Assembly: GCA_963828165.1 (NCBI GenBank)
Contig: CAWHDR010000001.1
Coordinates: forward strand, 864,001-928,000
DNA from: an uncultured Chloroflexia bacterium
Lineage (GTDB): Bacteria; Chloroflexota; Limnocylindria; Limnocylindrales; CSP1-4
DNA: 64,000 bases
Direction: 5' to 3'
The number at the start of each line of letters is the position of its first letter. Position 1 is the stretch's first letter. The notes under the pieces are model-generated. The model made no database searches and was not told the origin of the DNA. It saw only the letters and a program-made list of their open reading frames with translations. Positions 1 to 64,000 of the stretch are shown in pieces. The translations under genes were made by a program, and so were the position numbers.

Positions 1-388
1 GGACGTTGAGGGACGTGCCCTCGCCGGTCGTGTCCTCGCCGGCGAAGAACCGCTGTTGGGCCGGGTCGACGAGGATCACGAACGCGCGAGCGAACGCGAA
101 GTACGCCGGGAAGCCCTCCTCGATCGGCAGCGTCGAGTTGGCCGTCTTGACCTCTTCGAGGGTCCCGATCGGCAGCTTGCCGCCGAAACCGCTGGCGAGG
201 TTCGGCCAGATGAACCCGAGCGTGCCCGCGCTGATCTCGAGCAGCCAGAGGGCGACGCCCGCTCCCAGCGAGCGGCGGATGAGCTGGCGGCGGGACAGGC
301 CCTGGACCTGCTGGTGGCGCAGCGACTTGAGCGCCTCCGAGGTCAGGGCGGCGGGCTTGTCGACGGCTTCGACGTGGTAGTTGCTCAT
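1..388 (-). CDS. Rieske iron-sulfur subunit of Rieske/cytb complex, N-terminal part (runs off window)
   Basis: Manual translation MSNYHVEAV...GLSRRQLIRRSLGAGVALWLLEISAGTLGFIWP: twin-arginine signal/anchor directly downstream of cytochrome b subunits. The Rieske CxH motifs lie outside the window. Confidence 0.75.
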   Translation of the reverse strand, partial: MSNYHVEAVDKPAALTSEALKSLRHQQVQGLSRRQLIRRSLGAGVALWLLEISAGTLGFIWPNLASGFGGKLPIGTLEEVKTANSTLPIEEGFPAYFAFARAFVILVDPAQQRFFAGEDTTGEGTSLNV

Positions 389-408
389 GCGCGCTCAGCG
401 ATCCTCGG

Positions 409-1011
409 TCACAGGGAGAAGTACATGCCGGGGGCGGTCACGTACGGGATGACGAAGGTGTAGCCCGGCCCTCGGAAGAAGATCCCGACGAACGTCAGGA
501 CCAGGCCCAGGATGCAGAAGAGCGTGAACAGGATCACGGCCGTCTTCCGCTGCGACGGGCGGGTCACCAGGATGTTGCCGCGATCGATGTACGGGATGAA
601 CCCGGCACCAACGAGCACGAAGGTGGGCACCAGCACCCCGGCGACCGTTGGATGGAAGTAGGCCAGCAGTTCCTGGAGACCCAGGAAATACCACGGAGCC
701 TTCGCGACGGCCGGCGTGACATTGCCGTTGGCCAGCTCCTCGAGCGGGGCGTTGATGAACAGGCCCATCAGCAGCAGGAAGATGCTCATGACGCCGGCGG
801 CGAGGAACTCGATCGACAGCAGATGCGGCCAGGTCATGACCGTGTCGTCCGGTTCCTTCTGGACGCGGACGACGGCGTCCTGCTTGACCAGTGCCAGCAA
901 CCGATACGGCCGCGCCGACATCGGCACGCGCTGCTTGTCGATCTCCGTCCGCCGGGTGGGGTCGACCGGAAGGACGACGCGCTTGTCGGGCGGGGACTTC
1001 ACATCAGACAT
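409..1011 (-). CDS. petD: cytochrome b C-terminal subunit (subunit IV/PetD-like)
   Basis: WPHLL...TPAVAKAPWYFLGLQELL (Qo-site PEWY equivalent); three hydrophobic helices; follows cytochrome b6. Confidence 0.85.
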   Translation of the reverse strand: MSDVKSPPDKRVVLPVDPTRRTEIDKQRVPMSARPYRLLALVKQDAVVRVQKEPDDTVMTWPHLLSIEFLAAGVMSIFLLLMGLFINAPLEELANGNVTPAVAKAPWYFLGLQELLAYFHPTVAGVLVPTFVLVGAGFIPYIDRGNILVTRPSQRKTAVILFTLFCILGLVLTFVGIFFRGPGYTFVIPYVTAPGMYFSL

Positions 1012-1042
1012 GACACGAAACCCTCGGGGCCGATAGGGCCGT

Positions 1043-1130
1043 CAGATGCAAGGCGGAGCTGAGCACCGGAGCGAGCGCACTCGAGGTGCGTGAGCGAGGA
1101 GCGCAGGCGACAACGACGCAGATGGCGGTC
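1043..1130. repeat. imperfect palindromic REP/MITE-like intergenic element
   Basis: CAGATG at 1043 and 1119 flank a central CGCAC-TCGAG-GTGCG hairpin; lies between petB stop and petD start. Confidence 0.4.
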
Positions 1131-1857
1131 ATAGCGGCCCCGAGATCCCTCCGTCCTTTCTGATACGCCAGAAATGGACGGCCAGGAAGATGGCTGCAAC
1201 GAGTGGCAAGACCATGATGTGGAGCACGTAGAAGCGGAGGAGCGTGTTCTGGCCGACCTCCACGCCACCGAGCAGGATGCGCGACACCGGCGTGTTGAAC
1301 AGTGGCGCGTAGCCGCCCATGTTCGTGCCGATCGTGATGGCCCAGTAAGCGATCTGGTCCCACGGCAGCAGGTAGCCGGTGAAGCTCAACATGATGGTCA
1401 GGAAGAGCAGCACCACCCCGACCACCCAGTTGAACTCGCGCGGTGGCTTGTAGGCGCCGTGATAGAAGACCCGCATCATGTGCAGGAACACGAAGAAGAC
1501 CATCAGGTGGGCGCCCCACCGGTGGATGTTGCGGGTCAACAGGCCGAACGTGACCTGGCTCTGGATGTCGAGGATGTTCGTGTACGCGAGCGTCGCGCTC
1601 GGCACGTAGAAGAACATCAGGTACACGCCGGTGATGGTCAGCACCAGGAACAGGAAGAACGACAGTCCGCCCAGGCAGAACGTGTAGGCGAACTTGACCG
1701 CGTGCTGCCGAACGCGCACCGGGTGGATGTGCAGGAACACGTTGTTCATGACCGCGTACGCGCGCGACCGCTCGTCCCGCGGGTACGGCTGCCGGAACAG
1801 CGAGCGCCAGGCCCCGCTGCGGCGGATGGTGTGGTCCATCCGCTCGAGGAAACTCAC
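1129..1857 (-). CDS. petB: cytochrome b6-type N-terminal subunit
   Basis: FCLGG (heme ci CxGG motif), RNIHRWGAH..HMMRVF, FTGYLLPWDQIAYWA, RFYVLH..HF heme ligands. Confidence 0.92.
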   Translation of the reverse strand: MSFLERMDHTIRRSGAWRSLFRQPYPRDERSRAYAVMNNVFLHIHPVRVRQHAVKFAYTFCLGGLSFFLFLVLTITGVYLMFFYVPSATLAYTNILDIQSQVTFGLLTRNIHRWGAHLMVFFVFLHMMRVFYHGAYKPPREFNWVVGVVLLFLTIMLSFTGYLLPWDQIAYWAITIGTNMGGYAPLFNTPVSRILLGGVEVGQNTLLRFYVLHIMVLPLVAAIFLAVHFWRIRKDGGISGPL

Positions 1858-3689
1858 CGGGCTCCTCCTGCGACGCCGGGCGTGCCGGCGAGTTGCGCGT
1901 CACGGTAGGACTCCTTGTAGAGCCGACCGTCTGTCGAGATCTCCTGCAGTTCGAACCGCTCCATCGTAATGGCGTCGAACGGGCAACGCTTGACACACAG
2001 GGCGCAGCGGATGCAGCGCTCCTCGTCCAGGATCATCGCGCCGCCATTCTCCCAGCCGTATGCCTCCTCGAGCTCGGGCAGGAGACCCTCCGACTTGAGC
2101 GTGTTGATGTCCACCATGTGGATGACGCCCTCGGGGCAGACGTCGGCACAGGCGCCGCACAGCACGCAGCGGAACGGGTCGAACCAGATGTTGTAGTTGC
2201 ACATCAGGCAGCGCGTCGATTCGGCGACGGCGCCGTTCGCGTCGTAGCCAAGCTCGACCGGGGTGTTGAAGTTGACGACCGGGTCGGTCGACGGCATGCG
2301 CACGTCGAGCGAGACCATCGGGATGTGCTGGCGCGGGAGCACGTCGTAGAACTCGGGCATGTCGTGGCGCCAGGAGCTCGTGACCTTGACGTTGGCCGCG
2401 ACCGACACGTCGGTCCGTCCGGCGAGATAGCGATCGATGGCGTAGGCCGCCTTCTTGCCATGGCCGGCCGCCTCGATGAGCGTCGTCGGTCCGGTCACGA
2501 AGTCGCCGCAGGCGAACACCCCCTTGACGTTCGACGCGTAGGTCGCGGGGTCTACCTTGACCCGGCCGCGATTGATCTCGAAGCGCGCCTCGACCGGCAG
2601 GAAGGTCAGGTCGGCGGCCTGCGACACCGCCGGGATGACGGTCTGGGCCGGGACGATGAATTCGGATCCCTCGATCGGCACCGGCGAGCGGCGGCCCGAC
2701 GCATCCGGCTCGCCGAGGCGGTTGCGGATGAACTTGACGGCGCTGACCTTGCCGTCCTCGCCGAGGATCTCGATGGGGCTCGCGAGGAACTCCATCCGGA
2801 CGCCCTCGCGCTCGGTCTCGCCCAGCTCCTCCTCGTCGACCACGAGCTCGGAGCGGGTCCGGCGATAGGCGATCGTGACGTTCTCCGCACCATGACGAAG
2901 GCTCGTGCGCGAGCAGTCCATGGCCGTATACCCGCCGCCGATCACGACGACGTCATTGCCGACCTCGAGCGGCTGCCCCAGGTTCGCCTTCTTCATGAAG
3001 TCGACGCCGTAGTCGACGCCCTCGAGCTCCGCGCCCGGGATGTCGAGCGCGACCGCGTCCATGGCGCCGGCCGTGATCGCGATGGCGTCGTACTCGGCCT
3101 GGAGCTGCTCGAACGTGATGTCCTTGCCGATCGTCGTGTCGTACACGAACGTCACGCCGAGGCGTTCGACGAGTCGGACGTCCATCTCGATCGCCTCGCG
3201 CGGCAGGCGGAAGGCCGGCACGCCGATGAGCATCGTCCCGCCGCCGTAGGGCAGGCTGTCGAAGACCGTGCACTGGTAGCCCTTCATCGCGAGCTCGCGC
3301 GCGACTGCGATCCCGGCCGGACCGGCGCCGACGATGGCGACGCGTTCGGCGCGGGGTGCGATCTGGGGCATGACGTCGGGGATGCCGGATGCCTCGTGCC
3401 ATTCCACGAGGAAGCGCTTCATCGCGCGGATGGCCAGCGGACGGTCGATGTCGCCGCGCCGGCAGGCTCGCTCGCACGGAGCCGAGCAGACATAGGAGCA
3501 CATCGCCGCGACCGGGTTCGGCTCGCGCGACAGGATGTAGCCCTCCTCGAACCGCCCTTCGGCAGCGAGGTTCAGGTAGCCGCGGCAGTTGGTCCCGACC
3601 GGACACGCTTCCTGGCACTCGATGTTGCATTGCAACCAGGAGGCGTCGACAGGCTGGACGAGGAATTCCTGGGCGGGGTCGATGGCCAA
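1854..3689 (-). CDS. GltD/NfnB/SudA-like FAD-dependent NAD(P)H oxidoreductase with C-terminal 2x[4Fe-4S] ferredoxin domain
   Basis: CQEACP and CSYVCSAPCERAC N-terminal clusters; GAGPAG; GGGYTAMD..YRR; RCLMC; CVLCGACADVCP and CIRCALCVKRCP. TTG start at 3689 with GGGAAAGG upstream; stop overlaps petB start. Confidence 0.9.
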   Translation of the reverse strand: MAIDPAQEFLVQPVDASWLQCNIECQEACPVGTNCRGYLNLAAEGRFEEGYILSREPNPVAAMCSYVCSAPCERACRRGDIDRPLAIRAMKRFLVEWHEASGIPDVMPQIAPRAERVAIVGAGPAGIAVARELAMKGYQCTVFDSLPYGGGTMLIGVPAFRLPREAIEMDVRLVERLGVTFVYDTTIGKDITFEQLQAEYDAIAITAGAMDAVALDIPGAELEGVDYGVDFMKKANLGQPLEVGNDVVVIGGGYTAMDCSRTSLRHGAENVTIAYRRTRSELVVDEEELGETEREGVRMEFLASPIEILGEDGKVSAVKFIRNRLGEPDASGRRSPVPIEGSEFIVPAQTVIPAVSQAADLTFLPVEARFEINRGRVKVDPATYASNVKGVFACGDFVTGPTTLIEAAGHGKKAAYAIDRYLAGRTDVSVAANVKVTSSWRHDMPEFYDVLPRQHIPMVSLDVRMPSTDPVVNFNTPVELGYDANGAVAESTRCLMCNYNIWFDPFRCVLCGACADVCPEGVIHMVDINTLKSEGLLPELEEAYGWENGGAMILDEERCIRCALCVKRCPFDAITMERFELQEISTDGRLYKESYRDAQLAGTPGVAGGAR

Positions 3690-3940
3690 GCGGGGACGTG
3701 CCTTTCCCTGGTTTGGTCGGAATGAAGGCGTCAGCGGCGGATCGGCCGTTCGCCGACCTCGCCAATCTACCATCCGCCTCGTGCGGGCTGCAAAGCACCC
3801 GGGTTTCCGGACCGACCCTGCGGCGTCGGATCGGCAGGTTCGGGTACGGTTGACGCTGGCTGCCCTCGCAGCTACGCTGCCCTGCGGAAAGCCGCGTGCG
3901 CTCGAGCACTCGAGAGCGACCGGAGGGAGATGCGGGGACC

Positions 3941-5620
3941 GTGACCGCAAGCGAGTTCGTGTTCCTGGCGCTTGGACTGGTCCTGGGCGTTGCCGCCGGC
4001 GCGGCGCTGGTCGAGATCCTGCGCGCCCGACCCCACGCTTCGCGTGAAGTCCGGGTCACGGTCGCCCCGGACTCGGTTCCGAGACGTCGATCCTCCACCC
4101 TCGCCGACGACGCATTCGCCGGGATCCAGCCCTCCGAACCGGCTCGCGGCGGCCCCGCGGACCGGCGCGGCGATGCCGTCAGCGTGGGCCCTGGGCGCAC
4201 GGAACGTCGAACACCTGTTCGCTCAGACGTGGCGGCCGCCTCAGCCGCGACCGACGGTGTCGGCGAGGGCCGAGTCGCGCCGATGCCAGCACCACGTCCC
4301 CTGCCGATCTCCGGTGGAGCCGACCCGACCCTGACTGCCATCCGCGCGACGGCGATGAGCGCGGCGGCCGCCCAGGGGCGGCAGACCACCACGGCGCTTC
4401 TTGACGCGCCGACCGGCAGCGCCGACGACGCGGCCTCCTCCGCGCCGTCGGCGCCGTCGGCGCCGTCCGTCCCCGCGCCACCGGACGCCAGCCCGAGCGC
4501 AAACGGTCCATGTGCCGAGCCGCGCCGGCTCGCGGACGAACGGTGTGAGCTCGCAATCCGCGCGCGTCAGCAGGCCGGTGTCGCCGACGAGATCCACCGC
4601 TCAGCGCAACGCGCTTACGACCAGCATGAGGCCGCGGCCGAGGCGGCCGCGGCGGCCGCGGACCCGCGCGCGGTGCGGCGGGCGAAGGACGATGCCCAAG
4701 CGCGGTTCCGGAATGGACGAGCAGGCGCGATGACCAGCGAATCCGTGGAGGCGGCCGCACGGGCGTGGCTGCTGGAGATCAACGCGATCAACGGGGACGC
4801 CCGCGAGGCAACGGCGACCCTGAACCGCGAGCGCGAGGCGGCGGCCGCCATCGCCCTGAACCTGGAGCGGCTCGCCGTCGAGGCCGATGCGGCCCGGATC
4901 GCCGCCGAAACGGCCGAATCCGTCTGTCTCACGGCGCGTGAAACGCTGGCCGCGTGCGAGGAGGCCGAGGCCGCCGGCGTGAAGGGCCATCTGCCGGCCG
5001 TCCCATCGCAGGGGCCCTCAGACGGCGGGTCGGTCGACGACGAACCGCTTGCGGCGGCACTCCATGGAGGGAGCGACCCCCGCATCTTCCGGCTGCTGCG
5101 CGGAGACCGAACCTCGTTGACCGAGGTCGTGACGGCGTTGGGCGGCGAGAGCCCCGACGAGCGCCGTCACTGGCAGGCCGCCATCGTGGACCTCATCGAT
5201 GCGATCCTCGCTGACAGCATCGCCGCGGGATCGCTGGAGTTCCCGATCGACCACCCGTTCTGGGGCACGTTCACGCTCGAGCAGGACCGCGAGATCGCCG
5301 CGGCGCTGTCCTCGCTCGGCTTCAAGTTCGACGGGTTCGGCGGATGGGTCGATGACCGGGTCCCGTCGCAACGGGACCTGTCGCTGTCGCTGGGCTACGC
5401 GGGCCTGGACCCGATGCGGATCCGCCAGTGGCCGACGGAAGTCGAGATGACCGAGCTCGTCAAGGACGTTCGGGTCGCGGCTGCCGAGCACCTGGTCGGG
5501 TCGGCAGCCGACCTGACGCTCGGTGAGCTCGTGACCATGCTCGGCCGGCGGGCCGACGGTCTCGCCGAGGTCTGGAACCACTGGGGCCGGATCCGGCCGC
5601 TGCTCCTCGACGAGTCCTAG
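3941..5620 (+). CDS. hypothetical membrane-anchored coiled-coil protein
   Basis: GTG after GGAGGGAG; N-terminal TM helix, Ala/Glu/Arg-rich helical middle, globular C-terminus. Confidence 0.7.
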   Translation: MTASEFVFLALGLVLGVAAGAALVEILRARPHASREVRVTVAPDSVPRRRSSTLADDAFAGIQPSEPARGGPADRRGDAVSVGPGRTERRTPVRSDVAAASAATDGVGEGRVAPMPAPRPLPISGGADPTLTAIRATAMSAAAAQGRQTTTALLDAPTGSADDAASSAPSAPSAPSVPAPPDASPSANGPCAEPRRLADERCELAIRARQQAGVADEIHRSAQRAYDQHEAAAEAAAAAADPRAVRRAKDDAQARFRNGRAGAMTSESVEAAARAWLLEINAINGDAREATATLNREREAAAAIALNLERLAVEADAARIAAETAESVCLTARETLAACEEAEAAGVKGHLPAVPSQGPSDGGSVDDEPLAAALHGGSDPRIFRLLRGDRTSLTEVVTALGGESPDERRHWQAAIVDLIDAILADSIAAGSLEFPIDHPFWGTFTLEQDREIAAALSSLGFKFDGFGGWVDDRVPSQRDLSLSLGYAGLDPMRIRQWPTEVEMTELVKDVRVAAAEHLVGSAADLTLGELVTMLGRRADGLAEVWNHWGRIRPLLLDES

Positions 5621-6393
5621 GCGCTCGCCAGGGGTCGGCCCCGGACGCGCGACACGATGAGCTCAGGCACGGTCGGCGCCTCCCCGTCGACCGCCCTGGC
5701 GGGGAAATCGAAGACCCCGATGAACAGCTGCAGCGGGTAATCCGGCGCCTGCCCCAGCTGCCGGACCACGCGGCCGTCGATCGTGAACGCCACCGAACCC
5801 GGGCGCCAGTCGACCCCGTACGTATGAAACGCGGCGACGTCCACGTCGAACCGCTCGGCGGCCCACTCCTCGCGCAGAGCGGGGTCCCGGAACTGATGGA
5901 CGCCCATGCCGACTTCGACCGAGCCGTCCCGCACGGACGCGCCGAAGATCTCGGCCACGCAGATCTCGCCGGAGCGCTCGGGGCGGTCCTCGATCCCGCT
6001 CATCCAGAACGCCACCATCGAGCGGCTCGTCACGACGCCTCGCATCCGGACCTCGATCTGACCGTACAGCGGTGTGTAGCCCCACATCGGCGGCTGCTCT
6101 TCACGGACCAGCAGCCCCGTGCGGAACGGCAGCGGCCCGATGGCCGAGCCGGCCGGACCGGACCAGTTCGCGCTCTGGATGCATGAGACCCGCAGCGGCT
6201 CCTCGTGCAGGTCGGCGCACCAGAGCGGCTGATCGGCCGGGATCGACAGGTGCAGCTCGCCACCGCGAACGGCGTAGGAAGCGACTGCCTCGGCGCGCGA
6301 GCTCCAATGCGGGAGGTAGTACGGGGACCACACCCCGAGGTCGAGGTCGTCACCCGGGAAACGCTCGTCGAGATCGGCGCGGTCGGCAGGCAC
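5617..6393 (-). CDS. glycoside hydrolase family 16-like protein
   Basis: YGQIEVRM, AFWM, GEICVAEIFG, FHTYGVDW..VAFTIDG. Confidence 0.8.
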   Translation of the reverse strand: MPADRADLDERFPGDDLDLGVWSPYYLPHWSSRAEAVASYAVRGGELHLSIPADQPLWCADLHEEPLRVSCIQSANWSGPAGSAIGPLPFRTGLLVREEQPPMWGYTPLYGQIEVRMRGVVTSRSMVAFWMSGIEDRPERSGEICVAEIFGASVRDGSVEVGMGVHQFRDPALREEWAAERFDVDVAAFHTYGVDWRPGSVAFTIDGRVVRQLGQAPDYPLQLFIGVFDFPARAVDGEAPTVPELIVSRVRGRPLASA

Positions 6394-6399
6394 GCCTGA

Positions 6400-7191
6400 C
6401 TACTCCGGTTCGGCCGCCGGGTCGGTGTCCGCCTGGACGCTCGGGCCCTCGTCCTCGTCGTCGTCGATGACGATCGCGCGCAGGGATTCGGCGGCCACGA
6501 CGCCGATCGCCGCGCCTTCCTCCGCCGCCCAGGCGCGAACGCGTTTCTCCAACCCTTCGGGATCGCGGATCTGGCTGCGGTGCTCGGCCAGCGCAGCGAG
6601 CTTGCGATCGAGTGTCGTGCCGATATCGACCCACGCGTTGGCATGGTTCGACCAGAACAGGTACAGCCGGCGCACGACGTGCGCGGCCAGACCCGATCGT
6701 GCCAACGAGGGGAAGGCCATCGGGTTGCGTGCGGCCGGGTAGACGGCGTCGACGGCCGCCAGACCGGCCGCCCGGTGGTCCGTGTGGTTGACGCCACCAT
6801 CGCCGTGGAACAACGTCTCGGGATCGGTGGCGAGCACGGCATCGGGGCGGAACGTGCGGATCTCCCGGACCAGGAGCTCGCGGAGGGCGAGGTCGTTGGC
6901 GAGGGCGCCATCGGGCTGGTGCAGGAAGCTGACGCCCGCATACCCGGTCACGGCGGCCGCGGATCGTTGCTCGATCTCGCGGAGCGCGGCAAGCTCGAGC
7001 GGATCGGCGTCCGGATCCTCGCCACCCTGGTCGCCGCTCGTGCAGCACACCAGCCAGCCCACCGACCCCTCGTCGATCCAGCGAGCGGCTGTGCCGGACG
7101 GCCCGAACTCGGCGTCGTCGGGATGCGCGGCGATGAGCATGAACCGGGACGGGCGCCAGACATGGTCGGTGCGGGGCTCGGGCGTGGTCAC
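6400..7191 (-). CDS. PIG-L/LmbE family deacetylase
   Basis: AHPDDAE, TSGDQG, NHTDH, HRSQ motifs. Confidence 0.9.
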   Translation of the reverse strand: MTTPEPRTDHVWRPSRFMLIAAHPDDAEFGPSGTAARWIDEGSVGWLVCCTSGDQGGEDPDADPLELAALREIEQRSAAAVTGYAGVSFLHQPDGALANDLALRELLVREIRTFRPDAVLATDPETLFHGDGGVNHTDHRAAGLAAVDAVYPAARNPMAFPSLARSGLAAHVVRRLYLFWSNHANAWVDIGTTLDRKLAALAEHRSQIRDPEGLEKRVRAWAAEEGAAIGVVAAESLRAIVIDDDEDEGPSVQADTDPAAEPE

Positions 7192-7265
7192 GGCGGGCAG
7201 CGGCCCGTCGCCACGGCGTGAGATTCGCGTTGCGATGGCCTGACCCTCGGCGTACTGTTCCAGCC

Positions 7266-7301
7266 GAGGCTTCGCTCGTCTCCCCCCACGAGCGAAGCCT
7301 C
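7266..7301. terminator. perfect 14-bp stem-loop between bcp and PIG-L gene
   Basis: GAGGCTTCGCTCGT / ACGAGCGAAGCCTC with 8-nt loop; no U-tail. Confidence 0.5.
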
Positions 7302-7327
7302 ACGTCGCGCTTCGGGGGGTCGCCGGG

Positions 7328-7810
7328 TCATGCCGCCGGTGTCTGGAGCTCGTCGAGCGCGGTGAGGACCTGGGCGGCGTGGCCTTCTGCCTTGACCTTC
7401 GGCCAGACGCGCGCGATCCGGCCCTCGGGATCGATCAGGAACGTGGCGCGGGCCGTTCCCCAGTACGTCTTCCCATAGTTGTGCTTCTCGACCCACGTGC
7501 CGTACGTGTCCGCGACCGCATGGTCCTCGTCCGCGAGCAACGTGAACGGAAGCCCGAACTTCTCGCTGAACGCGCGCTTGCTGGCCACGCCCTGGGGGCT
7601 GACGCCCCACACGTCGGCGCCGCGCTCAGCGATGGTCTCGTTCGCGTCGCGAAACTCGCAGGCCTCGATGGTGCAGCCCGTCGTGTCGTCCGTCGGGTAG
7701 AAGTACAGGATGGTCCAACGTCCGCGCTGATCCGCGAGCTCATGGATGGTGCCCGTGGCATCGGGCAGGGCGAACGACGGGGCCGCGTCGCCGACCTTTG
7801 GCTGCTCCAT
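7328..7810 (-). CDS. bcp: thioredoxin-dependent thiol peroxidase (Bcp/PrxQ)
   Basis: LYFYP..TTGCTIEACEFRD, RATFLID. Confidence 0.93.
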   Translation of the reverse strand: MEQPKVGDAAPSFALPDATGTIHELADQRGRWTILYFYPTDDTTGCTIEACEFRDANETIAERGADVWGVSPQGVASKRAFSEKFGLPFTLLADEDHAVADTYGTWVEKHNYGKTYWGTARATFLIDPEGRIARVWPKVKAEGHAAQVLTALDELQTPAA

Positions 7811-7812
7811 GT

Positions 7813-8493
7813 TCAGAGCGTAGCAGGGGTCTCGATGACGAGGAGCTGGCCGCGACGCAGGTCGACGGCGGCGTCGGGCGAGTCGCGGACGTTCGAGAGG
7901 CCGCGCGTCCGGCCCGCCAGGAGCGGCTCGTCATCCAGGCGGTAGGCGAGGCCGTGCGTGGTGATCCCGACCGCATCGGCACCGAGCGGCAAGAGCGACA
8001 CGAGATCGCCGACGCGACCGGCCAGATCGAGGCGCGCGGGCCCGCCGTCGGGACCCGGTGCGAGCAACCGCCGGACGCGGGCGTCGACGGCCAGGAGGTG
8101 CACGCCGAGGGGCTCGAGCTCGGGCATCGACAGCAGCCCCAGGTTGGCCAGCGCGTGATCTACGCGCGGCCCTCCGAGCGCGCCGAGCACGGTGAGCTGG
8201 GATGCGCCCATCGCGCGCGCGGCGAGCACCGCAAGCTCAGTGTCGGATTCGTCCTTGTCCGGCCGCGCACGCTCGACCGGCACGCCGGCCGCTGCAAGGG
8301 CTTCGATGCCGGGCTCGCCGAGCGAGTCCCCATCTCCGACCCAGCGGTCGATGGAGAGCCCGAGTGGCTCGGCATGACGCGCGCCACCGTCCGCCGCGAC
8401 GACTCGCGCCCCGGGCTCCAGCCAGCCCGGCCACGCCGCGTCGAGGGCGGCTCGCGGTCCCACCTGCCCATCGGCAAGGACGATCACCTGCAT
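7813..8493 (-). CDS. thiN: thiamine diphosphokinase
   Basis: AADGGA, GDGDS, DKDESDTELA, GGPRVDHALAN, GLSN. Confidence 0.92.
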   Translation of the reverse strand: MQVIVLADGQVGPRAALDAAWPGWLEPGARVVAADGGARHAEPLGLSIDRWVGDGDSLGEPGIEALAAAGVPVERARPDKDESDTELAVLAARAMGASQLTVLGALGGPRVDHALANLGLLSMPELEPLGVHLLAVDARVRRLLAPGPDGGPARLDLAGRVGDLVSLLPLGADAVGITTHGLAYRLDDEPLLAGRTRGLSNVRDSPDAAVDLRRGQLLVIETPATL

Positions 8494-8542
8494 GGCCAGA
8501 TGCTAACGGCCGGCGGCCCACCAGCCGATGTAGACTCCGGCC

Positions 8543-9082
8543 GTGCCCGACGCGATCGACCACCCGGCTGTTCGCCGCGTCCTTGACGCGGCCGGTCGCA
8601 AGGGCGTGACGCTCGACGTCGTCGCCTTCGACGAGTCGACGCACACCGCCCAGGAGGCCGCGGCGGCCGTTGGCGCGGACCTCGGCCAGATCGTCAAGTC
8701 GCTGGTGTTCGTCGCTCCTCACGAGGACGGGACGCAGGAGCCGATCGTCTGCCTGGTCTCTGGCCGCAACCGCGTCGATGTCGCGCGCCTGGCCGCCGTC
8801 ACCGCGGAGCAGGAGATCCGCCGCGCCACGGCACGCGAAGCCTACGAGCTGACCGGCTTCAGCATCGGTGGCATCCCGCCGATCGGCTTCGAAGGATCGG
8901 TCCGGGTGATCATGGATCCGGACCTTGGCCGATACCAGACCGTCTGGGCCGCCGCCGGCCTTCCGACCGCCGTGTTCGAGGTGCCACCGGCGACGCTGCG
9001 AACCCTTGCGAATGCCACGGTGGCGCCGATCACCGAGATCCAGCGCGCCGCCGACGCCGCGCCGGCGCCGTCCGGAGCGTGA
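8543..9082 (+). CDS. YbaK/EbsC (ProX-like) aminoacyl-tRNA deacylase family protein
   Basis: THTAQEAA, IVKSLVF, TGFSIGGIPPIG, WAAAG. Confidence 0.9.
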   Translation: MPDAIDHPAVRRVLDAAGRKGVTLDVVAFDESTHTAQEAAAAVGADLGQIVKSLVFVAPHEDGTQEPIVCLVSGRNRVDVARLAAVTAEQEIRRATAREAYELTGFSIGGIPPIGFEGSVRVIMDPDLGRYQTVWAAAGLPTAVFEVPPATLRTLANATVAPITEIQRAADAAPAPSGA

Positions 9083-9669
9083 CGGGCCCGACGCGAACGG
9101 TGGCCGAGCCGCGAAACGCGACCGTCACCTATCCCGGTGGCTTGCGCGCCCGGTGGCGGTGGGGGGGCAGCGGCCAGGGGGCGGCGGTCTTCGCGCTCAG
9201 CGAGGCGGGTGGGACGCTCGTCGACCTCGGCCCGCGGGTCAGCGCGGACCCCGATGCCCTGTGCCGGGCCGAGCTTCGGCTCGAAGGGCCGCGCGGGGCA
9301 TGGACGGCGCGCTTCGCCTCGACGATCCACGACGAACCTCGCGGGCTGTACTGGGACACGGCCGGGCTCCTGGTCGTGGCCTACGGCTTCCACACGTTCG
9401 GGCTGGATGCGGCCGCGGGCGACGCACGCTGGGACCACCGTTCGGCGACCCCGATCGTGGCCCTCCTCGGCTCGCCCCGCCTGGCCCACGTGATCGTCCA
9501 GGCCGAGATCGAGACGTTCGCCGTGGAAGCCGACGGCGAGGTCGCCTGGCGCGTCGCCCACAGCGACGTCGTCACCGCGGCGGAGCTCATCGGCGGGCGG
9601 CTGGTGCTGACCGGTTTCGACGGCCAGCTCAACGCCCTGGATCCCGTTACCGGCCGGTCGGCGAACTGA
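9079..9669 (+). CDS. hypothetical protein (beta-propeller/PQQ-like repeats)
   Basis: GTGA overlap with ybaK; LDAAAGDARW, DGEVAW, LDPVTG repeats. Confidence 0.65.
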   Translation: MTGPTRTVAEPRNATVTYPGGLRARWRWGGSGQGAAVFALSEAGGTLVDLGPRVSADPDALCRAELRLEGPRGAWTARFASTIHDEPRGLYWDTAGLLVVAYGFHTFGLDAAAGDARWDHRSATPIVALLGSPRLAHVIVQAEIETFAVEADGEVAWRVAHSDVVTAAELIGGRLVLTGFDGQLNALDPVTGRSAN

Positions 9670-9773
9670 CGATCGCCGGGCGGGCGGGTGTTTCCGGCAC
9701 GCGCGGCACGGTCGATGTGGACGACCGGTGGATAAGTCGCGGGTCGCGGATCGACATTGGTGGATGAGCCCCG

Positions 9774-9803
9774 TTGACCGCGTCGGGTCGCGGCCCGTAG
9801 CGT
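9774..9803 (+). promoter_or_regulatory. sigma70-like promoter with upstream DnaA-box-like sites
   Basis: TTGACC-18 nt-TAGCGT; TGTGGACGA, GGTGGATAA and GGTGGATGA at about 9717-9767. Confidence 0.45.
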
Positions 9804-9915
9804 ACCCATCAGCCCGGAGGGGCCGAACGATACTAACGGCGGCGATCGCATCAACGCCCACGTGTCGTGGAGGTTCCTACGGGCCCTTTCATGCCCGGCG
9901 CGTATCATCGCCGCC

Positions 9916-10812
9916 GTGGGTCCCCTCCTCTTCATCGTCCTGGGCATTGCCGCGCTCGGGGTCGGGGCGATGGTCCTGCGCAGCTTCGGCCCGCGGTTCC
10001 GCGTCGGGCGTCTCCTGGCAGCCACACCATCCGTCAGTGTCGCCGAGGCCCGCGACCTGGCGAGCGGTCCGGCTCGCTATGTGGCTATCCGGGGTCGGAT
10101 CGACGCGGAGGACGAGTTCGAAGACGACGCGCACCGGCCGCTGGTCCTCCGGCGGGCGAGGATCCAGCTCCGCACCGGCTCGGACTGGGTGACGGTCGAC
10201 GAGCACACCACGGCCGTCGCGTTCGAGGTGCGTGAAGGCCTCGACGCGATCGCCATCGATCACGACGCGCTGGATGCCGGGCTGGTCGTCGTCCCGCGCG
10301 AGTCCGTCGGAACCGCGGCGGACGCGCCGGACCGCGTTCCCCCCGGCACGGCGCCCGAAGTCCCGATGCGGCTGGTCGTGGAGCAGGTCTCCTCCGTGGA
10401 GCACGCGGTGGTCCTGGGTGTGCCGGTGGTTGCCGCCGACGACCTGCCCACCCGGATGACCGCCGGGCTCGGCCGGCCGCTGATCCTGACGACCCTGGAG
10501 CCCGCGGAGGCGATGCGCATCCTCGCCGCCGGCGGCCCACGCCGGCCGCTGGCCGCCGCCTTGGCCCTGGGCGTCGGTCTCGTATCGCTCACGATCGGCG
10601 TGGTCTGGGCCGTGCTCGGCGCGATGACTGCCACGGCGCTCGCCGCGTCGCCGGCCGCGAGCGCCGCCGGCGGCGACCCGCGGTCCAGCGGGCAGGGTCC
10701 GGGGCTCGTCGGTGAACCGCTCGCGGCGATCGCCCTGGTCGTGGCGATCGGCGTGGCGGCTGCCGTCGCGACCTTCGGATACGTCCGCCTCACGGGGGGT
10801 CGCCGCTCCTAG
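9916..10812 (+). CDS. hypothetical membrane protein
   Basis: N-terminal TM, soluble middle domain, C-terminal TMs; TATCAT -10 element 7 nt before GTG. Confidence 0.7.
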   Translation: MGPLLFIVLGIAALGVGAMVLRSFGPRFRVGRLLAATPSVSVAEARDLASGPARYVAIRGRIDAEDEFEDDAHRPLVLRRARIQLRTGSDWVTVDEHTTAVAFEVREGLDAIAIDHDALDAGLVVVPRESVGTAADAPDRVPPGTAPEVPMRLVVEQVSSVEHAVVLGVPVVAADDLPTRMTAGLGRPLILTTLEPAEAMRILAAGGPRRPLAAALALGVGLVSLTIGVVWAVLGAMTATALAASPAASAAGGDPRSSGQGPGLVGEPLAAIALVVAIGVAAAVATFGYVRLTGGRRS

Positions 10813-10868
10813 ATCGGCCGTCCTGAGGCCGTGTGGCTGCTCCGTGGCCTGGTGGGACCTTCGGGCTA

Positions 10869-10920
10869 TTGGCAAGAACTGTGAGGTTGGTAGCCTCCGT
10901 TCGTGGACTCCACAGTTCTT
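10869..10920 (+). promoter_or_regulatory. promoter with 10-bp inverted-repeat operator
   Basis: TTGGCA-16 nt-TAGCCT; AAGAACTGTG (10874-10883) and CACAGTTCTT (10911-10920). Confidence 0.5.
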
Positions 10921-10931
10921 ACAGGTCATCG

Positions 10932-13886
10932 ATGATGGCGCAGCTGCCTCCCAGACCCACAGACGCGACGCTGTCGGTCACCAAAGCCGCGCGGCTTCTG
11001 GGCGTGCACCCGAACACGGTCCGGACATGGAGCGACGCGGGTCGCCTGCGCTACTACCGGATCAACGCCCGCGGCGATCGACGCTATCGCCTTGGGGACC
11101 TCCAGCGCTTCCTCGCGGCCGCGGAAAGCGTCGCGACGGACGGCCCCGGTGGCAGCGCTGCCGCCCGCCGGCATCACGATCAAGGGCTCTCGGGACATGC
11201 CGGTGGTGCCCGCGCTTCGATCGCGACCTTCGGCGGCCCGACCGATGCCGTGGACCCCCTCGGCGCGGAGCGCCACCGTCGCCACCTCGCCCTGCTCGAC
11301 CACATCGCCCGCCTGACCGTCGTCGGCAGCGACCTCGATGACGACCTGATGCGGATCGCCCAGGAGATCCGCGCCGCGACCGAGCTGGCGCTCGTCGCGC
11401 TCTGGGAGCTGCGCGGCGACCGCCTGACACCCCGAGCCGCGGCCGTACCAGCGGGCGCGGTCACGCCTCGCCTGCTGGATCTGCCGCGGGGCTTCGGTGT
11501 CCTCGGACGGGCCCTCGATTCGGTCCCGACTTCGCGAGCCAGGACGGACGACGAGCCATCACCAGGTGCCGTGGCCGTGCTCGGTTCGGCCCTCGATCGA
11601 GTGACGTCGACGGTCCTTCCCGGGGCCCACAGCGAGCTTGCCGTGGCCATTCCCGGCCCGAACGGCACCTGGGGCGTCCTGTTGATGGTCGCGGATGGCA
11701 CGGATGGCGGAGACGGGGTCGGCACCACCGATCCGGACCTGGCAGCAGCCCTCGCCGATGCGATCGGGACCGTCGTCAGGGTCGCCCGTCGCGAGGAGGA
11801 GGTCGCCCACCTTCTGCATCGGGCCGAGGCCTTGCGTCGCGTCGCCGGCGACATCGGCAGCCGGCTCGATCTCGACCGGATCCTCACCGGCCTCGTCGAT
11901 CACGCCATGGTCCTCTTCGAGGCCGACCGCGCGGCCGTCTTCATGCGCCGCCCGGACGGCACCGACGTCGCCGAGGTGAGCCGCAACCTCTCGACTGGCT
12001 ACCTCAACTTGATGCGGGCGGCCCAGAGCCGATCGCTACCGGCAGCAGCCATCGCCGCACGCCGACCCCTGTTCTCGGTCAATTATCGCGACGACCCCCG
12101 CGGTGCAGATGCGCGCGCAGCCGTGGTGCAGGAGGGCTACGACACCCTTTGCACGGCGCCCCTCATGGACGGCACGGACCTGCTCGGATTGCTGAACGTC
12201 TACCACGACACGCCGCACGCCTGGACGCCCGACGAGCTCGAGACCATCGCCTCGCTCGCGACGCAGGCCAGCGTCGCGATCCGGACCGCCCAGAACTTCC
12301 AGCAGATGGCTACCTGGACCGCGCAGCTGCAGTCGATCCAGCAGCTCGGAGCGCGGCTCAACCACCTCTCGAACGTCAATCACATCGGCGTGGCCATCGC
12401 GACGGAGCTACGCCAGCTGATCGACTTCCACAACGTCCGCGTCTACCGGGTCCAGGGCACCGACCTCGTGCCCGTCGCGATGCAGGGCCAGGTCGGCGAG
12501 TACGTCGACGAGACGCCCGACCAGCTCCGCGTCGCGATCGGCGAGGGCATCACCGGATGGGTCGCCGAGAAGCGGGTCGCCCAGTACCTCCCGAACGCCG
12601 CAGCGGATCCGCGTGCGAACACGATCCCCGGGACCGAGGACGACCTCGACGAATCGATGCTGCTCGCACCGATGCTCTTCGACGACCAAGTGCTCGGGGT
12701 GCTGGTCCTCTCCAAGCTCGGGCTGCACCAGTTCAGCGACGACGACTTGCGTCTGCTCGTCATCTACGCGAGCTTCGCCGCCCAGGCGATGGCCAATGCC
12801 GACACCACGCAACGATTGCGCGAACAGTCGACGACGCTCGAGCGCCAGCTCCGCAGCCAGCGCGAGCTGCTGCAGATCACGGAAGCGATCCTCACGACGC
12901 TCGATGGCCGAGCCGTACTCGAGGGCATCACCGATCGCCTCGGCGGCCTGATCGCCTACGACAACGTCGCGATCGAAGTCGTGGACCCCTCGACCGGGCG
13001 GCTCACGCCGCTGACCGCTCGCGGCATCCACGCGGCCGCCTACCTCGAGCCATGGGAGCCCGGCGAGACGGGCGTCGCCACCTGGGTCGTGGAGCACAAC
13101 GAGCCCGTCTACGTCGAGGACGAGACGACCGATACACGGGTCAACCACTTCCGCGGCGAGGACTCCGCGGCCGGCAGCCTCATCGTGGTCCCGCTGCGCG
13201 GGCGGATGGGCGCGATCGGGGTCATGACGATCGAGCGGCTGGGGGCGGGCAACACCTTCGAGCCCGAGGAGTTCGACCTCGTCAAGCTGTTCGCCGGGCA
13301 GGTGTCGATCGCGCTCCAGAACGCCGAGGTGTTCCGAGCCGTCGAGATCCGGGCGCAGACCGACGACCTGACGGGTCTTCTCAACCACGGGACGTTCATG
13401 GACTACCTGAATGGGCTCGTCCGAGAGGGCTCGCCGTTCGGGCTGATCATGCTGGACCTCGACGACTTCCGGGAGATCAACAACACCGGCGGCCATCAAG
13501 CGGGTGACCAGGCGCTGCGCCGGATCGCCGCGTCGCTCGTCCGTGCCGGCCGTGACACGGACCGGGTCTTCCGCTACGGCGGCGACGAGTTCGCCTTCAT
13601 CCTTCCGCTCTCCGACCCGCTGGGGGCGCAGCAGGTCGCCGAGCGCGCGCGTGCTGCCGTGAAAGGACTCGGCGGCCCTGTCAGCGCGTCCATCGGTGTC
13701 GCAAGCTTCCCGGCAGACGGCGCGACCACGGCGGAGGTGCTGCTCGCGGCCGACCGCGCGTGCTTCGTGGCCAAGCGCAACGGTCGCGATCGGGTCGCGA
13801 CGGCGGCCGAGGGCCTCGCGCTCGCGGCGGAGTTCCGGCTCCAGGATCCGACGCCGGTCGACTCCGAGACCGCAGCGGCCAGCTGA
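10932..13886 (+). CDS. diguanylate cyclase with N-terminal MerR/excisionase-like HTH and multiple GAF domains
   Basis: LSVTKAARLLGVHPNTVRTWSDAGRL..GDRRY; about four GAF repeats; TDDLTGLLN, DLDDFREIN, RDTD I-site, RYGGDEF. Confidence 0.9.
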   Translation: MMAQLPPRPTDATLSVTKAARLLGVHPNTVRTWSDAGRLRYYRINARGDRRYRLGDLQRFLAAAESVATDGPGGSAAARRHHDQGLSGHAGGARASIATFGGPTDAVDPLGAERHRRHLALLDHIARLTVVGSDLDDDLMRIAQEIRAATELALVALWELRGDRLTPRAAAVPAGAVTPRLLDLPRGFGVLGRALDSVPTSRARTDDEPSPGAVAVLGSALDRVTSTVLPGAHSELAVAIPGPNGTWGVLLMVADGTDGGDGVGTTDPDLAAALADAIGTVVRVARREEEVAHLLHRAEALRRVAGDIGSRLDLDRILTGLVDHAMVLFEADRAAVFMRRPDGTDVAEVSRNLSTGYLNLMRAAQSRSLPAAAIAARRPLFSVNYRDDPRGADARAAVVQEGYDTLCTAPLMDGTDLLGLLNVYHDTPHAWTPDELETIASLATQASVAIRTAQNFQQMATWTAQLQSIQQLGARLNHLSNVNHIGVAIATELRQLIDFHNVRVYRVQGTDLVPVAMQGQVGEYVDETPDQLRVAIGEGITGWVAEKRVAQYLPNAAADPRANTIPGTEDDLDESMLLAPMLFDDQVLGVLVLSKLGLHQFSDDDLRLLVIYASFAAQAMANADTTQRLREQSTTLERQLRSQRELLQITEAILTTLDGRAVLEGITDRLGGLIAYDNVAIEVVDPSTGRLTPLTARGIHAAAYLEPWEPGETGVATWVVEHNEPVYVEDETTDTRVNHFRGEDSAAGSLIVVPLRGRMGAIGVMTIERLGAGNTFEPEEFDLVKLFAGQVSIALQNAEVFRAVEIRAQTDDLTGLLNHGTFMDYLNGLVREGSPFGLIMLDLDDFREINNTGGHQAGDQALRRIAASLVRAGRDTDRVFRYGGDEFAFILPLSDPLGAQQVAERARAAVKGLGGPVSASIGVASFPADGATTAEVLLAADRACFVAKRNGRDRVATAAEGLALAAEFRLQDPTPVDSETAAAS

Positions 13887-13960
13887 GGCTCCGGATCGAC
13901 CGGGTGGGCGCCTTCCACCACGCGGGCGCATCCGGCAGATCTGCGGGACGATGGTTCCAG

Positions 13961-14395
13961 ATGAGCGATCAGCGCCGTGGTCCTGCCGCTCCGGCCATCG
14001 CGTTCGCGATCACGCTGGCGCTCGTCGGCGCGTGCGTGCCCTCGCCGGTCGGGCGGGCGACGGGCAGCCCGCCCACGAACAGCCCGCCCGCCACCCCGGC
14101 GCTGACCCCGTCGCCCGTGCCAAGCGGGCCCACCCCGTCGCCATCGTTCGTGCGCCCGACACCGACCCCGCTGCCGACGTTCCTCGTCTACGTCGTGCGA
14201 CCCGGCGACACGCTGACCTCCATCGCCAGGGCGCACCGGACGACGGCGCGAAGCATCGCCTTCTGGAACCGGACCACCCATCCATCGTTGGATCCGGATT
14301 CGCCGGATTACGACCCCGACCGGATCGAGGTCGCCTGGATCCTGCTGCTGGTCCCCGACACCGAGATCGACGAGGACGAGACCTTCCCGGAGTAG
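13961..14395 (+). CDS. LysM-domain lipoprotein
   Basis: LVGAC lipobox, Pro/Thr linker, YVVRPGDTLTSIA..WN. Confidence 0.8.
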   Translation: MSDQRRGPAAPAIAFAITLALVGACVPSPVGRATGSPPTNSPPATPALTPSPVPSGPTPSPSFVRPTPTPLPTFLVYVVRPGDTLTSIARAHRTTARSIAFWNRTTHPSLDPDSPDYDPDRIEVAWILLLVPDTEIDEDETFPE

Positions 14396-14426
14396 CGCGG
14401 ATCAGCCGTCAGCGGTGTTCGGCCGG

Positions 14427-15284
14427 TCACCGGCGCGCGATGTCGATGAGGAACTGCGGTGTCCACAGCTCGTCGCTCGTACCCAGGAATCCACCGAGCG
14501 TGGCGGCCACCAGCAGCGCCACGAAGAAGCCCAGCACGAGCCAATCGTCGCGGTCGTAGACGAGCAGCCGGAGCCACGTTCGTCGGCCCGTCCCGAATCC
14601 GCGCAGGTCCATGGCGTCGATCGTGTCCTCGGCCCCGGCGATCGCGTTCACGACGGTCGGCACGAGGACCGGCGTCGAGCGGCGAACGCGGGTGAGGAAG
14701 CCGGTGGCCCCGGCCGACCAGTCGAACCCACGGATCCGTTGTGCATCGACCGTCGACTGGAAGTCGGCGGCCAGTGACGGGAGGAACCGGAAGGTGAGGT
14801 CGATGCCGAAAGCGAACTTCTCGGGGACGCCCAGTCGCCGAAAGGCGACGCCGAAATCGGACGGGGCGATGGCGAATGCGACGGGAAAACCGATCGTGGC
14901 CATCGCGAGATAGCGCAGGAACTGTGTCACCGCCAGGCTGACCGACTGGGCGGAGATCGGCGTGCCGAGCAACGGGAAGTAGAACAGGACGTCCGGCTCC
15001 CCTTCCGGCATCGCCTCGACATTGCCGCCCGCGACCAGCATGTTCACGCCGACCAGCAAGCCGATGAACAGGAACACCACGGTCCAATTGCGCCGGATCT
15101 GCGACCACGGGATCGCCGCGGTGCGGTAGTAGATCACCGAGATGATCAGCAGGCCGAAGACGAGGCGGGCGTCCCAGATCTGCAGGACCGCGAAGATGAA
15201 GAAGAAGACCGCGAGGATGAGGACACGGGGATCGCGGCGGGCGAGCCACGATCCCCGTCCCAGATAGCGCGGGGCGATATTCAT
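14427..15284 (-). CDS. ecfT: ECF transporter transmembrane T component
   Basis: DPRV, RFLP, AQRIRG, AMDLRGF. Confidence 0.9.
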   Translation of the reverse strand: MNIAPRYLGRGSWLARRDPRVLILAVFFFIFAVLQIWDARLVFGLLIISVIYYRTAAIPWSQIRRNWTVVFLFIGLLVGVNMLVAGGNVEAMPEGEPDVLFYFPLLGTPISAQSVSLAVTQFLRYLAMATIGFPVAFAIAPSDFGVAFRRLGVPEKFAFGIDLTFRFLPSLAADFQSTVDAQRIRGFDWSAGATGFLTRVRRSTPVLVPTVVNAIAGAEDTIDAMDLRGFGTGRRTWLRLLVYDRDDWLVLGFFVALLVAATLGGFLGTSDELWTPQFLIDIARR

Positions 15285-15305
15285 GGGTGCCCCGGGACCC
15301 CGAGC

Positions 15306-15881
15306 CTACCTGCCCAGCTGGGCTTTTACCGGCTCCCATGCGTAGACGAGGATGGGGACGAGGATGATGGTCCCGATCAGGTCGCCGATGATGACCGGGA
15401 GATAGAGGGTCGAGAAGATGGTGGCGATGTCGAGGCCCTGCAGGATGTTGTCGGTGAAGACGAACAGGAACCCGATCAGGACCGCGATGACACCGGCGAT
15501 CACGCCGCCGATGGCGCGCTCGCGCAGGGAGCCGTTGACCCAGCGTGCGAGATAGAGGGGCGCGAGCCCGGCGATGAGGCCCACGAGCCCGTTGGCGATG
15601 CTCCAGTTCCAGGACGTGAGAGCGCCCCAGCCCGAGATCTGGTCGCCGATCCCGTTACCGACGAGCCCCGTGAAGAACCCGACGATCGGACCGAACGCGT
15701 AGCCGAAGAACGGCACGATGGCGAACGCCGGCCTGACGGACACCGTGCTGCCGGGGATCGGGAGCTGTGCGACGAGCAGGATCCCGTAGAGTGCGGCGCC
15801 GATCGCCGCATACACGATCGTCCGCGACGTGACCTCCCAGAGGTTGTTGCGGCGATCCATCGATATCGCGGTCATGTTCAT
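15306..15881 (-). CDS. ECF transporter S component (UPF0397/MtsT-like)
   Basis: IVYAAIGAALY, FGPIVGFFTGLVGN, WNWSIANG; six TM helices. Confidence 0.85.
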   Translation of the reverse strand: MNMTAISMDRRNNLWEVTSRTIVYAAIGAALYGILLVAQLPIPGSTVSVRPAFAIVPFFGYAFGPIVGFFTGLVGNGIGDQISGWGALTSWNWSIANGLVGLIAGLAPLYLARWVNGSLRERAIGGVIAGVIAVLIGFLFVFTDNILQGLDIATIFSTLYLPVIIGDLIGTIILVPILVYAWEPVKAQLGR

Positions 15882-15931
15882 CCCTCCAGAACACTGATGA
15901 AGACGTACTCCCCCACTGGATCAGTGCTCGG

Positions 15932-17668
15932 TCAACAGTCCACTCCCTCGGCCTCCCTTCCAGGCCCCGAACGCTCGGTCGGCCGCTGGGCGGCGAGCCG
16001 GCGCGCCAGGGTGGCGGCATCGAGGAATGGCCCCGCTGCCGGCCCCCACGCTCTGTTGGCCTCCATCAAGGAGGTGTACCGCATGTTGCACGCAGTCCAG
16101 CGCGCCGTGTCCGCGATCACCGCCTTCGGAGGGCCATCGGCCACCACTCGGCCCTCTCGAAATAGCAGGATACGGTCTGCGTGCGTCAATGCAAGGTCCA
16201 CGTCGTGCGTGACGAGGTAGAGGCTGCGGAGTCCAGGGATCGCGAGGACCTCGCGCATGAACGCCTCGGCCGTGCGGTGATCCTGACCCGCTGACGGTTC
16301 GTCGAGGATGAGCGTCTCCGGTCGAAGGGCCAACGCGATCGCAAGCGCCAGGCGCTTCTGCTGGCCGAAGGACAGCGCCAGCGGTGGGCGCGAGCGGATG
16401 TCGTCGAGCTCGTGGAGGGCGGTCCGGCGAAGGCTGTCTGCGACCAGCTCGTCGAAGGTCGCTGGGTCTCGCTTGAGGTTCCGCGGCCCGAACAGCAGTT
16501 CCTCCTCCACGGTCCGGGCGAACAGCATCTGGCTGGGGCTCTGGAAGACGTACCCGAACTCCGTCGCGAGTTCGGCCGTGCGGCGGCTCGCGTGCGAGAC
16601 GCCGTCGACGAGGATCGAGCCACCCGTGATGTCGAGCAGCCGCATCGCGGTCCGAAGGAGCGTCGTCTTACCGGAGCCGTTCGGGCCGAGCACGGCGACC
16701 ACCTCGGCGGGGCCGAACCGGGCATCGACGCCATGCAGGATCTGGGTCTCGCCGATCGCCGCAGTGACGCCGCGGAACTCGAGCCGCGGCGTCGACTCGG
16801 CCGGTGCAGGTGCCTGGACCACCGGTGCTTCACCATCGTCGCCGTCGGTCTCGGCGGCAGCCATGGCGGCCCGCCTTGCAACGACCGCGAACGGCAGTCG
16901 GACGGCGGATGGGTCGGCGACATCGAGGAAGCCCGCGACTGCTCCCAGATAGCGGGTGCGCCCCTCATCGAGGTACAGCACGCGGTCCGGCGCGAGCGCG
17001 AGCGCTTCCTCCACCCGGTGCTCCACGATGACGATCGCGGATCCCTCGTCCGCGAGTGCCCGAAGGAGGGTCAGCAGGCGTTCGGCCGTGGCCGGATCCA
17101 GGTTGGCCAGGGGCTCGTCCACGACGAATAGCCGCGGGCGCATCATGAGGATCGCGGCCATCGCCAGGAGCTGCCGCTCCCCGCCTGACAGCGCCGCGGT
17201 CTCGCGCCCGAGCAAGGCTTCGATCCCGGCCTGACTGGCCACCTCGCGGATCCGCTCCGCGATCTCCTCGCGTGGCACGCCGAAGTTCTCGGGCCCGAAC
17301 GCCAGCTCCGACTCCACGGTCGCCCCGACGATCTGCTTTGCCGGGTCCTGGAGCACGGTCCCGACGGTCCGGGCGATGTCGCGCAGCTTGAGCTCGGTCG
17401 TGGGCCGACCCTCGACCAGCACGGTCCCGCCGAGGTCGCCCGAGTAGGCGTGCGGGATGAGGCCGTTGATGGCCCGGATGAGCGTGCTCTTGCCGCAGCC
17501 CGACGGTCCGGCGACCAGGACGACCTCGCCTGGGTGCACCATGAGGGACACGTCGCGGATCGCCGGTCCGGTGGCGCGCCGGTACTGGAAGGTCAGGCCA
17601 TCGACCTCGACGAGCGGCGTCGCGGTCTCCGGCTGTGACGCCCCGGACACCCCGCTCGCGGCGATCAC
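15932..17668 (-). CDS. ECF transporter duplicated ATPase
   Basis: Two ABC domains: GPSGCGKS/LSGGE/DEP and GPNGSGKT/LSFGQ/DEP. Confidence 0.92.
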   Translation of the reverse strand: MIAASGVSGASQPETATPLVEVDGLTFQYRRATGPAIRDVSLMVHPGEVVLVAGPSGCGKSTLIRAINGLIPHAYSGDLGGTVLVEGRPTTELKLRDIARTVGTVLQDPAKQIVGATVESELAFGPENFGVPREEIAERIREVASQAGIEALLGRETAALSGGERQLLAMAAILMMRPRLFVVDEPLANLDPATAERLLTLLRALADEGSAIVIVEHRVEEALALAPDRVLYLDEGRTRYLGAVAGFLDVADPSAVRLPFAVVARRAAMAAAETDGDDGEAPVVQAPAPAESTPRLEFRGVTAAIGETQILHGVDARFGPAEVVAVLGPNGSGKTTLLRTAMRLLDITGGSILVDGVSHASRRTAELATEFGYVFQSPSQMLFARTVEEELLFGPRNLKRDPATFDELVADSLRRTALHELDDIRSRPPLALSFGQQKRLALAIALALRPETLILDEPSAGQDHRTAEAFMREVLAIPGLRSLYLVTHDVDLALTHADRILLFREGRVVADGPPKAVIADTARWTACNMRYTSLMEANRAWGPAAGPFLDAATLARRLAAQRPTERSGPGREAEGVDC

Positions 17669-17672
17669 CGGA

Positions 17673-18497
17673 TCAGGCAGGCCGGATATGGACCGGGCGG
17701 TCCCGCGACAGGCCGAGCCGCCGGGCCGCGTCGCCCTGGTTGTCGGCCAGCGACAGGTGGCCTTCCGAATCGGCCATCAACAGCGATGAGCCGACCGGCA
17801 CGCGGCCGAACGTGCGTTCCCAGACCGTTCGCTCCTCCACGGCCGGCGCGCCACCGTGTTCGGGGAATTCGAGCAGGAGCTCGCGACCGAGTGCCAGGGG
17901 CCCGACGGCCGCCTCGAGATCCTTGGGCGTGCCGGCAAACGTCACGTTGCCGTAGATGAGCACGTGCACGATCGTGGAACTGAGAACGCCATCCTCGATG
18001 GTCGGCCGGATGACCGGCAACCGGACCAGCTCGTCGATGGCGACCGTCGGCCCGACCGCAGCGAATTCGACGCCGGCGGCGAGATGCGCGGCGACCGGCG
18101 CGAAGATGTCGCGGCCGTGGAAGCTCGACGAGATGACCGGGAGCATCAGGTCGCGGTTCGTGATCGCCCGCGCCTCGTCGATGCCGCCCAGGGCCTCGGC
18201 CGCGCCGATCAGCAGGCCGTTGTCCGGCCCGATGAGGACGTCGCCGCGGGCGGTCCGCAGTCCCACGGCCAGGCGTTCCGTGCCGACGCCCGGGTCGACG
18301 ACGGCCACATGGATGCCGATCGGCATGTGCGGGAGCGCGAAGACCAGCGATGCCGCGCCGTCACGGATCGAGTAGCGCGGGACCTGGTGGTTGATGTCGA
18401 TGATGTTGGCGTCCGGGCAGATCCGGAACATCACGCCGCGGCAGACGGCGGGCGCGGCCGGGCCGAAGTCGGTCAGGAAAGAGATGACGGGTCGCAT
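17673..18497 (-). CDS. SAM hydroxide adenosyltransferase/chlorinase family protein (DUF62)
   Basis: FLTDFG, VVDPGVGT.R, GPDNGLL, SSFHGRDIFAP. Confidence 0.9.
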   Translation of the reverse strand: MRPVISFLTDFGPAAPAVCRGVMFRICPDANIIDINHQVPRYSIRDGAASLVFALPHMPIGIHVAVVDPGVGTERLAVGLRTARGDVLIGPDNGLLIGAAEALGGIDEARAITNRDLMLPVISSSFHGRDIFAPVAAHLAAGVEFAAVGPTVAIDELVRLPVIRPTIEDGVLSSTIVHVLIYGNVTFAGTPKDLEAAVGPLALGRELLLEFPEHGGAPAVEERTVWERTFGRVPVGSSLLMADSEGHLSLADNQGDAARRLGLSRDRPVHIRPA

Positions 18498-18625
18498 CCC
18501 GCGGATGGTAGCGAAACCCCGGACGTGCCGAAGCGGCGCCGGGAGGAGGCTCGGCGCCGCTTCGGGAGACGATTGACCGCTCGGGTGGGAGGAGGGTCCG
18601 CCCTCGCGGTCGGTGAAAGCGATGG

Positions 18626-18892
18626 TCAGTGCGGGCGGGGCGCCTCCCCGTCCGCGGATCCGAACCGGCCCGTGCGGGCGAGTTCGCGAAGGAAGAGCAA
18701 TTGGTTGACCTGGCGGAGCGACCAGTGGACATCCACCACCGGGATCCCGCACAGGAATGCGGTCAGGTTGGCGGCCTCACCCGGCGCGAGGCCCTTCATG
18801 AGCAACTGCCGGTAGGTCGATCCCGTTGCGAGATGGTCCGCCGTCGTGCGGGCCGGATCCTTCGTGGGTGACGGGGCCAACGCCGTGCCCAC
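18626..18892 (-). CDS. small hypothetical protein
   Basis: Protein-like core TYRQLLMKGLAPGEAANLTAFLCGIP..WSLRQVNQLLFLR; start codon uncertain. Confidence 0.55.
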   Translation of the reverse strand: MGTALAPSPTKDPARTTADHLATGSTYRQLLMKGLAPGEAANLTAFLCGIPVVDVHWSLRQVNQLLFLRELARTGRFGSADGEAPRPH

Positions 18893-19177
18893 GAACCCAC
18901 GATCGACCGTGGATGCCGCCGCGTGACGCGGTCGCGGCGAGGCGAGGCGCGATGATCGCCCTCGTCCCCGTGAACCTCGCGGTACCGGCCCAGCCATGTT
19001 GCACGTGCCCCTCGATGGTGTGACGGTCCGCTCCGGTCGGTCCGGTGCGGTAGGGGCATGTTCATCTCGCCGAATGGCGGGTCGCGATGACCCACCGGTC
19101 CTATGCTCGATGGTACTTGCGGCATAGGCCCGTCTACGGCATCGGTCACGCGCGATGCATCGGTAGACTCACCCAGC

Positions 19178-20368
19178 ATGCGCGCCCGTCGACTCGAACT
19201 CCGGCTGCTCGGCAGCGCCCTCGTCGGGGCGTGGGGCTTGGCCGCGGTCCTGGTCCTGCTGGCCTACCGGCCGGGTGGACCATTCGACATCGTCGTCGGG
19301 ATCACCATGCTCGTCCCGCTCGCCATCGCCATCAGCGGCGTCGTGTGGCCACCGGTGGCACGCGGGCGCGACACGTACCCGATGGTCGTGGCCCTGGGCG
19401 TCGGCTCGCTCCTGCTGCTGCTGCCGTCGATCGGCGGCGTGCTCAATCAGCTTCTGGCGCTCGGATCGCAGACGCTGATGCCGTCGCTCGAGGCCGCCTA
19501 TCCCTGGCTGCTCGCACTGGCCGGGACGAGCCTGTTCGCCGGTTTCGGCCTCGCCCGCCGGCTCGACGCCGGGACCGCGCTTCGACCGCGGCGGCTGCGC
19601 GTCGGGATCGCATCGGCGGTCGCCTTCACGGCGCTCGCCGGCACCGCGTTCGCGGGCGCCGCGATCGCCAACGAGCTCGCGTTGCGCGACCGGACGACAC
19701 CACCGGCGGTCTCGCGCTTCGGACCGACCGATGCCGAAGCCGAGCTCCCGCCCTGCGACGGAGCCCTGGCTGCCGGTAAGAGCGCCCGGCTCATCGCCCA
19801 CCTCCACGGCCAGATCGATGGCGGGGCCATCGGCTCCGTGGACCTGTCCGGTCAGCGCGTCGGCACGAACTTCCGGTGGCTGGCGTACGTGGCGACGGAT
19901 CGCGAGCTGGGCCAATACGGTGCGGCCAGCTTCGGCGGGCGGGCCTGGACTCGGACGCCCGGCGACGGCTGGGCCATCGCCGATGCCCAGAGCGTCCGCG
20001 AAGAGACGCTCGACCTGCAGGCGGTCAGGACGGCCCTTGCCCGCCGCTCGCGCGCGACGTCGGAGGATCGCGGCATCGAGGTGATCGAGGGTGCCCGCAC
20101 GCGCCGCTGTCGCGTTGCCGTGGATGGCGCCACGTTCCGGGCAGCCTTCCCCCAGATCCGCTGGCTCGTCGGCGACGCCGATATCGAGCGCTGGCGGGGC
20201 CAGCTGGATTACTGGGTCTTCGCCGACGGCCAGCTCGGACAGGTCGCGGGCAGTGTCAACGGTGAGGCTGGGGCGATCCGCTCCGAAGCGATCCAGGCGA
20301 CCATCGAGGTCCTCCTGACCGCGACGGGACGGGGCGATGAACTCGTCATCTATCCTCCCGCTCCATGA
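19178..20368 (+). CDS. hypothetical membrane protein with C-terminal extracytoplasmic domain
   Basis: About five N-terminal TM helices; TAGACT -10 element before ATG; ATGA overlap with WYL gene. Confidence 0.75.
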   Translation: MRARRLELRLLGSALVGAWGLAAVLVLLAYRPGGPFDIVVGITMLVPLAIAISGVVWPPVARGRDTYPMVVALGVGSLLLLLPSIGGVLNQLLALGSQTLMPSLEAAYPWLLALAGTSLFAGFGLARRLDAGTALRPRRLRVGIASAVAFTALAGTAFAGAAIANELALRDRTTPPAVSRFGPTDAEAELPPCDGALAAGKSARLIAHLHGQIDGGAIGSVDLSGQRVGTNFRWLAYVATDRELGQYGAASFGGRAWTRTPGDGWAIADAQSVREETLDLQAVRTALARRSRATSEDRGIEVIEGARTRRCRVAVDGATFRAAFPQIRWLVGDADIERWRGQLDYWVFADGQLGQVAGSVNGEAGAIRSEAIQATIEVLLTATGRGDELVIYPPAP

Positions 20369-21363
20369 CCCTCGAGGACGAGCCCGAGCGATTCGGCAAG
20401 CGCGACCGGCTCGCCCGGATGCTGCGCGTCGTGACCGTCCTGCGCGGTCATCCAGATGGGATCCGCCCGCCGGAGATCGCCCGTCGCGTCGGGGTCGCGA
20501 CCCGGACCGTCTATCGCGACCTCCGGGCGCTCGAAGAGGAAGTCGGGGTCGCGGTCTGGTCGGAGAGCGGCCTGTGGGGCGTCGTCGGTGAGGAGTTCCT
20601 GCCGCCGCTCAAGCTGACCCTCGACGAGGCCATGGCGGTCGTCCTGTCCGCCAGGCTGATGGTCCGCTACGCCGACAAGTACGACCCGGACCTCGCCGCC
20701 GCCTTCGAGAAGCTCGAGGCGGTGCTGCCCCGCCCGCTCGCCGAGCACGTGGAACGCACCCTCGACGTCCTCGCGCAGCATCCCCGCGACGAGCCATTCA
20801 GCGAGCACGTCCATCGACTCACCCGGGCCTGGGCGGAGCGACGGGTCGTCACGTTGGAGTACGAACCGGCGCAGTACGGGACCGACGCCACGGCCCGTCA
20901 GGCCGTCGTGCGTCCCTACCTGATCGAGCCCTCGCTGCAGACGCACGCGCTCTACCTGATCGGCTGGGACGAGACCCGCGACGCCCTGCGGACCTTCAAG
21001 ATCGAGCGGATCCGCGACGTGGCGCTGACGCCGCGGACCTTCGAGCTGCCGGAGGGCGACGGCGTCGAGGCGACCCTGCGGCGGGCGTGGGACATCATCG
21101 CCGACCAGCCGCCGACGAAGGTCGTCCTGCGCTTCAGCCCGACCGTCGCGACCCGCGTCCAGGAGGCCACCTGGCACGCGAGCCAGCACGTCCAGCGCGA
21201 GGACGACGGCTCGCTCACGTGGCGCGCGACGGTTGCGGGAACCATCGAGATCCGCCTCTGGATCCTGTCCTGGGGCGACGAGGTGGAGGTTCTCGAGCCA
21301 CCCGAACTGCGCGCCGACGTGACCGCCACGATGCGCCGCGCGCTCGCTCGCTACGGGGCCTGA
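20365..21363 (+). CDS. WYL-domain transcriptional regulator (HTH-WYL-WCX, PafBC/YafY type)
   Basis: RTVYRDLRAL HTH; PYLI..LYLIGWD..RTFKIERI; WILSWGDEVEVLEPPELR. Confidence 0.93.
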   Translation: MTLEDEPERFGKRDRLARMLRVVTVLRGHPDGIRPPEIARRVGVATRTVYRDLRALEEEVGVAVWSESGLWGVVGEEFLPPLKLTLDEAMAVVLSARLMVRYADKYDPDLAAAFEKLEAVLPRPLAEHVERTLDVLAQHPRDEPFSEHVHRLTRAWAERRVVTLEYEPAQYGTDATARQAVVRPYLIEPSLQTHALYLIGWDETRDALRTFKIERIRDVALTPRTFELPEGDGVEATLRRAWDIIADQPPTKVVLRFSPTVATRVQEATWHASQHVQREDDGSLTWRATVAGTIEIRLWILSWGDEVEVLEPPELRADVTATMRRALARYGA

Positions 21364-21463
21364 ACCGGGCCCCGCTCCGCGGGACGGATTCGACAAGGGC
21401 TGGGTCGCTGGGTTAGGGTAAGTCGCCTACGACGTGCCCCCCACACGCTCGGAGGTTTGTCCC

Positions 21464-22270
21464 TTGAGTTCCCGCCTACCTCGTAGGTTGCTGTCCCACG
21501 CCGTGGGCGCGACCCTCATCGCGACGCTGGTCGCGACCGCTTTTGCCGCGCCGGCCAGCGCGGCCACCTCCGCCTCTACTGCCGAGGCGATGATCATCGG
21601 ATGGGTCAATACCAGCCGCATCAATGCCGGTCTGAAACCCCTCCGCGGTGATGGCGACCTGGCATACATCGCCGGTGTGCGCGCCTCCCGGATGGCCAGC
21701 AACAATGTCATGAACCACACCATCGGCGGCAACCTCTACAACCAGCTCAAGTACCGCGACGTCCAGTGGTATCGCTACGGCGAGGCCGTCGGCTGGTCCG
21801 GGTCGGCCTGGACCGTTGACGCCGCCCGGTCGCTGTATCGCATGTGGATGGCAAGCCCCTCCCACCGGGCACTGCTGATGAGCAACCGATTCAATTACAT
21901 CGGCCTCGGCCTGGCGTATCGCTCGTCGAACCGTCGGACGTTCGGTTCGGCAGTCATGAGCGAATCGCTCGACCACACGCCCGTGATCGCCCGAGTCACT
22001 GGAGCCAGCCGTTCCGGCGACGACGTCAGCTGGACATGGAACGGGTACGACCCGCGCCTCCAGACCCACACGGCCGGATTCCGCGACTTCGACCTCCAGT
22101 ACCGCGTCGGCTCCGGGAGCTGGCGGACGCTCCGCAACGACACGACCGGGAAGTCCCTCGTCCTGCGCGACCGGCCGCACGGCCAGTACTACGCGATCCG
22201 CGTGCGAGGGACCGACCGCCGTGGCAATGTGGGGGCGTGGACGGCCCAGTCTCGCATCTGGGTGCCCTGA
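21464..22270 (+). CDS. secreted CAP/SCP domain protein with C-terminal FnIII-like domain
   Basis: GGAGG then TTG; signal peptide; GEAVG, WMASPSHRALLM, IGLG. Confidence 0.85.
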   Translation: MSSRLPRRLLSHAVGATLIATLVATAFAAPASAATSASTAEAMIIGWVNTSRINAGLKPLRGDGDLAYIAGVRASRMASNNVMNHTIGGNLYNQLKYRDVQWYRYGEAVGWSGSAWTVDAARSLYRMWMASPSHRALLMSNRFNYIGLGLAYRSSNRRTFGSAVMSESLDHTPVIARVTGASRSGDDVSWTWNGYDPRLQTHTAGFRDFDLQYRVGSGSWRTLRNDTTGKSLVLRDRPHGQYYAIRVRGTDRRGNVGAWTAQSRIWVP

Positions 22271-23694
22271 CCGGATCGGTCCGGCGGCACCCATTCGCCG
22301 CAGTCAACTTCATCAGCGACCCGATCCACGGGTACATCGAGCTCACCAAGCGGCTCGGACCGGTTGAATCGGCAGCGGCCGGGCTGCCCGCCGAGGACGT
22401 CGCCGAGGAGGACCTCCTCGACACGGCGTGGCTGCAGCGGCTGCGTCGCATCAGTCAGCTGCAGAGCGCACGCTGGGTCTTTCCGACCGCCGAGCACTCG
22501 CGCTTCACGCACGGTCTCGGCGTCATGCACGAGGCCGGCCTGTGGGCGCGCTCGCTCTACCCGAGCCTGCGATCCGCCCTCGCCGGGGCGGGCGATGACG
22601 GGCCGTTCCCATCCGAGGGCCTGGTCACCGAGACCCTGCGCATGGCCGGCCTCCTCCACGACGTGGGCCACGGACCGTTCGCGCATTTCTTCGACGACCA
22701 CGTCCTCGCCGATTTCGAGGCGCCCGCGGATCCGCGCCGTGCAGGCGCCAAGCGCCTCACCCACGAGGACCTGAGTGTCCGGATCGTCATCGAGGAGCTC
22801 GGGCCGCTCCTGCGCGGCCTGCGCCGAGCCCCGGGTAACGTCAGCGAGCGGGACGCCTTCGCGGACGGCGAGTCGATCGATCCGGAGTGGGTCGCCTTCC
22901 TCATCGCCAAGCCGGCGCTGGCCGATCCGGCGATGCCGCGCTGGGTGCGCTGGCTGGCGCCGCTGCTGTCCGGCGTGTTCACGGTCGACAACCTGGACTA
23001 CGTCCGCCGGGACGCGTACCTGACCGGGGTCGCCGCAGGCCCGATCGACGTCGAACGCCTGCGCCGCTACACCTTCATCGGCTCCGACGGGCTGACGCTC
23101 TTCGAACCCGGCCTCGGGGCACTGGAGATGTTCCTGACGGCGCGACGGTTCATGTACCAGCAGGTCTATTACCACCGAACGGTGCGGGCGATCGATCTCG
23201 ATCTCGCCGACGTGTTCGGTCCGTCCGTGCGGGCGATCTTCGGCGACGGCTCACCCGCTGAGCGGCTGGCGGCCTATGCGGACCTCGACGAGTACGCGCT
23301 CCTCCATCAGGCCGCCCGCTGGGCCCGAGGTGTCGACATCGCGACCGCGGGTGCCGCGCCCCCGATGCCAGGCGACGGACGCGTGCCGGCCGGCATCGCT
23401 GAACGCTGGCGGGCGATCCTGCTGCGCCAGCCGACCTGGCGGGCAGAGGCAGAGGTCCGCGCCGAGTACGAGGCGGGCGAACAGCCCGATGCCCTGATCG
23501 CAACCCTCGGAGAGGCGGAGCCGGGCCGTGTGGCGATCGACCTCGCGATCGTCGACGCTCGGCCGGCCGACGCCGACGCTGCGGACCGTCTGCTCGCGCT
23601 CGAGGCCCGTGACGGGCGGTCGCTGTCCCTGGCGGCCGCGCTTGCCTCGATCCCGGCGTACTGGCTCATCGGACGGCGCTACCGCCGGCGTTGA
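22267..23694 (+). CDS. HD-domain phosphohydrolase (SAMHD1/dNTP triphosphohydrolase-like)
   Basis: DPIHGYI, QRLRRISQL, HSRFTHGLG, LLHDVGHGPFAH, DNLDYVRRD, VYYH. Start uncertain (CTG 22267 or GTG 22237). Confidence 0.88.
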   Translation: MTGSVRRHPFAAVNFISDPIHGYIELTKRLGPVESAAAGLPAEDVAEEDLLDTAWLQRLRRISQLQSARWVFPTAEHSRFTHGLGVMHEAGLWARSLYPSLRSALAGAGDDGPFPSEGLVTETLRMAGLLHDVGHGPFAHFFDDHVLADFEAPADPRRAGAKRLTHEDLSVRIVIEELGPLLRGLRRAPGNVSERDAFADGESIDPEWVAFLIAKPALADPAMPRWVRWLAPLLSGVFTVDNLDYVRRDAYLTGVAAGPIDVERLRRYTFIGSDGLTLFEPGLGALEMFLTARRFMYQQVYYHRTVRAIDLDLADVFGPSVRAIFGDGSPAERLAAYADLDEYALLHQAARWARGVDIATAGAAPPMPGDGRVPAGIAERWRAILLRQPTWRAEAEVRAEYEAGEQPDALIATLGEAEPGRVAIDLAIVDARPADADAADRLLALEARDGRSLSLAAALASIPAYWLIGRRYRRR

Positions 23695-23756
23695 GGGCGG
23701 CGCGACCGCGAGGTTGCATCGGGGCGAGACGGCGCGCACCGCTCGGAGGCGTGGCC

Positions 23757-24665
23757 CTACGTGCCGGGACTCGCGCTCGGCTTTGGCTTAGGCGCCTTGG
23801 GCCGCTCGCCGATGACGAGCATCGGATCGATGCGCGCGATCTGGCGATCGGGCAGCTTCATGCGCTTGACGACCGAGGGCTCGATCCCGAACGTCGCGAG
23901 CTCGGCCGGGCTGAACAACCCGTAGTGGAGGTGACAGCCCGACGCCCGACCGGTCCGGCCCTCGTAGCCCAGCAGCTGGCCAGCCTTCACGACGGCGCCC
24001 TTCTTGACCACGATCTTGCCGAAGTGTGCATAGACGCTTCGATAGCCGTTGCCATCGTCGATGACGACGACGATGGGCAACGTGGACCAGAGGTGCTTCT
24101 TCTCGAGCCGCTCGAGATATGGCTCGAGATCGCCGACCCAGCCCATGAACCGGTCGTACTTGCGTCCGGCGGCGAGGACGGTCCCACCGTGGGCCGCCAC
24201 GACCCGATCGCCACAGAACGTCGCCAGGTCGATCCCGTCGTGGAACCGTTCGCCGTCCACGATACGAGACCCCCATGGCGACGGCCCGAACGGCAAGGTC
24301 AGCCGACCGCGCGGAAGCGGCCAGCGGTAGCCGGTGAGCGTCGAAGGCGCCGGTACTGACGGCGCCGCACTCGGGCGCACGGCCACGACCGAAGGCGGCC
24401 GGGCGGAGGCGCCGGATGCCGGTGCGCCGGCCGCGGCGGTCGGTCGGGGGCTCGGTGGCGGCGGGCTCTCGACGGCCCCCTGGACGGCCACGACCGGGGT
24501 GAGCGGCCCGCTCGAGACGGACGTCGCGATCGCGACGCCCACTGCGGCGATGACACCCGCGAGGAGGACCGCGCTCGCCCGTCGACGCCGCCATCCCGTG
24601 CCCCGTTCGCGCTCGCTCAGCGGGCGCGGCAGGTTGTCGAGTGGACCGGGGACGCTCGTGGTCAC
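23757..24665 (-). CDS. M23 family metallopeptidase
   Basis: HDGIDL, YAH, TGRASGCHLHY; N-terminal TM. Confidence 0.9.
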   Translation of the reverse strand: MTTSVPGPLDNLPRPLSERERGTGWRRRRASAVLLAGVIAAVGVAIATSVSSGPLTPVVAVQGAVESPPPPSPRPTAAAGAPASGASARPPSVVAVRPSAAPSVPAPSTLTGYRWPLPRGRLTLPFGPSPWGSRIVDGERFHDGIDLATFCGDRVVAAHGGTVLAAGRKYDRFMGWVGDLEPYLERLEKKHLWSTLPIVVVIDDGNGYRSVYAHFGKIVVKKGAVVKAGQLLGYEGRTGRASGCHLHYGLFSPAELATFGIEPSVVKRMKLPDRQIARIDPMLVIGERPKAPKPKPSASPGT

Positions 24666-25025
24666 CTAGCGGCCGGGGACGGGTTCGACGACCGGCACGT
24701 CATCCCGGGCACGGAGGTGGAAGGCGATGCCATCGACCATCTCGGTGGAAGGATCGCGGCGAGGCATCGCCGTCAGGCGCCAGTCGCGACCCTCGCGCTC
24801 GATCCAGCGGGCGAGCGGTCGGCCACGCTCGAGCACAGCGTCGAACAGCGCGAACGCGGTATCGGGCATGTCCACCATGACCTCGCGGGCGGGCATGCCG
24901 ATGCAGCGTGACCCGAACTGGGCGTGGAATGCCGGGTTGCCGTAGATCAGGACATGACCAGGACCCGCGCAGATGCCGGCCGGCCGGACCTGGGGCAGGG
25001 TGGGAGGCGGGTCGTGACGGGCCAT
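24666..25025 (-). CDS. hypothetical PAS-like small protein
   Basis: GPGHVLIYGNPAF..IGMPARE pattern; TATCAT upstream. Confidence 0.6.
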   Translation of the reverse strand: MARHDPPPTLPQVRPAGICAGPGHVLIYGNPAFHAQFGSRCIGMPAREVMVDMPDTAFALFDAVLERGRPLARWIEREGRDWRLTAMPRRDPSTEMVDGIAFHLRARDDVPVVEPVPGR

Positions 25026-25452
25026 GGAACGCAGATGATAGTCCGTGGCTGTCAGCGCGAAAACCAGGCGGCCCGGCGTTGCTCCTTCCCCGCGGAATTA
25101 CGGCGTTCGGATGATGTCATGGCGGCACCGAGCGGGATATGGTGCCTCCGCAACCCCAGTTCCGAGGTCCATCACCCGTGTCCCGACTCGTGCCCTCGCG
25201 CCGAAGCCCGGACGAAGGTCCGACCGTGCGTCGGCCCACCTCGACCCCACCTCGCCCGCCATGGGGAGCGGGCGCGCGCACCGGCCGCCGCTGGTAGCGC
25301 CCCGATCGCCCGGCTTGGCGGAGGGGATCACTCAAGCCCCGTCGAGTGAACCGCCCGCCGGGCGATCGGACCCATGCTTGGCCCACCCGCCGTCCCGACC
25401 AGTCAGGTGCAGCCGGGACGGCTCCAACCTGGCCCCGCTATGCTCGGGACCC

Positions 25453-25845
25453 ATGGACGACAAGACCGCCATCCTGGCTCGGCTCCCGATCTTCGCCAAG
25501 CTCGATGCGCGCAGCCTGGAAGCGATCGGGGCCCTGGCTCGGATCGTGTCGGTGCCCGCCGGCACGGTCCTGATGAGCGAAGGTGAGGCGGCCGAGTCCT
25601 TCTACGTCATCGTCACCGGCACCGTCCACGTCGAACGCAATGGCGCCTTCGTGCGGTCGATGTCCGACGGCGGTTTCCTCGGCGAGATCGCCCTCGTCGA
25701 GGAGCGGACGCACACCGCGACCGTGACCTGCACCACGGCGTGCGAGTTCGTGCAGCTCGGTCGCTACGAGTTCGGCCGGATCATGGATCGGTTCCCCGAC
25801 ATTCGCACGCGCATCGACGCGGCGGTGGCTCGCCGCCCGTTCTAG
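25453..25845 (+). CDS. standalone cyclic nucleotide-binding domain protein
   Basis: LPIFAKL, EGE, FYVIVTG, FLGEIAL..HTATV. Confidence 0.85.
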   Translation: MDDKTAILARLPIFAKLDARSLEAIGALARIVSVPAGTVLMSEGEAAESFYVIVTGTVHVERNGAFVRSMSDGGFLGEIALVEERTHTATVTCTTACEFVQLGRYEFGRIMDRFPDIRTRIDAAVARRPF

Positions 25846-25895
25846 GGCAGCGTTCGTGAGCCGGCACGCCCGTCGCGGTATCATCCGGTCCGCAT

Positions 25896-25972
25896 CCGCC
25901 CGTAGCTCAGTGGATCAGAGCGACTGACTTCGGATCAGTAGGTCGGGGGTTCGAATCCCTCCGGGCGGGCCA
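25896..25972 (+). tRNA. tRNA-Arg (anticodon TCG)
   Basis: Acceptor CCGCCCG/CGGGCGG, G73, encoded CCA; A20; anticodon arm ACTGA-CTTCGGA-TCAGT; T arm GGGGG-TTCGAAT-CCCTC. Confidence 0.93.
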
Positions 25973-26001
25973 TTGATCCCATGGGGATGTGTGAGGGTCC
26001 C

Positions 26002-26481
26002 TTGACCGAATTCGTCCCCGCCTCGTTTGACCCGCCCCCCGGCCTTGCCCACGTGGCCTTCCGGCTGGAACCTCTCGGCCCCGAGCACAACGCCTCTGAC
26101 CATGCGGCGTGGAGTTCGAGCATCGACCATATCCGCTCGACCCCCGGTTTCGAGGGCTGGTCTTGGCCCCACCCGATGAGCCTCGAGGAAAACCTTGGCG
26201 ACCTCGTCCGCCATGCCGAAGACTTCGCGGCGCGGACGGGTTTCACCTACACGGTGCTCGCCCCGGATCAGGACGGTGCCACCGTCATCGGGTGCGTCTA
26301 CATCTACCCGAGTAAGCGGGCAGGCTTCGACGCCGATGTTCGGTCCTGGGTCCGCGCGGCCGACGCACGTCTCGACGCCGTGCTCTACCGCGCTGTCAGC
26401 GATTGGCTCGATGAGGCGTGGCCGTTCGAGCGCGTGGATTACGCTGTCCGACCCGACGCAGTATCGCCGACCCTTCCTTGA
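26002..26481 (+). CDS. GNAT-like N-acetyltransferase
   Basis: RLEPLGPEHN..D, FTYTVL..VIGCVYIYP. Confidence 0.75.
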   Translation: MTEFVPASFDPPPGLAHVAFRLEPLGPEHNASDHAAWSSSIDHIRSTPGFEGWSWPHPMSLEENLGDLVRHAEDFAARTGFTYTVLAPDQDGATVIGCVYIYPSKRAGFDADVRSWVRAADARLDAVLYRAVSDWLDEAWPFERVDYAVRPDAVSPTLP

Positions 26482-26591
26482 ACGACGCACCGCGGTTTGC
26501 ATCTGGGGTCCTTGGTGATACATCCGGTCGGGTGTACGATTTACCGACCGGGGAGACAGCGTCGGTGGCACTCGGAACGAGGGGTTAGCAG

Positions 26592-26780
26592 ATGAGCGAC
26601 CGCACGCCCGAGCAGATCCTCGCCGAATGGCGCGATTGTGAGCGTCGGCACGCCGACGGACCGTCCGCGGAGCTGGCTCGGCGCATCGATGAACTCAGGG
26701 CCGAGCACGCCAACGCGGTCCTGGCCCGGCATGACGAGGCCGAGGAGCTGGCAGAGCTCAGCCCGCTCCGCTCGATCTGA
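26592..26780 (+). CDS. small hypothetical protein
   Basis: GAGGGG RBS; 62-aa helical ORF. Confidence 0.5.
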   Translation: MSDRTPEQILAEWRDCERRHADGPSAELARRIDELRAEHANAVLARHDEAEELAELSPLRSI

Positions 26781-26800
26781 CCCTCACGGGCGACCGCCCG

Positions 26801-27115
26801 TCAGTCGTCCTCCGCCTCGGGATCGATATCGAGCGCTTCGTAGTGCGCGACCCGCAGGTCGAGGACGAGTTCCTCGGCGCCGGGCAGCAGCCGTGGCCGC
26901 TCGAGGTCGGGTCCCGCCCAGCCGTACAGCGACGCCGTGTCCTTCCACTCCTCGAAGAGGCACACCTCCTGCTCGCCACCCCGGATCCGACGGGCGAGCT
27001 TCGCATACCGCAAACCCGGGTAGTCGCGCAGCAGCGGCAACTGCGTTCGCATCAGCTCGTTGAACTGCCCGGCCTGGTCGGCCTTCAGCGTGGCGGTCAA
27101 GACGCGGACGATCAT
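26801..27115 (-). CDS. antibiotic biosynthesis monooxygenase (ABM)-like protein
   Basis: MIVRV, PGL, EEWKD..SL, HYE. Confidence 0.75.
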   Translation of the reverse strand: MIVRVLTATLKADQAGQFNELMRTQLPLLRDYPGLRYAKLARRIRGGEQEVCLFEEWKDTASLYGWAGPDLERPRLLPGAEELVLDLRVAHYEALDIDPEAEDD

Positions 27116-27242
27116 GTCCCTACACTATGCCAAGCGGTGGCCACCGCGAACCCTTCCCCGCGCATGGCACGACGCAAGTGGGCGATGATCGCTGGCATGG
27201 ATCGAACCTGGGCGGGCGTTCTGATCAAGTCGGAGCTGGGTC

Positions 27243-28028
27243 CTGACTGAGGAGCCGCTCGGCCGGCGTCTGACGCGGCCAGGGACCCTGGCCCATTCCC
27301 TCCTGCGATGGCTCGCCGACGCGCCCCGCTACCCGGCAGCCGACGCGGATCGTCGCGAGATCGACGTGCTGGGTCTGCGACTTCCGTGGCGAGCCACGGT
27401 CGCGATCACGGTCGTAACGCTCGTCTTGCTCGTGGACTACTCGCGGATCCTGCTCCCGGACGCGGCCGACAGCTTGGGCCGCGCGCCGATGGGGATGCGC
27501 TTCGTCGCCATCGAGCGCTTCCTGCTGTTCGGGCTGCTGCCGCTCGCGGTCGTCATCCTCGCGTTTCGCGATCGCCCATCCCGCTACGGGATCGCGATCG
27601 GCGACTGGCTGGCGGGCGCGGCCCTCATGCTCGTCGGTTGCGCGGTCATGACGCCGCTCGTGCTCTGGTTCGCGACGCTGCCGGACGTTCGGTCCTATTA
27701 CGCCTCGAGCGTCGAGCCACTCGCCAGTCTGTTGCTCACGAACGCGCTCGACCTGTCCGCGGGCGAGTTCTTGTTCCGCGGCTTTCTGACGTTCACGCTG
27801 CTGCGGGCGATCGGGCCGGCCGGTGTGCTCGTGGCCACGATGCCGTTCGTGTACGTCCACCTCGGCAAGCCGGAGCTGGAGCTGTACTCGACGCTCGCCG
27901 GCGGTCTCATCTACGGCTGGCTGGCATGGCGCACCCGATCCATCCTGTGGGGAACGATCGGGCACGTGTACATCCTGACCCTGGTGATCGTCGCGGCTGG
28001 CGCCGGGGCGCCGGTGGCACCGGCGTAG
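27243..28028 (+). CDS. CPBP family intramembrane glutamic endopeptidase
   Basis: EFLFRG, FVYVHLGKP..E, WRTRSI..GH. Start either CTG 27243 (GGAG 7 nt upstream) or GTG 27366. Confidence 0.85.
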   Translation: MTEEPLGRRLTRPGTLAHSLLRWLADAPRYPAADADRREIDVLGLRLPWRATVAITVVTLVLLVDYSRILLPDAADSLGRAPMGMRFVAIERFLLFGLLPLAVVILAFRDRPSRYGIAIGDWLAGAALMLVGCAVMTPLVLWFATLPDVRSYYASSVEPLASLLLTNALDLSAGEFLFRGFLTFTLLRAIGPAGVLVATMPFVYVHLGKPELELYSTLAGGLIYGWLAWRTRSILWGTIGHVYILTLVIVAAGAGAPVAPA

Positions 28029-28037
28029 CCGGCGCGT

Positions 28038-28292
28038 CTAGCGCTTCGCGGCCTTCGCCACGTCGGAGCTGTCGTCGACGTCGATGTCGTGACGTCGAGC
28101 CGCCGACATGATCTTGCGGGCGGCAGCGTGCTTCGCTGCCGTGTCCTCGAAATCGGTCTGGTCGAAGCGGGCGATCGCGTTGCGAACGTGCGATTCGTCG
28201 TTGATCGGCAGGTGCCGCTCGCCGTCCTTGTCGATGTAGGCGAATGATCCGTCGCGCAGTCGCTCGCGCTTGGCAGTCGTCAATTCGGCCAC
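28038..28292 (-). CDS. small conserved protein (DUF6582-like)
   Basis: GGAGG RBS; FAYID..RHLPINDESHVRNAIARF. Confidence 0.75.
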   Translation of the reverse strand: MAELTTAKRERLRDGSFAYIDKDGERHLPINDESHVRNAIARFDQTDFEDTAAKHAAARKIMSAARRHDIDVDDSSDVAKAAKR

Positions 28293-28414
28293 GGTGATAC
28301 CTCCCTTGGGTGCCTCCACATGGTCGCCGAGCGGACGTCGAAACCGCCCGGGTGGTCTGGCCCGGGCGGCTTGCAGGAACGTGTCGGTAGCGATGCGCCG
28401 AACTGATCCGAGCG

Positions 28415-28909
28415 TCAGGCCCTCGCGGCTCCCGCGGCACCCCAACGTCGGACTTCCGCATCCAGATCGAGCGGCAGCACGACGCCCTTGTCCGCGTACT
28501 CGCCCCACGCCTCGCGCGGGACGCGCCACATGATCTCGAACTCGATGCCGTCGGGGTCGGCGCCGTAGAGCGACTTGCTCACGCCGTGATCGGAGCTGCC
28601 ACCCAGTGCGCCCGCTTCGGACAGGACCTTCGCGGCGACCGCCAGGTCATCGATGGTCGGCACTTCCCAGGCGAGGTGATACAGGCCGGTCGATCCGCGC
28701 GGCGAGCGCGGCGCGTCCGGCCCGACCGAGAACAGCCCGAGGTCGTGGTGATTGTCACCATCGGGCGAGCGCATGAAGACGGCTCGGCCGCCGAACGCGC
28801 TCTCGACGACCTCGAACCCGAAGACGCGGCCGTAGAATTCGGCCGACGCCGTGGCGTCGCGGACGTACAGGACGGCGTGGTTCAGTCGCGCGACGGGGAT
28901 CGATGCCAT
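28415..28909 (-). CDS. VOC/glyoxalase family protein
   Basis: LNHAVLYV, HHDLGL, GLYHLAW, DPDGIEFE. Confidence 0.9.
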   Translation of the reverse strand: MASIPVARLNHAVLYVRDATASAEFYGRVFGFEVVESAFGGRAVFMRSPDGDNHHDLGLFSVGPDAPRSPRGSTGLYHLAWEVPTIDDLAVAAKVLSEAGALGGSSDHGVSKSLYGADPDGIEFEIMWRVPREAWGEYADKGVVLPLDLDAEVRRWGAAGAARA

Positions 28910-28912
28910 CGG

Positions 28913-29536
28913 TCAGCTCCGGCTGTCGGGGCCGAGGAGGACCCAGGCGTCCTGCCACGTGCCGCCCTGCATATTGCGGCTGATGTTCAGCCACGCCATG
29001 CCTTCGAGGGTACGCGCGACGGCAAGTGAACCGGCATCGACCGGACGGAAGCCGATCGACTCGACGAGGCTGAGGACCTTCTCCTTGGCTGCATCGTCGT
29101 CACCGGCCACATAGCCGTCTGCGGACACGCCGTCGACGTTCGGATCGGCCTGGCGCGTGGCGAACGCCGTGTTGAAGGCCTTGACCACGGACGCATCCGG
29201 CAGTCGAGCCTGCAGCTCCTCGGCGGCGGAGGTGCCGGTCCCGGAGGCATCAGGCGTGGGGCGGTTCGAGACGTCGACGACGACCTTGCCCGCGAGATCC
29301 TCGCCGAGCTCGGTCACGAGGTCGTCGAAGGACGTCCCTGGGACCGCGAAGATGACGACGTCGCTGCCGGCGATCGCATCCCTGTTCGAGCTGGCCGAGC
29401 CCGTTCCGGTGGCCTGCGCGACCTGGGTCGCGTGGCCCTTGGTCTTGGCACTGATGGTGACGTGATGGCCGGCGCGAGCGAGCGCTCCGGCCAGGGCCGA
29501 GCCGACGTTCCCGGCTCCGATGATCGCGATGTCCAT
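28913..29536 (-). CDS. NADPH-dependent F420 reductase-like oxidoreductase
   Basis: IIGAGNVG, VDVSN, SAAE, VVKAFN, GDD, DAG.L..AR.LE. Confidence 0.85.
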   Translation of the reverse strand: MDIAIIGAGNVGSALAGALARAGHHVTISAKTKGHATQVAQATGTGSASSNRDAIAGSDVVIFAVPGTSFDDLVTELGEDLAGKVVVDVSNRPTPDASGTGTSAAEELQARLPDASVVKAFNTAFATRQADPNVDGVSADGYVAGDDDAAKEKVLSLVESIGFRPVDAGSLAVARTLEGMAWLNISRNMQGGTWQDAWVLLGPDSRS

Positions 29537-29599
29537 GATCCTGGATCCTCCTGAGGTTGCCGACCCGTTTCGTCGGGTCGGCATTTCGTTGCTGATGCA

Positions 29600-29628
29600 A
29601 CCATACGCCGATGGTATACTCCTGTCAA
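29600..29628 (-). promoter_or_regulatory. sigma70 promoter with overlapping palindromic operator
   Basis: TTGACA-17 nt-TATGGT on minus strand; ACCAT-N6-ATGGT at 29600-29615; divergent XRE regulator. Confidence 0.65.
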
Positions 29629-29651
29629 TACCTGTTTGATGAGGGCAAAAG

Positions 29652-30215
29652 ATGATGAGACAGCCCGACGGAGCCATCCGTGCGCGCCCGGTCGTCGGTC
29701 GACAGATCCGCCGGTGGCGCACGGAACGTGGGCTGACGCTCGCGCGCGTGGCCGAGCGGAGCGGTCTGACGGTGGGCTATCTGTCGCAGATCGAGAATGA
29801 CAAGGCATCGCCGTCGCTGGCGGTCCTCGGGCAGATCGCCGAGGTGCTCGACGTCTCCCCCGCCTGGTTCCTGATGGACGACGTGCCGCCGCCGCGCGTC
29901 GTGCGCGCCGCGGAACGACCGGTGACCGCGACCGACGGCGGGCGCGTGGAGCATGTCGATGGGCGGACCTCGCGCGATGTTGCGATCCTCGAAGTCGTCG
30001 GTGCCCCAGGCACGCGTGTCGGGGCGCACGCGCATCCCGGCGACGAGCATCACATCGTGCTGCGTGGACGGATGCGGCTGACGCAGGGCGAACACAGCAT
30101 CGAGGTCGGTCCCGGCGACTACGTCCGGTGGGACGGGTCGATCCCGCACGACGGCGAGATCCTGGGCGACGAAGATGCCGCCATGCTGCTCGTCCGGATC
30201 AACCCACGCACCTGA
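29652..30215 (+). CDS. XRE-family HTH regulator with cupin domain
   Basis: GLTLARVAERSGLTVGYLSQIEN; HPGDE cupin motif. Confidence 0.9.
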   Translation: MMRQPDGAIRARPVVGRQIRRWRTERGLTLARVAERSGLTVGYLSQIENDKASPSLAVLGQIAEVLDVSPAWFLMDDVPPPRVVRAAERPVTATDGGRVEHVDGRTSRDVAILEVVGAPGTRVGAHAHPGDEHHIVLRGRMRLTQGEHSIEVGPGDYVRWDGSIPHDGEILGDEDAAMLLVRINPRT

Positions 30216-30240
30216 CAGCTTCGCGCGTACCATCGTGAGC

Positions 30241-31018
30241 GTGACCCGCCAAGCCGTCACGTACGCGTCCTACCTCAAGGTGCCGGAGCTCCTCGCCCTC
30301 CAGGTCGAGCGATCCGCCGGCGCGGACGGCCCAGAGCACGACGAGCTGTTGTTCATCGTCATCCACCAGGTCTACGAGCTGTGGTTCAAGCAGGTCCGCC
30401 ACGAGCTTCTGGCCGTCCAGCGGGCGCTGGAGTCGGGTGACACCGACACCGCCCTCCACCTGCTCAACCGGGTCCTCAAGATCCTCAAGACGCTCGTCGC
30501 CCAGGTCGACGTGCTCGAGACGATGACCCCGCTCCAGTTCCTGTCGTTCCGCGACCGGCTCGAATCCGCGTCGGGGTTCCAGTCCGGTGGATTCCGGCAA
30601 GTCGAGGCGCTGCTCGGCCTGCGCGACCCGGCGTCGGCCCGCGCCCAGCCGGAGGCATCCGAGGCGCGCCGGGCGATCGAGGAGGACCAGGCCGGGCCGT
30701 CGGTCTGGGACTCGTTCCTGGCCTACCTGGGCCAGCGTGGGCATGCGGTGCCCGCCGATGCCACGACGCCGGACGAGCGCGTCCAGGAGATCGTGGTTGC
30801 CGTGTATCGCGGTGACCCAGACGCCGCCCTGGTCGCGGAGCGGCTCGTCGACCTCGACGAGGGTGTCCAGGAGTGGCGCTACCGGCACGTGAAGATGGTC
30901 GAGCGGACGATCGGCACGAAGGCGGGCACGGGCGGGTCGAGCGGGGTGGAGTACCTGCGCATGGACGCTCTTCCGGCCGGCGTTCCCGGACCTGTGGGAG
31001 ATCCGCTCGAGGCTCTGA
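30241..31018 (+). CDS. kynA: tryptophan 2,3-dioxygenase (apparent +1 frameshift near 30964)
   Basis: YASYL, HDELLFIVIHQVYELWFK, SGFQS, WRYRH..VERTIG.K.GTGGSSG. The conserved tail FPDLWEIRS lies in the shifted frame, ending TGA 31018. Confidence 0.9.
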
Positions 31019-31029
31019 TCGGGCGCCCT

Positions 31030-32004
31030 CCGCCGAGTCACTCGTGGACGTCTCCGGGGAACCTTGGATCGCCAACATGAACGAGTCGTATCTGCCGACG
31101 GTGTCGGCGGGTGACAAGATCTTCGGCGCGCCAAGCGAGACGCCATGGGCGGTGGAATCCTGTACAACAAGAAGGTGTATGCCGACCTCAGTCTGTCAGT
31201 CCCGACGACGTGGGCCGAGTTCGCTGCCAACAACGAGAAGATCAAGGCGGCGGACATCGCACCGGTCGCCGCGACGTTCGGCGACACGTGGACGTCACAG
31301 TTGTTCGTCCTCGCTGACTACTTCAACGTGCAGTCGGCCGTGCCCGACTTCGCGGAGAAGTACACGGCCAACGAGGCCCACTACGCTGACACCCCCGCGC
31401 GTTGGCCAGCTTCAAGCGCCTCCAGGAGGCGTATGACAAGGACTGGTGGCAGGAGGACTTCGCCGCGACCAAGCTGGACGGCGGTCTCGAAGCCGTTGCA
31501 CCGGCACGGCGGCCCACTATCCGATGCTTACCTTCGTGCTCGGGACGATCGCCGAGAACTTCCCGATCAGGTCAACGACGTCGGGTTCTTCGCGCAGACC
31601 GGGCGACGGCGCCAAATGGCGCGACGATCTGGATGCCGGCCGCCACGTACATCGCCGCCACGACGGAGAACGCCGACGTGGCCAAGGACTTCCTCGGGTT
31701 CATCGCGTCGGTCGAAGGGACCGAGGCGCTGACGTCTGCCATCGCGCCGTCGGGTCCGTACGTGATCAACGGCTCGTCGCTGCCGGCCGACGTGCTGCCG
31801 GCAGTCAAGGACATCCAGACCTACCTGGAGGCGAACACCACAGCGCCCGCACTCGAGTTCCTCTCGCCGGTCAAGGGGCCGGCGCTCGAGCAGATCACGG
31901 TCGCGGTGGGCACGGGTCAGTACAGCGCCGAAGAAGCCGCCGCGTTGTATGACCAGGATGTTGAGAAGGCAGCACAGCAGCTCGGCCTGCCGGGCTGGGA
32001 GTAG
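31030..32004 (+). pseudogene. 5'-truncated, multiply frameshifted sugar ABC substrate-binding protein
   Basis: Pieces in different frames: GILYNKKVY..VPTTWAEF, FLSPVKGPALEQITV, QQLGLPGW; no start codon or signal peptide. Confidence 0.75.
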
Positions 32005-32013
32005 CGACCCGTC

Positions 32014-32548
32014 GTGGGCGCGCTCGAGTCCGGCAGCGTTGCACCTGCCGCTCGAGCGCGCCGGACGCCCCGGGATGAACGTGCGCGCCGAGCCTCCGTG
32101 CTCGGCGCGTATCCGTACTGGTTCTATCTACCCGCCGCCATCATCTTCGGGATCATCTTCGTAGTCCCGACGGTCCTGGCGTTCTACTACAGCCTGACTC
32201 GATGGACCCTGTTCGATGCCGAGTTCATCGGCCTCGACAACTTCGCCCTGTTCTTCCGTGAACCAGCTTTGACTAGCGGCCTGCGCAACACCATCGTCTA
32301 CGCCGTCGTGACGAGTGGGCTCAAGGTCGTCCTGGGGCTGCTCCTGGCCGCCCTCCTGACCTCGAGCATGCGACTCCGGAACCTGCTCCGGTCGATCATC
32401 TTCTTTCCCGTGCTGGTGAGCACCGTGGCTGTCGGCATCACCTTTGCAGTGCTGCTGCACCCGTCCGACGGCCTGATCAACATCGCGCTCGAGCAGGTCG
32501 GCATCGACGGGCCGCAGTGGCTTGGCGACCCGGACCTCGCGCTGCTAG
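32014..32548 (+). pseudogene. 3'-truncated carbohydrate ABC permease
   Basis: YWFYLPA, FIGLDNF, RSIIFFP, QWLGDP, then similarity ends before the EAA loop. Confidence 0.75.
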
Positions 32549-32682
32549 CGCACCCGAACCGCAACCCCCGGGCTGTCGCAACCTTCCGTGCGCTCGCGGT
32601 ATCCTGTCAGCCGACCCCAAGCGTCCCCCGCGGGCCTCCCCAGGCGTCCGCGGTCCGTCATCCCACGAATCAGGTGGTGCCC

Positions 32683-33852
32683 ATGAAGGTCGGTGTCGCC
32701 AAGGAGACCGCGCCCGGAGAGCGGCGCGTCGCCCTGGTACCCGAAGCGCTCGGCAAGCTACAGGCGGCCGGGCTCGAGGTCCTCGTCGAAACCGGCGCCG
32801 GCACCGGCGCCGCCATCCCCGACAGCGCATACACGGACGCAGGCGCGACCGTCGTCCCGACCGACGCCCTGTACCAGCAGGCAGACGTCGTTCTGCGGGT
32901 TGCCAAGCCATCGGCGGCGGAGGTCAAGCAGTTGCGCAAGGGCCAGGCGGTCGTGGGCTTCCTCGCTCCGCTCATCGACCCGGCCACCGCGAAGGCGCTC
33001 GCGGAGCAGGGCGTGACCGCCATCAGCCTGGACGCGATTCCCCGCACTCTGTCCCGGGCGCAGACCATGGACGCCCTCAGCTCCCAGGCGAACGTCGGCG
33101 GCTACAAGGCGGTCCTCATCGCAGCCAACGCGTACGGCCGCTACTTCCCGCTGCTGACGACCGCCGCCGGTACGGCCAAGCCGGCCAACGTGCTGATCTT
33201 GGGGATCGGCGTGGCCGGCCTCCAGGCCATCGGGACGGCCAGGAGACTCGGCGCCGTCGTCAAGGCCTACGACGTCCGGCCAGAAACACGGGAGCAGGCC
33301 GAGAGCCTGGGCGCCCAGTTCGTGAAGCTCAAGACGACCATCGACGCCACCGGCACCGGAGGCTACGCCCGCGAACTGAGCGCCGAGGAGCGCGGAGCCC
33401 AGCAGGCCGAGCTGAACGAGGTCATCGGCACGATGGACATCGTGATCACGACCGCCCAGGTGCCGGGCCGCAAGCCGCCGGTCCTCGTCACGGCCGACGC
33501 AGTGGCCCGGATGAAGCCGGGCTCGGTCATCGTGGATATGGCCGCATCCGAGCTCGGTGGCAACTGTGAGCTGTCGAAGGCCGGCGAGACCGTCGAGACA
33601 CCCAACGCAGTCTCCATCATCGCCCCCGACAACCTGCCCGCCTCGATGCCGGCGGGGGCGTCCGCGTTCTACGCACGGAACATCTCGGCGCTGCTGCTCG
33701 GGATGGTCAAGGACGGCAACCTGAGCCTGGACTTCGAGGATGAGGTGACCAAGGCGACCGTCATCACCCAGGACGGCGCGGTCGTGTCCGACGCCGTGAA
33801 GAAGCTGCTCGAGCCCGCCCCGGCCGCCGCAGCCAGCGGAGGCCAGGCATGA
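32683..33852 (+). CDS. pntA: NAD(P) transhydrogenase subunit alpha, domain I
   Basis: MKVGVAKE..ERRVALVP, RAQTMDALSSQ, GIGVAGLQA. Confidence 0.95.
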   Translation: MKVGVAKETAPGERRVALVPEALGKLQAAGLEVLVETGAGTGAAIPDSAYTDAGATVVPTDALYQQADVVLRVAKPSAAEVKQLRKGQAVVGFLAPLIDPATAKALAEQGVTAISLDAIPRTLSRAQTMDALSSQANVGGYKAVLIAANAYGRYFPLLTTAAGTAKPANVLILGIGVAGLQAIGTARRLGAVVKAYDVRPETREQAESLGAQFVKLKTTIDATGTGGYARELSAEERGAQQAELNEVIGTMDIVITTAQVPGRKPPVLVTADAVARMKPGSVIVDMAASELGGNCELSKAGETVETPNAVSIIAPDNLPASMPAGASAFYARNISALLLGMVKDGNLSLDFEDEVTKATVITQDGAVVSDAVKKLLEPAPAAAASGGQA

Positions 33853-34181
33853 CCCCCGAAGAGATCGATGGCCTGATCCAGGCCCTCACCGTCTTCACGC
33901 TCGCGATCCTCGTCGGGATCGCGGTGATCAGCAAGGTCCCAGCGACCCTGCACACGCCGTTGATGTCGGGTGCCAACTCCATCCACGGGATCGTCCTGGT
34001 CGGGGCGATGCTCATCGCGCTCGAGGCAACCGAGCCGGTCAGCCAGCTGCTGTCGCTGGTGGCCGTGGCCTTCGCGACGATGAACGTCGTGGGCGGCTAT
34101 GTCGTGACCGATCGGATGCTCCAGATGTTCCGCAAGAGGCCGACCGCGCCCGTGGCGCCGGCGCCCGAGTCCGAGGCCTAG
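33849..34181 (+). CDS. NAD(P) transhydrogenase subunit alpha part 2 (membrane)
   Basis: LHTPLMSGANSIHG, NVVGGYVVTDRML. Confidence 0.95.
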   Translation: MTPEEIDGLIQALTVFTLAILVGIAVISKVPATLHTPLMSGANSIHGIVLVGAMLIALEATEPVSQLLSLVAVAFATMNVVGGYVVTDRMLQMFRKRPTAPVAPAPESEA

Positions 34182-34184
34182 CCC

Positions 34185-35615
34185 GTGACCACGCTCGAGA
34201 TCGTCGAGATCCTGGTCCGGATCGCGTGGCTCCTGGGAGCCGTGGCGTTCGTCATCGGCCTGTCGCGGATGAACTCGCCGGCGACGGCTCGCAACGGCAA
34301 TCTCGTGTCGGCTGCGGGGATGACGCTGGCCATCGTGGCGACGGCCGTCCTCATCCTCACGCGGCAGCTGTCCGAGGAGGGCGTCTCCGCCGTCGTCTGG
34401 GTGATCATCGTGCTCGGCATCGTGCTCGGTGGCGGTCTCGGGCTGTATACGGCCCGGACCGTGAAGATGACCGCGATGCCCCAGCTGGTGTCATTGTTCA
34501 ACGCGGTCGGCGGCGGGGCGGCGGCGCTCATCGCGATCGACGACTACCTGCGCCTCGTCGGCGGCGAAGCCGTGCGCATCGACCTCCACATCTTCATCGT
34601 CCTCGACATCATCATCGGCTCGATCACGTTCACCGGCTCGATCATCGCGTCGGGCAAGCTCCAGGGCCTGATCCCGGGCAAGCCGATCATCGTGCCGGGC
34701 GGCCAGCTCGTGACCCTCGCGCTCGCCGGGATCACGCTGATCGCCTCAATGTTCCTGTTCATCACCGGCACGCCGAATCTCGCGCTGATGCTGGTCATCC
34801 TGGCCGCGGCCCTGGTCTTCGGCGTGACGATGACGCTCCCGATCGGCGGCGCGGACATGCCCGTCGTCATCTCGTTGCTGAACTCGTTCACCGGCACGGC
34901 CGTCGCGATGGCGGGCTTCGTGATCAACAACCCGGTCCTGATCATCGCGGGTGCCCTCGTCGGGGCGTCCGGCGCGATCCTGACCAAGCTCATGGCGGAC
35001 GCGATGAATCGGTCGGTCATGAACATCATGATCGGCGGGTTCGGTGGCGGCGACGATGCGACCGGTGCCGCCGATGGGCCCGGCGGGTCCGTGCGATCGA
35101 TCGGGGCGGACGACGTCGCGATCCAGCTGGCCTACGCCCAGCACGTCATCGTGGTCCCGGGCTACGGGCTTGCGGTCGCCCAGGCACAGCACGCGGTGCG
35201 CGAGCTCGCCGAGCTCCTCGAGGAGCGGGGTGTCGACGTCAAGTACGCCATCCATCCCGTGGCGGGCCGGATGCCGGGACACATGAACGTGCTCCTCGCC
35301 GAGGCCAACGTCCCCTATCCGCAGCTCAAGGAGATGGAGGACATCAACCCGGAGTTCGCGCGGGCCGACGTGGCGCTCGTCATCGGGGCCAATGACGTCA
35401 CGAACCCGGCAGCTCGACGGCCCGGCTCGCCCGTGTCCGGCATGCCCATCCTCGACGTCGACCAGGCGAAGTCGATCGTGGTGATCAAGCGCTCGATGGG
35501 CAAGGGCTACGCCGGCATCGACAACGAGCTGTACACGAACGAGAAGACCGGCATGCTGTTTGCCGACGCAAAGGACGGCCTGGCGGCGCTGACCGCGGCG
35601 GTCAAGGCGCTCTAG
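34185..35615 (+). CDS. pntB: NAD(P) transhydrogenase subunit beta
   Basis: MTAMPQLV, IGGADMPVVISLLNS, HPVAGRMPGHMNVLLAEA. Confidence 0.96.
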   Translation: MTTLEIVEILVRIAWLLGAVAFVIGLSRMNSPATARNGNLVSAAGMTLAIVATAVLILTRQLSEEGVSAVVWVIIVLGIVLGGGLGLYTARTVKMTAMPQLVSLFNAVGGGAAALIAIDDYLRLVGGEAVRIDLHIFIVLDIIIGSITFTGSIIASGKLQGLIPGKPIIVPGGQLVTLALAGITLIASMFLFITGTPNLALMLVILAAALVFGVTMTLPIGGADMPVVISLLNSFTGTAVAMAGFVINNPVLIIAGALVGASGAILTKLMADAMNRSVMNIMIGGFGGGDDATGAADGPGGSVRSIGADDVAIQLAYAQHVIVVPGYGLAVAQAQHAVRELAELLEERGVDVKYAIHPVAGRMPGHMNVLLAEANVPYPQLKEMEDINPEFARADVALVIGANDVTNPAARRPGSPVSGMPILDVDQAKSIVVIKRSMGKGYAGIDNELYTNEKTGMLFADAKDGLAALTAAVKAL

Positions 35616-35621
35616 CGGGCG

Positions 35622-36746
35622 TCAGCTCGCGGCCGCGCTCGCTTCTGCCCGAGCGACCGAGCGGGCGTCACCCATCTGGAGCGGAGCCAGCGTTCCCAGC
35701 GACTCGGCGACCACGACGGCGTCGTCGCCAGGCTCCAGGACGAAGTCGGCGCCCGGGTTCACGAACGTATGTCCGCCGCGGTTGACGGACAGCAGCGTCG
35801 CCCGGTGCTCCGTCCGGAGGCGACCGGCGACGGCGTCGATCGACAGCCCGAGGTAGTCGTCCGGCAGCGTGATCCGGTATAGCTCCGAGCCCTCGCCGCC
35901 GGACACGATGTCCGTGACGATCCCGGTCAGCCCCGGATACAACGCCGAGCGCGCCAGCAGGCGCGCTGCGACCTTGGACGTCACCAGCAGCTCGTCGATG
36001 CCGGCCCGCCGAAAGTGCGCCTCGTGACGGGGGTTGTTGACCTCGGCCACCGTTCGAACGCCAGGTGCGACGTGCTCGATGGCCATGATCGTGAGGATCG
36101 ATCGCATGTCCGCGCCATCGGTGCCGTCGTCCGGGAAGACGAGGGCGGCCGAGGCATCGCGCAGGTCGGCCCGGTCGAGATCCGCTTCGTCTGTCGCATC
36201 GCCGCGCACGAAATAGACGCCGTCACCGGCCGGGTTCTTCTCGACGTCGGCGATGACCACGACCTTGAGCTGGAAGTCGTCGCCACGAAGCTCCGCGATC
36301 AGATCCCGTGCCGTGGAGTTCCAGCCGCACACGACGATGTGGCCCTTGTACCCCGATGCACCCAAGCCCTGGCCCTCCTTCAGCAGGAAATCGATGACCA
36401 TCGCGACGAGGGCGCCCGTGATCATGCCGAGCATGGCGACCCCGAACAGGATCAGCAACCACCCGACGATGCGGCCGGCAGTCGACGTCACGAACGCCGA
36501 GTCTCCCTGACCGAGGACCGTCGCGATCCCCCAGTTGAACGAGTCGAAGACCGACTCGAACGTCCATGGTTTCTCGAACAGGGTGATCAGGAGCGCAGCA
36601 ATGAGCACCACCCCGACGATGCCCTGGGCGAGCGTCAGGAAGAAGCGCCGGTCCACCTGGCCACCGACCCGCCGCACGTGCCACGCCACGCGCCGGATGA
36701 TCGGCGAGACGAGGAGTGGCAGGGCCAGGTGGGGACGACGAAGCAT
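35622..36746 (-). CDS. two-TM ion channel with TrkA/RCK domain
   Basis: TM-pore-TM (FNWGIATVLGQGD..GRIVG); HIVVCGWN RCK domain. Confidence 0.85.
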   Translation of the reverse strand: MLRRPHLALPLLVSPIIRRVAWHVRRVGGQVDRRFFLTLAQGIVGVVLIAALLITLFEKPWTFESVFDSFNWGIATVLGQGDSAFVTSTAGRIVGWLLILFGVAMLGMITGALVAMVIDFLLKEGQGLGASGYKGHIVVCGWNSTARDLIAELRGDDFQLKVVVIADVEKNPAGDGVYFVRGDATDEADLDRADLRDASAALVFPDDGTDGADMRSILTIMAIEHVAPGVRTVAEVNNPRHEAHFRRAGIDELLVTSKVAARLLARSALYPGLTGIVTDIVSGGEGSELYRITLPDDYLGLSIDAVAGRLRTEHRATLLSVNRGGHTFVNPGADFVLEPGDDAVVVAESLGTLAPLQMGDARSVARAEASAAAS

Positions 36747-36796
36747 CGCGGGCGATGATGCCAGAGCCTCGTCGTGATTTTCGCCCTTCCCGACGA

Positions 36797-37480
36797 CTAC
36801 TCCGGTCGGTGATCGACGTCGTCGAGGGTGATCCAGTCGAGCGCGCCCAGCTCTGTGCTGAGTCCGGCTCCGTCGATCCCGACCGGCAGGCGAAGGGCGA
36901 GGTCGATCGCGTGACGGCCCTCGTCGTCCCGCTCGCTGTCGAGGCGCACCACCTCGACCTCGCGCTCGGCCAGCCAGTCGAGCAGGTCGGCCAACCGGCT
37001 TCCCTCGCGCAGCAGGACCCGGACGTGCAGGCGGCTCGGCGTGGCGACGACGAGGCGCTCGCTCAGCATGCGCAGGGGCCACAGCGAGACGACCACGATG
37101 ACGGTCGCCGAGACCCCGAGCACGGGCAACCCTGCGCCTGCGGCCATGCCGATCCCCGCTGCGGCCCAGAGGCTGGCCGCAGTCGTCAGGCCGCGCACCG
37201 TCGGGCCATATTTGAGAATGGCGCCCGCGCCCAGGAAGCCGATGCCGGTCACGATCTGGGCCGCCACGCGTGACGGGTCGGTCGCGCTGCCGTCCGCGGA
37301 CGGGAACCCCACGATCGACAGCACGGTGAACAGCGCGGACCCGAGCGCGACCAGGAGATGCGTCCGGATCCCCGCGGGATGATCGTGGATCTCGCGCTCG
37401 ATCCCGATGACCGCGCCAAGGATCGCCGCGATCAGCAGCCGCCCGACGAGATCCAGTTCGGTGGCGAGATCGAACACCAT
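36797..37480 (-). CDS. MgtC/SapB family protein
   Basis: IGIERE, AGIRTH, DPSRVAAQIVTGIGFLGAG, GLTTAASLW. Confidence 0.92.
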   Translation of the reverse strand: MVFDLATELDLVGRLLIAAILGAVIGIEREIHDHPAGIRTHLLVALGSALFTVLSIVGFPSADGSATDPSRVAAQIVTGIGFLGAGAILKYGPTVRGLTTAASLWAAAGIGMAAGAGLPVLGVSATVIVVVSLWPLRMLSERLVVATPSRLHVRVLLREGSRLADLLDWLAEREVEVVRLDSERDDEGRHAIDLALRLPVGIDGAGLSTELGALDWITLDDVDHRPE

Positions 37481-37488
37481 GGGATCGT

Positions 37489-38001
37489 CTATGACCCGGG
37501 GTCCGGCGTGGAGACCTCGACGACGTCGGCGGAGAGATGCTGGACGAGATCGGCCGGCGTCAGGTGCAGGTTGACCCCGAAACCCCCGCCGCCCACGGAT
37601 ACCCGCTCGAACTCCAGGGCCGACGCGTCGAGGATCACCGGCCAAGCCCGGCTCGAGCCGAACGGCGTGATCGTGTAGCGCTCGTAGCCCGTGGCAGCGC
37701 GCGCCTCCTCGGCGTCCGGGAGGGTCAGCCGACGCACCCCCAGGTGCGCTCTCAGCCTGGGCCAGTCGAAACGACGGCCGGCCGGCACCAGGACGAAGAG
37801 GTAGTCGTCGTCGCCACGACGGACGACGATCGTCCGGAGCAGGGCACCCAGCGGGATACCCTGGAGCGTCGCGGCCTCCTCGGCGCTCCCCGCGCGCTGG
37901 GTACGAACGATCTCGTGGGGCAGGCCGGCCGCGTGGACCGCGGCGATGGCCGGAGTGGCCGGAGTGGCAGGAGTGGCCGGCGTCACCGGTTCGTCCGCCA
38001 T
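37489..38001 (-). CDS. YbaK/EbsC family deacylase-like protein
   Basis: SAEEAA, LLRTIVV, TGYERYTITPFG, VGGG. Confidence 0.85.
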   Translation of the reverse strand: MADEPVTPATPATPATPAIAAVHAAGLPHEIVRTQRAGSAEEAATLQGIPLGALLRTIVVRRGDDDYLFVLVPAGRRFDWPRLRAHLGVRRLTLPDAEEARAATGYERYTITPFGSSRAWPVILDASALEFERVSVGGGGFGVNLHLTPADLVQHLSADVVEVSTPDPGS

Positions 38002-38759
38002 CAGGCGTCGGCGATCGGGTCGACGAGCTCGATCCGGATGCGCTTGTTGATCCGCCCCTTCGACTCGTAGCCGGTGACCCGGATCCCGCCGACCTCGCTC
38101 GTGTTCGCCACGTGGGTGCCGCCGTCGGCCTGCAGGTCGAGCCCGACGATCTCGATGGTACGGATCTCCTGGATGCCCTCGGGCAGCAGGTTGATCTTCG
38201 TGCGGATGAGGTCCGGGATGGCGAACGCCTCGTCCCGAGGCAGAAGATCCACGCGCACCTCGCGGGAGGCGGCAAGCTCGGCGTTAACGGCCGCCTCGAT
38301 CGAATCGACGAGATCGCCGCTCATGGTCTCGAATTCGAAGTCCATGCGTCCGGAGCCTGGCTCCATGTTGCCGCCCGTTACCAGTGCGCCGTGGTCGCGC
38401 CAGACGACCCCGCACAGGGCGTGGAGCGCGGTGTGGGTCCGCATCAGGGCGAAGCGGCGAGCCCAGTCGATGTCGACACGGAGCTCGTCGCCGACCGCGG
38501 GTGGCTCGACCTCGCCCGGCTCGATCTCGTGGACGATCTCGCCACCGGCCTTCCGCGCGCTGCGGACCGTCCACGAGCGCTTGTCGGCGGCGCGGACCAC
38601 GACGCCCCGATCGGACGGCTGGCCGCCACCGCCCGGGTAGAAGACGGTGCGATCGAGGACCAGGAGCGGGGCCTCGCCCGGCTCGACGTGGCGGACCCGC
38701 GCCACGGCCGATCGAGCATAGGCGTCGGTGTAGCAGAGCTGTTCACCGCTCTGGGTCAT
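38001..38759 (-). CDS. alaX: freestanding alanyl-tRNA editing protein (AlaX-M type)
   Basis: TVFYPGGGGQPSD, MRTHTALH, DLQADGGTHV. Confidence 0.9.
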   Translation of the reverse strand: MTQSGEQLCYTDAYARSAVARVRHVEPGEAPLLVLDRTVFYPGGGGQPSDRGVVVRAADKRSWTVRSARKAGGEIVHEIEPGEVEPPAVGDELRVDIDWARRFALMRTHTALHALCGVVWRDHGALVTGGNMEPGSGRMDFEFETMSGDLVDSIEAAVNAELAASREVRVDLLPRDEAFAIPDLIRTKINLLPEGIQEIRTIEIVGLDLQADGGTHVANTSEVGGIRVTGYESKGRINKRIRIELVDPIADA

Positions 38760-38772
38760 GATCGCGGGGCGA

Positions 38773-39303
38773 TCATTGCGCCGTGAGCGTGCCGACCATG
38801 TTCGGGTGGACCGTGCAGACGAACTGATAGCTGCCGGCCGGCAGCGTCGGGACGTCGTAGGTCCGCGTCGCGACCCCGGTAAAGACCTCGCCCCGGAAGA
38901 CGCTGGTCCCGCCCGCATCCTTGATCTCGACGTTGTGGGGAAGCGCCTCGTTGTTGGCGAACGCGATCTGGAAAGATCCGTCGGCAGGGACGCTGAGCTC
39001 GGTCGGGTCGAACGCGATGTTCTGGGCGGACAGCTGGACGACCGTGCCCGCGGCGGACGCACTGGGTCCGGGACTCCCGCTTGGGGCAGCGGAGGCGGGG
39101 GCGCTGGGCGCGGCCGATGCGGACGGCGCGGCCGATGCGGACGGCGCGACCGAGGCGGACGGCGCCACCGACGCGCTCGGGTCGGCCGAGGGCACGGGCG
39201 TCGCCGACGGGGCCGGCGCATACGTCCAGCCGGGCGTGGACGACGTGCATGCGGCGACCGCCAGGACGGTGAGGCCGGCGGCGAGCAACAGCTTCGATCG
39301 CAT
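38773..39303 (-). CDS. cupredoxin (type-1 copper) lipoprotein
   Basis: LAVAAC lipobox; SASxAP repeats; HN...YQFVCTVHPNMVG ligands. Confidence 0.88.
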   Translation of the reverse strand: MRSKLLLAAGLTVLAVAACTSSTPGWTYAPAPSATPVPSADPSASVAPSASVAPSASAAPSASAAPSAPASAAPSGSPGPSASAAGTVVQLSAQNIAFDPTELSVPADGSFQIAFANNEALPHNVEIKDAGGTSVFRGEVFTGVATRTYDVPTLPAGSYQFVCTVHPNMVGTLTAQ

Positions 39304-39679
39304 GAGCGGATGGGACCTCGAGATGGGCGGAGGGGGCCGCGGATGGACGTTCTGCGCGAATCTACCGCGTCCGCGCCGTCTCCACGTGTCGGGCCGACGA
39401 TGAGGTGGTGGCGCCGGCGTGTGCGGTGGAGTGGAGAAAGGGCCGCTCAGCGTCATGCACGAGACGCATCCGGCGGGAGGTACGAAGGTCCGGGTTGCAC
39501 CGGGACCATCGCACAGGATAGCCTCCGGGTCCCCTGCGGGGAATCGGACAGGGGTAAGGCACTCGCACAGCGGCCGGCCGCCGCTCGAACCAAAGCCCGC
39601 TGGAACCCGCGTTCCATGAGCACGGCCCCTGACATCGCTATTCGCTCACCGGACATTGCTGGTCGGTGACGTCCTCATT

Positions 39680-39714
39680 GAGACTCGGAGACCTCCCTCC
39701 GAGTCTCTTCTTTA
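39680..39714 (+). terminator. intrinsic terminator-like hairpin (T-tail on plus strand)
   Basis: GAGACTCGGAG-ACCTCC-CTCCGAGTCTC followed by TTCTTT. Confidence 0.65.
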
Positions 39715-39725
39715 TGTGGCATCCG

Positions 39726-42700
39726 TCAGTTCCGCTCCGTGAGCCCCAGGCGGATGGCGACGGTCGCGGCCTCCACCCGCCCGGAGACGCGGAGCTTCGA
39801 GAGGATCTTGCCGACGTGCACGCCCACGGTCTTCTCGCTGATGAACAGCCGCTCGCCGATCTCGCGATTGGTCCGCCCCCGGGCGATCTGCATCAGCACC
39901 TCGCGCTCGCGACCGCTCAGGCCGAACGTGTCGCGCTTGGCGGGCACCTCCGGGCTGCCGGCCACACCCAGCATGAGCGCGGAGGGCTCGGTGCCGTTCG
40001 TGGGTGCGGGAGCGACGCCGGGGCCGACGGCCACCGGCGCCCGATCGCGAGACCCGTCGTCCGGGCTCGCCCCCACCAGGTCGTCGACCTGCGGCGGCAG
40101 GACGATGAGGGCCCGGCCGGCGAGCTCACGAAGCTCCCGCACCAGCGGGACCGCACCCAGCCCGAGCGCGATGTCGACCGCGTCCAGCAACGGCTTGCGG
40201 GCATCGGCCCGACCGGCGCGTCCGGCGCCCGAGGCGAGCCGGGCTTCCGCCTCTCGCCACCGGGCACGGGCGATCTCGTACGGGATCTTGAGCGCGGCCC
40301 AGGCATCGCCCACCTCGCGCCAGGTCTCGGGATCGTCTCGTCCGTCGACCCGGCGGCGGTAGGCACGCGCGGTCGCCAGCCACGCGTCCGCGAGACGGCG
40401 TGATCCGAGCGACGGGTCGACGCCGTGGCGCCGAACGACGGCCTCGGCCGACTTGACGACATCGCGCGCGCGTTCACGGGCACCCGCCAGGGAGGCAAGG
40501 TCGCGCTTCTCGCGGGCCTCGACGGCCGAGGCGGCCTCGACCTCGATCGCCGTCGCCGCGGTTCGAGCGGCGAGGATCCAGTCCTCGGTCTCGCGCACGA
40601 GCGTCCAGCCTCGATCGGCGGCCCGCCGGGCGTCGGCCAGGTCGCCGCGCCAGAGGGCGAAGGAGGCGGCGGCCAGGTGCAGCGGGACGGCCTGCTGGGC
40701 ATCGCGCACGGCCTCGAGCTCCAGGAGCGTCTGGCCCAGCAGCCGTCCGGCCGACTCGCCAGCGGACAGCTCGATCTCGACGGTCGCGAGCGACACGAGC
40801 GTGTTGAGGAAGTTGACCCCGGCCGGTAGCCACTCGAGGGCGGTCATGCTCTGCGACCGGGCCTCCTCCCAGCGCCCGAGCAGGAACAGCGAATCTGCAG
40901 CGTTGCCGCGCAGAAAATTGCCGTAAACCGCCTCCAGCCCGGCCGAGCGAGCCGCGGCGATGCCCTCGAACGCCACGGCCACGGCCTCTTCGTGGCGGCC
41001 CGCGAGGTCCAGCACCGTGGTCAGGTTGGCGTAGACCCGGAACAGCTCGTCGAGATCCCCGAGGGTCTCGGCCATGCGCCGCGCATCGGTCAGCATCGCG
41101 ACCGCGGCGTCGGGGTCCGCCCGCCAGCCCAGCGACACCCCGAGGGTGGTAGTGGCGTGCAGCTCCCAGATCGCGGCCGGCGGCTCGCAGGCCCGGGCGA
41201 TGCGGATGGCGTCGCGAGCGAGCTTCTCGGCGACGGAGAACGTGCCCTCCAGCATCCGGAGCTGGGCCAGCCCGGCGACGACCGCCGCCCGCGCGATCGA
41301 CGGCGTCGTGGGGACCAGGTCTACCGCGCGCCGTCGAGCGGCGACCGCTCCCTCGGCGTCGCCGGACACCCGCCGGAACTGGCCGAGCCGGTCGTAGATC
41401 AGGCCGAGGCGCGTGCGATCCTGGCGGGCATCGGCCGCCCCGATGGTCGCATCGAGGTAGGCCGCTGCCCGGACCGGTCGGTCCGCGGCGAACGCGGCTT
41501 CGGCGGCGCGGATCGCGAGGTCGGTCGGTCGCTGGCCCTCAGCGGTCGCGCCCCGGGCCGCGGCGCCGCGGGAGGCTCGCGGTCGCCGGCCCGCCCCCGC
41601 CGTCCCCTGCGCGGAGATCGCCAGCTCGAGAGCGGCCAGTTCGTCGGCCGGTGAGTCGACGGCGCCGGCCAGATCCGCCGCCGCGATGGCGACCCGACCG
41701 GCCGCAGCCGCATCCAGCGCGATCCCGTAGTGGTGCATCGCCATGAACGGCTGGTGCTCGACGGCTTGAGCGAGGGCGGCATGGTGGCGGATGCGCGCCG
41801 ACGGCAGCAGGTCCGCCTCCACCGCCCGGCCGACCAGCTCGTGGCGCAGGAAGACGCCGTCCTCGGTCTCGATCGCGAACCCATGGGCCAGGGCCTCCTC
41901 GAGCCCGGCGGCGAGATCCGCGTCGAGGACCCCGTCGCCGTGCCGTGGCCCGCTCGACGAACGCGGCGGTCCACTGGTGGCATCCGCCTCGAACGCCTCC
42001 GCGACCGCGGCCACCGTGGCCCGCGACAGCGGGCGACCGGCGGGGGCCAGCAGGCGAAGCACGCGCCGGGTCTCGATGGAGCGGACGGCCATCCGGGCCA
42101 GCACCAGGTCCTCGAACGTGGACGTCAGGGAGACCGTCGGCAGCTCGCGCCGGGCGGCCAGGAGCTCCTCGGCCACGAGCGGGCGACCGCCGGACCGTTC
42201 CACGACCACGACCAGGACGCTGGCCGATGGCGGCTCCCCCTCGATGGCCTCGATGAGGCGCGCCAGGTCGTCCCGGCCGAGCGGCCCGAGGGTCAGGCGG
42301 TTCGGCTGGCGCGGGGCCCCCTCGAGGGACCGCAGGTCAATGGCCCACGGGTCGTCACGGCGGATCGCATCGGCCTGGTAGGTGCCGACGATCGCCAGGC
42401 GCTGGGCGCGGGCGATCCGGGCGAGGAACGTGGCGAGCGTGCGGGTCCCCGCGTCCGCGCGATGCAGGTCTTCGATCACCAGCAGGATCGGGCGCCGCTC
42501 TCCCAGACGTCCAAGGACACCCAGGATCCCCTCGAGCAGACGGGCCTGGCGGCGCTCGGGCACCGTCGTCAGGCGCTGACTTCCATCGTCGCGGGAGCCC
42601 AGGCGCGCGTCGAGCTCGGGCATGAGCCGGAGGAGCTCGTCGGTCGCGCTGCCCATGATCCAGGACAGTTCGGCATCCGGGAGGGATGCGAGCTCCGGGC

Positions 42701-42959
42701 GCAGCGCTCGGACCAGGGGCGCATACGGCTCATCGGTGGATGCACCGAAGGCGCACCCGCGAAGCACCGTCATGGGCTCCTCGAGCGCCGCGACCCGGCG
42801 GATCGACTCGTCGATGAACCTCGTCGTGCCGACGCCGGACGTGCCGTCGATCAGCAGCGTCCCGGCGTCGCCGGCACTCGCCGATTGAAGGACGGAGGCG
42901 AGCCTGGCGAACGCGTCCTCCCGCCCCACGAACCGAGCGCTCGTGAAGGTCACCGGCAT
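39726..42959 (-). CDS. large LuxR-family regulator with N-terminal AAA/STAND domain (LAL/MalT-like)
   Basis: FVGRE, GTSGVGTT, IEDLHRAD, GGRPL, helical repeats, LSGREREVL..TNREIG..HVGKILSKL. Confidence 0.92.
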   Translation of the reverse strand: MPVTFTSARFVGREDAFARLASVLQSASAGDAGTLLIDGTSGVGTTRFIDESIRRVAALEEPMTVLRGCAFGASTDEPYAPLVRALRPELASLPDAELSWIMGSATDELLRLMPELDARLGSRDDGSQRLTTVPERRQARLLEGILGVLGRLGERRPILLVIEDLHRADAGTRTLATFLARIARAQRLAIVGTYQADAIRRDDPWAIDLRSLEGAPRQPNRLTLGPLGRDDLARLIEAIEGEPPSASVLVVVVERSGGRPLVAEELLAARRELPTVSLTSTFEDLVLARMAVRSIETRRVLRLLAPAGRPLSRATVAAVAEAFEADATSGPPRSSSGPRHGDGVLDADLAAGLEEALAHGFAIETEDGVFLRHELVGRAVEADLLPSARIRHHAALAQAVEHQPFMAMHHYGIALDAAAAGRVAIAAADLAGAVDSPADELAALELAISAQGTAGAGRRPRASRGAAARGATAEGQRPTDLAIRAAEAAFAADRPVRAAAYLDATIGAADARQDRTRLGLIYDRLGQFRRVSGDAEGAVAARRRAVDLVPTTPSIARAAVVAGLAQLRMLEGTFSVAEKLARDAIRIARACEPPAAIWELHATTTLGVSLGWRADPDAAVAMLTDARRMAETLGDLDELFRVYANLTTVLDLAGRHEEAVAVAFEGIAAARSAGLEAVYGNFLRGNAADSLFLLGRWEEARSQSMTALEWLPAGVNFLNTLVSLATVEIELSAGESAGRLLGQTLLELEAVRDAQQAVPLHLAAASFALWRGDLADARRAADRGWTLVRETEDWILAARTAATAIEVEAASAVEAREKRDLASLAGARERARDVVKSAEAVVRRHGVDPSLGSRRLADAWLATARAYRRRVDGRDDPETWREVGDAWAALKIPYEIARARWREAEARLASGAGRAGRADARKPLLDAVDIALGLGAVPLVRELRELAGRALIVLPPQVDDLVGASPDDGSRDRAPVAVGPGVAPAPTNGTEPSALMLGVAGSPEVPAKRDTFGLSGREREVLMQIARGRTNREIGERLFISEKTVGVHVGKILSKLRVSGRVEAATVAIRLGLTERN

Positions 42960-43064
42960 TTCGGCATTCTAGTCGGCGGCGTAAGCCGTCTAGACAGCGG
43001 CTCAGCAGGCGGACTCCGCGGCCTGCGCCGCGTTCGTACGGGCCGCTCGGCTACGCTGCACCGC

Positions 43065-44009
43065 GTGACCGACGGCCGCCGAGCCCCGCACCCCGCCAAC
43101 GAGCTCAACGAGCTGCCCGGGGAGGAATGGCTCTACTTCACGAAGTCGGTCATGACCACGGCCTACCCGTCCGAGCTCGGGCACGCTGCACGCAAGGCGC
43201 ACGGAGCGAACAAGCCGCCGCGCCTGATGGCCCGCCTCATCGAGTTCTTCACTCGAACCGGTGAGCTCGTGCTCGACCCATTCGCCGGGGTCGGCGGGAC
43301 GCTACTGGGCGCGGGCATCGCGCGGGGCCCGCGACGCGCCCTCGGCATCGAGCTCGATCCGCGCTGGGCCGACGTCTATGGCCGGGTGGTGGCCGATCTC
43401 GCGGCGGAGCGCGACGGAAGCGGCCCGCTCATCGCAGACCTCGGCACGGCCGATCCGGGCGGCGTCCGAACCTTCGACCCCGGTGGTCTCGAGCTTCGGG
43501 TGGGCGATGCGCTGGCCATGCTCCCGGAGCTGGAGGACGCCTCGGTCGATCTCGTGGCGACCGACCCGCCGTACAACATCCAGCTGCCGCTCACGATGGC
43601 GGGTGGGCGGCTGGCGGAGACGCACGCAAACCGGCGGACCGACTACGCGATGATCAGCGACGCACCGGCAGATCTCGCCAATGCGCCCGACTACGCCACC
43701 TACCTGGACCGGATGGAGTCCGTGTTCGCGGAGCTCGCCCGGGTGCTACGGCCGGGTCGGTACGCGGTCGTCATCGTCCGCGATGCCTACCAGGACGGGC
43801 GCTATCAGTTCGTCGGGTCGGATCTGGCGGCGAGAGCGGATGCGGCCGGGCTCGTGCCCAAGGGTGACCTCATCTGGCACCAGGCCGGAACGCGGCTGCG
43901 ACCGTACGGGTATCCGCGGGCGTTCGTCCCGAACATCGCCCACCAGCACATCCTCGTGCTCCGGCGAGAACCGGGAAGCGGTCAGGCGCGGCGGCGACTC
44001 TCGAGATAG
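43065..44009 (+). CDS. orphan N6-A/N4-C amino-methyltransferase
   Basis: [20 protein letters not shown]. Confidence 0.85.
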
Positions 44010-45628
44010 GCGGTCAGGACATCGCCGTCGACGTCGTCGCCCATCGTCCAGGTCTCGGCGGCGATCGGCATGGTGGCGGTGGGCGAGCTCTGCTGGAGCG
44101 GTTCGCCGACGACCTCGCCAAGCGTCATCTTGTGGATCCAGCCCTGGCGCCCGTCCGGGCACAGCACGAGCCAGTAGACGCCGTGCTTCTCGAGCAGCTG
44201 GACCTCGTCGCCCTGGTCCAGGAAGCCGATCTCGGCGCCGCGCAGCTCGTCGGGCGAGTCGAGCAGTCGGACGACGTTGTAGCCGATCAGGCGACGCTCG
44301 CGTCCATCGAGCGCCCCGACGAGGCCATGGTCGAAGGTCAATCGCGGTGCGGGAGCCGATTGATCTCGCACCGGGTCGGCGCGGCGCGCTTCGAGCAGGG
44401 ACGGGCGGCGCCAGCGGGGCAACGCCAGCTCAGGATCGAGCAGGAGGGCGGCGGCGGCCGCATCGGGCGACGGCTCATCTGCGAAGCCATAGGGGTTGGT
44501 GACGACGACGCCACTGGCCGCGGCCGCGGCAAGGACGTCATCTGGACCGGGGGCCTCGCCCTCACGACGACGCTTGCCGAACACGCCGAAGGCCATCGCG
44601 GTCGTCACAATGCCGGTCGTCGTCACGAGGGTCGCGACGAGGCCGAGCGGCAGGACCGGCCGCGCGCCCTCGAGCGCTGACATCGCGGAGGCGATCGCGG
44701 CGAACGGACCCGGGTCGGTGGCGCCCGCGGAGGTCGTTCCGCCACCTCCGCCCCGGCTGTCCGGGTGTCCGCCCGTTCCGTCGGTGCCGTCACCCGGCGC
44801 ACCGGCGGCGGGCACGAAGGCGATGCCGCCGTCACTCGGGGCGGCGGATGGTCCTGGATCGGCGCTCGCGGCCGGAGTCGCACTTGACCCCGGCACGGGC
44901 TCGGTCGGGGAGTCGGTCGGCGCGATCGTGACGCCGGTCGGCGCGGCCGTCGGTGTCGGGGTGGGTCGCGCGGTGGACACGGGTTCGGGCGTCGGCGTGG
45001 CGGGCCTGGGCGTCGCGGCCGGGGGCGCGGTGGGGGGGACGGTGGCCCTCGGGGCCGCAGTCGGCCGCGGCGTAGGTTTGGGGGTGGGCTTCGGCGTTGG
45101 CTTGGGGGTGGGCTTCGGCGTTGGCTTGGGGGTTGGTTTCGGGGTCGGCTTCGGGGTCGGCTTGGGTGTCGGCGCCGGCGTCGGGGGCACGGTGATCGTC
45201 ACGGACCCGCCGGCCAGGGTGTCGTCGAACCGGTCGCGGCCCATCGAGAGGAACGTCACGGTGTGGGTTCCCGCCGGCAGCTTGCCGGACCAGGTGAAGG
45301 ACACGCCTCGTTTCCAGTCGCTGCCGCCGGCGCTCATGGCGTGCGTGGCTCCGGCGACCCTGACGCGGACCCAGTCGGCGGGCGATCCCTCGCGGTTTCG
45401 GTAGGTGACCGCGAAGGCGATCGTGGTCTGCGTCATCCCTGCGCGCGGTGACACGGACGGATCAGATAGTCGCGTCGGAGCGGCTGATGCCGGCGCCACC
45501 AGGGCGAGGAGCAGGGCGAGCGCCACGACCCATGCCCCAAGCGTGGCGCGCGCGCCCCCACGGAGAGAGGCGACGAGCCCGGGTCGCGTGCGCGCGGGGA
45601 TAACCTGGGAGGGGTTCGATCGGAGCAT
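43982..45628 (-). CDS. secreted/membrane protein with Pro-Thr stalk and C-terminal SH3-like domain
   Basis: Signal peptide, Ig-like domain, PKPT repeats, TM followed by KRRR, then [16 protein letters not shown]. Confidence 0.75.
45071..45166 (-). repeat. 12-bp degenerate tandem repeat (PKPT x8)
   Basis: Eight in-frame PKPT units with synonymous variation. Confidence 0.9.
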
Positions 45629-45828
45629 CCTGATCGGGAGGATGGGGCCGCTCCGGGGGGCGGGCAATGGTACGGGGGTCCGGTGCGACCCAGCCGACAT
45701 GCCGCATGCTCCCGCCACCCGCTGGGCGGTGCGGTGGACTCCGGTGTGGCGGATGGTCCAACCGGCCGAGCCGGTTACCCCCGTTCGGTCATTGAGCCCG
45801 TGGGCGCGCGCGATGGAGGATGGCCGCC

Positions 45829-46578
45829 ATGGATGTCATCTCCCGATCCCGCCCGCTGACACGGGCGACGCTCGTCCCGATGATGAGCGGCACGGTGCTT
45901 GGCGCCCTGTTCATCGTCGGCGGCCTCGCCCTCGCCTATGTCGCCTTCGCGACACCCTTCCTCGGCCTGGCGCTGCCATCGGGTCGGCCTGACCCCATCC
46001 AGATCGCGTTCGGCATCACCACCTGGGCTGTGGCGCTGGTCGCGCCCGCTGGGTTCGTCCTGGCCGGCGCCAATCGCCTCGCCCGCAATCTCGCCTCCGC
46101 CCGCGGCCGCACACCGCGCCGGTCGGTCGCGCTGAAGGAGCTCGAGAGCCTGCCCGACGACTTCACCGTGGCCAGCGGGCTGACCCTGGCCGACGGACGC
46201 GGCGTGTCCGAGCTGGTGATCGGCCCGTTCGGTGCTGCCGTGATCCGCGAGCTGCCGCCGTCCGCTGTCACGCGGGTCCAGGGCGACAGCTGGCAGGTCC
46301 GTGGGGCGCGAGGGTGGATCTCGCTCGAGAACCCGCTGGAGCGGGCCACGAGGGATGCTGAACGCGTCCGCCACTGGCTGACCGAAGACGACGACTACCT
46401 CGTGAAGGTGTACGCAGCGGTGGTCGGGCCAGACTCGTCGGTCGCGCGAACCTCGGCCTGTGCGGTCCTCACCCCGGACCAGCTGGCTTCCTGGATCACC
46501 GCGCTGCCGGCGCAACGGGGCCTCACCCCGGGGCGCCACAGCCGCGTTCTTGACCTGGTCCGCGCCGCCGCGCCTTGA
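45829..46578 (+). CDS. membrane protein with degenerate NERD-like domain
   Basis: Two TMs, then [23 protein letters not shown]. Confidence 0.6.
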
Positions 46579-46673
46579 CTGGCTGATCCGCGGATCCCGA
46601 CCCGCGTCGCTGCGCGTAGATCGTCGCGCCACTCCCCCCAGCGATGGCGCGAGGCATAGACTTACGGACCGAT

Positions 46674-46751
46674 GGGGGAGTAGCCCAGTTGGTTAGAGGC
46701 GCCGAGCTTATACCTCGGAAGTCGGTGGTTCGAGTCCACCCTCCCCTACCA
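46674..46751 (+). tRNA. tRNA-Ile (anticodon TAT)
   Basis: Acceptor GGGGGAG/CTCCCCT, A73, CCA; anticodon arm CCGAG-CTTATAC-CTCGG; T arm GGTGG-TTCGAGT-CCACC; TAGACT -10 element upstream. Confidence 0.9.
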
Positions 46752-46831
46752 AGGAACCCTCGGACATGCGCGCACGTTCCCCGCCTGGACCGTGTGGGTT
46801 GCGCCCTACCTGGGGCGCTCGGACCGCCGCG

Positions 46832-47143
46832 TCAGTCGCCGTTGAGCAGCTTCCCCGCGATGGATTTCAGGTTGAGCGCGCGCGGCCGGAGGCCAGGTGG
46901 CGGGGCGTCGCCGTCGTGCCCGGGGGCACCGTCGCGACCCTCGACGATGGCGCCGCCGGGTGCCCAGGCTCGGGCCGGCAGGGTCGACGCGAAGTCCCGC
47001 TCATCGTCGGTCATGAAGGCGTCGATCGGCAGGTCGTCCGGATCGAACGGCCGGGCCACCGTGGCGACCGGGCCGGGCGGCCGCGCATAGGCCGGGGCTC
47101 CGTAGAGCTTGGGCAACGCGACGTGTTGCTCATCGATGGACAA
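46832..47143 (-). CDS. hypothetical protein
   Basis: ORF with ALPKLYGAPAYARPP..PFDPDDLP. Confidence 0.6.
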   Translation of the reverse strand: MSIDEQHVALPKLYGAPAYARPPGPVATVARPFDPDDLPIDAFMTDDERDFASTLPARAWAPGGAIVEGRDGAPGHDGDAPPPGLRPRALNLKSIAGKLLNGD

Positions 47144-47310
47144 CGCAGGGATCCTCGAACCGTGTTCGCTGGCGACCGGATACCCGGCACCAACTCGGAT
47201 GATAGCCAGCGGAGAGTACCGCGGAATGGTACGAATGGCCCAGATTCGTCACGCGGACATTTCGCAAGTGGTGCGTCTACGCCACACCTGCGGACGGTCG
47301 GTCTTCGGCC

Positions 47311-47736
47311 TCAACCGAGCAGCGGCCGGACGATCTGGATCGCCGCCACCATGACGAGCCAGGCGATCGGCACGGCGGCGAAGAAGCCCAGGGCCGCGCT
47401 CCAGGCGCTCCGGCGGCGGATCGTGCCAGAACCGGTCGGCTGCGGCACGACGAGGTACGTGACCACGGAACCCACCAGCAGGACCAGGACGGCGTAGCCC
47501 GCCAGCGCGAGCACACGGAGATCGCCGCCCGGGAGGACGGCACCTCGGCTGAGCGCGACGTCGTACACCACGTACAAGGCCGCGAACCCGCTGGCCACGA
47601 TCAGGCTCGAGAGCACCGCCCGAACGACTGGCCGGGGGGCGCGGCGGAACTGTCGCCAGCGCACCTCGGCCCACGAGCGCTGTCGGATGGCGACGGGAGG
47701 TTCAGGCCGGCCAGCGGCACCCGATGGCGTCGTCAT
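47311..47736 (-). CDS. hypothetical membrane protein (3 TM)
   Basis: ATGA overlap with upstream aminotransferase; hydrophobic helices. Confidence 0.7.
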   Translation of the reverse strand: MTTPSGAAGRPEPPVAIRQRSWAEVRWRQFRRAPRPVVRAVLSSLIVASGFAALYVVYDVALSRGAVLPGGDLRVLALAGYAVLVLLVGSVVTYLVVPQPTGSGTIRRRSAWSAALGFFAAVPIAWLVMVAAIQIVRPLLG

Positions 47737-48971
47737 CCTTCGCCCAGGATCGTCAACCGCCGTCGCGGGGGCAACGTCGTCGGCGTGTGGGCGGCCACGA
47801 GCGTGACCGCCTCGATGAATCGCTCGAGCTCCACCTCCGACGTGAAGAACCCGACGCTGATTCGCAGGGCGTCGAGGTGCGGCACGGTGCGCGCGACGGC
47901 GAAGACCCGGGCACCGAGCTCATCGAGCGCCGCCTCCGCAGGCCAGCCGACGATCCGGAACGTGACGAGGTTTGCCATGTGGTCACGCGGCGTCACGAGC
48001 TCGACCCCGGGGACGGCGGCCAACCGGTCGGCCGCGAGCCGGGCCATGGCGGCGCCGCGCTCGTAGATCCAATCGAGCCCGACGAACATGCTCAGCCACC
48101 CGATCGAACGCGCCATCCCGACGATCGACGGCCGATGGAAGTTCGAGGACTCGAAGCGTCGCGCGTCCCGCCAGCCCACAGCCGCGCCCGCAGGGTCGAC
48201 GGTCTCGAAGGAGAAGAACCCCCCGAACGAGGGCAGCAGGCGATCGCGCACCCCGGGCGCGACGGCAATGGCACCCATCCCCTCCGGGCCGAGCAGCCAT
48301 TTCTGCGCCGACACCGCATAGACGTCGGCGCCGGTTGCCGCCAGCTCGACCGGGATGGCGCCGGCGCCCTGGGCCCCGTCCACGATCAAGAGCGCTCCGC
48401 GCGCATGGGCGATCTCGGCGATGCCGGCGATGGGCACGACCGCGCCGGTCGCCCACAGGACATGCGAGACGGCCACGAGCCTCGTTCGCTCGTCGATCGC
48501 CGCGTCGAACGCGGTCAGCATCGCTTCCTGACTGGCCGCGGCGCCGATATCCACGTACGCGATCTCGATCCCGAATCGTTCGCGCAGGTTGTGGAGGGCA
48601 CCCGTGCCGCCAGGATGCTCGAGTCCGGTCGTGACCGCGCGATCGCCAGCCTTCCAGTCGATCGACCACGCGCCGATGTTCATGCCGTCCGTGGCCGAGT
48701 GGGTCAGGGCGATATCGGCCGCATCGGCGACGAGCACCGCGGCGACCGCAGCGCGGGCTTCGGCCATCCGCTGGAGTGTGTCGAGCCAGTAATCGGGGTG
48801 GGCGCGACCCGTCGTGAGCTCGTACGTCGCGATCTCATTCATCGCGGCAGCCGTCTCGGCGGGAATCGGACCCACGGAACCCGTGTTCAGGTAGATGCCG
48901 GCCTCGAGGGCGGGGAGGGCCGCCCGGACCGCGGCCAGGCGGTCCGCATCAGGCGGGAACGGGGCGACCAC
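47733..48971 (-). CDS. class V PLP-dependent aminotransferase (C-S lyase/IPNE/EgtE-like)
   Basis: YLNTGSVGP, EHP, SHV..G, DGAQ, SAQKWLLGPEG, LRIS. Confidence 0.9.
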   Translation of the reverse strand: MVAPFPPDADRLAAVRAALPALEAGIYLNTGSVGPIPAETAAAMNEIATYELTTGRAHPDYWLDTLQRMAEARAAVAAVLVADAADIALTHSATDGMNIGAWSIDWKAGDRAVTTGLEHPGGTGALHNLRERFGIEIAYVDIGAAASQEAMLTAFDAAIDERTRLVAVSHVLWATGAVVPIAGIAEIAHARGALLIVDGAQGAGAIPVELAATGADVYAVSAQKWLLGPEGMGAIAVAPGVRDRLLPSFGGFFSFETVDPAGAAVGWRDARRFESSNFHRPSIVGMARSIGWLSMFVGLDWIYERGAAMARLAADRLAAVPGVELVTPRDHMANLVTFRIVGWPAEAALDELGARVFAVARTVPHLDALRISVGFFTSEVELERFIEAVTLVAAHTPTTLPPRRRLTILGEG

Positions 48972-48989
48972 GGCCGTATGATACCGACG

Positions 48990-49841
48990 ATGTCCGGCCT
49001 GGCCCGTCCCGAGCTCGTCGCAACCACCGAGTGGTTGGCCGAGAATCTGGGCCGGCAGGGCGTACGACTCCTCGATGCGCGCTGGCGACCGGACGGGACT
49101 GGCGTGCAGGTCCACCGGGCCGGCCAGATCCCCGGTGCCCGCTACATCGACTGGCGGGCAGACCTTGCCGACGACGCCGAGGACTCCGACGCCATCCGGC
49201 TGGCAACGCCGGACCGGATCGGCGAGGTCGCGTCGCGGGTCGGCATCGGCGACGGCACGACGGTCGTCATCTACGACGACACCCAGGGGCTGTACGCGGC
49301 GCGCGTGTGGTGGTCGTTCCAGGCCTACGGGCTCGCGCAGGTACGCATCCTCGACGGGGGGTTCCCGGCCTGGCAGGCAGAGAACCGCCCGATCTCCCGC
49401 GGCCTGAACGATGGGATCGAGCTACCCGTCGTCCCGTTCACCCCGCGCGGACCGAACCGCATGCATCTGACGACCTCCGACGTCCGCGCGATGCTCGGCG
49501 CGCCGAGCGTGGCGCTCCTCGACGCGCGAGCGCCGGCCGAGTATCGCGGCTACGAGGGCAACACTCGGCGGCTCGGGCATATCCCGGGCGCAGTCAACGT
49601 GCCGGTCGGCAACATGCATGAATCCGGTAGCCAACGCCTCCGCAGCGGCGACGAGCTCCGCAGCCTCCTGCATGCGGCAAACGTGAGCCGCGGCCGTCGG
49701 ATGGTGGCCTACGACGGGTCAGGGGTGGCTGCGGCGAAGCTGGCCTTCGTCCTGATGCTGCTCGGGCACGACGATGTCGCCGTGTACGACGGCGGCTGGG
49801 CCGAATGGGGGAACCGCCTGGACTTGCCGGTCGACCGGTAG
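48990..49841 (+). CDS. tandem rhodanese/sulfurtransferase-like protein lacking catalytic Cys
   Basis: IPGA, AARVWW, LDGG, GHIPGA, YDGSG, YDGGWAEW. Confidence 0.88.
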   Translation: MSGLARPELVATTEWLAENLGRQGVRLLDARWRPDGTGVQVHRAGQIPGARYIDWRADLADDAEDSDAIRLATPDRIGEVASRVGIGDGTTVVIYDDTQGLYAARVWWSFQAYGLAQVRILDGGFPAWQAENRPISRGLNDGIELPVVPFTPRGPNRMHLTTSDVRAMLGAPSVALLDARAPAEYRGYEGNTRRLGHIPGAVNVPVGNMHESGSQRLRSGDELRSLLHAANVSRGRRMVAYDGSGVAAAKLAFVLMLLGHDDVAVYDGGWAEWGNRLDLPVDR

Positions 49842-49884
49842 CGGGCGCGCCGTCGACGAGGTCGCGTTCAGCGTCCCCGAACGT

Positions 49885-50556
49885 CTAGCCGATCAGCTCC
49901 GTGGGCGGTCGCGGTGCCGGCGGGACATCCGTCTCGGGCCACGCGGGGTCTCCGGCGGGCTTCGGGGGCGCGGGCGCGGCGCCCGGGGTCGCGGCGTCCG
50001 GGGTGGCGGCGCCCGGAGCCGGGGCTTCGAGATCGGCCCATGGGTCGACGATCACGAGCGGTGCCAGGATCTGGGCTCGTTCGTGGTTCACGGCCACGAG
50101 CTCGGCGGTCTGGCGGGCCTCGCCAAGGACATCGGACCAATACGTCGCCGTGGTGACCGGCACGAACTTGCCGGTCAGCTCCGCCAGGGACACGCGCAGG
50201 TCGTGCCCGGGCATGAGGTAGATGCTCCCGGTCACCTTGAACGGCGGCACGGAGATCAACGCCTGCTCGGCGACCTTGGGCGTCCGAAGCTCCGGTGGCG
50301 TGTCCAGCTTCGTGTCGGCGACGGCGAAGAGGACCGCGTTCAGGTTGATCTGGGCGAACTCGGCCCGGACCGTCTCGCCGCGCGTCCCGAACTCATCCGT
50401 CGTGACGTCGCTGAGCACGATGAACCGGTCCTCGGCGAGGTTCAGGATGTCGCTGACGCGCCGCTGGCGGGTCAGGATCGTGCCGCGAACGATGAACGCG
50501 TCCGTATAGATGGTGAGGGTGGTTACGGGCGGATCGCCCCCGACGCCGTCGAACAT
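49885..50556 (-). CDS. hypothetical protein (duplicated DUF6812-like domain)
   Basis: Two similar halves (T..VRG..R.SD.LN..FI and FKVTG..KFVPVT); TATCCT upstream. Confidence 0.65.
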   Translation of the reverse strand: MFDGVGGDPPVTTLTIYTDAFIVRGTILTRQRRVSDILNLAEDRFIVLSDVTTDEFGTRGETVRAEFAQINLNAVLFAVADTKLDTPPELRTPKVAEQALISVPPFKVTGSIYLMPGHDLRVSLAELTGKFVPVTTATYWSDVLGEARQTAELVAVNHERAQILAPLVIVDPWADLEAPAPGAATPDAATPGAAPAPPKPAGDPAWPETDVPPAPRPPTELIG

Positions 50557-50593
50557 CGCCGAAGGATACGCGGCCACCGGCGCGATGGGAAGG

Positions 50594-52321
50594 TCATCCC
50601 GTTGCTGGCGGGACCGTCCTGGCGCCAGCGGTCACCAGCAGCTCCGAGCCGTGCTGGAGGCCCTCGTACAGGGCGGTCACCGTGTCGACCGTGTCGATCT
50701 CATCGACCGACTTGTCCGGGCGCAGCGCGGCAATTCGTGGGAAGCGCAGGCTGAAGCCCGAGCCGTGGCGCTTGCTCCGCACGATCACGTCGAACGCGAT
50801 CTCCACGACCACGGTCGGCTCGACCTGCCGGTAGCGGCCGTACGTGGCGATCGTGTGGGCTTCGAACCATTTCGTCATCTCGGCGATCTCGGCGTCGGTC
50901 AGGCCGCTGTAGGCCTTGCCGATGTTGACGAGCTTGTCCGTGGCCGTGTCGCGGATGGCGAACGTGTAGTCGCTCAGGACGCCATGCCGCTTGCCATGCC
51001 CGACCTCGACGCCGACGACCACGCAGTCGATGGTCGCGAGCGCCTTCTTCATCTTCAGCCAGCCGAGGCCGCGCCGGCCCGGCGAGTAGATGCTCGTCGG
51101 ATCCTTGACCATGAGCCCCTCGTTGCGCCGCGCCCGCGAATCGGCGAATGCGACCTCGAGCGCATCGGTGTCGGCTGCGACGCCGAGATGCGAGCGAATG
51201 AAGCGCCCACCGGCATCGGCCAGCGGCAGCTCGATCGCGTCGAGGCGCAGGCGGCGTTCGCGCAGCGGTTCGCGCAGGAGGGGCTCGACGGTGGCATCCC
51301 CGTCGGGATCGTCGCCAGGTCCCAAGGCGAGCAGGTCGAACGCCACGAAGATGACCGGCACCTCCGCTCGGATCGCTTCCGACGGCGACTTGCGCCCGAG
51401 TCGTGCCTGCAGGCTCTGGAACGGCAACACGAGGCCGTCCTTCCAGGCCAGGATCTCGCCATCGATGACCCCGGTCCACCCCAGCGGACGTGCGGCGTCG
51501 ACGACCTCGGGGAACTGGGTGCTGACGTCATTGAGGTCGCGGGAGTAGAGGCGCACGTCGGTCCCACGCTTGTGAAGCTGGGCCCGGATGCCGTCGTACT
51601 TGTCCTCGACCCAGACCTCCGGCCCAAGCCTCCTGAGGATCTCGGCCGCGTCCTCCGCCGGGGAGGCGAGCATGAACTTGAGCGGATGGAAGAGCGCGAG
51701 CTCGGCGTCGTCGAGCTGGTCGTCGCGGGCCAGCTCGGCGAGCCGGCCAACGTCGCCGGTCAGCATGCCCGCCCATTTCACGGCATCGAGCGGACGGTCG
51801 AAGGCCTTGGCGATCGCCGCTTCGACGAGGCCCTCGCGCAGGCCGATCCGGAGCTCCCGCCCGAGCACCTTGACGATGCCCTTGGCCGTTGCGGGATCGC
51901 TCCGGGCGAGGAGGTCCCCGAGCAGCTTGGCCTTGGCGGCCGGGCCGGAGGCGGACTCGACCGCGGCGAACGTGGCCGCCACCTCGGGGAGGCTCGGTGA
52001 CGTTTCGGGTGGCGGTGCGTGGCCCGCGCCGACCAGGACATCCTCGATGGCCTTGCCGAGGTCGGAGTGCCGGTCGTACGCCTCGCCCAGGTCCCCCCGC
52101 GTGACCGAAGCCACGTTCCCGATGGCGGTCATGATCGCCGACCAGCCCAGGCCCGCAGACCGCTGGTCCGCCTCCGGGAACGGACGGCCCGTCAGGAAGA
52201 CGGCCGCGATCGGGAGCTCGTCGGGCGTGAGGCTGCGCAGGTAGTCGGCCAGGAGGGCGGTCTTCTCGGAGGTCCGGGTCGTTGCCGCCACGCGCTCGGC
52301 CAGGTCGCTCCAGCGGCGCAT
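50594..52321 (-). CDS. lig: ATP-dependent DNA ligase
   Basis: LRIG, EDKYDGIR, DGE, FDLL, EGLMVK, YSPGRRG..WLKMK, LRFPR. Confidence 0.95.
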   Translation of the reverse strand: MRRWSDLAERVAATTRTSEKTALLADYLRSLTPDELPIAAVFLTGRPFPEADQRSAGLGWSAIMTAIGNVASVTRGDLGEAYDRHSDLGKAIEDVLVGAGHAPPPETSPSLPEVAATFAAVESASGPAAKAKLLGDLLARSDPATAKGIVKVLGRELRIGLREGLVEAAIAKAFDRPLDAVKWAGMLTGDVGRLAELARDDQLDDAELALFHPLKFMLASPAEDAAEILRRLGPEVWVEDKYDGIRAQLHKRGTDVRLYSRDLNDVSTQFPEVVDAARPLGWTGVIDGEILAWKDGLVLPFQSLQARLGRKSPSEAIRAEVPVIFVAFDLLALGPGDDPDGDATVEPLLREPLRERRLRLDAIELPLADAGGRFIRSHLGVAADTDALEVAFADSRARRNEGLMVKDPTSIYSPGRRGLGWLKMKKALATIDCVVVGVEVGHGKRHGVLSDYTFAIRDTATDKLVNIGKAYSGLTDAEIAEMTKWFEAHTIATYGRYRQVEPTVVVEIAFDVIVRSKRHGSGFSLRFPRIAALRPDKSVDEIDTVDTVTALYEGLQHGSELLVTAGARTVPPATG

Positions 52322-52347
52322 GGCGGCGATGGTATACGGTTCCGGCG

Positions 52348-53067
52348 ATGCCGCCGCGAACGTGGTTCCCCGAGGTCCTGACCGGTTCCCGGATCGTCCT
52401 GCGCCGACACGTGCCCGGGAACGTGGCGTGGTTTCGCAAGTGGTACGCGGACCCCGAGATCGCCCGCCTGGCGCGCTACCAGGAAGCGCCGATGCGCGCC
52501 GACGAGATCGAGCGCTTCTTCGCCGCGCGGGTCGTCGGCCCTGACGCGATGGCGATGGCCATCCACGAACGCGGCGGTGAGCGGCTGGTCGGGACATGCG
52601 CCTTCAGCCAGCTCGACGGTGAGAACGGCTCGGCGCTGTACCACATCACGATCGGCGAGAAGGACGCGTGGGGGCAGGGCTACGGCACCGAGGCGACCCG
52701 GCTCATGCTCGACCATGCCTTCGGGACGCTCGGGCTCCACCGGATCGCGCTGTTCGTGTTCGAGTTCAACGAACGCGCGATCCGAACCTACAAACGCTGC
52801 GGGTTCGTCGTGGAAGGGCGCTCGCGCGAGTCGATCTTCCGGGACGGACGCTGGTGGGACGAGATCGCGATGAGCGTGCTCGAGTCCGACTGGCGGCGGA
52901 TGCGCGTCGAGGACGCCGAGGAGGAGGGTGAGCGCGCCCTTCTCGACGGCGAGGCGCTGGCATCCCAGGGACGCGATGCCGAGAGTCCGCGGGGCGACGA
53001 GGACGGCACGTCGGCAGGTTCGACGACGACCCGTTTGCTGCGGCGCACGATGCGCAAGCTGCGATGA
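52348..53067 (+). CDS. RimJ/RimL-type GNAT acetyltransferase
   Basis: WGQGYGTEA, LHRIAL.VFEFNERAIRTYKRCGF..EG. Confidence 0.9.
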   Translation: MPPRTWFPEVLTGSRIVLRRHVPGNVAWFRKWYADPEIARLARYQEAPMRADEIERFFAARVVGPDAMAMAIHERGGERLVGTCAFSQLDGENGSALYHITIGEKDAWGQGYGTEATRLMLDHAFGTLGLHRIALFVFEFNERAIRTYKRCGFVVEGRSRESIFRDGRWWDEIAMSVLESDWRRMRVEDAEEEGERALLDGEALASQGRDAESPRGDEDGTSAGSTTTRLLRRTMRKLR

Positions 53068-53342
53068 CGAGTTCCGGCGCGGCGGCGGACGCGGCCCGGT
53101 CCGACATCCGCGAATTGATCGTCGCCAAGGGCCACAGCGTCGATAACGCCCGGGCCGCGGTCGCCCGGCTGGAGGCGGCCTTTGCCGACGGGTCACTGGA
53201 ACGGACGCCGTCGCTCGACCTGTTCCTTGGCGATCTGATGCGCGCGCTGGAACAGGACGAGGGCGAGAAGCTCGGCGGCAAGAGTGCCGAGGCGGCGCGG
53301 TTCATCCTCCGGGCGATCGATCGGGAGCTGGACCGGGCCTGA
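53064..53342 (+). CDS. hypothetical protein
   Basis: ATGA overlap; 92-aa helical ORF. Confidence 0.65.
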   Translation: MTSSGAAADAARSDIRELIVAKGHSVDNARAAVARLEAAFADGSLERTPSLDLFLGDLMRALEQDEGEKLGGKSAEAARFILRAIDRELDRA

Positions 53343-53407
53343 GGGGTCTTCCCGCCCCGCGTGTCCTAGACTTGGCGTTCCACGACGCCCATCGGAGACG
53401 CCCACCC

Positions 53408-54358
53408 ATGACCGACCTCAAGACCGGCATCCTGCTGTGGAGTCAGGCAGCGACCTGGCCGGAGATGCTCGATGCGGCGAAGCGGGTCGATCGGCTGGGC
53501 TACGACCATCTCTGGACCTGGGACCACCTGTACGGGATCTTCGGCGACCCGTACCAGCCGATCTTCGAGGGGTGGACCTCGCTCGCGGCGTGGGCGATGG
53601 CCACCGACCAGACCCGCCTGGGCCTGCTCGTCGGGGCGAACACGTTCCGCAATCCGGGCCTCACGGCCAAGACCGCCGAAACCCTCGACCATATCAGCGA
53701 CGGCCGTGCGATCCTCGGCATCGGCGGCGCCTGGTTCGAGCTGGAGCACCAGGCTCATGGCATCGAATTCGGGACCGGGTTCGGCCAGCGGCTCGACTGG
53801 CTCGACGAGGCGGTCGGCGCGATGCGCGCCGTGCTGGACGGCGGATCGGCGACCTCCGAGCCCGGCGCGCACTACGCGTTCAACGACCTCCGGCATCAGC
53901 CCCTGCCGATCCAGAAGCGCCTGCCGATCATGATCGGCGGCAGCGGCGAGAAGAAGACCCTGCGCACCGTTGCGAAGTACGCCGACATGTGGAACGCCAT
54001 GGGAACCCTGGAGCTCATGACCCACAAGGTCGAGGTCCTGCGCGGTCACTGTGACGCCGTCGGCCGGGACATCGGCGAGATCGAATTCACGCTCGGCGTG
54101 AAGCTCACGATCCGCGACTCGGAGGCCGAGGCCGACCGGGTCTGGAAATCCGCGATGGAGCACAACCGCACGCCGATGGCCGATGTCGAGGACGACGACA
54201 CGTTCTGGAACGGCTCACCCGAGCAGATCGCCGACCGCCTCCGGCCTTACGTCGAGCTCGGGTTCGAAACGGTCATCTCCGAGCAGCCCGCGCCATACGA
54301 CGTCGAGACGTTCGAGCGCTTCATCGGCGAGGTCAAGCCGCTCATCGACCGGGGCTAG
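53408..54358 (+). CDS. LLM class (probably F420-dependent) oxidoreductase
   Basis: WTWDH, EGW, RNP, LGIGGAW, PIMIGGSGEKKTLR. Confidence 0.9.
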   Translation: MTDLKTGILLWSQAATWPEMLDAAKRVDRLGYDHLWTWDHLYGIFGDPYQPIFEGWTSLAAWAMATDQTRLGLLVGANTFRNPGLTAKTAETLDHISDGRAILGIGGAWFELEHQAHGIEFGTGFGQRLDWLDEAVGAMRAVLDGGSATSEPGAHYAFNDLRHQPLPIQKRLPIMIGGSGEKKTLRTVAKYADMWNAMGTLELMTHKVEVLRGHCDAVGRDIGEIEFTLGVKLTIRDSEAEADRVWKSAMEHNRTPMADVEDDDTFWNGSPEQIADRLRPYVELGFETVISEQPAPYDVETFERFIGEVKPLIDRG

Positions 54359-54373
54359 CGGGCGAAGACGGCC

Positions 54374-55555
54374 TCAGCCCAGGACGGCCGCCAGGATCGA
54401 GCGCGCCTGGAAAGGGGTCGGGAGCCGCGGCGAGTTGCGGATCGCGGCGTCGGCGATGGCGTCCTCGGCGACGATGTCCAGCACGCGCTCGTCGAACCCG
54501 AGGCTCCGCAGGGTCGGTCGCTGGCCGACCGCCTCGCACAGCCGGCGGATCGCCCCGATCGCGACGCCGGCGGCCGTCGCGTCGTCCTCGGTCGGCGATG
54601 CGACCTTGAGCGCCACGCCGACCAACGCGAGCTCGCGATCGCGGATGCCACGGTAGAAGTCGAGCACCTCTGGCAGGATCACCGCCAGGGCCGTCCCGTG
54701 CGGCAGCTGGCCACGCGTTCCGAGCGCGTGGCCGAGGGCATGGACGAGGCCCACGCCGGTGCCACTCGCCTGGCCAACGCCCGCAAGGTGCGACGCGAGG
54801 AGCATCTGCGAGCGCCCCTCGAGGTCCGTGCCATCCGCAACGGCGCGCGGGAGCCACGCGGCAACGGTCCTGATCACGCCCAGCGCCGTCGACTCCGCGA
54901 ACGGATTCGGATTGGCCGACAGCAGCGATTCGAGCGAGTGGGTCATCGCGTCGATGCCAGTGGCGGCGGTTGCGGCCGGTGGCAGCCCGACGGTCAGGGC
55001 CGGATCCAGGATCGTCGCGACCGGGAGCAGCGACGGATGGCCGATGTAGCCCTTGCGGCCGACCACCTCGTCGGTGATGACCCCGAACGAGTTCGTCTCG
55101 GCGCCGGTGCCCGCGGTCGTCGGGACCGCCACGACCGGGCGCCCGGGTGCCAACGTTGCGCCGTCGTACTCGAGCTCCCACACGGTGAGGGGCTCGTTCG
55201 CCGCGCGCAGGTCGAGCGCCTTGGCGGTGTCCATCGAGGAGCCGCCGCCGATCGGCACGACCACGGTCCCCGCGAGGCCGAAGTCCCGGAGCGCGGTCGC
55301 GCCACGCTCCACGGTCGAGGCCGCCGGGTTCGGCTCGACCTCGTCGAAGAGCGCGTGCTCGACGCCCGCGTCCGTCAGGACGGCCAGTGCTCGATCGACG
55401 ACGCCTGAGGCGCGCACGCCCGGATCGGTGACGACGAAGACCCGCGAGCCACCGGCCGCGGCGACGACCTCGGGGAGGCGCGCGATCGCGCCGACGCCGA
55501 AGTAGACCTTGTTGCGCAGCACGATCTCGATCTGGCGACCGGCGAGATGGGTCAC
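54374..55555 (-). CDS. iron-containing (type III) alcohol dehydrogenase, possibly choline dehydrogenase
   Basis: GGGSSMDTAK, PTTAGTGAE, DAMTH, HALGH, HG. Confidence 0.9.
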   Translation of the reverse strand: MTHLAGRQIEIVLRNKVYFGVGAIARLPEVVAAAGGSRVFVVTDPGVRASGVVDRALAVLTDAGVEHALFDEVEPNPAASTVERGATALRDFGLAGTVVVPIGGGSSMDTAKALDLRAANEPLTVWELEYDGATLAPGRPVVAVPTTAGTGAETNSFGVITDEVVGRKGYIGHPSLLPVATILDPALTVGLPPAATAATGIDAMTHSLESLLSANPNPFAESTALGVIRTVAAWLPRAVADGTDLEGRSQMLLASHLAGVGQASGTGVGLVHALGHALGTRGQLPHGTALAVILPEVLDFYRGIRDRELALVGVALKVASPTEDDATAAGVAIGAIRRLCEAVGQRPTLRSLGFDERVLDIVAEDAIADAAIRNSPRLPTPFQARSILAAVLG

Positions 55556-55798
55556 GGCAGGATCTCGACGACCTGGTCGATCGCGCGTGTCGCGGCGGAC
55601 CGTCAGCCAGCGCCGGCAGCCCGCAGCGTGGAACCAGCGCTCGGTCGTGACGCCGTCGGGGTTCTCGAAGACCCAGACCTCGTCGAAGTCGCGTTCGTCC
55701 GCGTCGGTGATGGACGCCGGCACCGACCGCCGCTCGCCTCCGAACGTGAACTCGTCGAGCGGGCGTCGCCCGCAGCGCGGGCAGTCGAGCCAGAGCAT
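55552..55798 (-). CDS. soxD: sarcosine oxidase delta subunit (apparent 1-bp frameshift near 55582)
   Basis: CPRCG.R...EF, W.H..GCRRW..RDT zinc motif. Confidence 0.85.
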
Positions 55799-57018
55799 CA
55801 GCGCGTCCCCGCGGAGCCCTGGTCGGCCAGGACGTGGTCGCGGCGGAATCGATCGAGCGCGAACGGTGCGATCAATGCCGGTGGACGACCCGTGGCGATC
55901 AGCTCCGCCATGGCCTCGCCGCCGGCCGGGATGGCCTTGAAGCCCCAGGTGCCCCAGCCGGTCGTGACGAGGAACCCGTCGACCCCGGTGAAGCCCATGA
56001 TCGGGGAGAAGTCGGCGGAGATGTCGCAGATCCCGGCCCACGTCCGCAGGATCCGCAGGTCGCGCAGGAACGGCAGGAGCCTGGTGACCTTGTACGAATA
56101 CGAGCGCAGCGCCGCGAACGACGACTGGCGCGAGTACGAGGGCTGCGAGTCGAATTCCGCGCCGATGAGCATCTGGCCGCGCTCGGTCTGCGAGACGTAG
56201 CACATGAGCTCGGTGCTCGCGACGATCGGTGAGAATCCCTGGGCGTAATCGTTGGTGACGAAGGCGTGGAGCGGGTGGGTGCGTACGGGCAGGCGGACGC
56301 CCGCATGGGCGGCCATCTCCGTCACGCGGCCACCCACCGCGGAGAGCACCGCGCCCGCGGCGATCGGCCCGTCCGCGGTCTCCACGCCAACGACCCGGTC
56401 GCCGTCTCGGACGAGGCCGGTCACCGGCGTGTGCTGGAAGATGTCGACGCCGCGCTGTGAGGCACCCGAGGCATAGGCCCATGCAACGCGGTCATGTCGG
56501 GCGGTGGCACCTTCGACGTGGTGGGAGCCCCCAAGGACCGGGTAGCGGCCGCCACCGGTCAGGTCCAGCTCGGGGATCAGCTCCTTGAGCTCGGCGGGCG
56601 TGCGCATGAACGTCTGTGCGCCGTTCGCCGTGTTCATGAGGCAGCGCGCGCGCTCGGTACGCATCGCCATCTCGGTATGGGCGAGCCAGACGATCCCCTT
56701 GGTCTGGTGGAGGATCGCGGCCCCGGTCTCCTCCTCGAGCGCCTGGTACATCTCGAGGGAGTGCTGGAAGAAGCGGATCGCCTCGGGGATGCCGTAGTTG
56801 GCGCGGATGATCGTGGTGTTGCGGCCCGTGTTGCCGGACGCGATGTAGTCGGCCTCCAGGACGGCAACATTCGTGATGCCATGGCGGGTGGCCAGGTGGT
56901 ACGCCGTCGAAAGGCCGTGGCCGCCGCCACCGACGATCACGACGTCGTACGACGAGCGGCGCTCGTCCGGCCAGCGGATCGGCGGCAGCGTGTCGGTGTA
57001 CTCGCTCACGACCGCCAT
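55798..57018 (-). CDS. soxB: sarcosine oxidase beta subunit family protein
   Basis: GGGGHGL, GNTGRNTTIIRANY, ARHD, WGTWGFKA. Confidence 0.9.
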   Translation of the reverse strand: MAVVSEYTDTLPPIRWPDERRSSYDVVIVGGGGHGLSTAYHLATRHGITNVAVLEADYIASGNTGRNTTIIRANYGIPEAIRFFQHSLEMYQALEEETGAAILHQTKGIVWLAHTEMAMRTERARCLMNTANGAQTFMRTPAELKELIPELDLTGGGRYPVLGGSHHVEGATARHDRVAWAYASGASQRGVDIFQHTPVTGLVRDGDRVVGVETADGPIAAGAVLSAVGGRVTEMAAHAGVRLPVRTHPLHAFVTNDYAQGFSPIVASTELMCYVSQTERGQMLIGAEFDSQPSYSRQSSFAALRSYSYKVTRLLPFLRDLRILRTWAGICDISADFSPIMGFTGVDGFLVTTGWGTWGFKAIPAGGEAMAELIATGRPPALIAPFALDRFRRDHVLADQGSAGTR

Positions 57019-57389
57019 CCCAGACGGACTTCGAGCTCGTGGGCGTACGGCGCCGCGGTCAGGAGGAGCGCGTCACCGTCGGCGGGAAGCCACAGTTTCG
57101 CCGGCACCCCGGCGATCGAGCCCTGGGCGAGGGCCGGTCGCTCGCTCGGTAGCGGCCACTCTGTGTAGGGCTCGATCGCGGCCGGGTCGAGCCATGCGCC
57201 GACGAAGCCCGGCTCATCCTCGACGATCCCGTCCGGGTCATCGACGTCGACGGTCCGGGCGCCGAGCCCGAACGCGTCATCCGGGGCGAATCGGAGGATC
57301 GTGACGTCGTCGCCGTGCCACGTGGCGCGGTGAACGGCCGACGGATCCGCCACCACCCGGACCCCGCGCAGCCGCTCAAGCGCGGGCAC
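57006..57389 (-). CDS. short sarcosine oxidase gamma-like protein
   Basis: Position between soxA and soxB; LRFAPDD, AQGSIAGVP. Confidence 0.55.
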   Translation of the reverse strand: MPALERLRGVRVVADPSAVHRATWHGDDVTILRFAPDDAFGLGARTVDVDDPDGIVEDEPGFVGAWLDPAAIEPYTEWPLPSERPALAQGSIAGVPAKLWLPADGDALLLTAAPYAHELEVRLGWRS

Positions 57390-59629
57390 GGTGGCCCTCC
57401 GGATCGTAGAACGGGGTCGGGCTGACGACGGCCTCGCGGCCTTCGATCTCCACGCGGTCGCGGAACGGCGTCCGTCGCTGCCACCCGAGCATCAGCGCCT
57501 TGCCGAGCAGCGGGGAGGGCCAGCTCCCGGTCACGTTGCCGACGATCTCGCCATCCGCCCAGATCGGCGAACCCTCCGTGGGCGCCGGCCCTTCCATCGT
57601 GAAGCCCATCCAGCGCCGATGGTCATCGAGCTTCGCGGTCCGCTCGAGCGCCGCCCGTCCGATGAACGCCGGCTTTTCCATCCGGACCGCCCAGTCCATG
57701 CCGATCCGGCGCGGCGTCGTGTCGAGCTCCGTGTCCATGCCAACGATGACGTGGCCCTTCTCCAGCCGGAGACCGAACAGCGCCTGGAGCCCATGCGGCC
57801 GGATGCCGAGATCCGCGCCCAGGTCCATGAGCGCGCGCCACAGCTCGAGCGAGCGGTCGACCGGGTGGTGCAACTCGAAGGCGGCCTCGCCGGTGAACGA
57901 GAGGCGCATGACGTGGGATGGCACGCCGGCGATGTCGGCGTGGACGTGGCCCAGGAAGCGGGGCGGGTCGGGGAGGCCGGCACGCTGCAGCAGCTCCCGG
58001 GCGAGGGGCCCCGTGACGTTGATCGCGGCGAGGGACATCGTGCGATCCAAAACGTGGACGCGGAGGCCCCATGTCTCGATCCAGTCGCGCAGCCACATCT
58101 CGGCGTTGGCCGCGCCTCCGGACGTGAAGCTCAGCACGAACCGGGTTTCGGACTCGCGCAGGATCATGCCGTCATCCATGACGTGGCCGCGCTCGTTGAG
58201 GAGCAGCGCATATCGCGAGCGACCCAGCTTGATGTCCGCGACGTGGCACGGATACAGCCGCTCGAGGGCCTCCACGACGTCCGGCCCGGACACCACCAGC
58301 TTGCCGAGCGTGCTGACGTCACCCAGCGACACCCCTTCGCGGACAGCCCAGTACTCCGCGATCGGGTCGCCGTAGTGCCACGGCCGCCACCAGTTCCCGA
58401 AGCGGTCCATCCGAGCCCCGAGCGCGAGATGCTCGTCGTGGAGTGGCGTCCGCCGGAAGACATCCACATAGGTGTCCGCCGCCGCCTCGGCGAGGGTGAT
58501 CTGGCGCGAGGCCGGTCGGGCGGTGAACGGCGCCGGCACCTCGCCGGTCCGCGCCGCGATCCACGAGCGGACGTGGGGCAGGCAGGCTCCGCCCTGGCAC
58601 GTGCCGAGGCACGCCTGGCTCGAGCGCTTCAGCAGCTCGAGCTCCGTGAAGCCCTTGTCCCAGGCGGCCTCGAGGTCCGCGACGGTCGTGCCCATGCACG
58701 GGCAGACGACGCCCGCGGTCGGTGGCGGCGGGAGCGGCCGGTCCCCGGCCGCGGCGCCGACCACGCTCAGCGGCACCTCACCGGCCATTCGGGCGAGGAG
58801 ATCGCGGGGAGCGAGGCCCAGCCCGAGGATCACGGTGTCGGCCGGGGACGTGGTTTCCTCACCAGTCGCTTCGTCGACCGTCACCACCGCGCGGACGCGA
58901 CCATCCTCGGCCTCGAAGCGCACCAACCGCCCTGGAGCGGGTGTGGCCACGACTCCGGCCGGCGGCGTCCCTACCGCCACGGCCTTCCCGAGGGCCACGC
59001 CGGCGGCGTGCAGCCGCTCCGCGGCGCGCCCTGTCAGCAGGCCGCGCAACCCGCTCCCGGGCACGACGGGGTGGATCTCGGCCGCCCCGGTCGCGACCAC
59101 GATCTCGTGAGCGTGAACGTGAAGCATCCCGGCCCGTGTGCGCACGACGAGCATCGGCCCGGCGTAGATCGCCACGACCTCGTCGCCCGCGGCCGCATCC
59201 AGGACAAGAACCGACTTGCCCGCCGATTCCGCGGTCTCCGCCGCCTCGCGTCCCGCCGATCCCGCCGCCGACGATCGCGACGTCGACCTCGCGGCGCGCG
59301 ACCTCGATCCCGCGGGCGGGCGGCGTCGATGTGGCGGCCGTGACCCGAACGACCGGCAGCTCCGGCAACCCTCCCGCCGGATGCGCCACGACCGACAGGC
59401 CGGGCCGCGCCGCCGTCTGGCACGTCCGCACGTAGGCGATCCTGTCGACCTGGGCGAGGCAGTTGCCGCAGTCGCCCGTCAGGCAGATCGTCCCGCCTCG
59501 CCCGGGCGACAGCCCCTCACGGAGCATCGCGATCGCGACGGAATCGCCCGGCTGGAACGCCACGGGTCGCCCATCGACGACGAGCCGCCCGCCATCGACG
59601 GCTGCCGCGGCCGCCGGTCGATCGGTCAC
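57376..59629 (-). CDS. soxA: sarcosine oxidase alpha-like protein: 2Fe-2S + reduced Rossmann + BFD-like + GcvT domains (apparent frameshift near 59262)
   Basis: CLTGDCGNC..C; VAIVGGG; IVVATGA; CPC..CQGGAC; RRTPLH, DVSTLGK, SFTGE, LRLEKG. Confidence 0.8.
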
Positions 59630-62094
59630 TGGCGCATCCGGGCACCGGCGGGATCGAACAGAGGCTCCGGCTGCAGCCGCGCCGGCCGACGGTTGCCGAT
59701 GATCTCGATCTCGAACTGGCCACCGCCCGGTCCGTTGGGCGCCGCGAGCTCCGTCGGCACGTACCCCAGCGCGATCGATCGCTGCACGTGATGGCCGTAG
59801 CCTCCGGACGTGATCCAGCCGACGACCTTCCCGTCGTGCCACACCGGCTCGTCGCCGATGACGTCGGCCGGGTCGTCCGGATCCGGCTCGACGACGAACG
59901 CCACGAGACGCCGCTTCGGGCCACCAGCGGCGAGCTCCGCCTCGTGCGCCGTTCGGCCGATGAACTCGTGATCGAGCTTCAGGTAGCGCGTGATCCCGCC
60001 CTCGGCCGGCGTGTAGATCGGTCGGTACTCGCGGAACCACGTGCCGTAGCTCTTCTCGAGGCGCAGCGACATCAGGGCGCGCATCCCGAACAGCCGTAGG
60101 CCATGCGGCTCGCCCGCATCCATGATCCGGTCGAACAACGCCCGCTGGTACTCCGGCGCGACCCACAGCTCGTAGCCGAGGTCGCCGGCGTAGTTGATGC
60201 GCGCCAGATGACCTCTGATCATCCCCAGATCGACCTGTCGGAACGTCATGAACGGGAACGCCTCGGTCGAGAGGTCAAGATCGGGCGCCACCGCCGCCAG
60301 CACGTCACGCGAGCGCGGCCCGGCGACGGACAATCCGGTGAGACCGAGACCCAGGACCTCGAACCGCACCGACCCATCCGAGGGCAGGTGGTGCCGGAAC
60401 CAGCGCGAGTGATGGACCTCGGCCGGGAGCGACCCGAACAGGAAGAACTCGTCGGCCTCGGCGGCGCGCGCCACGGTGAACTCGCCGACGATGCGCCCCG
60501 CGTCGTTCAGCATCGCGGTCAGCGTGATGCGGCCGGGCGCCGGCATCCGGGCGGTCAGCAGCGACGACAACCATGACTCCGCGCCCGGCCCGGTGACCCG
60601 GTACTTGGCGTAGTTGGAGATCTCCGTCATCCCGACGCGCTCGCGGACGGCGGCCACCTCGTCGGCCACGCAGTCCCAGGCGTTCGAGCGGCGGAAGGTG
60701 ACATCCTCCTTCGGCTCGAGGCCCTCCCGCTGGAACCACAGGGCGTGCTCGAGCCCGAACGTCGCGCCCCACACGGCGTTGGCATCGGTCAGTCGATCGC
60801 GGATCGGCGTCGTGAGCAGGGGGCGCGCGCCCGGCAGCTCCTCGTTCGGGAACGTGATCCGGAAGCGCCGCCGGTAGTTCTCCTGGACCTTCGCGTTCGT
60901 GTAGGCGAGCGTCGCGTAATCGCCGTAGCGGGCGACGTCCATCGCCCAGATATCCATCCCCGAATCGCCGCGATCGCCGGCGGTCATCCACGTCGCGAGT
61001 GCCAGGCCGACGCCGCCGCCCTGCGACAGCCCGGCCATGACGCCACAGGCGACCCAGTACCCGCGCAGGCCGCGGACGGGCCCGACCAGAGGGTTGCCGT
61101 CCGGCGAGAAGGTGAACGGCCCGTTGACGACCCGCTTGATGCCGGTCGTACCCATCGCCGGGTAGTGCTTGAACGCGACGGACAGCTCGGGGGTGATCCG
61201 GTCCAGATCGGGCTTCAGCAGCTGCGATCCGAAGTCCCACGGCGTCTCGCGCGGCGACCACGGCACGCATGCCTGCTCGTAGGTGCCCAGGAGCATCGCC
61301 CCGCCCTCCTGGCGGATGTAGATCTCGCCGGCGAAGTCGAGCGCCATCGGCATCTCGTGGCCGGTCTTCGCGACCTGGGCGGCGACCTCGGGCATGTCCT
61401 GGGTCAGCAGGTACATGTGCTCCATGGCCAGCACCGGCAGCTCGATCCCGACCATCCGGCCGACCTCGCGCGCCCACAGCCCGCCGGCGTTGACGACATG
61501 CTCGGCGTGGATCGTGTCGCCGCTCTCGACACGGACGTCCCACGTGCCATCCGGGCGCTGCTCCAGCCCCACGACCGGGGTGTGCTGGTGGACCTCCGCG
61601 CCGGCCATCTGGGCGCACTTCACGTAGGCCCGCGTGACGCCGGTGGGATCCACGTGGCCCTCGACCGGGTCGTACAGGGCCCCGACGAAGTACTGCGGGT
61701 CCATGAGCGGGAAGATGTCCGCCGCCTCGCTCGGCGTGATGAGCTCCAGGTCCATCCCGAGATACCGGCCGCGCGCCTGGGCCATCCGCAGGAAGTCCAT
61801 CCGGACCTCCGTGTCGGCCAGCATCAGCCCGCCGGGCAGGTGGATCGAGCAATCCTGGCCGGACACCCGCTCCAGCTCCTCGTACAGCTGGATCGTGTAT
61901 TGCTGCAGCCGAGCCACGTTCGGATCGCCGTTGAGCGTGTGCATCCCACCGGCGGCATGCCACGTCGAGCCCGCCGTCAGCTCGCGACGTTCGAGGAGCA
62001 TGACGTCGGTCCAGCCGGCCTTCGTGAGGTGGTACAGCACGCTGGCCCCGACGACCCCGCCACCGATGACGACGACCTGGGTTTCGTTCTTCAA
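59626..62094 (-). CDS. GcvT-family dimethylglycine/sarcosine dehydrogenase
   Basis: VIGGGVVG, GSTWHAAG, GPFTFSPDG, SLRLEK; TTG start after GAGGG. Confidence 0.92.
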   Translation of the reverse strand: MKNETQVVVIGGGVVGASVLYHLTKAGWTDVMLLERRELTAGSTWHAAGGMHTLNGDPNVARLQQYTIQLYEELERVSGQDCSIHLPGGLMLADTEVRMDFLRMAQARGRYLGMDLELITPSEAADIFPLMDPQYFVGALYDPVEGHVDPTGVTRAYVKCAQMAGAEVHQHTPVVGLEQRPDGTWDVRVESGDTIHAEHVVNAGGLWAREVGRMVGIELPVLAMEHMYLLTQDMPEVAAQVAKTGHEMPMALDFAGEIYIRQEGGAMLLGTYEQACVPWSPRETPWDFGSQLLKPDLDRITPELSVAFKHYPAMGTTGIKRVVNGPFTFSPDGNPLVGPVRGLRGYWVACGVMAGLSQGGGVGLALATWMTAGDRGDSGMDIWAMDVARYGDYATLAYTNAKVQENYRRRFRITFPNEELPGARPLLTTPIRDRLTDANAVWGATFGLEHALWFQREGLEPKEDVTFRRSNAWDCVADEVAAVRERVGMTEISNYAKYRVTGPGAESWLSSLLTARMPAPGRITLTAMLNDAGRIVGEFTVARAAEADEFFLFGSLPAEVHHSRWFRHHLPSDGSVRFEVLGLGLTGLSVAGPRSRDVLAAVAPDLDLSTEAFPFMTFRQVDLGMIRGHLARINYAGDLGYELWVAPEYQRALFDRIMDAGEPHGLRLFGMRALMSLRLEKSYGTWFREYRPIYTPAEGGITRYLKLDHEFIGRTAHEAELAAGGPKRRLVAFVVEPDPDDPADVIGDEPVWHDGKVVGWITSGGYGHHVQRSIALGYVPTELAAPNGPGGGQFEIEIIGNRRPARLQPEPLFDPAGARMRQ

Positions 62095-62108
62095 CGGATG
62101 AGTCCCTC

Positions 62109-63671
62109 TCAGTAGTCGGTGGGGACGCCGCCCTCGGCGACGCGCCGGTCGACGAATGCCTGGAGCTCCTCGGCCACGGCTGGATCCATCGGCGGCGGCT
62201 CGTACGAGGCCAGCAGCTCCTTCCAGACCCAATTCGCCTTCGACGGCAGCTCCGGCGAGCCGGCCTCCTCCCACGTCTCGTAGTTGCGCCAGTCGCTGAG
62301 CATCGGCTTGTGGAACGCGGTCTTGTAGCGGGACTGCGTGTGCTCGGCGCCGAAGAAGTGGCCGCCTGGGCCGACTCCTTCGATCGCCTCGAACCCCAGC
62401 GTGTCCTCGTCGACGACCACCGGGTCCAGGAACGCCTCGACCATCCCCAGCAGCTCGGCGTCCAGGATCATCTTCTCGTAGCTGGCGTGGAGGCCGCCCT
62501 CCATCCAGCCCGCTCCGTGCATGAGCAGGTTGACCCCGCCCATGATCGCGCCCCACAGCGAGAACACCGATTCGTATGCCGCCTGGGCATCGAGCGCGTT
62601 GGCCGCCGACACGTTCGACGATCGATAGGGCACACCGTAGCGACGGGCGAGCTGACCGCCGATCATCGCGGTCCGCATGTACTCCGGCGTCCCGAACGCC
62701 GGCGCGCCCGACTGCATGTCGACGTTCGACGTGAAGCCGCCGTAGATGACCGGCGCCCCCGGCCGAACCACCTGGGTCAGGACCATGCCCGCCAGCGCCT
62801 CGGCGTTCTGCTCGGACAGGGCGCCCGCGAGGGTCACCGGCGCCATGGCGCCGGCCAGCGTGAACGGCGTGATGCACACGACCTGGCCGCGTCGAGCGAA
62901 CTCCATGATCCCCTGCAACATCGGGGCGTCGAGCCGCAGGGGCGAACTCGAGTTCACGACCGTGAAGATCGATGGCTCCTCGTCGAGCGTGGCGTCGTCG
63001 ATGCCACGGGCGATCCGGACCATCTCGAGGCAATCGACATTGCGCTGGCGGCCAAGGCTGTAGCAGTGGATCGCCTTGTCCAGCAGCGTCAGCCCGTCGA
63101 GGGTGGCATACAGGTGGCGGACGCCATGGTGGAGGTCGACCGGCTCCACCGGGTAGCCCGACAGGAAATGGATCGGGTTCAGCAGCTGCGCGAGTCGCAG
63201 GAGGTTCTGGTAGTCCTCGCGATTGCCAATTCGTCGCCCGCGATCCAGGTCCGAGACGTTGGGCGGGCTGCCGACGGTGCCGAAGGCGATCCAGTCGCCA
63301 CCGAGCTGGACGTCGTGCGCCGGATTCCGGGCGTGCAGCGTGAACGATGAGGGAGCCGACTTGATCGTCTCTGTGACCATCTCCGGGTCGAACCGAACGC
63401 GCTGCGTGTCGGGTTCGGTGTGCGCTCCTGCCGCCTTGAGCACCTCACGCGCATCGGCGTCGAGAAAGTCCATTCCGATCTCGGACAGGACACGCAGCGA
63501 CGCGACATGGATCGACTCGAGCTCGTCGGCGGAGATGACCTCGGTCGGCGCGTAGCGCATCCGCGGCTGCGCCCACGGCCGCTGCTGGGGCAGCAGATGT
63601 CGTTCGTGGCCGGCCCGGCCGCCCGTGCGGCGGCGCGGAGAAGCCCCTCCACTCGTTTCGATGCTGGTCAC
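62109..63671 (-). CDS. trimethylamine methyltransferase (MttB) family protein, non-pyrrolysine (MtgB-like)
   Basis: SSPLRLD, PFTLAGAMAPVT, GGFTSNVDM.SGAPAFGTPE, HGAGWMEGGL, GPGGHF. Confidence 0.92.
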   Translation of the reverse strand: MTSIETSGGASPRRRTGGRAGHERHLLPQQRPWAQPRMRYAPTEVISADELESIHVASLRVLSEIGMDFLDADAREVLKAAGAHTEPDTQRVRFDPEMVTETIKSAPSSFTLHARNPAHDVQLGGDWIAFGTVGSPPNVSDLDRGRRIGNREDYQNLLRLAQLLNPIHFLSGYPVEPVDLHHGVRHLYATLDGLTLLDKAIHCYSLGRQRNVDCLEMVRIARGIDDATLDEEPSIFTVVNSSSPLRLDAPMLQGIMEFARRGQVVCITPFTLAGAMAPVTLAGALSEQNAEALAGMVLTQVVRPGAPVIYGGFTSNVDMQSGAPAFGTPEYMRTAMIGGQLARRYGVPYRSSNVSAANALDAQAAYESVFSLWGAIMGGVNLLMHGAGWMEGGLHASYEKMILDAELLGMVEAFLDPVVVDEDTLGFEAIEGVGPGGHFFGAEHTQSRYKTAFHKPMLSDWRNYETWEEAGSPELPSKANWVWKELLASYEPPPMDPAVAEELQAFVDRRVAEGGVPTDY

Positions 63672-63771
63672 GATCGCCAACTCCTGCCTGGGACGACTGC
63701 CCGGACGTCGACCTCGCCGTCCGACGGTCGCAGTATCGCGCGCGCCGCGTGTCGGGGCGCGCCGTGCGGAA

Positions 63772-63799
63772 CTCGCCCAGGCCGCGAAGCCTGGGCGAG
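63772..63799 (-). terminator. stem-loop after betaine-binding protein gene
   Basis: CTCGCCCAGGC / GCCTGGGCGAG 11-bp stem. Confidence 0.5.
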
Positions 63800-63825
63800 C
63801 TTGAAACGCGTTGGCCGATCGGCGT

Positions 63826-64000
63826 CTAGCCTCCGATGAGACCTTTCTCGGTGAGGAACTGCGTGGCCACGTCGGCCGCCTCTTCCCCGTCGACGTCGAC
63901 CTTGGCGTTCAGGGCCGTCATCGTCGCGGTATCGAGAGCCGCCGCGACCGGGGCGAACAGCTCGGTCAGGCCGGGGTTCGCGTCGAAGACTTCCTTGCGG
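63826..64000 (-). CDS. glycine betaine/choline ABC substrate-binding protein (OsmF/OpuBC-like), C-terminal part
   Basis: Manual translation ..LDTATMTALNAKVDVDGEEAADVATQFLTEKGLIGG*. Confidence 0.8.
   Translation of the reverse strand, partial: RKEVFDANPGLTELFAPVAAALDTATMTALNAKVDVDGEEAADVATQFLTEKGLIGG

Follow-up and report, generated by a model that had tools for sequence, protein, structure and literature searches.

Why should an operon for a Rieske/cytochrome b6 complex begin with an NADP(H)-type flavoprotein related to GltD and NfnB? What Rieske/cytochrome b complexes associated with an NAD(P) oxidoreductase do has been in question ever since anammox bacteria were seen to carry them. In anammox bacteria, which are hard to grow, three of these complexes coexist. 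Here we analyze a stretch of 64,000 nucleotides (the window) from a Chloroflexota bacterium of soil or fresh water, as yet uncultured, that belongs to the class Limnocylindria and whose genome is 87.7 % complete. In this host the module takes its simplest form, with the sole intact cytochrome b found, one haem c, one blue copper and a single oxidase. We propose, at a probability of roughly one half, that these genes specify a Rieske/cytochrome b6 complex that oxidises quinol and bears the flavoprotein as a subunit, with net electron flow likely running from NADPH to quinone.

Gene calls on the window place four genes of the operon on the minus strand. These and the associated features are:

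1854-3689, minus strand: GltD/NfnB-like NADP(H)/FAD Fe-S flavoprotein, 611 aa (Pfam, NCBIfam, solved relatives, motifs)
1129-1857, minus strand: four-helix cytochrome b6, 242 aa (PF00033, 4.6e-47)
409-1011, minus strand: subunit IV, 200 aa (PF00032, 1.6e-07)
1-388, minus strand: Rieske protein, codons 1-129 of 224 in the window, running from 388 to 2 (PF00355)
1854-1868, minus strand: translational-coupling junction of flavoprotein and cytochrome b6, read directly from the sequence
1012-1128: 117-nt spacer separating the cytochrome b6 and subunit IV genes, containing one copy of a short repeat dispersed in the genome (core about 55 nt)
3690-3895: divergent intergenic region 5′ of the flavoprotein gene, between its TTG start at 3689 and a divergent ORF at 3896-5620

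A first, sequence-only reading had described a four-gene operon in which the flavoprotein and cytochrome b genes overlap; the genes and the overlap stand, but the operon extends past the window. The window edge truncates the Rieske gene ahead of its cluster boxes, and the complete gene, encoding 224 aa, lies at G000:C1:863714-864388 (locus L003 11714-12388). A cytochrome c-cupredoxin fusion gene comes next in the operon, then a Kelch-repeat membrane protein. At the junction, cytochrome b6 starts with GTG (1857-1855) and the flavoprotein ends with TGA (1856-1854); the two codons form an overlapping GTGA, with TG common to both, and an internal Shine-Dalgarno sequence, GGAGGA, precedes the GTG at 1868-1863. 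Within one family (f1), the matched stretches of the two proteins are separated by a 0-nt gap in 22 genomes. The repeat in the next spacer has five more partial copies elsewhere in the genome (86-93 % identity), and the same spacer measures only 17 nt in a second locus (L013). The TTG start of the flavoprotein has GGAAAGG 11 nt upstream, and the promoter presumably lies within 3690-3895, where a consensus scan found no promoter-like site.

The flavoprotein has the commonest length, 611 aa, among the 120 homologue matches listed (86-98 % identity). Pfam assigns it Fer4_20, Pyr_redox_2 and two Fer4 domains, and no membrane domain. Its cysteines lie at 21/25/29/35, 64/68/72/76, 494/497, 508/511/514/518 and 559/562/565/569, eight of them in the N-terminal Fe-S domain, and its motifs include GAGPAG (121-126), GGGYTA (251-256) and YRR (275-277). 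In a 20-row clade alignment the C-terminal extension, about 426-611, holds an invariant RC494xxC497 and two CxxCxxCxxxCP motifs. The arginine pair of the YRR motif would bind the 2′-phosphate of NADPH. Here YRRT matches the same motif in all five of the solved NfnB/NfnL/NfnA/Stn chains among the matches listed, as expected from the NADP-type YRR noted in the sequence-only reading; that reading's extra 2x[4Fe-4S] domain likewise agrees with the two Fer4 domains and the paired cysteine motifs, which would bind two clusters. By Pfam and structural alignment the protein has the features of the GltD/NfnB family, namely Fer4_20, two dinucleotide folds and the NADPH-type arginine pair, while GltD, GltA and all named NCBIfam equivalog models fall below cut-off. 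A paralogue within the same genome scores 2.1e-90. Solved relatives of the flavoprotein include NfnA (9n5u_A, 3e-108) and NfnB (4ylf_B, 4.9e-87). With NfnB/NfnL, NfnA/StnC and GltD the flavoprotein has in common the N-terminal Fe-S domain, the FAD and NADPH folds and YRRT, and NfnA (9n5u_A, residues 20-567) and StnC (8oh5_C, 21-569) also cover most of the C-terminal extension. What differs is the partner: a membrane cytochrome b complex here, whereas gene calls and profile matches reveal no GltB, NfnA/NfnS or NfnBC partner gene in the operon or its flanks.

Cytochrome b6 carries the two haem-ligand pairs (bp and bn), with His112/126 14 residues apart and His213/228 15 apart, and all four histidines are invariant in an 18-row alignment. 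The CxGG haem ci site claimed earlier is present as the haem cn motif FC61LGG. Its cysteine, Cys61, is kept in all Limnocylindria rows, but of the 20 cytochromes b compared that are linked to the flavoprotein, 11 lack it, all from other phyla, and thus haem cn is not essential to flavoprotein association and drops out as a requirement for it. The best solved match is b6 of the b6f complex (6rqf_I, 1.7e-52), over residues 59-242 only, the N-terminal 58 residues being unaligned with plastid b6. Subunit IV has an N-terminal extension of roughly 60 residues, and its Qo motif is APWY, not PEWY, without the acidic residue before Trp (KAPWYFLGLQE); A103-K-A-P-W-Y-F109 is invariant in a 14-row alignment. 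The operon thus resembles that of chloroplast and cyanobacterial b6f in its His ligands, its CxGG motif and its separate subunit IV, and differs in having no cytochrome f and no small subunits, in containing a flavoprotein gene, and in residues 1-58 of b6 and the APWY of subunit IV. The Rieske protein shows CPHLGC and CPCHGSRY cluster boxes, with both potential-raising residues, Ser159 and Tyr161, present; an N-terminal SRRQLIRR marks it as a putative twin-arginine export substrate. In the exit protein, a membrane-anchored monohaem cytochrome c (CARCH) is joined to a cupredoxin domain with His310, Cys350, His353 and Met356.

The genome encodes one COX1, the single haem-copper oxidase, and one NuoH, and neither a second intact cytochrome b nor an NrfD-type alternative complex III was found in it; this setting speaks for the proposed complex. 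On the outer side, electrons would pass from the Rieske protein to the membrane-anchored haem c, its fused blue copper and the oxidase. At the cytoplasmic face we infer that the flavoprotein is an extra subunit through which NADP(H) would be connected with the haems of the n-side and the site of quinone reduction, with a proposed path made up of FAD, the two N-terminal Fe-S clusters and the two C-terminal [4Fe-4S] clusters. In this aerobe the net flow would most likely be downhill, from NADPH to the quinone-reduction site, which would make the flavoprotein a built-in NADPH:quinone entry port. Such a port would resemble the ferredoxin/FNR route that has been put forward for chloroplast b6f, and the external donor in Mitchell's first Q-cycle scheme. 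The sequence-only reading had also suggested that the complex works with the transhydrogenase of the window. Gene order lends this no support, since pntAA/AB/B lie at 32014-35615 on the opposite strand, about 28 kb and 27 gene calls from the operon. Nothing in the results speaks for the bifurcating or reverse-electron role that the same reading had inferred.

Dibrova et al. reportedly described, in 2013, a cytochrome b "subfamily G" whose genes lie near those of Fe-S oxidoreductases that bind NAD(P). Passages of their 2017 paper (PMC5600118) state that short subfamily G cytochromes b co-occur with large cysteine-rich NAD(P)-binding proteins, with such gene proximity "in many other cases"; the cytochrome b6 studied here resembles the subfamily by that description rather than by tree placement. 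The evidence supports placing the operon among the described Rieske/cytochrome b complexes that include an Fe-S oxidoreductase binding NAD(P), as the sequence-only reading had suggested, in line with the excerpts of PMC12954380 and PMC5600118 that describe the anammox examples, Kuenenia Kuste4569-4574 and Kustd1480-1485. According to these excerpts, the anammox flavoprotein homologues are highly expressed along with cytochrome b (PMC5600118) and the NAD(P) oxidoreductase is modelled on the n-side (PMC12954380), both of which we count for the proposed complex. Common to these complexes, as there described, and the operon are a cytochrome b6 split from subunit IV, a Rieske protein that has a potential-raising serine, and, encoded in the operon, an NAD(P)/FAD protein of the cytoplasmic side that holds a series of Fe-S clusters; the likeness to the Kuste4570 and Kustd1483 flavoproteins is one of described architecture only. 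The outer-side partner differs, being one haem c fused to a cupredoxin here and multihaem and HAO-like octahaem cytochromes in anammox. The host differs too: an aerobe with a haem-copper oxidase, in which neither a second intact cytochrome b nor an alternative complex III turned up. What sets this case apart is a known type of complex with the sole intact cytochrome b found in an aerobe's genome, and an exit through haem c and blue copper; our literature search returned no description of the operon in Limnocylindria.

The same architecture was the basis of the Kartal model for anammox (PMC12954380, in the sections cited), in which electrons flow the other way and quinol drives NADP+ reduction. 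Quinol would be oxidised on the p-side, one electron entering the high-potential branch of Rieske protein, haem c, copper and oxidase, while the other, strongly reducing, would pass through the b haems, the Fe-S chain and FAD to form NADPH. The NADP-type YRRT suits this model. So do Ser159 and Tyr161: the two anammox Rieske proteins gave measured potentials of +303 and +335 mV, from which passages of PMC12954380 argue for a very low b-haem potential, and because they tie the CPCHGSRY pair to high potential and NADP+ reduction, the pair counts against our reading. The model needs a low-potential quinone, but no marker of the menaquinone pathway emerged in this 87.7 % complete genome: MqnA/D gave no match, and MenD and MenB matches lie below cut-off. 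These absences also count against our reading, as they leave its energetic argument incomplete. Complex I and PntAB are already available to balance NAD(P)H, and quinone reduction on the n-side would have to be prevented, a problem that PMC12954380 itself names as unsolved in the part cited. Moreover, in the closest solved relatives, the Bfu-type NfnABC (PMC11829005) and Stn (PMC10482914) transhydrogenases, the module mainly oxidises NADPH, as far as the cited portions of these papers go. These relatives are NADPH ports wired by Fe-S clusters, which counts for the entry port. We thus favour flow from NADPH to quinone and consider quinol-driven NADP+ reduction possible but unlikely.

The distribution of the flavoprotein bears on whether it belongs to the complex. 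The sequence-only reading had hinged on conservation of the flavoprotein beside petB in relatives, a condition that leaves it unrefuted: of the 130 Limnocylindria-class genomes with an orthologue-level flavoprotein match, 123 have cytochrome b6 as the next gene downstream, in the same orientation; in six of the remaining seven, the two genes are on separate contigs. Two genera (g4 with 9 genomes and g5 with 2, 91-95 % complete) lack both genes, their flavoprotein matches being paralogue-level only (2.6e-87 to 6.5e-99) and cytochrome b6 giving no match at E<=1e-20 in the 11 genomes. We count this adjacency and co-absence, together with the GTGA overlap, for the proposed complex. A flavoprotein profile fetched 79 loci, with cytochrome b6 in the flank of 20 (8 Limnocylindria, 10 Acidobacteriota, 1 Zixibacteria and 1 Nitrospinota) and absent from the flank of 59. 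Gene order in the linked operons varies from phylum to phylum, and those of Acidobacteriota, Zixibacteria and Nitrospinota have multihaem cytochrome partners. Phylogeny, one of the checks proposed at the outset, unites the linked copies: in both quick trees (84-row and 55-row), a single clade with SH-aLRT support of 99 holds all 22 linked flavoproteins and three lone copies from other Chloroflexota, separate from every non-cytochrome-linked homologue sampled. Linkage in other phyla with varied order, combined with a single flavoprotein clade, again argues for the complex. In the acidobacterial members YRR and the haem cn cysteine are both missing, which counts against a single mechanism; more than one may be at work across the clade.

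Among Chloroflexota outside Limnocylindria, a close cytochrome b6 (E<=1e-95) occurs in 50 genomes, which include every one of the 38 that carry a clade-like flavoprotein, a one-way dependence that also favours the complex. The other 12 of these 50 have no clade-like flavoprotein, and three families (f9, f19 and f28) have it in 0/13, 0/6 and 0/4 genomes at E<=1e-100; the complex thus works without the flavoprotein elsewhere, which counts against our reading. So does the occurrence of the flavoprotein apart from cytochrome b6 in all 38 genomes, with three sampled copies alone amid unrelated genes, since the homologue could be a free-standing enzyme. The flavoprotein might then be co-expressed but unattached, a soluble NADPH-dependent Fe-S reductase of ferredoxin, a thiol, a metal or another acceptor that tracks the complex. 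The missing Pfam membrane domain would fit, as would the same domain order in many contexts, including the 59 loci without a flanking cytochrome b. However, an unattached enzyme accounts poorly for the translational coupling, for the adjacency and joint absence within the class, for linkage in four phyla despite rearranged gene order and for the one clade containing every linked flavoprotein, and the anammox homologues are published as part of a complex in the passages cited from PMC5600118. We judge this alternative distinctly improbable.

Very little indeed speaks for the database names, which would make the flavoprotein a glutamate synthase small or formate dehydrogenase beta subunit and the cytochrome the ExtP of a selenite/tellurite reduction operon: homologues are labelled "formate dehydrogenase beta subunit" or "glutamate synthase beta subunit-like", and the cytochrome b narrowly passes the NCBIfam cut-off (294.9 bits vs 290) for ExtP of Geobacter ExtOPQ (Rieske, cytochrome b, membrane protein), but GltD, GltA and related models stay below cut-off, ExtQ reaches 54.3 bits vs 150, gene calls and matches in the operon and its flanks include no gene for GltB, NfnA or a molybdopterin protein, and none of the multihaem cytochromes, porin and rhodanese of the ext cluster, for which the cited part of PMC5877670 gives no flavoprotein, was called or matched beside the operon. 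Gene context contradicts the glutamate synthase, formate dehydrogenase and ExtP identities alike, and for annotation none of these names is supported.

The quinol-oxidising complex with an attached flavoprotein would matter beyond this host, as the module is nearly universal in the widespread class Limnocylindria and one flavoprotein clade spans at least four phyla, Acidobacteriota among them. We tentatively raise the possibility, less probable than the complex itself, that the flavoprotein-bearing form is the ordinary complex III of Limnocylindria and many Acidobacteriota, coupling respiration to the NADP(H) pool either from quinol to NADPH by Qo bifurcation or through a Q cycle whose second electron comes from NADPH. 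Acidobacteriota include cultured members, and if an isolate has the operon, attachment and electron direction become testable in an aerobe. If the possibility is true, this mode of respiration-linked NADPH metabolism would be new to textbook aerobes and no anammox speciality, and the lineages concerned would be whole aerobic groups abundant in soil and fresh water.

The Rieske/cytochrome b6 operon described by the sequence-only reading is confirmed: its four genes follow one another in the same orientation on the minus strand (window 1-3689). The window is G000:C1:864001-928000, within a genome assembly (G000) of 3.31 Mb, 69.6% G+C and an estimated completeness of 87.7%. Source names of near-identical proteins (Candidatus Limnocylindrales) and of related loci (Candidatus Limnocylindrus or Limnocylindria) place the organism in the class Limnocylindria of the Chloroflexota. 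Window features are given first, followed by two genes outside it in locus L003.

1854-3689, minus strand: flavoprotein, 611 aa; TTG start with GGAAAGG 11 nt upstream
1129-1857, minus strand: cytochrome b6; GTG start having two bases in common with the flavoprotein TGA stop, GGAGGA just upstream
409-1011, minus strand: subunit IV, preceded by a 117-nt spacer
start at 388, minus strand, exiting the window: Rieske protein, 224 aa from the genome sequence
32014-35615, plus strand: pntAA, pntAB and pntB, a three-gene proton-translocating transhydrogenase
G000:C1:862586-863677 (L003 10586-11677): cytochrome c-cupredoxin fusion, 363 aa; membrane helix, one haem c motif CARCH
G000:C1:861089-862537 (L003 9089-10537): Kelch-repeat protein after the cupredoxin fusion, 482 aa; terminal membrane helices

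The cupredoxin fusion has a type-1 copper site composed of His310, Cys350, His353 and Met356. The same six-gene order, including the cupredoxin fusion followed by the Kelch-repeat protein, recurs in three related loci (L012, L014, L015). The flavoprotein length of 611 aa is the most frequent among the 120 homologues listed, which share 86-98% identity. A consensus scan upstream of the operon returned no promoter-like site, and no convincing terminator was found. The 1012-1128 spacer, which separates cytochrome b6 from subunit IV, contains a short dispersed repeat with a core of about 55 nt, of which five more partial copies occur in G000 at 86-93% identity; the corresponding spacer of a related locus, L013, is only 17 nt long. 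An Ala/Arg-rich ORF of 574 codons (3896-5620), divergent from the operon, is predicted to have a membrane helix at its N terminus; no Pfam or NCBIfam family matched it.

Of the 30 bins into which window 1-4000 was divided, 27-28 are hit at 90% likeness or more by RNA contigs from four libraries of three studies (soil and ice); these contigs are short, derive from mixed relatives and may include DNA carry-over. Among the contigs listed none bridges the junction at 1857 when 31 letters are required on either side. No RNA run covers 3887-4000, and 3753-3886 is next to uncovered (depth 0.13 in one run); we read nothing into this gap.

The flavoprotein consists of Fer4_20, Pyr_redox_2 and double Fer4 domains (Pfam). 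Its closest solved relatives are the NfnA subunits of NfnABC-type enzymes (9n5u_A, 3e-108; 9bov_A), StnC (8oh5_C), NfnB (4ylf_B, 4.9e-87), NfnL (5jca_L) and GltD, and its NADPH-type YRRT aligns in all five alignments shown. Eight cysteines are found in the N-terminal part. NfnB ends at flavoprotein residue 425; the extension that follows has an invariant Arg493-Cys494-x2-Cys497 and two CxxCxxCxxxCP motifs. Judged from these motifs, the protein would hold four [4Fe-4S]-type clusters. In flavoproteins of family f4 of the class (loci L010, L016-L019), some 45 inserted residues follow the NADPH domain (alignment columns 441-485), so that the single stretch matched in protein searches covered residues 9-365 only. 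The only flavoprotein paralogue in G000 (G000:C1:1201539-1203008, 38% identity; within open frame 4105-7782 of locus L005) is part of a larger chimera in which the GltD module, and with it several more Fe-S motifs, comes after a NuoG-like 2Fe-2S N-terminus. The paralogue is situated some 2.4 kb downstream of a NuoH match.

Cytochrome b6 retains the four haem histidines and the CxGG cysteine, and its residues 1-58 have no counterpart in plastid b6. The subunit IV motif is APWY, whereas that of b6f is PEWY. The Rieske protein carries CPCHGSRY; the serine is kept in all 24 proteins examined, and the position two residues later is Tyr in 11 and Phe in 13. The pairing of a Rieske/cytochrome b complex with such a flavoprotein is already in print; PMC12954380 describes and models the two Kuenenia complexes. 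In those models, His43 of the Kuenenia cytochrome binds a new haem. Histidine is invariant at this position in our 18-row alignment; it is also present in 10/10 Chloroflexota cytochromes b from flavoprotein-free loci and families, and is therefore not diagnostic of flavoprotein docking. A second, lone cytochrome b6 copy in G000 (G000:C1:2523087-2523813; 7087-7816 of locus L004; 91-93% identity) falls into two frames, divided near codon 85-88, and adjoins no subunit IV or Rieske gene. This second copy is intact in several relatives (G089, G059, G140, G062), and both copies are split in another genome, G128; the splits may be frameshifts or assembly errors.

Conservation was surveyed by searching 150 other genomes of the class Limnocylindria with the flavoprotein and cytochrome b6 and comparing coordinates by script. 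Of the 130 class genomes in which the flavoprotein matched at orthologue level (G000 among them), 123 have cytochrome b6 directly downstream on the same strand, or 120/125 when seven unpublished records (G112, G067, G096, G123, G087, G091, G106) are excluded. Among the remaining seven, the two genes are on different contigs in six, and one has no cytochrome b6 row listed. Two genera, g4 and g5 (11 genomes, 91-95% complete), yielded neither an orthologue-level flavoprotein nor a cytochrome b6. In two further families of the class the same operon closes with mono- or dihaem cytochromes c that have no copper domain.

Outside the class, a close cytochrome b6 (E<=1e-95) was found in 50 of 268 sampled Chloroflexota genomes, 38 of which also have a clade-like flavoprotein, mostly full-length at 40-45% identity (48 and 36 if the unpublished G354 and G185 are excluded). 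A few of the 38 flavoproteins matched in part only, owing to contig ends or to divergence of the C-terminal half. The flavoprotein adjoins cytochrome b6 in none of these 38 genomes; the relatives are not independent, and the non-class counts are therefore descriptive, not a test. Three of the copies sampled stand alone amid unrelated neighbours, and one of the genomes concerned has an operon of cytochrome b6, subunit IV, Rieske and cupredoxin genes that lacks the flavoprotein.

A cross-phylum scan (one genome per species; profile from a 7-row alignment) returned 79 loci, 20 of them with cytochrome b6 in the flank. Eight of these linked loci are Limnocylindria; ten from Acidobacteriota and one from Zixibacteria are ordered flavoprotein, Rieske, cytochrome b, subunit IV, and in the single Nitrospinota locus the flavoprotein comes last. 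Multihaem cytochromes c are the partners in the operons of these three phyla. Nine of the 20 linked cytochromes b (Limnocylindria and Nitrospinota) retain the haem cn cysteine; Tyr takes its place in the ten Acidobacteriota, Gly in the row from Zixibacteria. The YRR motif of the flavoprotein is also absent in Acidobacteriota. In quick, unrooted maximum-likelihood trees (LG+G4; L015 and L072 left out, matching over fewer than 380 residues), a single group, apart from every other homologue, unites all 22 linked flavoproteins with the three lone Chloroflexota copies (SH-aLRT 99 with 84 rows and 99 with 55 rows).

The sequence-only reading had proposed a bifurcating or reverse-electron complex possibly working with the transhydrogenase of the window. 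That interpretation is partly supported: the linkage of flavoprotein and cytochrome b6 is conserved, and none of the results bears out bifurcation or reverse electron flow. The transhydrogenase link is rejected as unsupported, since in G000 the pnt genes are 28 kb distant and on the opposite strand. The pntAA frame, taken from its first possible start codon, has an N-terminal part of about 225 residues without a Pfam match. From the genomics presented here and printed accounts of the anammox homologues, we infer that the flavoprotein is attached to the complex. Complex prediction was run, without controls, on two copies of cytochrome b6, two of subunit IV truncated to residues 1-155, and the flavoprotein truncated to residues 426-611, with a separate alignment for each; it scored 0.18 and 0.16, the mark being 0.32. 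Our literature search found no description of the operon for Limnocylindria; the Dibrova supplements may list such genomes.

Electrons could run in either direction. Quinol-driven NADP+ reduction, as proposed for anammox, is kept alive by the Rieske signature, in which both residues that raise the potential according to PMC12954380 (Ser and Tyr) are present. Weighing it further would require the quinone type, which the genome does not reveal: in the 87.7% complete G000, MqnA/D gave no match and MenD and MenB only matches below cut-offs, so that neither known menaquinone pathway is evident. We favour the flow from NADPH to quinone, as this would be the downhill direction, as the organism has other means of making NADPH, and as the module of the solved relatives is reported to take electrons from NADPH (NfnABC, PMC11829005; Stn, PMC10482914).

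G000 has one haem-copper oxidase subunit I and one NuoH. Searching this 87.7% complete genome gave no NrfD-type protein and hence no alternative complex III, and the only cytochrome b genes in it are the operon copy and the lone frameshifted one. The operon thus encodes the sole quinol:cytochrome c (or copper) oxidoreductase recognisable in G000. Gene content, cofactor motifs, coupling, conservation and joint absence are consistent with its product being a respiratory Rieske/cytochrome b6 complex, which would have an NADP(H) port on its cytoplasmic face.

Follow-up and report, generated by a model that had tools for sequence, protein, structure and literature searches.

The window analysed here, a 64,000-nt stretch of the genome of an uncultured Chloroflexota bacterium, carries a tRNA-Ile gene with the anticodon UAU, which raises the question of how this organism reads AUA codons, and whether it can do so with a U34 tRNA that does not also read AUG. 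Almost all bacteria depend for AUA reading on the enzyme TilS, which has been discussed as a bacteria-specific target. It generally passes for an essential, nearly universal and evolutionarily stable bacterial enzyme, and was found in 98.18% of genomes (PMC6063277). The natural exceptions named by one source comprise nine species in three clades, including mycoplasmas, Bifidobacterium and Neorickettsia species (PMC3575796).

A tRNA-Ile gene with an encoded UAU anticodon

ARAGORN predicted a tRNA-Ile with anticodon tat, beginning at tRNA position 36, at the coordinates given in Table 1, and the gene scored 61.5 bits against Rfam RF00005 (gathering score 29, E 1.6e-12), matching model positions 1-71 of 71. 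It is one of only two tRNAs returned by an Rfam scan of the whole window. The cloverleaf drawing is complete, and the sequence-only reading of a full fold with A73, an encoded CCA end, the anticodon TAT and C38 in the anticodon loop was confirmed. The TAT anticodon is thus encoded in the genome, within a tRNA of the Ile box. The acceptor stem contains G1.U72, G4:C69 and G5:C68.

That reading had also given the gene a promoter of its own, which was not borne out: a consensus sigma-70 scan of positions 46300-47000 returned 0 promoter-like sites (0.0 expected in shuffles). A terminator scan around the tRNA likewise returned 0 sites. Homologs of the 252-aa open reading frame upstream adjoin the tRNA in 24 of 42 fetched tRNA loci, all of them from the family of this genome (tblastn), and the frame is matched at 92% identity in two records titled Chloroflexota and Chloroflexia. 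A tblastx comparison of the flanks was dropped in favor of tblastn with this single frame, because multi-frame matches in GC-rich DNA inflate it.

Table 1. Features at the tRNA-Ile(UAU) locus, in window coordinates.
Feature	Position	Strand	Evidence
tRNA-Ile(UAU) gene, 78 nt including encoded CCA	46674..46751	+	ARAGORN; Rfam RF00005; covariation in relatives; contigs of independent runs
Anticodon TAT (U34 A35 U36)	46709..46711	+	ARAGORN; sequence; cloverleaf drawing
Anticodon loop CTTATAC (C32, U33, A37, unusual C38)	46707..46713	+	sequence; cloverleaf
Discriminator A73 and encoded CCA end	46748..46751	+	sequence; cloverleaf
TAGACT box, candidate -10 element, 11 nt upstream of the tRNA	46658..46663	+	kept in 4/5 aligned close relatives
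252-aa open reading frame, conserved neighbor of the tRNA gene in family f1	45820..46578	+	tblastn

The UAU tRNA is conserved in two families of one order

The distribution of the gene was examined in the family of this genome (f1), its sister family in the same order (f2) and three other families of the same class (f3, f4 and f5, here termed the sister families of the class). A pattern search for the UAU tRNA, which gave 0 matches with the reversed control pattern, identified it in 58/60 f1 genomes and 6/7 f2 genomes, leaving two and one genomes, respectively, without a match, and in none of the f3 (0/66), f4 (0/66) and f5 (0/1) genomes. BLAST with the UAU tRNA failed to match 2 of 40 relatives, with completeness of 69% and 91%. 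Among 30 loci fetched from relatives, ARAGORN called tRNA-Ile(tat) in 29, the remaining one being a tRNA-Val. The same tRNA is hence present in related genomes, where the sequence-only reading had proposed to look for it.

The TAT anticodon never varies among the 66 pattern matches, which come from 65 genomes of f1 and f2, with this one among them. Position 38 of these 66 tRNAs is occupied by C (36 tRNAs), T (29) or G (one) and never by A; UAU tRNAs of other Chloroflexota and all but one of the CAU tRNAs listed have A there. Comparison of 21 unique UAU tRNA sequences revealed double compensatory changes in 10 of 22 predicted pairs, including all five anticodon-stem pairs, while the motif CTTATA showed no variation at all.

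The base at 46709, for which the sequence-only reading had considered and disfavored a C-to-T read error, was checked on contigs of independent runs. Logan contigs from three public runs (X1, X15 and X16) span the whole tRNA with no difference listed at 46709. The X1 contig, from a DNA run, carries two other letters within the tRNA, at unspecified positions, and those from the RNA libraries X15 and X16 carry none; a fourth run, X2, gave no cover, and the interval 46560-46860 is only partly covered by run contigs. The X16 contig (106 nt) consists of Illumina-adapter-like letters followed by 46673-46751, ending three letters beyond the CCA. Such RNA-library contigs over a tRNA are no proof of its transcription. 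The shares of all runs containing the sequence are small (0.19 or less), so no habitat is named from them.

tilS is missing from its syntenic site

Searches of this genome for TilS yielded best scores of 15.3 bits both with TIGR02432 (cut-off 93.6) and with PF01171 (cut-off 27), and tblastn with three TilS proteins from sister families of the class gave no real match (best E 0.8). This genome is 87.7% complete, so that absences in it alone are weak and rest on synteny and on the clade. Across the order, TilS exceeded the curated cut-off in 0 of 41 genomes and in 0 of 68 f1 and f2 genomes, that is, in 0 of 97 distinct genomes. In the sister families of the class, TilS was matched (E <= 1e-5) in 59/66 f3, 59/66 f4 and 1/1 f5 genomes, or 119/133, of which 115 exceed the cut-off, and in a sample of the phylum it exceeded the cut-off in 273 of 301 genomes.

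Gene order points to the same absence. The f4 genomes G049 and G107 carry tRNA(CAU), TilS, FtsH and a DnaB_C-like gene in succession, and the f3 genome G165 carries tRNA(CAU), TilS and FtsH. This genome has an identical tRNA-Met(CAU), then a 203-nt gap, then ftsH, whose product is 78% identical to that of G049. Profiles, tblastn, the empty syntenic site and the clade all show that a tilS homolog is missing. The sequence-only reading had held that relatives with CAU at this locus and an intact tilS would refute it: relatives with tilS and a tRNA-Ile2(CAU) do exist in other orders of the class, where they represent the ancestral state, and none were found within the order, where all 97 genomes are negative.

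Across the class, the anticorrelation between TilS and the UAU tRNA is perfect. In some other Chloroflexota (G230, G273, G324, G382 and G466), UAU-like tRNA genes coexist with TilS, and two more TilS-less lineages with UAU tRNAs, family f27 and genome G409, were identified in the same phylum.

CAU tRNAs and the origin of the UAU tRNA

This genome encodes two CAU tRNAs, one initiator-like and one elongator-like. The former shows the A1xA72 mismatch and, at the base of the anticodon stem, the three G-C pairs that characterize bacterial initiator tRNAs. Two CAU tRNAs are also found in 51 of 61 f1 genomes, and three in only two of them; at least three occur in 38 of 66 f4 genomes. The extra type of f4 and f3 has the acceptor sequence GGGCCC and 78.9% full-length identity to an E. 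coli tRNA with anticodon CAT that is annotated by PGAP as tRNA-Ile. No tRNA-Ile2(CAU) of this GGGCCC type is among the f1 and f2 tRNAs listed, with types assigned by sequence and a search pattern that demands A73 and an encoded CCA. In both this E. coli tRNA and the tRNA-Ile2(CAU) of the sister families that have TilS, the pairs are C4:G69 and C5:G68, so the earlier observation that the two acceptor pairs of the UAU tRNA are the reverse of the E. coli type holds.

In pairwise comparisons, limited for this genome to tRNAs of 72-79 nt, f1 UAU tRNAs were closest to type-2 tRNA-Met (68-81% identity) and the f2 UAU tRNA to Ile(GAU) (73%), although tRNAs are too short for such identities to decide their origin. 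An attempt to identify type-2 tRNA-Met through a search of E. coli, with an f4 copy one base off that of this genome as the query, was uninformative: the matches, in 453 of 5426 genomes, were all annotated as tRNA-Phe and lay mostly on plasmids.

AUA codons, isoleucyl-tRNA synthetase and U34-modification genes

AUA is the second rarest codon of this genome (321 of 913,992 codons, or 0.35 per 1000). In alignments of two TilS-less genomes with homologs, 59 AUA codons could be placed, opposite I in 19 cases, L in 12, V in 10 and M in 3; for comparison, ATC faces I in 46% and M in 2% of cases, and ATG faces M in 46%. An Ile-like profile is favored over a Met-like one by a log-likelihood ratio of 31.5. 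AUA therefore still appears to mean isoleucine, on a small sample with crude, GC3-filtered ORF calls and an Ile share of 32% vs 46% for ATC.

The sole IleRS, encoded at 2740221-2743541 of contig C1 of this genome, is eukaryote/archaeal-like (IleRS2), with the IleRS2 structures 8c8w and 8c9d as best PDB matches (E 4e-176) and IleRS1 structures at E 1e-59 to 1e-65. Its C-terminus corresponds to Pfam DUF5915 and the zinc-binding domain is absent. The pocket residues Q961/R964/K965/L969 of P. megaterium IleRS2 align with Q/R/R/L here, the conserved arginine being R1040. In yeast IleRS, this arginine is described as hydrogen-bonding the carbonyl of G34, I34, U34 or pseudouridine-34 and rejecting C34 (PMC11685878). 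The TilS-bearing sisters G043 and G044 also have IleRS2, with Q/R/K/L and N/R/K/L, respectively, and no G34-pocket signature tracking TilS loss emerged from five sequences, four with Q/R/(K or R)/L and G044 with N/R/K/L.

Among five genomes searched for U34-modification genes, MnmA was found in all five, MnmG in none and MnmE over the cut-off in none; the absence of MnmE and MnmG argues against an xm5U-type modification of U34. TmcAL (PF05636) was also missing from all five, which says little because it is missing from 10 of 14 control genomes as well.

Alternative explanations

A UAU anticodon could result from a C read as T in sequencing or assembly, or belong to a tRNA pseudogene. An identical or covarying gene in dozens of independent assemblies, the agreement of three independent runs at 46709 and a full cloverleaf far above the gathering score leave this with virtually no probability, and we consider it refuted by the relatives' loci, the f1 and f2 pattern matches and the run contigs. 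The gene could also be an accessory copy next to an overlooked, divergent TilS and its tRNA-Ile2(CAU), as in Lactobacillus plantarum and L. casei. The incompleteness of this genome and the five Chloroflexota genomes in which UAU-like tRNAs coexist with TilS speak for this; against it, one and the same model finds TilS in most sister-family genomes and in no genome of the order, the gap lies precisely at the syntenic site of tilS, and the GGGCCC-type tRNA has no listed counterpart in f1 or f2. We regard this explanation as close to refuted and highly improbable.

Two further alternatives accept the loss of TilS and differ in what U34 does. In one, which we consider a possibility of limited weight, U34 bears a dedicated modification needed for IleRS recognition or for telling AUA from AUG, such as pseudouridine (as in eukaryotic tRNA-Ile), a 2-thio or another group. 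With yeast IleRS, charging of fully modified, pseudouridine-containing tRNA-Ile is reported to exceed that of an unmodified UAU transcript 40-fold (PMC11685878); a haloarchaeal tRNA-Ile given U34 by mutation is described as being modified and then reading AUG too (PMC3919564), and MnmA is present in all five genomes searched. The lack of MnmG and MnmE speaks against such a group, as do both bacterial cases for which mass spectrometry is described, M. mobile and a B. subtilis suppressor, in which U34 is unmodified; among the genes examined here, none was peculiar to the TilS-less families. In the other, which seems rather unlikely, the tRNA reads both AUA and AUG, and some Ile at Met codons is tolerated, limited by competition from tRNA-Met alone with no special discrimination. 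The absence of TmcAL, a protector of tRNA-Met decoding in some bacteria, would fit, as would the rarity of AUA, which implies that the UAU tRNA is little needed and probably scarce. However, the unmodified U34 of the B. subtilis suppressor is reported to bind AUG weakly and to misread about 1 in 1000 (PMC3919564), ATG columns look normal in the alignments, and retention of the system across at least 18 f1 genera and in f2 argues against a cost.

Discussion

The sequence-only proposal of TilS-independent AUA decoding was upheld by the genomic evidence: no tilS, an empty syntenic site, no positive genome in the order, only initiator- and elongator-like CAU tRNAs, and the anticorrelation across the class. 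The gene at this locus is very probably a functional minor tRNA-Ile of a Chloroflexota order that has lost the lysidine system, with tilS and the CAU-type tRNA-Ile2 gone and AUA read by the encoded UAU tRNA. The order consists of free-living soil and freshwater Chloroflexota.

The ancestor would have had TilS and tRNA-Ile2(CAU), the state still seen in the sister families of the class. In the f1 and f2 lineage, tilS appears to have been deleted from between the elongator tRNA-Met gene and ftsH, and the CAU-type tRNA-Ile2 to have vanished. By analogy with other organisms, R1040 of IleRS2 would accept U34 and reject C34; since this arginine reads N34, U34 alone may make the tRNA a substrate of IleRS and a non-substrate of MetRS. 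In decoding, U34 would pair with the A of AUA, probably without an xm5U-type group, as MnmE and MnmG are absent, and should bind AUG only weakly, resembling in this the unmodified U34 described for Mycoplasma mobile and the B. subtilis suppressor, with tRNA-Met presumably competing for AUG. The scarcity of AUA would make such a system tolerable, and the order-wide pyrimidine at position 38 may, speculatively, adjust codon affinity.

A more specific version of this scheme is offered tentatively, with the odds against it. Discrimination between AUA and AUG may be intrinsic to the tRNA: a copy of elongator tRNA-Met would have gained U34 after the loss of tilS, and an IleRS2 reading N34 alone would have switched its identity in one step. 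Unmodified U34 and a pyrimidine at position 38 (0/66 with A38), rather than a wobble modification or a special ribosome, would then secure accuracy, and the lysidine system would be dispensable whenever IleRS2 and low AUA usage coincide.

The closest described parallel is M. mobile, reported to lack tilS and to encode a tRNA-Ile2(UAU) with unmodified U34, its ribosome discriminating AUA from AUG (Taniguchi et al. 2013, PMC3575796). As in that account, an encoded UAU tRNA here replaces tRNA-Ile2(CAU) in the absence of tilS, and U34 is probably not xm5-modified. The U34 state and ribosomal discrimination of M. mobile are described from experiment, whereas the present system is known from sequence. 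The bacterial IleRS1 of M. mobile is described as carrying Arg865 where the zinc-binding domain otherwise has a conserved Trp (E. coli W905), a combination not found here, where an IleRS2 ends in DUF5915 and lacks that domain. The system thus appears to work like that of M. mobile while belonging to a different subtype. The genomes also differ, M. mobile being described as a fish mycoplasma of 777 kb, and those here spanning 2.2-4.2 Mb (70% G+C in this one), with 1.0-1.4 Mb and about 63% G+C at sampled loci in the sister family of the order.

Bifidobacterium and Neorickettsia species are likewise described as lacking tilS and having a tRNA-Ile(TAT) gene and a eukaryote-type IleRS (PMC3575796, PMC3919564), but they belong to other phyla; here the loss is order-wide, the tRNA body most resembles elongator tRNA-Met and a pyrimidine occupies position 38. 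In the B. subtilis tilS-deletion suppressor tRNA1-Ile(UAU), one substitution, to U34, is reported to let a different tRNA body take over AUA, with U34 unmodified and AUG binding weak (Kohrer et al. 2013, PMC3919564). That suppressor is a laboratory product derived from tRNA-Ile1(GAU), whereas the tRNA described here is natural and fixed, with tRNA-Met(CAU) as its nearest sampled body. Eukaryotic cytoplasmic tRNA-Ile(UAU) offers a further likeness, a UAU-encoded minor tRNA for AUA recognized through an IleRS C-terminal arginine that reads the N34 carbonyl, but its U34 and U36 are described as pseudouridylated and its gene as containing an intron (PMC11685878), which the gene here lacks. L. plantarum and L. 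casei also have a bacterial TAT-anticodon tRNA, but with a coexisting tilS (PMC3575796), whereas here both TilS and tRNA-Ile2(CAU) are gone.

Open-access papers and preprints yielded no report linking Chloroflexi, Chloroflexota or Limnocylindria with tilS loss or a UAU tRNA-Ile, and the order is very probably a new, large lineage with TilS-independent AUA decoding. The loss is fixed order-wide at ordinary genome sizes, in 97 genomes that include a streamlined sister family and, within a single family, at least 18 genera. Where tilS was deleted the scar is clean, and the set of tRNAs has shifted to match. Family f27 and genome G409 would represent at least two further independent losses in the phylum. 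If discrimination does prove intrinsic to the tRNA, no larger natural clade of TilS-less bacteria would have been noted to date. For annotation, the UAU tRNA of these genomes is the true tRNA-Ile2, and no CAU tRNA in them should be called Ile2. The order provides natural material for the old question of how AUA, but not AUG, can be read by a U34 tRNA, and suggests testable permissive conditions for the loss of TilS: IleRS2, the absence of MnmEG and rare AUA.

A conserved tRNA-Ile(UAU) gene

ARAGORN called three tRNAs in the window, including a tRNA-Ile with a TAT anticodon for which the Rfam tRNA model, covered in full, gave 61.5 bits (gathering score, 29). Every structural feature named by the sequence-only reading (cloverleaf, TAT, A73, encoded CCA, G4:C69, G5:C68 and C38) is present, and the observation of a tRNA-Ile(UAU) gene is confirmed. 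The promoter of its own that the same reading had assigned to the gene was not recovered, as a sigma-70 consensus scan of 46300-47000 returned none. Another ARAGORN call, a 100-nt tRNA-Pro(cgg), had no Rfam tRNA counterpart at gathering score in a whole-window scan and probably represents a spurious hit in sequence of high G+C, as may several other over-long calls in this genome.

Coordinates of the features discussed, in window positions unless a genome, contig or locus is named
Feature	Location	Strand	Basis
tRNA-Ile(UAU)	46674-46751	+	ARAGORN, Rfam
Anticodon TAT	46709-46711	+	sequence, cloverleaf
Anticodon loop CTTATAC (C32, U33, A37, C38)		+	sequence, cloverleaf
A73 and encoded CCA	3' end of 46674-46751	+	sequence, cloverleaf
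G1.U72, G4:C69, G5:C68	acceptor of tRNA-Ile(UAU)	+	sequence, cloverleaf
TAGACT box	46658-46663	+	kept in 4/5 aligned close relatives
tRNA-Pro(cgg) call	10143-10242	+	ARAGORN
tRNA-SeC(tca)	G000, C1:1715771-1715869		ARAGORN
IleRS	G000, C1:2740221-2743541
UAU tRNA 3' half, two copies	G059, C1:192875-192919 and C2:2831-2875
TilS loci	L144:1061-2065, L145:585-1661, L146:482-1888
UAU tRNA, other lineages	G309:C150:24740-24910 (L153)
UAU tRNA, other lineages	G333:C14 (L154)
UAU tRNA, other lineages	G409:C43 (L155)

The genome under study (G000; 3.31 Mb in six contigs, 70% G+C, 87.7% complete) belongs to an order comprising a roughly 3-Mb high-GC family and a 1.0-1.4 Mb family (sampled loci ~63% G+C). 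The window corresponds to C1:864001-928000 of G000. ARAGORN found no tmRNA gene in this 87.7%-complete assembly, and a tRNA-SeC(tca) outside the window.

BLAST with the 78-nt tRNA gave matches in 38 of 40 relatives, and ARAGORN identified tRNA-Ile(tat) at 29 of 30 fetched loci, the remaining one being called as tRNA-Val; a neighbouring ORF is 92% identical in two close relatives. Across 21 unique sequences (a 22nd was left out, its sole difference being one additional 5' base in the ARAGORN call) CTTATA is invariant, and two-sided changes that preserve pairing occur at 10 of 22 predicted pairs, including all five of the anticodon stem; the useful counts are those for the three arms other than the D arm, which RNAalifold drew incorrectly. 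Logan contigs from one DNA run (X1) and two RNA libraries (X15 and X16) span the gene, with no deviating letters in the X15 and X16 contigs and no difference listed at position 46709 in any of the three; no contig of run X2 was placed on the tRNA region. The relatives' loci, the compensatory changes around an invariant CTTATA and the contigs of three runs rule out a sequencing error, bearing out the earlier argument that the T at 46709 is genuine. A 106-nt X16 contig, consisting of adapter-like sequence, 46673-46751 and three letters beyond CCA, fits a tRNA-sized molecule, although recovery from an RNA library is no proof of transcription.

Two forms of the UAU tRNA, only ~76% identical to each other, occur inside one genus (loci L005-L009 versus L023-L034 and L044-L055; window region 45820-46751): that of G000, with C38 and 78 nt, and another with T38 and 77 nt. 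Both adjoin the same 252-aa ORF in opposite orientation, the tRNA being co-directional with it in G000, G002, G005, G010 and G014, whereas the remaining genomes have the two genes convergent; this arrangement suggests that the tRNA gene was locally replaced or inverted. In G059, a genome of the same family, the 3' half of the UAU tRNA is present in two identical copies on separate contigs.

Absence of TilS across the order

The best scores in G000 for the TilS model TIGR02432 and the PP-loop model PF01171 were both 15.3 bits, against cut-offs of 93.6 and 27. TilS did not exceed its cut-off in any of 41 genomes (25 from the genus of G000, itself among them, and 16 from f2, the sister family in the order); weak f2 matches of 20-24 bits, in 368-546-aa frames, extended over no more than the initial third of the model, the part containing the nucleotide-binding motif. 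An even sample of 201 class genomes gave TilS in 0/60 genomes of f1 (the family of G000) and 0/7 of f2, compared with 59/66, 59/66 and 1/1 in f3, f4 and f5, the sister families of the same class. The search for tilS in related genomes returned 0/97 distinct genomes of the order, both surveys combined, while the sister families carry it. Phylum-wide, 273 of 301 genomes with completeness of 85% or higher had TilS over the cut-off. The f3 and f4 tallies include unpublished genomes (G102, G122, G126, G131, G139, G145, G156, G182, G189), as does the phylum tally (G264, G374, G391, G458); the conclusions are independent of them.

The genomic context retains a clean deletion scar. In the f4 genomes G049 and G107 a PP-loop TilS gene is immediately preceded by a CAU tRNA and followed by FtsH and a DnaB_C-like gene; in the f3 genome G165 a CAU tRNA precedes a longer TilS with a TilS_C domain, then FtsH. 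The CAU tRNA of G000, which matches the G107 copy exactly and the G049 copy at all but one base, is succeeded by a 203-nt gap, FtsH (78% identity with its G049 counterpart), an M20 peptidase and the DnaB_C-like gene. Three sister TilS proteins gave no real tblastn match in the whole of G000: matches at E 1e-7 and 5e-10 proved to be N-terminal extensions of ORF calls running over the tRNA, and the best otherwise had E 0.8. With tilS missing at the syntenic site and no tblastn match elsewhere, assembly gaps cannot explain its absence. The f4 TilS has only the PP-loop domain, mostly in open frames of ~330-400 aa, and is shorter than the f3 TilS (~470-490 aa, with TilS_C in G165); tRNA-Met(CAU) lies directly upstream of tilS in both families.

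A matching change in the tRNA set

A pattern combining the UAU anticodon loop, T arm, A73 and CCA matched 58/60 f1 and 6/7 f2 genomes and none in the TilS-bearing families (f3, 0/66; f4, 0/66; f5, 0/1); the reversed-pattern control gave 0 matches in the class sample. Whole-genome ARAGORN analysis of G000 found one Ile(gat), inside an rRNA-operon-like Ile-Ala pair, one Ile(tat) and just two CAT tRNAs. One of the latter combines an A1xA72 mismatch with an anticodon stem that has three G-C pairs at its base, both features of bacterial initiator tRNAs; the other resembles an elongator. The tRNAs adjoining tilS (type 2 in f4, type 5 in f3) survive in f1 as its sole non-initiator CAU tRNA, which identifies them as elongator tRNA-Met.

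The corresponding CAT pattern had two matches in 51 of 61 f1 genomes (G000 included), one in 8 and three in 2, and at least three in 38/66 f4 genomes. It requires A73 and encoded CCA, so the counts for f2 (one match per genome, of initiator type) and f3 (matches in only 7/66 genomes) are not informative. A third CAU type, found in f4 and in three f3 genomes, has a GGGCCC acceptor containing the pairs C4:G69 and C5:G68. This tRNA aligns over its full length (100%), at 78.9% identity, with an E. coli gene that has a CAT anticodon and the PGAP annotation tRNA-Ile; matches occur in 5425/5426 E. coli genomes (median 2 places each), and it is read from this similarity as tRNA-Ile2(CAU). This type is absent among all f1 and f2 CAT matches, every one of which was included; 147 f4 matches were left out of the comparison. 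Genome G121 has two initiator-type CAU tRNA copies 4 kb apart.

Proposed charging by IleRS2 and reading of AUA

The single IleRS of G000 (1106 aa) lies outside the window. Its best PDB matches are 8c8w, 8c9d (E 4e-176) and 1ile, followed by eukaryotic cytoplasmic IleRS (~1e-105 to 1e-118) and lastly IleRS1 (~1e-54 to 1e-65); Pfam assigns the C-terminus to DUF5915 and the protein is similar to MupA and MupB, and by these similarities it is classed as IleRS2. In P. megaterium IleRS2, Q961, R964, K965 and L969 are described as forming a pocket for tRNA-Ile G34 (PMC13752280), and a HMMER alignment to 8c9d places Q1037, R1040, R1041 and L1045 at these positions in G000. The equivalent yeast arginine is described as hydrogen bonding to the carbonyl of G34, I34, U34 or pseudouridine-34, with C34 not bound, and the same arginine as in use in bacterial IleRS2 (PMC11685878). 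Since this arginine accepts U34 in yeast, U34 would plausibly suffice for charging of tRNA-Ile(UAU). IleRS2 with this pocket is shared by the TilS-less G025 and G309 and the TilS-bearing G043 and G044 (G409 was confirmed only as IleRS2 type), which points to a permissive background and not a specific adaptation, in agreement with the eukaryote-type IleRS reported for tilS-less Bifidobacterium and Neorickettsia (PMC3575796).

In five genomes with or without TilS (G000, G025, G043, G044 and G309) MnmA was present throughout, MnmG was found in none, and MnmE did not exceed its cut-off, with GTPase-domain matches only. An xm5U-type U34 is therefore unlikely, and wobble uridines of the class probably lack xm5 modifications generally. 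By analogy with M. mobile and a B. subtilis tilS-deletion suppressor, in which an unmodified U34 is reported to give strong binding of AUA and weak binding of AUG on the cognate ribosome (PMC3575796, PMC3919564), U34 here would be unmodified and show the same preference. The 66 UAU matches of the order comprise 36 with C at position 38, 29 with T, 1 with G and 0 with A; A38 is found in all but one CAU tRNA among the matches listed and in the UAU tRNAs of other Chloroflexota, making non-A at this position specific to the order. Anticodon-loop context is reported to alter reading by unmodified U34 (PMC3919564), and one may speculate that position 38 does so here.

Crude gene calls in G000 (ORFs of at least 150 codons, GC3 >0.80, GC3 > GC1 > GC2) gave 2324 ORFs and 913,992 codons, among which ATA is the second rarest after TTA, with 321 occurrences in 265 ORFs (0.35 per 1000; 0.78% of Ile codons), a count that 5' ORF extensions may inflate. 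The frequency per 1000 is 1.0 in ~0.79 Mb of the f2 genome G025 and 0.52 in 0.8 Mb of the TilS-bearing f4 genome G043. Among top blastp pairs with an identity of 35% or more, 59 aligned ATA codons from the two TilS-less genomes stood opposite I 19, L 12, V 10, M, F, A, P and S 3 each, and two others. For comparison, ATC stood opposite I in 46%, V in 20%, L in 15% and M in 2%, and ATG opposite M in 46%; the log-likelihood ratio of 31.5 favours an Ile-like profile for ATA. The ATA codons of the TilS-bearing genome behave alike (I 5, L 6, V 4, M 1 of 20).

Origin and other lineages

Among the sampled tRNAs, those nearest to the f1 UAU tRNAs are type-2 elongator tRNA-Met (68-81% identity), with which they have G1.U72, G4:C69, G5:C68 and the T arm in common, and not the GGGCCC-type tRNA-Ile2; for the f2 UAU tRNA several tRNAs are equally near. 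Outside the order, the phylum sample contains eight TilS-less genomes (G259, G309, G333, G409, G254, G321, G427 and G442), the first three constituting family f27 (TilS 0/3). The UAU tRNAs of G309, G333 and G409 have an acceptor stem like the GGGCCC type, as expected from a simple C34-to-U change of tRNA-Ile2, and f27 and G409 look, from these genes, like independent TilS losses by that route. Five TilS-bearing Chloroflexota genomes also have tRNA-like UAU matches (G230, G273, G324, G382 and G466; loci L128, L134 and L135), which could be accessory or mobile-element tRNAs. About five further UAU matches in the phylum sample are chance-like, the reversed control giving ~20 matches in 301 genomes.

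Relation to known systems

Nine TilS-less bacterial species in three clades are described as having tRNA-Ile(UAU) (PMC3575796), TAT tRNA genes are reported from 19 species (PMC4013482), and TilS is described as stable and present in 98.18% of genomes (PMC6063277). The M. mobile subtype has an adapted IleRS1; the IleRS of G000 is not of that kind, so this case lies outside that subtype, and its combination of missing tilS and eukaryote-type IleRS is the same as that reported for Bifidobacterium and Neorickettsia (PMC3575796). Our literature search returned nothing on tilS loss or UAU tRNA-Ile in Chloroflexi. Other taxa may be included in Table S1 of PMC3575796.

The proposal of TilS-independent AUA decoding is supported by the absence of tilS, the lack of any tRNA-Ile2(CAU) seen, the conserved UAU tRNA and the Ile-like profile of ATA. 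The kind of system is already known; new are the lineage, Chloroflexota, its breadth across an order (at least 18 sampled f1 genera plus f2), the ordinary genome sizes and clean deletion scar, and the Met-like tRNA body with a pyrimidine at position 38. The case is of solid interest for research on decoding and tRNA modification.
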